NCBI RefSeq assembly: GCF_003334815.1
Contig: NZ_QOWO01000126.1
Length of the DNA stretch: 592 nucleotides
Reading direction: 5' to 3' (one strand)
DNA from: Escherichia coli
GTDB taxonomy: Bacteria > Pseudomonadota > Gammaproteobacteria > Enterobacterales > Enterobacteriaceae
Shown here: positions 1 through 592 of the stretch, one piece after another
Position numbering within the stretch: the stretch's first letter is position 1
Layout: every line of letters starts with the position of its first letter
Notes under the pieces: model-generated
Database searches by the model: none
Seen by the model: the letters and a program-made list of their open reading frames with translations, nothing else
What the model was told of the DNA's origin: nothing
Made by a program: the position numbers and the translations under genes

Positions 1-215
1 TTGCAGAATTAAGCCGCCGTTTCAGCTGCACGCTGGAGCACTGGTATGCCGAACAGGGCTGTGATTTCTGTGGCTGGCAGTTGTATGAGCGCGGAGAGCT
101 TGTTGATGTGCTGTGGGGGGAGCTGGAATGGTCTTCCCCGACAGATGATGATGAGCTGCCGGAAGTCACCGGACCTGCGTGGATAGTCGACAAGGTGGCG
201 CATTACGGTGGATGA
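1..215 (+). CDS. 3' end of a protein-coding gene, 5'-truncated by the window edge; hypothetical protein, last 70 codons plus TGA stop
   Basis: Only long open frame on + in this region (codons at 3,6,9...; stop TGA 213-215). Translation: AELSRRFSCTLEHWYAEQGCDFCGWQLYERGELVDVLWGELEWSSPTDDDELPEVTGPAWIVDKVAHYGG*. About 44% of codons start with G; codons are mostly enterobacterial-preferred (CTG, CCG, GCG, GAA). Six Trp, a Cys cluster (C-x10-C-x2-C) and an acidic DDDE tail. No in-window start, so not in the supplied ORF track. Followed 11 nt later by an intrinsic terminator. Product family not recognised. Confidence 0.7.
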   Translation, partial: AELSRRFSCTLEHWYAEQGCDFCGWQLYERGELVDVLWGELEWSSPTDDDELPEVTGPAWIVDKVAHYGG

Positions 216-225
216 AGTATGACGG

Positions 226-256
226 AGACGGGCGGGCAACCGCCCGTTTCTTTTCC
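226..256 (+). terminator. Rho-independent terminator of the upstream gene
   Basis: Perfect 7-bp GC stem 229-235 (CGGGCGG) with 240-246 (CCGCCCG) around a GCAA tetraloop (236-239), extendable by A228:T247, then T-rich tract TTTCTTTTCC (247-256). The reverse strand has no T-run after the hairpin, so it is unidirectional for +. Sits 11 nt after the TGA stop. Confidence 0.7.
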
Positions 257-316
257 GGTAAAGGATGTCGCCATGCTCCTCTTTTTACTGCGCCGGCTGA
301 CGCGGCGCGGCATAAA

Positions 317-328
317 CGCTGCCTGTGG
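317..328. repeat. Left arm of perfect 12-bp long-range inverted repeat (CGCTGCCTGTGG)
   Basis: 317-328 CGCTGCCTGTGG is the exact reverse complement of 529-540 CCACAGGCAGCG. Flanking bases on both sides do not pair (A316/G541, T329/C528), so the repeat is exactly 12 bp. Confidence 0.85.
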
Positions 329-358
329 TCAGTGTCCCGCGTCCGGCGGGCACGGGAC

Positions 359-420
359 GGGCGCTTTTACCGCTCCCGGCTGGCGTCGGTGACAGTGTAC
401 GCCAGCCCGTCGCCCTTTTC
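359..420 (+). terminator. Internal terminator-like or attenuator-like nested hairpin followed by a T-tract
   Basis: Perfect 9-bp stem 378-386 (GGCTGGCGT) with 399-407 (ACGCCAGCC), 12-nt loop; outer 5-bp helix 359-363 (GGGCG) with 411-415 (CGCCC); immediately followed by TTTTCT (416-421). The T-tract is short (4 T), so termination efficiency is uncertain. Confidence 0.35.
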
Positions 421-528
421 TGATGAACGCCCTTCAAGCCGCTTTCGCGGCATAGCCTTGCCGTCAAAAAGACGACGGCTGCGGTATTCCACGGTCGGCC
501 TGACCCGTTACCGGACGCGGTGAACAGC

Positions 529-540
529 CCACAGGCAGCG
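529..540. repeat. Right arm of perfect 12-bp long-range inverted repeat (CCACAGGCAGCG)
   Basis: Exact reverse complement of 317-328; the arms are separated by 200 nt. Its first 7 nt (CCACAGG) recur at 552-558. Confidence 0.85.
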
Positions 541-546
541 GGGAAC

Positions 547-578
547 GGGCACCACAGGGGTGCCCTCCCGGTGCCCTC
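547..578 (+). repeat. Hairpin (GGGCACC/GGTGCCC) plus tandem direct repeat GGTGCCCTC x2, just upstream of the RBS
   Basis: 547-553 GGGCACC pairs with 559-565 GGTGCCC (7 bp, 5-nt loop ACAGG). GGTGCCCTC occurs at 559-567 and again at 570-578, separated by CC (period 11), so 547-553 can pair with either copy. Confidence 0.7.
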
Positions 579-585
579 TGTAAGA

Positions 586-592
586 GAAGGAG
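586..592 (+). promoter_or_regulatory. Shine-Dalgarno sequence (GAAGGAG) for a downstream gene whose start codon lies beyond the window
   Basis: AAGGAG at 587-592 matches the core SD consensus and sits at the 3' edge; a start codon would be expected about 5-9 nt downstream, outside the window, so it cannot be confirmed. Confidence 0.45.

Follow-up and report, generated by a model that had tools for sequence, protein, structure and literature searches.

A DUF1281 (YccB/YubB-family) gene at the border of an IncI1-type plasmid leading region: identity of the window gene and a possible role in plasmid establishment

Identity and reading frame of the window gene

The window, that is the whole 592-nt stretch of Escherichia coli DNA analysed here, opens inside a reading frame, and it raises the question of which protein ends there and what kind of locus its gene belongs to. 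Frame 3 of the plus strand is open over positions 3–212, reads AELSRRFSCTLEHWYAEQGCDFCGWQLYERGELVDVLWGELEWSSPTDDDELPEVTGPAWIVDKVAHYGG* and closes with a TGA stop codon (213–215). The open reading frame (ORF) upstream of the window is undisrupted and gives 308 codons in all, of which positions 3–212 (+) are the last 70 (residues 239–308); translation, Pfam matches of the full protein, AF2 structure prediction and dN/dS together assign them to a yccB/yubB-family gene (DUF1281 plus DUF1281_C). Residues 22–198 of the full protein matched the complete Pfam model of DUF1281 (PF06924, positions 1–177 of 177; E 1.5e-46, 158.6 bits) and residues 201–274 matched DUF1281_C (PF18406, positions 1–74 of 88; E 2.7e-15), a domain partly encoded in the window and described in Pfam as a 'ferredoxin-like domain in Api92-like protein'. 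The full protein also matched PDB 2IJR ('hypothetical protein api92', E 9.4e-44), the two-domain fold of which it has. In a PDB-wide profile search with the 43-sequence alignment only api92 was recovered, the next hit, bacterial STING, being not significant (E 0.036). The structural matches in AFDB50 were YccB/YubB/DUF1281 members only, all without functional annotation; the sole strong match in PHROGs was the unannotated family phrog_37043, and NCBIfam and PADLOC gave no match to the protein.

Window positions 3–215 are hence the 3′ end of an intact gene under selection, whose product is a soluble, strongly acidic protein of 308 aa belonging to the DUF1281/YubB/YccB family. A sequence-only reading of the same DNA had taken this segment for a real protein C-terminus, which the open frame to TGA and the purifying selection bear out, and had reserved the outcomes of a housekeeping family or a pseudogene as grounds for withdrawing its view; with the full ORF recovered and searched, neither applies. 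Its remark that the family was unrecognised holds insofar as the protein has no known function, but the family itself is catalogued as DUF1281, YccB/YubB. Indeed, yccB/yubB is a very common plasmid gene, and the gene, its family, the crystal structure of a homologue and the leading-region enrichment were all already known. The family corresponds to family 27 among the 100 largest leading-region-enriched families of Samuel & Burstein 2024 (PMC11541004, Supplementary Table 1), where it is entered as 'Uncharacterized; DUF1281' with 1949 members, an FDR p of 0, a median position of gene 22 from oriT and the T-strand orientation; the UniProt names that the table gives are YubB, YccB, YfdA, YfaB, YafB and W0052.

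In plasmid pAVS0969-B (locus L001), as in many RefSeq proteins of 300 aa, the DUF1281 gene is probably annotated with a start eight codons too late. An ATG at L001:7289, preceded by the ribosome-binding site GAGAGGAG, adds the residues MPNWCSNR (L001:7289–7312), including the conserved Cys5, and the 308-aa form is used in the pESBL record and its published re-annotation. If translation begins at this ATG, which lies outside the window, the protein has the family's N-terminal strand MPNWCxNR, which is near-invariant among the 43 homologues (M1 in 43/43, N7 in 42/43, C5 in 39/43).

Plasmid locus and distant relatives

The window differs by one mismatch from pAVS0969-B, in which the matching stretch takes in the 3′ end of the DUF1281 gene and a 383-nt spacer and runs up towards a DNA methylase gene, and the window is 97.6% identical to pESBL-EA11 (14 mismatches in 592 nt). 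The gene order in L001 is impCAB (opposite strand), DUF1281, methylase, ..., a klcA-type antirestriction gene, ..., ssb, ..., a ParB-like gene, psiB and psiA, all co-oriented from DUF1281 onward. This is the leading region of an IncI1-type plasmid. Abutting either sopAB or impCAB, yccB is the oriT-distal border gene of the leading region in IncI1/IncF plasmids and has its orientation in common with ardA, klcA, ssb, psiB and the M.EcoGIX methylase gene. The expectation that the identity of the gene would decide between types of locus was therefore sound: it settles the locus as a mobile element, namely the leading (anti-defence) region of a conjugative plasmid of the IncI1/IncF type. At L001:6919–6934, closely downstream of a sigma-70-like promoter (minus strand, 6965–6936), there is a perfect palindrome, CTGTATGCATATACAG, that resembles a LexA box; it is the expected SOS operator of the DinI-like/umuD/Y-polymerase (impCAB) operon into which the promoter points, and is separate from the yccB finding.

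Relatives at 27–45% identity retain a similar neighbourhood, next to ArdA, ArdC, orphan methylases, SSB and PsiB. The contexts comprise an ICE-like contig (ArdC, DUF1281, N6_Mtase, relaxase TraI_2, integrase), a second context with CbtA, DUF1281, ..., N6_Mtase and a UvrD-like helicase, a third with SSB, topoisomerase, DUF3085 and DUF1281, a fourth with DUF1281, ArdA, ..., ParB, PsiB and PsiA, and a Citrobacter IncF plasmid with umuDC, DUF1281, methylase, ..., and an antirestriction gene. A full-length homologue of 345 aa was also found in the Erwinia jumbo phage pEa_SNUABM_54 (L011:2314–3348; 26% identity, E 5e-25), which keeps the motifs PNWCSNR, NGFNG, YGTKWP, DFDTAWSPP and FCG as well as a ...SYGG C-terminus. 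The full YccB architecture, including the C-terminal tail, is thus conserved down to 26–30% identity in ICEs and a jumbo phage. Separately, a metagenomic contig resembling a conjugative element carries two tandem DUF1281 paralogues, followed by DUF6094 and an SNF2-like helicase (L007:444–2427).

Prevalence, selection and disrupted alleles

The window matched 4731 records in complete E. coli genomes, with 5362 of the 5427 matching places on plasmids. By tblastn against 72,556 plasmid records, yccB was found in at least 5000; among the matches listed, 4787 span 80% or more of the 308-aa query, and conjugative plasmids account for 3961. Between IncI1 and IncF, dN/dS was 0.21–0.34 for the yccB gene and 0.17–0.27 for the part in the window, with 0.08–0.12 for the neighbouring methylase gene. 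On the evidence of these substitution patterns, yccB is a live gene under purifying selection.

Disrupted alleles are nonetheless common, and one frameshifted form of 168 aa (P0067) represents a cluster of 527 sequences. Rare chimeras also occur, in which YccB residues 1–216 are joined to the C-terminal half of the methylase (P0029, a single deletion fusion) or YccB is joined to PsiB, FinO or TraV; these look like deletions or assembly artefacts.

Predicted fold, conserved residues and the zinc-ribbon idea

According to the AF2 secondary structure, the ferredoxin-like domain is split into an N-terminal part (strand 4–12 and helix 15–26) and a C-terminal part (from about residue 207–210 to 277), and the helical DUF1281 domain (32–201) is an insert between the two. 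The window would encode the end of helix α2 followed by strands β4 (residues 248–255, nt 30–53), β5 (260–267, nt 66–89) and β6 (270–277, nt 96–119). The sequence-only reading had pointed out a C-x10-C-x2-C arrangement here and wondered whether it could be part of a metal-binding or zinc-ribbon-like motif. The spacing was read correctly, with C247 (nt 27–29), C258 (nt 60–62) and C261 (nt 69–71) spanning positions 27–71 (+), and H251 (nt 39–41) and E255 (nt 51–53) lie between the first two Cys. Among 43 diverse homologues, H251 is kept in 38, C261 in 37, E255 in 36, C247 in 27 and C258 in 18, so that only C261, H251 and E255 of these five are well conserved. D137, D227 and T228 are conserved at ≥90%. 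In about 70 full-length homologues at below 62% identity, the recurring pattern is C5/H251/E255/C261, and positions 247 and 258 vary freely.

The metal-binding idea did not survive this comparison. Since C247 and C258 vary among homologues, the three-Cys arrangement is not a conserved unit; neither is its reading as a zinc ribbon supported, and the set that is conserved is a different one, taking in a far N-terminal Cys. The three Cys lie on or near strands β4 and β5, two of the three are variable, and in the alignment api92 keeps the first and lacks the other two. The replacements are G, A, V or L at C247 and M, E, G or N at C258, and C247 sits at the opposite end of β4 from C258 and C261. 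Four family-conserved Cys/His ligands in two knuckles, as a zinc ribbon or Cys-rich metal site would have, were not found; the full protein had no zinc-ribbon match in Pfam, and no zinc ribbon was present among its structural neighbours. On the other side, the model puts C258-x2-C261 in a knuckle-like position at the turn of the β4–β5 hairpin, there are 10 Cys in the full protein, and C5 on the neighbouring strand could in principle supply a zinc ligand. The zinc-ribbon idea is largely refuted, and we regard it as barely tenable.

The segment had also been called Trp-rich, with six Trp; five are present in the 70 residues (nt 42–44, 75–77, 114–116, 129–131 and 180–182). Against a 1.5% background this is an excess (binomial P = 0.004), but the whole protein has 15 Trp in its annotated 300 aa, and at that rate five in 70 is ordinary (P = 0.27). 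Four of the five window Trp are at positions that are aromatic (Y/F/W) in the family, Trp itself occurring mainly in the IncI/IncF clade.

Positions 120–212 (+) encode a C-terminal tail that is conserved in the alignment and modelled by AF2, in which an acidic linker, SSPTDDDELPEV (nt 132–167), is followed by GPxW/YI...HYGG-COOH; the acidic stretch noted earlier is hence present. The family consensus is a D/E-rich 'DEDxxxxV' for the linker and GPxY/WI..N..H-Y/F-G-G for the tail, with P296 kept in 42 of the 43 homologues, G295 and G307 in 34 each and G308 in 32. The 30-residue tail has a pLDDT of 90–95, and is therefore predicted to pack on the protein body. Acidity is a trait of the whole family (median net charge −21, median pI 4.6), with a net charge of −23 for YccB. 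The [HN][YF]GG end is missing as well from the homologues without C261, namely those of the api92 clade and a few others; as few independent lineages are involved, this co-variation in the alignment may be taken as a weak hint only.

Flanking DNA

Nine nucleotides past the yccB stop, a GC-rich hairpin, GGAGACGGGCGG-GCAA-CCGCCCGUUUCU, is followed by a T-rich run (224–251, +), and the RNA fold of positions 205–265 has a free energy of −26 kcal/mol (z −2.9). This hairpin was absent from the list of a consensus terminator scanner, probably because the stem runs into the T-run. It looks terminator-like and would end the yccB transcript.

On the minus strand, the DNA from 216 to 592, continuing to about 598, is the class-3 single-stranded DNA (ssDNA) promoter ('ssp3', a name from a 2026 preprint) of the M.EcoGIX-type methylase, an assignment made from its ssDNA fold and its identity to pESBL. 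Folded as ssDNA, the minus strand of 216–592 reaches −108 kcal/mol (z −6.7), and the arms of the main stem, at 317–346 and 511–540, form an inverted repeat. The spacer is 98.7% identical to the intergenic region of pESBL-EA11, for which Wen et al. 2025 (PMC12672017) give a transcription start by 5′ RACE and a class-3 ssDNA promoter of M.EcoGIX, one of six ssDNA promoters for early expression in transconjugants. Judged by this identity, the structured DNA is the published promoter, functional on the transferred strand, which is the minus strand of the window. Between IncI1 and IncF the spacer is 96% identical, more than the flanking genes (93% and 91% nucleotide identity). The methylase gene starts at about window position 599 and is of the M.EcoGIX type (NF010253, E 4e-150); M.EcoGIX shields pESBL from restriction by up to 1000-fold (PMC4288162).

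A PGAP 'hypothetical protein' of 103 Arg-rich aa is annotated on the plus strand at 212–523 (L001:8212–8523), overlapping the GC-rich hairpin. It had no match in NCBIfam, PHROGs or PADLOC, and the curated pESBL annotation does not carry it; an indel breaks its frame in the IncF plasmid pSFO157, and in the Citrobacter homologue the frame is interrupted by both indels and stops. This ORF is probably spurious and is spreading through RefSeq. Rfam gave sub-threshold matches only. One of them, to the 'Erse small RNA' (RF02757; window 363–558, −), scored 19.3 bits (E 0.0025), where the gathering score is 138; lying over the ssDNA-promoter hairpin, it probably reflects a common GC-rich stem structure, rather than membership.

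Upstream of yccB, a block of 289 nt (L001:7000–7288) is 95.9% identical between IncI1 and IncF, more than the yccB gene itself, and the genes beyond it differ (impCAB versus sopAB). It folds strongly on the T-strand (z −5.4), with 27-nt inverted arms at 7094–7120 and 7232–7258. This block may serve yccB as a priming site or as an ssDNA promoter that has so far gone unreported; the six ssDNA promoters of pESBL, as published in the available part of PMC12672017, include none for Hp8, the pESBL counterpart of YccB. It was also considered as a copy of the ssp3, klcA or ssb promoter, a notion rejected because it has no sequence similarity to them. No long direct repeats were found in L001.

Possible role of YccB

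No functional study was found in the literature searched on DUF1281, api92, YccB/YubB/YfdA/W0052 and recent leading-region anti-defence work, nor was any report found there that tests family members for inhibition of defence systems; a paper on F-plasmid protein translocation does not mention the family under its DUF or YubB names. By homology, YccB belongs to none of the known anti-restriction families (ArdA, ArdB/KlcA, ArdC) or other anti-defence proteins, and for all 1949 members of family 27 the entries for anti-CRISPR/anti-restriction sequence and structure matches are 'NA' (PMC11541004). For plasmid maintenance and for transfer to K-12 alike, the pESBL TnSeq classed Hp8 (53471–54397) as non-essential with a score of 1.00, which ArdA, KlcA and M.EcoGIX received too (PMC4288162). 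The zygotically induced operons of pESBL, in the available part of PMC12672017, are those of ssi1-3, klcA, ardA and M.EcoGIX, and Hp8 lies upstream of the M.EcoGIX promoter, apparently outside the early-induced set.

We prefer to read YccB as an establishment or anti-defence factor of conditional use, acting by binding to a protein of the host. We infer this role tentatively and place it somewhat short of an even chance; identity and establishment role taken together are evenly poised, a judgement that also counts the identity, itself near certain. YccB would help the plasmid to settle in a new host by binding and neutralising a host protein, for example a defence or DNA-processing factor, via a conserved acidic, aromatic-rich surface and pocket, with the tail (acidic linker and GPxYI..HYGG) packing back on the body. 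It appears to have a transcription unit of its own, set off by the terminator-like hairpin past its stop and by the methylase gene's own ssDNA promoter, and would matter only in recipients with the relevant barrier, as for ArdA, KlcA and M.EcoGIX. The role is favoured on account of the company and orientation of the gene, its conservation across unrelated conjugative elements, the acidity of the protein and its dispensability in a defence-poor laboratory cross. That it could be conditional is suggested by the TnSeq score of Hp8, which is the same as that of M.EcoGIX, although M.EcoGIX matters up to 1000-fold against restriction–modification. The acidity of YccB argues against DNA binding, and binding to either DNA or zinc is unlikely.

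Several findings count against this establishment role. The TnSeq cross into K-12 revealed no phenotype, the classical anti-defence genes reach the recipient before yccB does, the gene apparently does not belong to the early-induced set, and its disrupted alleles are frequent. Moreover, YccB has no similarity to known anti-restriction or anti-CRISPR proteins in sequence, in fold or by PADLOC, and the conserved polar residues C5, N7, D137, D227, T228, H251, E255 and C261 would also suit an enzyme. A bolder form of the idea, which we consider doubtful, is that the YccB/YubB proteins are unrecognised establishment or counter-defence effectors of conjugative elements, with jumbo-phage relatives, bearing a candidate Cys5/His251/Glu255/Cys261 pocket capped by the HYGG tail and expressed from a fourth kind of ssDNA element, the 289-nt block.

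An enzymatic function is unlikely. C5, H251, E255 and C261, together with N7, D137, D227 and T228, could form a putative thiol-dependent site between the ferredoxin-like and helical domains, which the HYGG tail may gate, and the substrate may be a small molecule, a nucleotide signal or a protein of the new host. The conservation of these residues given above favours such a site, as does the joint absence of C261 and the [HN][YF]GG end in some homologues; the 'YubB ferredoxin-like domain' turns up again among phages and giant viruses, and the full-length homologue of the Erwinia jumbo phage carries the same motifs.

Alternatively, YccB could have no part in host entry at all, being a donor-side or maintenance accessory, or near-neutral cargo where the leading region meets the maintenance region. 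Its non-essentiality in TnSeq, the numerous frameshifted, truncated and fusion alleles, the directly adjacent sopAB or impCAB and its absence from the six early-induced operons in the available part of PMC12672017 are consistent with this. We nevertheless think it distinctly unlikely, as the dN/dS of 0.2–0.3 indicates purifying selection, the architecture and tail are kept to 26–30% identity in ICEs and a jumbo phage, and the family is statistically enriched in leading regions and always in the T-strand orientation; furthermore, the 289-nt upstream block, in which IncI1 and IncF agree to 96% and which folds strongly on the T-strand, would fit ssDNA expression or priming.

It is very improbable that YccB acts as a functional partner (a regulator, specificity factor or loading factor) of the adjacent single-strand-specific methyltransferase M.EcoGIX: the order DUF1281–structured spacer–methylase is kept in IncI1, IncF and the Citrobacter plasmid (45% protein identity), and in distant ICE homologues a methylase from another Pfam family (PF02384) lies one to three genes downstream. 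Against this, the two genes are apparently transcribed separately, a terminator-like hairpin and a dedicated ssDNA promoter lying in between, and in one plasmid lineage ArdA instead of a methylase adjoins DUF1281. Artificial constructs were used to characterise M.EcoGIX, the deletion phenotype of which was obtained with Hp8 present, and two members of an anti-restriction island would be expected to lie close together in any case. A strict DUF1281–methylase coupling was downgraded in the course of the analysis, once contexts without a methylase had been found.

DUF1281 is among the approximately 30 largest leading-region families and is carried by at least 5000 sequenced plasmids, mostly conjugative enterobacterial ones; should YccB prove to act in establishment or against host defences, it would add to the determinants of plasmid host range. 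What the analysis provides is the removal of the zinc ribbon as a false lead, the flagging of two annotation errors, and the residues and tail to which a functional study could turn.

Comparison with known systems

YccB of R64/ColIb-P9, YubB/YfdA of F and Hp8 of pESBL (O3K_25842) are the same gene as that of the window. The window protein and Hp8 agree in 288 of 308 residues (93% identity), and leading-region position and orientation are alike. There is no difference of substance from Hp8, YccB or YubB, apart from the start annotation, which is eight codons late in the record used here, and the many IncF copies that are frameshifted or truncated.

The homologue api92 (PDB 2IJR) comes from the adhesion pathogenicity island of Yersinia pseudotuberculosis, and its structure is a structural-genomics one. 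Unlike YccB, the api92-clade proteins lack C258, C261 and the tail of acidic linker and GPxYI..HYGG, and they are ICE-borne, whereas YccB is plasmid-borne. The short 'YubB ferredoxin-like domain' proteins (PF18406), observed in uncultured phages and giant viruses (Moumouvirus, AaV), have the split ferredoxin-like domain in common with YccB (Foldseek E 1e-4 to 2.5e-7), and PHROG 20518 and 12644 match YccB residues 182–261. They differ in being about 170–260 aa long and without the helical DUF1281 insert, with a TM-score to the query of about 0.3.

The acidic anti-restriction proteins offer a comparison of another kind. Like those of leading regions, such as ArdA (with phage Ocr as the DNA-mimic paradigm), YccB is soluble and strongly acidic, has the same neighbourhood and orientation, and is dispensable in laboratory crosses. 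On the other hand, YccB has no sequence or fold similarity to them and is apparently outside the early-induced operons. By analogy, the likeness to acidic anti-restriction proteins may thus serve as a lead on the mode of action of YccB, rather than as a sign of membership.

Follow-up and report, generated by a model that had tools for sequence, protein, structure and literature searches.

The GC-rich spacer upstream of the M.EcoGIX methylase gene as a probable class 3 single-stranded DNA promoter of IncI1/IncF plasmids

In the minus-strand origin of filamentous phages (M13/f1) and in ssoA of rolling-circle plasmids, folded single-stranded DNA mimics −35 and −10 boxes and recruits sigma-70 RNA polymerase. 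These origins yield a short primer RNA for DNA synthesis and no mRNA, and in this they differ from the element described here. Devices of the same kind, in the same plasmid region, are the class 1 single-stranded DNA (ssDNA) promoters Frpo and ssi1-3 (Masai and Arai 1997; Bates et al. 1999; Nasim et al. 2004). They are transferred-strand stem-loops of ~330 nt that are recognised by host RNA polymerase, are active only while single-stranded and drive leading-region genes. Class 2 hairpins, located 5′ of klcA/ardB and ardA and including ssp2 of plasmid F and the 'Frpo-prime 4' candidate (Samuel et al. 2024), have promoter elements (TTGCAT-N15-TAAGAT) in their 3′ arm, and the −10 is mismatched.

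According to Wen et al. (NAR 2025, PMC12672017), transcription of pESBL was profiled minutes after transfer, and six induced operons were found, each preceded by a large hairpin. As described there, three of these hairpins are of the known ssi1-3/Frpo type (class 1), two, 5′ of klcA and ardA, form class 2, and the one 5′ of M.EcoGIX is the class 3 ssDNA promoter. The same study separates class 2 from class 3, documents zygotic induction of the M.EcoGIX operon by RNA-seq, maps its start site by 5′ RACE and gives classes 2 and 3 as conserved in F. The F promoters have been named ssp1-3, and ssp3 was used as an ssDNA promoter 'of equivalent strength but with no roadblock activity' (bioRxiv 10.64898/2026.01.09.698686). 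Fomenkov et al. 2020 had earlier invoked 'Frpo (ssi) upstream of ecoGIXM'. Others have shown that the transferred strand enters the recipient single-stranded, that a GC-rich segment of ~270 nt folds on itself, and that the duplex-like stem is recognised by host RNA polymerase, so that the methylase is transcribed before the complementary strand is made. Conversion to double-stranded DNA removes the hairpin and switches the promoter off.

The 592-nt stretch of DNA analysed here (the window) lies in the conjugative leading region of IncI1/IncF plasmids, and the spacer within it is most probably (we estimate roughly 85%) the class 3 ssDNA promoter of these plasmids, ssp3 in F, used in the form of the folded transferred strand. 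The initial annotation's observation was correct, and the element is already known, from the class 3 report of Wen et al., the F ssp3 preprint and Fomenkov et al. 2020. The spacer follows a DUF1281-family gene with its stop codon at 213–215, spans 383 bp and reaches the methylase start codon 7 nt past the window end, at window position 599. The gene 3′ of it is M.EcoGIX, a single-strand-specific adenine methylase, and matches the NCBIfam DNA methyltransferase PRK13699 (E 4e-150). In the best-matching IncI1 plasmid the gene order is DUF1281 gene, spacer, methylase, klcA-type antirestriction gene, ssb, parB-like gene, psiB, psiA and ardA, with all leading-region genes on the plus strand and running up to nikA/nikB (NikB relaxase) and oriT. 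Since the transferred strand is the template of the leading-region genes, it corresponds to the minus strand of the window. Inverting oriT has been reported to place the methylase on the wrong strand.

The assignment to class 3 draws on homology, location and structure. The window is identical to pESBL-EA11 (NC_018659.1) at 578 of 592 nt (97.6% over the full length), with five differences inside the spacer (counted over 377 nt); identity is 95.1% to plasmid F and 99.8% to pAVS0969-B, the closest IncI1 plasmid. The spacer is thus homologous to the pESBL M.EcoGIX spacer, and it occupies the same locus as the class 3 hairpin and F ssp3, on the same strand and directly 5′ of the same methylase gene, co-oriented with the leading genes. 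The transferred strand forms a large stem-loop whose energy lies below −75 kcal/mol, the limit that PMC12672017 applies to segments of 300 nt. We found no substantive difference from the pESBL hairpin; the window represents another IncI1 plasmid.

The element differs in sequence from the other two classes. BLASTN at word size 7 against five known sequences detected no similarity to Frpo (ssiD) or ColIb-P9 ssi1-3 (best E 0.05), which indicates that it works like Frpo but lies outside that sequence family; the same search placed ssi3, at 99.4%, 5′ of ssb and 4 kb away in the same plasmid. Class 1 has an A/T-rich apical stem, whereas the element has a three-way junction and a GC-rich conserved core. 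Class 2, of which one hairpin was found 5′ of klcA in the same plasmid, shares region, orientation and size with the element, and a flanking GCGACATC-type motif is common to both. However, class 2 is a simple hairpin with an unrelated stem sequence and no helix A core, and the comparison with its sequence (CCCTTGCAT...GGCCCGGCTAAGAT...GGCACGGC) gave only weak 28-nt matches. In many other Enterobacterales a class-2-type hairpin stands 5′ of the methylase gene instead, which makes these promoters exchangeable cassettes.

Base composition had first drawn attention to this spacer. Computed per segment and as a sliding profile over the window, GC content is 57.2% in the coding segment 1–180 and 65.5% across 257–586 (70.8% in 301–420, 56.7% in 421–480, 67.9% in 481–592), so the non-coding part is indeed richer in GC than the coding part, as had been noted. 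For comparison, pESBL has 49.7% GC overall and a mean of 54.7% in its coding sequences. In the same plasmid, conventional spacers of the maintenance region have 35–45% GC as against 61–65% for three large leading-region spacers, which makes the reversal real and specific to the leading-region spacer class. The initial annotation offered two causes. Selection for secondary structure is upheld for the ssDNA of the transferred strand, given the covariation, the strand asymmetry and the published function, whereas structure at the RNA level is less likely; a foreign origin or a genomic island does not fit a leading-region locus that is plasmid-borne in ~99% of places and usually present once per replicon.

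Diverged copies of the spacer were located in genome contigs with the methylase protein as an anchor, and they are 72–82% identical in Citrobacter, Raoultella, Enterobacter, Erwinia, Edwardsiella and Hafnia. DNA and protein searches of plasmid collections gave no diverged homologue among the matches listed, which were near-identical. The consensus structure, derived from an alignment of 13 sequences that form essentially two clades, contains 86 pairs with 98.1% of cells paired. Compensatory changes occur in 14 pairs, compared with 1–4 when the partners are slid by 1–3 columns, and with essentially two clades they represent few independent events. Folded as ssDNA, the minus strand from 250 to 592 (343 nt) reaches −96.6 kcal/mol (z −5.9 versus shuffles). 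In all 13 homologues its stability exceeds that of the plus strand, with a mean difference of −4.8 kcal/mol; the consensus energy with DNA parameters is −60.4 for the minus and −51.7 for the plus strand, and G-T pairs are concentrated on the minus strand. Together, these strand differences favour folding of the transferred DNA strand rather than of an mRNA.

Table 1. Positions of genes, structural parts and proposed promoter elements in the window (descending coordinates follow the minus strand).
Feature	Position	Strand	Basis
DUF1281-family gene (Hp8 in pESBL), 3′ end	1..215	+	annotation; ORF ending ...VAHYGG*; PHROG 37043 match
Intrinsic-terminator-like hairpin, arms 225–235/240–250, then TTTCTTTT	224..255	+	inverted repeat, RNA fold
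Motif GATGTCGC (transferred strand GCGACATC), 3′ flank of the hairpin	264..271	+	invariant in 13 homologues
Whole folded element: closing helix GGAGC (279..275)/GTTCC (546..542), long stem P1, three-way junction	275..546	−	consensus structure, ssDNA fold
Alternative pairing competing with the main stem	293..349	not assigned	inverted repeat, homologue alignment
Stem P1, 3′ arm, proposed non-template side, pairing with 504–540	317..356	−	inverted repeat 317–346/511–540, covariation
Proposed −10 GACACT (CACACT in diverged homologues)	331..336	−	only mismatch-rich patch of P1
Helix B, variable side arm, with local hairpin 378–386/399–407 and loop TACACT... (399..394)	359..432	−	inverted repeat, helices 10–12
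Helix A, invariant core GACCGTGGAATA (496..485) and TATGCCGCGAAAGCGGCTTGAAGGGCG (454..428)	434..503	−	invariant columns
TTGA, first four bases of the proposed split −35, completed by CC (356..355)	434..437	−	junction geometry; pairs with TCAG 500–503
Stem P1, 5′ arm, proposed template side	504..540	−	inverted repeat, consensus structure, covariation
Predicted transcription start, leader of ~65 nt	531..534	+	~7 nt downstream of the proposed −10, on the opposite arm
Small conserved hairpin GGGCACC/GGTGCCC between the main hairpin and the ribosome-binding site	547..565	−	covariation, DNA fold
Ribosome-binding site GAGAAGGAG of the methylase gene	584..592	+	sequence

Support differs between the parts of this fold (Table 1). 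In stem P1, helices 4–6 include six pairs with compensatory changes, and the small hairpin (helix 2) has seven pairs that are 100% paired, four of them with compensatory changes, with a DNA fold z of −4.3. The local hairpin of helix B has 9-nt arms of 100% complementarity. At the base of helix A (TCA[AG]NNN paired with NNNTTGA), more than 15 different covarying combinations occur among metagenomic relatives. Taken in isolation with DNA parameters, the helix A region prefers small hairpins, including GCCGC-GAAA-GCGGC, and the junction is missing from some of the minimum-energy folds of single sequences. The GCGACATC-type motif also accompanies class-2-type hairpins and beta-proteobacterial elements. 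The strict invariance of the core GTGGAATA/TATGCCGCGAAAG and of GCGACATC is more than a plain sigma-70 promoter accounts for. An additional long palindrome had been described as enclosing the left repeat arm. Its inverted repeat is real (arms 293–305/337–349, 13 nt, 85% complementary in an inverted-repeat search), but it is a weaker competing pairing and not an enclosing feature: its pairing over the 13 homologues amounts to 82%, with a single compensatory position, as against 95–98% for the main stem. The terminator-like hairpin 5′ of the element (RNA fold −23.7 kcal/mol, z −3.7), which a simple promoter/terminator pattern scan did not flag, would block read-through and so insulate the methylase.

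How polymerase might read this structure is the subject of the model proposed here. If helix A stacks on P1, TTGA and CC would be joined across the three-way junction into the −35 box TTGACC; the stacked 3′ strand would read ...CGGC-TTGA/CC-CGTG... (slash, junction), with GGTCA(G/A) on the opposite arm as the partner of TTGACC. Neither TTGA nor CC varies among the 13 homologues or in six beta-proteobacterial loci. The proposed −10 lies 18 nt past the junction on the same arm, and in the consensus fold its A is unpaired and its final T sits in a T-T mismatch. This arrangement, TTGA/CC-N18-GACACT with unpaired A and T, is conserved; its boxes are predicted and have no linear match. The leader of the predicted transcript would hold the small covarying hairpin and the ribosome-binding site. 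In the duplex, the plus-strand equivalent CTGACC-N15-TGAACA lacks the two key −10 bases, which would explain why activity is confined to the single-stranded hairpin. To our knowledge, no split −35 of this junction-assembled kind has been described for a sigma-70 promoter, and Wen et al. may place the boxes and the start site elsewhere.

Weight-matrix and consensus pattern scans of the linear duplex revealed no convincing sigma-70 promoter on either strand. The proposed −10 is itself weak, with three of six matches to TATAAT, and the spacer between the proposed boxes measures 18–19 nt on one arm and 15 nt on the other. Two further readings were rejected by eye: TGGAAT..GC as a sigma-54 promoter has a spacing that is off by one, and CCCTTGAA as a sigma-32 promoter has no CCCCAT-type −10 at the right distance.

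Relatives of the element extend beyond the Enterobacterales. In Achromobacter, Bordetella and Paraburkholderia, the methylase loci have hairpins whose P1 sequences are unrelated but in which the core (GTGGAATAAAT...GTTTATGCCGCGAAAGCCCTTGAAG), the junction linkers (A, then GT) and TTGA/CC-N17-GACTGT or GATTGT are retained. When metagenomes were scanned for the invariant core, 120 stretches were recovered, which fall into 45 sequence clusters. The expected 5′ partner is present in ~108 matches; about one-sixth of the pattern matches have no GGAATA partner and resemble chance hits. The junction could be parsed in 21 sequences from nine groups, and 20 of the 21 have NANNNT 17–19 nt past it, a pattern almost absent at other offsets from 4 to 24. 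In two lineages TTGACA is perfect and is accompanied by CAATAT. The length of helix B ranges between 13 and 80 nt among the relatives, which fits an expendable side arm, and in most of them the core lies 139–146 nt from the start codon. The downstream gene encodes the methylase in 66 of 86 cases and a DUF1281 homologue in 13, with a RadC-like protein, SSB and unknown proteins also represented. It is possible, although doubtful when all its parts are taken jointly, that these features make up a portable module across Proteobacteria, consisting of a split −35 (TTGA plus C[C/A/G]), an expendable arm of 13–80 nt, a −10 of the form NANNNT pre-melted by mismatches, and the invariant helix A core GTGGAATA/TATGCCGCGAAAG, with its GCGAAAGC mini-hairpin sequence, as an upstream recognition element for the alpha subunits of polymerase or for a second factor. 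The junction-split −35 model and the relatives outside the Enterobacterales go beyond the class 3 account in the available part of PMC12672017.

Explanations of the spacer that involve no promoter were also weighed. RefSeq annotates a 'hypothetical protein' of ~103 aa (window 212–523) as a coding sequence in thousands of plasmids, but a real small protein here is extremely improbable. The ORFs of 103, 114 and 60 aa match no NCBIfam family, and their Arg/Pro/Gly-rich composition is that expected of GC-rich non-coding DNA. Homologues are separated by indels of 1, 2, 3 and 4 nt, those of 1, 2 and 4 nt breaking the frame, and F has a 1-nt insertion at 347/348; where a sub-ORF opens with ATG at 273, pESBL has GTG and F has GGG. 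The RefSeq 'hypothetical proteins' differ in extent between F and IncI1 plasmids, a different ORF being annotated in F, and the original pESBL annotation has no gene in the spacer. The lack of a family match, the indels of 1–4 nt and the differing annotations bear out the initial annotation, which had regarded the region as non-coding and its ORFs as spurious, and the RefSeq entries inside the element amount to misannotation in thousands of plasmids. A generic multi-copy intergenic repeat (REP/BIME-like), the alternative that had been named at the outset, or the mark of an acquired chromosomal island has virtually no chance of being the correct description. The spacer is GC-rich and palindromic, as REP elements are, and 64 of its places in complete E. 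coli assemblies are chromosomal. Yet in these assemblies, where 4731 records contain the sequence, 5327 of 5391 places in one count and 5362 of 5427 in another are plasmid-borne (~99%), with a median of one copy per genome and per record, and BLASTN found no paralogue in the rest of its own plasmid. At least 5000 plasmids of Escherichia, Klebsiella, Salmonella and Shigella in PLSDB carry it, with 95–99.7% identity among the matches listed. The element is locus-specific, always standing directly 5′ of the methylase gene in the leading region, near psiB, ssb, ardA and the NikB relaxase, and does not belong to the REP/BIME elements. A structure acting at the RNA level, whether a 5′ leader, a riboswitch-like element or a small RNA from either strand, is very unlikely. 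Both strands fold, with z about −5.9, and the hairpin 547–565 and the leader 531–592 fold well as RNA. However, scanning Rfam with permissive thresholds yielded no meaningful match and no family at threshold (best 19.7 and 19.3 bits against gathering scores of 60 and 138), the template strand with its G-T pairs folds better than the mRNA-sense strand in every homologue, and the promoter model puts the start site downstream of most of the hairpin.

Two other proposals keep the folded strand as the functional form. In one, the hairpin would serve mainly DNA replication, as an ssi site that primes the complementary strand or as a roadblock that delays duplex conversion, with expression secondary. 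In published work, transcripts from Frpo act as primers of DNA synthesis in vitro and those from F ssp1 do so in vivo, and F ssp2 is a replication roadblock resolved by UvrD (bioRxiv 10.64898/2026.01.09.698686). Promoter function alone leaves the invariant helix A core unexplained. We nevertheless consider a mainly replicative role rather improbable: in the same F study ssp3 has no roadblock activity, the element always lies at a fixed distance 5′ of a gene with a ribosome-binding site, and the operon is zygotically induced (PMC12672017). Priming and promoter roles are not mutually exclusive, and both can hold together. In the other proposal the promoter would lie elsewhere in the fold, with TACACT (399..394, in the loop of helix B) as −10, CAGAAA 17 nt upstream as −35 and a start at ~399 or ~495, or with a −35 TTGAAG running into helix B. 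Among linear sigma-70 matches on the transferred strand, CAGAAA-N17-TACACT scores highest (5.5), TA.A.T is invariant at the loop in the 13 homologues, and beta-proteobacterial helix B loops contain TACAAA or TATAAA. A promoter in helix B is nonetheless unlikely, since the diverged homologues have not kept CAGAAA, no template strand exists downstream of a −10 that sits in an apical loop, and among metagenomic relatives the arm varies from 13 to 80 nt with an unconserved loop sequence. On topology and on the unconserved −35, TACACT was rejected as the −10.

As a class 3 ssDNA promoter, the element belongs to the hairpin promoters that set the timing of the first minutes in which a plasmid becomes established: genes for anti-restriction and anti-SOS functions and for the methylase are expressed from the incoming single strand, and expression ceases once the DNA is duplex. 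This early expression helps resistance plasmids such as pESBL to pass restriction barriers. In genome scans, a spacer of ~380 bp that is GC-rich, palindromic and free of ORFs and lies in the leading region of a plasmid marks an ssDNA promoter and not an island or a REP element. What remains of value in the present analysis is the junction-split promoter model, which can be tested, and the wider occurrence of the core. If the model is true, point mutations could be used to dissect how sigma-70 polymerase reads folded ssDNA, and sequence and structure together would provide a signature for such promoters beyond the Enterobacterales.

The sequence GCGAAAGC is common to the core of the class 3 element, the single-stranded promoter hairpin upstream of the M.EcoGIX-family methylase, and to the unrelated class 1 (Frpo/ssi) elements. 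In ColIb-P9 ssi1-3, the 5′ end carries GGAGCGAAAGCTCC, within which GCGAAAGC is contained. GCGAAAGC is a DNA mini-hairpin of unusual stability. The neighbouring core segment includes CCCTTGAA/GGCTTGAA, which resembles the sigma-32 -35 consensus; at the spacing that a sigma-32 promoter would require, no fitting -10 was seen. The TA.A.T sequence at the helix B loop is invariant across the enterobacterial homologues; TACAAA or TATAAA occupies the corresponding loops of the beta-proteobacterial elements. The promoter model, built on a junction-split -35 and a -10, does not explain this conserved -10-like loop sequence.

Sequence features of the window
Feature	Window position	Strand	Remarks
Terminator-like hairpin, strong, with T-run	224-255		directly 3′ of the DUF1281 gene stop
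Motif GATGTCGC	264-271	plus	reads GCGACATC on the minus strand
-10-like TA.A.T (TACACT)	394-399	minus	5′ side of helix B loop
CTTGAAGGGCG	428-438	minus	class 3 core
GCGAAAGC	441-448	minus	part of invariant class 3 core
Direct repeat GGTGCCCTC, perfect, 9 nt	559-567 and 570-578		11 nt apart

The GATGTCGC motif is unchanged in all 13 of the 13 class 3 homologues, and it recurs at the equivalent flank of class-2-type (klcA/ardA-type) hairpins and of beta-proteobacterial elements; it bears only a superficial likeness to ATCCTG, the core of the nick site in MOBP oriTs. The GGTGCCCTC repeat pair lies just 5′ of the ribosome-binding site and overlaps a small conserved hairpin. On the opposite flank, the terminator-like hairpin, which was missed by a simple promoter/terminator scan, would prevent methylase expression once the plasmid is established as double-stranded DNA.

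The spacer 5′ of the DUF1281 gene in the best-matching IncI1 plasmid (L001, 7896-8312) also contains a class-2-like hairpin, TTGCAT-N15-TAACGT. This hairpin, a weak match to Samuel et al.'s candidate 'Frpo*1', is not one of the six promoters reported for pESBL. It is adjoined by a strong divergent promoter, TTGACT-N18-TAGAAT, which has a LexA-box-like CTGTATATGCATACAG and serves dinI-like/umuDC genes.

The enterobacterial plasmid methylase occurs at 88-100% identity in assemblies labelled Collinsella, Oscillibacter, Oscillospiraceae and Streptomyces morookaense (L006, L008, L015, L028, L029, L041), most likely through contamination or mis-binning. The 'arginase' feature listed beside 'hypothetical protein' in some plasmids matching the spacer (H42, H46, H94) looks like an ORF-calling artefact of GC-rich non-coding DNA, as does its neighbour.

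The class 3 core is repeated on some metagenomic contigs, which have two or three copies each (L050-L052, L057-L058, L094, L101, L138, L152, L158). These copies typically drive the methylase first and then a DUF1281 homologue about 1.3 kb further on, whereas the window's plasmid has its DUF1281 gene upstream of the class 3 element. In Klebsiella, Yersinia pestis, Cedecea, Lelliottia, Pantoea and others, a class-2-type hairpin about 400 nt upstream of the methylase takes the place of class 3 (L009-L011, L013-L016, L019, L021, L022, L030, L040). The methylase at these loci is the same one (85-93% identical), and its different hairpin type suggests that promoter cassettes are swapped between plasmids.

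Follow-up and report, generated by a model that had tools for sequence, protein, structure and literature searches.

A class 3 single-stranded DNA promoter and a structured mRNA leader are the probable content of a sequence upstream of a plasmid methylase gene

Results

The stretch of DNA analyzed here (592 nt, the window) very probably carries, at 317-540, the class 3 single-stranded DNA (ssDNA) promoter ssp3 of IncI1/IncF leading regions, which drives an M.EcoGIX-type methylase gene, with 529-592 predicted to hold the transcription start and the 5' untranslated region (UTR). The class 3 promoter at this locus is already known (Wen et al. 2025), and the value of the present analysis is mainly corrective, in that an apparent RNA switch corresponds to a published promoter at the DNA level. 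The box assignment, the start near 533, the covariation and the UTR hairpin are added here; we did not find them described in those parts of the published text that were available. Within this added detail, the covariation of the base helix, the invariant and mismatched A(-11) and T(-7), and the leader hairpin give concrete positions, which will matter only if they are confirmed experimentally.

In the mechanism considered here, the incoming transferred (minus) strand, alone in the recipient, would fold into a 224-nt hairpin, which the host RNA polymerase would take as a promoter, and complementary-strand synthesis would then remove the hairpin and turn the promoter off. A hairpin that serves as a promoter in this way, on in ssDNA and off after conversion, has been shown for pESBL (Wen et al., PMC12672017). 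By means of ssDNA promoters, anti-restriction, anti-SOS and methylase genes are switched on within minutes of plasmid entry, before the DNA is duplex, and these promoters are part of the passage of resistance plasmids through host defences.

Genomic context

In the annotation of an IncI1 plasmid, the window is flanked by a DUF1281 gene and a DNA methylase gene. The plus strand after the window carries an array of genes, namely the methylase, DUF1380, a klcA/ardB-type anti-restriction gene, ssb, a parB-like gene, psiB, psiA and ardA, and in pESBL-EA11 this order (umuDC ... methylase ... ardB/klcA ... ssb ... psiB/psiA ... ardA) is oriented to nikA/oriT. Since the array points toward nikA/oriT, the window belongs to the leading region; since the genes from the methylase to ardA all lie on the plus strand, toward oriT, the transferred strand (T-strand) is the minus strand of the window and serves as their template. 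The window thus has the position of an ssp3, in the leading region and upstream of a T-strand-templated gene.

The window is 97-98% identical to the corresponding sequence of pESBL(-EA11), with few substitutions over the 592 nt. In that plasmid the sequence lies directly upstream of the sole leading-region methylase gene, whose ATG stands 7 nt past the window end, and it is therefore homologous to the M.EcoGIX upstream sequence, the locus by which class 3 is defined. The copy in the F plasmid is 96% identical and is likewise located 5' of the methylase gene. At least 5000 conjugative plasmids of Enterobacteriaceae matched the window at 95-99% identity in a search of a plasmid collection; DNA and methylase-protein searches of this collection gave at least 5000 records, among which the relatives listed were at least 90% identical and offered no diversity. 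Within its own plasmid, the window has no paralogues detectable by blastn. Two features precede the promoter.

1-215, plus strand: 3' end of the upstream DUF1281-family leading-region gene, with the stop TGA at 213-215 (annotation of NZ_CP124477 and pESBL; open reading frame (ORF) 81-215)
225-250, plus strand: terminator-like hairpin rich in GC, GAGACGGGCGG / CCGCCCGTTTC, with a T-rich run after it (inverted repeat, read by eye)

The hairpin at 225-250 comes directly after the DUF1281 stop. It has the appearance of an intrinsic terminator, which in the duplex form would shield the promoter hairpin from read-through; a simple scan for terminators gave no call there. RefSeq places a "hypothetical protein" ORF, at times named "arginase", across the promoter hairpin (window 212-523, which is 12212-12523 of L001, the sequence of the window's plasmid, and 54394-54705 of pESBL). 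In this region the homologues carry indels of 1 and 2 nt relative to one another, and the annotation of one copy marks a frameshift. The ORF is probably not a gene, in which case annotation pipelines place a spurious reading frame over the promoter.

The large hairpin and the strand on which it folds

A sequence-only reading of the window had drawn attention to repeats next to the ribosome-binding site (RBS), and a check of the sequence found every motif in its place: CCACAGG at 529 and 552, its complement CCTGTGG at 322, GGGCACC at 547, and GGTGCCCTC, that is GGTGCCC(TC), at 559 and 570. The perfect 12-nt inverted repeat 317-328/529-540 extends to 30-nt arms (317-346/511-540) with 83% complementarity. 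The chance level of these repeats was estimated by shuffling the window 2000 times with its dinucleotides preserved. A perfect inverted repeat of at least 12 nt to the upstream sequence arose in 0.05% of the shuffles, a direct repeat of at least 9 nt within 30 nt inside 529-592 in 0.35%, a 7-mer whose complement occurs twice in 529-592 in 0.8%, and a 7-mer occurring twice in 529-592 with its complement upstream in 0.95%. The repeats are real and non-random in the window sequence. The long inverted repeat forms the base of the following structure.

317-540, minus strand: class 3 ssDNA promoter (ssp3), large hairpin of 224 nt (identity with pESBL, DNA fold, mismatch pattern)
317-328, minus strand: base helix, non-template arm, pairing with 529-540 (compensatory changes at 7 of 12 pairs)
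529-540, minus strand: base helix, template arm, with the predicted start near 533 inside it (arm from covariation; position of the start by inference)
337-346, minus strand: helix 2, arm pairing with 511-520 (90% paired; 4 of 10 pairs with double-sided changes)
511-520, minus strand: helix 2, arm pairing with 337-346 (same covariation count)

Folded as DNA, the minus strand from 310 to 547 reached -71.9 kcal/mol (z = -5.7, within a range of -5.4 to -5.7 for the minus-strand folds), and 0 of 200 shuffles folded as well; the T-strand is thus predicted to form the large, stable stem-loop that characterizes ssp3. For diverged relatives, a pattern for the conserved apical motif was scanned against one genome per species. 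About two thirds of the 72 matches were chance hits in GC-rich genomes, and about 25 true homologues were recovered, at 72-99% identity, from Citrobacter, Raoultella, Klebsiella, Enterobacter, Erwinia, Hafnia, Edwardsiella, Cedecea, Buttiauxella and Entomohabitans. The block 430-451 is invariant among them by construction, since the search pattern required it.

In the resulting alignment of 28 sequences, the base helix, helix 2 and the local hairpin 547-553/559-565 had 91.2% of their cells paired and double-sided changes in 15 of 29 pairs, counts that include changes inherited from a few lineages. None of 500 shuffles reached the observed values for these three helices, and shifted controls gave 36-50%. 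The base helix occurs in at least four complementary versions, whose 5' arms read CGCTGCCTGTGG, TGCCGCCCGCTGC, CTGCCCGGAGC and CTGCACGGTGC.

The non-Watson-Crick cells carry information on the strand. In the large hairpin (base helix, helix 2, 352-356/504-508 and 378-386/399-407), the 28 sequences contained 57 A.C cells on the plus strand, equivalent to G.T on the T-strand, against 4 G.U cells, whereas the local hairpin 547-553/559-565 showed the reverse, with 20 G.U and 0 A.C on the plus strand; many of these cells are inherited from few events, and the counts are supporting evidence, not proof. This pattern suggests that the large hairpin folds as DNA on the transferred (minus) strand and that the local hairpin folds as RNA in the transcript. 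The long-range helix 317-328/529-540 most likely acts in DNA.

Two further blocks, 351-363 (CACGGGACGGGCG) and 485-508 (TATTCCACGGTCGGCCTGACCCGT), are near-invariant in all homologues and were not required by the search pattern. They lie partly opposite each other around the -35-like hexamer described below, and may be contact sites of RNA polymerase or SSB.

Promoter elements and the start site

Because the mRNA is complementary to the T-strand and runs toward the gene, the gene-proximal arm of the hairpin (430-540) would be the template and the other arm the non-template strand. On these two arms, three elements can be assigned.

329-336, minus strand: internal loop of 8 x 8 nt, non-template side, GACACTGA on the minus strand (conserved loop; the -10 function is a candidate one)
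521-528, minus strand: internal loop, template side, TGAACAGC in the plus sense (alignment)
500-505, plus strand: -35-like CTGACC in the plus sense, TTGACC in many homologues (within the invariant block 485-508; putative role)

The non-template arm would thus provide a -10-like [G/C]ACACT (336->331) that lies in a pre-melted mismatch bubble, the template arm would bear the complement of the -35-like (C/T)TGACC, and transcription would begin near 533, inside the 12-bp base helix. The candidate -10 of the window, GACACT on the minus strand (336->331), matches TATAAT at three of six positions and reads [G/C]A[C/G]NCT across the 28 sequences. Its A(-11), at 335, and T(-7), at 331, do not change in any of the 28 sequences and form mismatches with the facing arm, while positions 3 and 4 vary. 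In the duplex, the non-template strand at the -10 would read TGAACA or CGTACA and would not have T(-7), and a simple promoter scan of the window found no linear sigma-70 promoter; these two properties would explain activity in the single strand only.

The -35-like hexamer is present only as its complement on the template arm, where it faces CCGTCC with two mismatches. Judged from the sequence, the -35 is only half reconstituted and has no clean duplex. The -35 and the -10 are separated by 15 nt along the template arm and by 18 nt along the other. The predicted start, 7 nt on from T(-7), falls opposite 533 (range 531-535), and 533 is a purine in all lineages.

Other assignments were tried and rejected. 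On the non-template arm, the -10 candidates TAAAAG (369->364) and TACACT, in the loop of the sub-hairpin 378-407, are not conserved. With the opposite arm as the template, there were no plausible boxes, and the -35 would land in the unpaired flanks.

Comparison with published ssDNA promoters

Six operons of pESBL are strongly induced in fresh transconjugants, each after a hairpin-forming intergenic segment, and three classes have been distinguished: class 1 is ssi1-3/Frpo, class 2 is located 5' of klcA and ardA, and class 3 is located 5' of M.EcoGIX (Wen et al., PMC12672017). According to the same report, the class 3 hairpin is unlike the other hairpins, shows strong early induction in transconjugants and has a start determined by 5' RACE (PMC12672017); F is stated to conserve classes 2 and 3 (Wen et al., Nucleic Acids Res 2025, PMC12672017). 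The elements have been named ssp1-3, and ssp3 has been used as a functional promoter replacement (Fraikin et al., bioRxiv 10.64898/2026.01.09.698686). The window occupies the same locus as ssp3 of pESBL and F, has the same flanking genes and the same orientation (toward oriT), and likewise has a large hairpin on the T-strand; it differs from them in nothing essential, being the copy of another plasmid.

The class 1 elements (F Frpo1/2 and ColIb-P9 ssi1-3; Masai and Arai 1997; Bates et al. 1999; Couturier et al. 2023) resemble the window in that a T-strand hairpin of ~300 nt precedes leading-region genes and is active only as ssDNA. However, the window has neither sequence similarity to them nor their A/T-rich apical UP-like element, and its candidate boxes are much farther from the consensus. 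By blastn, the window showed no similarity to F Frpo or ColIb-P9 ssi1-3, and its matches to the five known and eleven candidate Frpo/ssi sequences of Samuel et al. were at chance level only; the sequences of Samuel et al. do find their own copies elsewhere in L001. The window's plasmid contains class 1 copies at 16640-16970 and 23004-23329 of L001 and class 2 copies at 14823-15156 and 21790-22132.

Class 2, which precedes klcA/ardB and ardA, is the same element as ssp2, as Frpo' 4 of Samuel et al. 2024 and as "Frpo3" of bioRxiv 10.1101/2025.04.03.647016. It resembles the window in its arrangement: the 3' arm holds a -10-like element that lies partly within an internal loop, and next comes a base helix (12-15 bp) beside the gene; in the window's plasmid, class 2 reads TTGCAT ... 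TAAGAT on the 3' arm, and then comes a base helix of 15 bp. The two differ in that their sequences are unrelated and that class 2 has the clearer -35 and -10 (TTGCAT / TAAGAT). Furthermore, class 2 is a replication roadblock, whereas ssp3 is reported to have no such activity (bioRxiv 10.64898/2026.01.09.698686).

This last difference bears on an explanation that we consider improbable, in which the hairpin mainly primes complementary-strand synthesis or blocks replication instead of being an mRNA promoter, the structures of the leader being incidental. There are precedents in the related classes, since the transcripts of Frpo (class 1) act as primers of DNA synthesis in vitro, and probably also in vivo (Masai and Arai 1997, as reported in citing papers), and conversion stalls at class 2 (ssp2) (Fraikin et al., bioRxiv 10.64898/2026.01.09.698686). 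The preprint that describes this stalling, however, finds ssp3 to be a promoter of equivalent strength without the roadblock, and the M.EcoGIX operon is induced from a mapped start site (Wen et al., PMC12672017). In addition, the G.U wobbles of the UTR hairpin are specific to the plus strand, which points to selection on the RNA. Priming could still be a second role of the promoter hairpin.

The leader of the methylase mRNA

With a start near 533, the transcript would begin with the following leader.

533-592, plus strand: predicted 5' UTR of the methylase mRNA, continuing to the ATG 7 nt beyond the window (from the putative start)
534-575, plus strand: extended 5'-terminal RNA hairpin, 534-537/572-575, 539-543/566-570 and 547-553/559-565 (minimum free energy (MFE) structure)
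547-565, plus strand: local hairpin GGGCACC-ACAGG-GGTGCCC, the inner part of the UTR hairpin (covariation)
570-578, plus strand: second copy of GGTGCCCTC, whose TGCC core pairs with GGCA at 534-537; not a conserved repeat (alignment, folds)
587-592, plus strand: Shine-Dalgarno (SD) sequence of the M.EcoGIX-type methylase gene, AAGGAG (predicted to be unpaired in the leader)

The full extent of the predicted 5' UTR is 533-599, as pESBL and L001 both continue GGAG-CGTTGTT-ATG. The UTR hairpin at 534-575 is the MFE structure, with pair probabilities of 0.84-1.0, and is predicted in nearly all lineages. In the RNAalifold consensus of the leader, both the inner and the outer helices contain compensatory pairs, and in 17 of 18 sequences the plus strand of the leader gives a better fold than the complement does. 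The local hairpin is 99.5% paired among the 28 sequences, with double-sided changes in four of seven pairs and about six versions of the stem. The SD sequence is unpaired in the MFE structure of the window's lineage and of most other lineages.

The second repeat copy keeps only its TGCC(C) core because this core pairs with GGCA/GGGCA at the mRNA 5' end. In Hafnia, GGGCAG in the 3' arm of the base helix is changed to GTGCAG; its DNA partner is changed from CTGCCC to CTGCAC, and its RNA partner from UGCCC to GCAC. This three-way covariation of 533-540, 317-324 and 566-575 in Hafnia rests on a single event.

A tentative proposal, which we regard as rather doubtful, is that the segment ~533-540 is dually constrained, in ssDNA as part of the base helix with 317-324 and in RNA as part of the mRNA 5' hairpin with 566-575, and that this might aid transcript release. 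If it were true, the UTR hairpin might peel the nascent RNA away from a template on which no complementary strand is present to displace the transcript, and the released transcript would be a translatable mRNA and not a persistent RNA-DNA hybrid or primer. 5'-Terminal stem-loops, such as that of the ompA leader, stabilize E. coli mRNAs. The predicted UTR hairpin resembles them in lying 0-1 nt from the predicted 5' end and in leaving the RBS free; the 5' end of the window's leader is itself a predicted one. As a speculation, the UTR hairpin would shield the mRNA 5' end from 5'-end-dependent decay.

Alternative pairings of the repeats

The repeats had been read as competing helices of a riboswitch or attenuator, in which the leader RNA toggles between two exclusive folds beside the RBS and so controls the downstream gene. 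We give this explanation very little probability. Its starting point is sound, in that the repeats and complementarities are real and rare by chance, and 300-592 folds well as RNA (z = -4.2). Like riboswitch and attenuator platforms, the window also has a structured region directly before the RBS and sequences with several pairing options. What the window does not have is a conserved alternative fold, a match to an aptamer family, a terminator or a sequestered SD sequence.

Of the four helices that had been proposed, 317-328/529-540 and 547-553/559-565 are conserved, whereas 322-328/552-558 and 547-553/570-576 lack support. The first of the unsupported helices is paired in 64% of cells, compared with 55-61% in shifted controls. 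The second is compatible with pairing in most sequences that have letters there, and where no deletion has occurred, 547-553 still has a possible partner in the downstream TGCC motif, with most of the pairs being G.U; however, it shows no double-sided change, and the deletion shortens the pairing in 12 of 28 sequences. In Hafnia, moreover, the downstream motif shifts so as to keep its pairing with the mRNA 5' end and not with 547-553. Covariation across the homologues thus upheld the base helix and the local hairpin and neither alternative, and in the 28 homologues the proposed exclusive helices are not both conserved.

Constrained folding of 300-592, which had been suggested as a check, divided the helices in the same manner. 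The base helix and the local hairpin have a probability of ~1 in the RNA ensemble, and both alternatives have a probability of ~0, with forcing costs of +21.2 kcal/mol for 322-328/552-558 and +8.8 kcal/mol for 547-553/570-576. The second fold cannot exist as it had been described: its two helices share 552-553 and therefore cannot both form fully, and forcing them jointly was infeasible.

The SD sequence is free in the predicted leader folds, and a terminator scan found no terminator after it, so that no fold hiding the SD sequence or forming a terminator was identified. If transcription starts near 533, the 5' partner 317-328 would not be transcribed. At the gathering score, the window matches no riboswitch, leader or other curated cis-regulatory RNA family in Rfam, and all matches are below the threshold. 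The best of these is the "Erse" small RNA (RF02757), on the minus strand at 363-558, with 19.3 bits against a gathering score of 138 (E = 0.0025). The RF02757 match covers the apical half of the hairpin on the T-strand, and 0 of 7 related loci reach the threshold. The locus is very probably not a riboswitch or an attenuator but the published DNA-level promoter followed by its leader.

Least credible is the suggestion that the tandem copies of GGTGCCCTC, spaced by 11 bp, form an operator that binds a repressor on one face of the duplex DNA. A perfect 9-mer repeated one helical turn apart is unusual (the 0.35% of shuffles given above), but the repeat does not persist. The second copy is already mutated in pESBL, where it reads GGTGTCCTC, and close relatives other than pESBL have GGTGCTC; in the pKpQIL-type lineage 5 nt are deleted and there is no repeat; and further lineages have GACGTCCTC or GGCTCCCTC as the first unit and keep TGCCCCC as the second. 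The homologues therefore do not conserve both units in sequence and spacing. The second 9-mer is not kept as a repeat, in contrast to the local stem 547-553/559-565, and each copy is accounted for by its pairing, the first by covariation with 547-553 as a stem and the second by pairing to 534-537.

A retron msr/msd, as suggested by the long-range inverted repeats before the SD sequence, is ruled out, as the downstream gene encodes a methylase and not a reverse transcriptase.

Additional copies and neighbouring elements

Upstream of the DUF1281 gene, L001 11097-11217 resembles in part the "Frpo* 1" candidate of Samuel et al., and the DUF1281 gene may, from this resemblance, have an ssDNA promoter of its own.

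Several contigs with homologues of the window contain a second, more diverged class 3 copy (L070 3074-3394, L006 2812-3132, L056 587-907, L041 3263-3583, L061 13540-13860 and L036 6379-6699). These second copies precede leading-region genes other than the methylase, and class 3 is therefore not tied to the methylase. One of the genes encodes a DUF1281-like protein (MPNWC...) that shares a C-terminal motif with the window's upstream gene, and another encodes a small protein ending in ...DANDGFNWSHLQ..EVKRV. On the contig of Candidatus Erwinia dacicola that has two class 3 copies, a single CRISPR-DR4 repeat match lies above the gathering score (L061 3992-4019).
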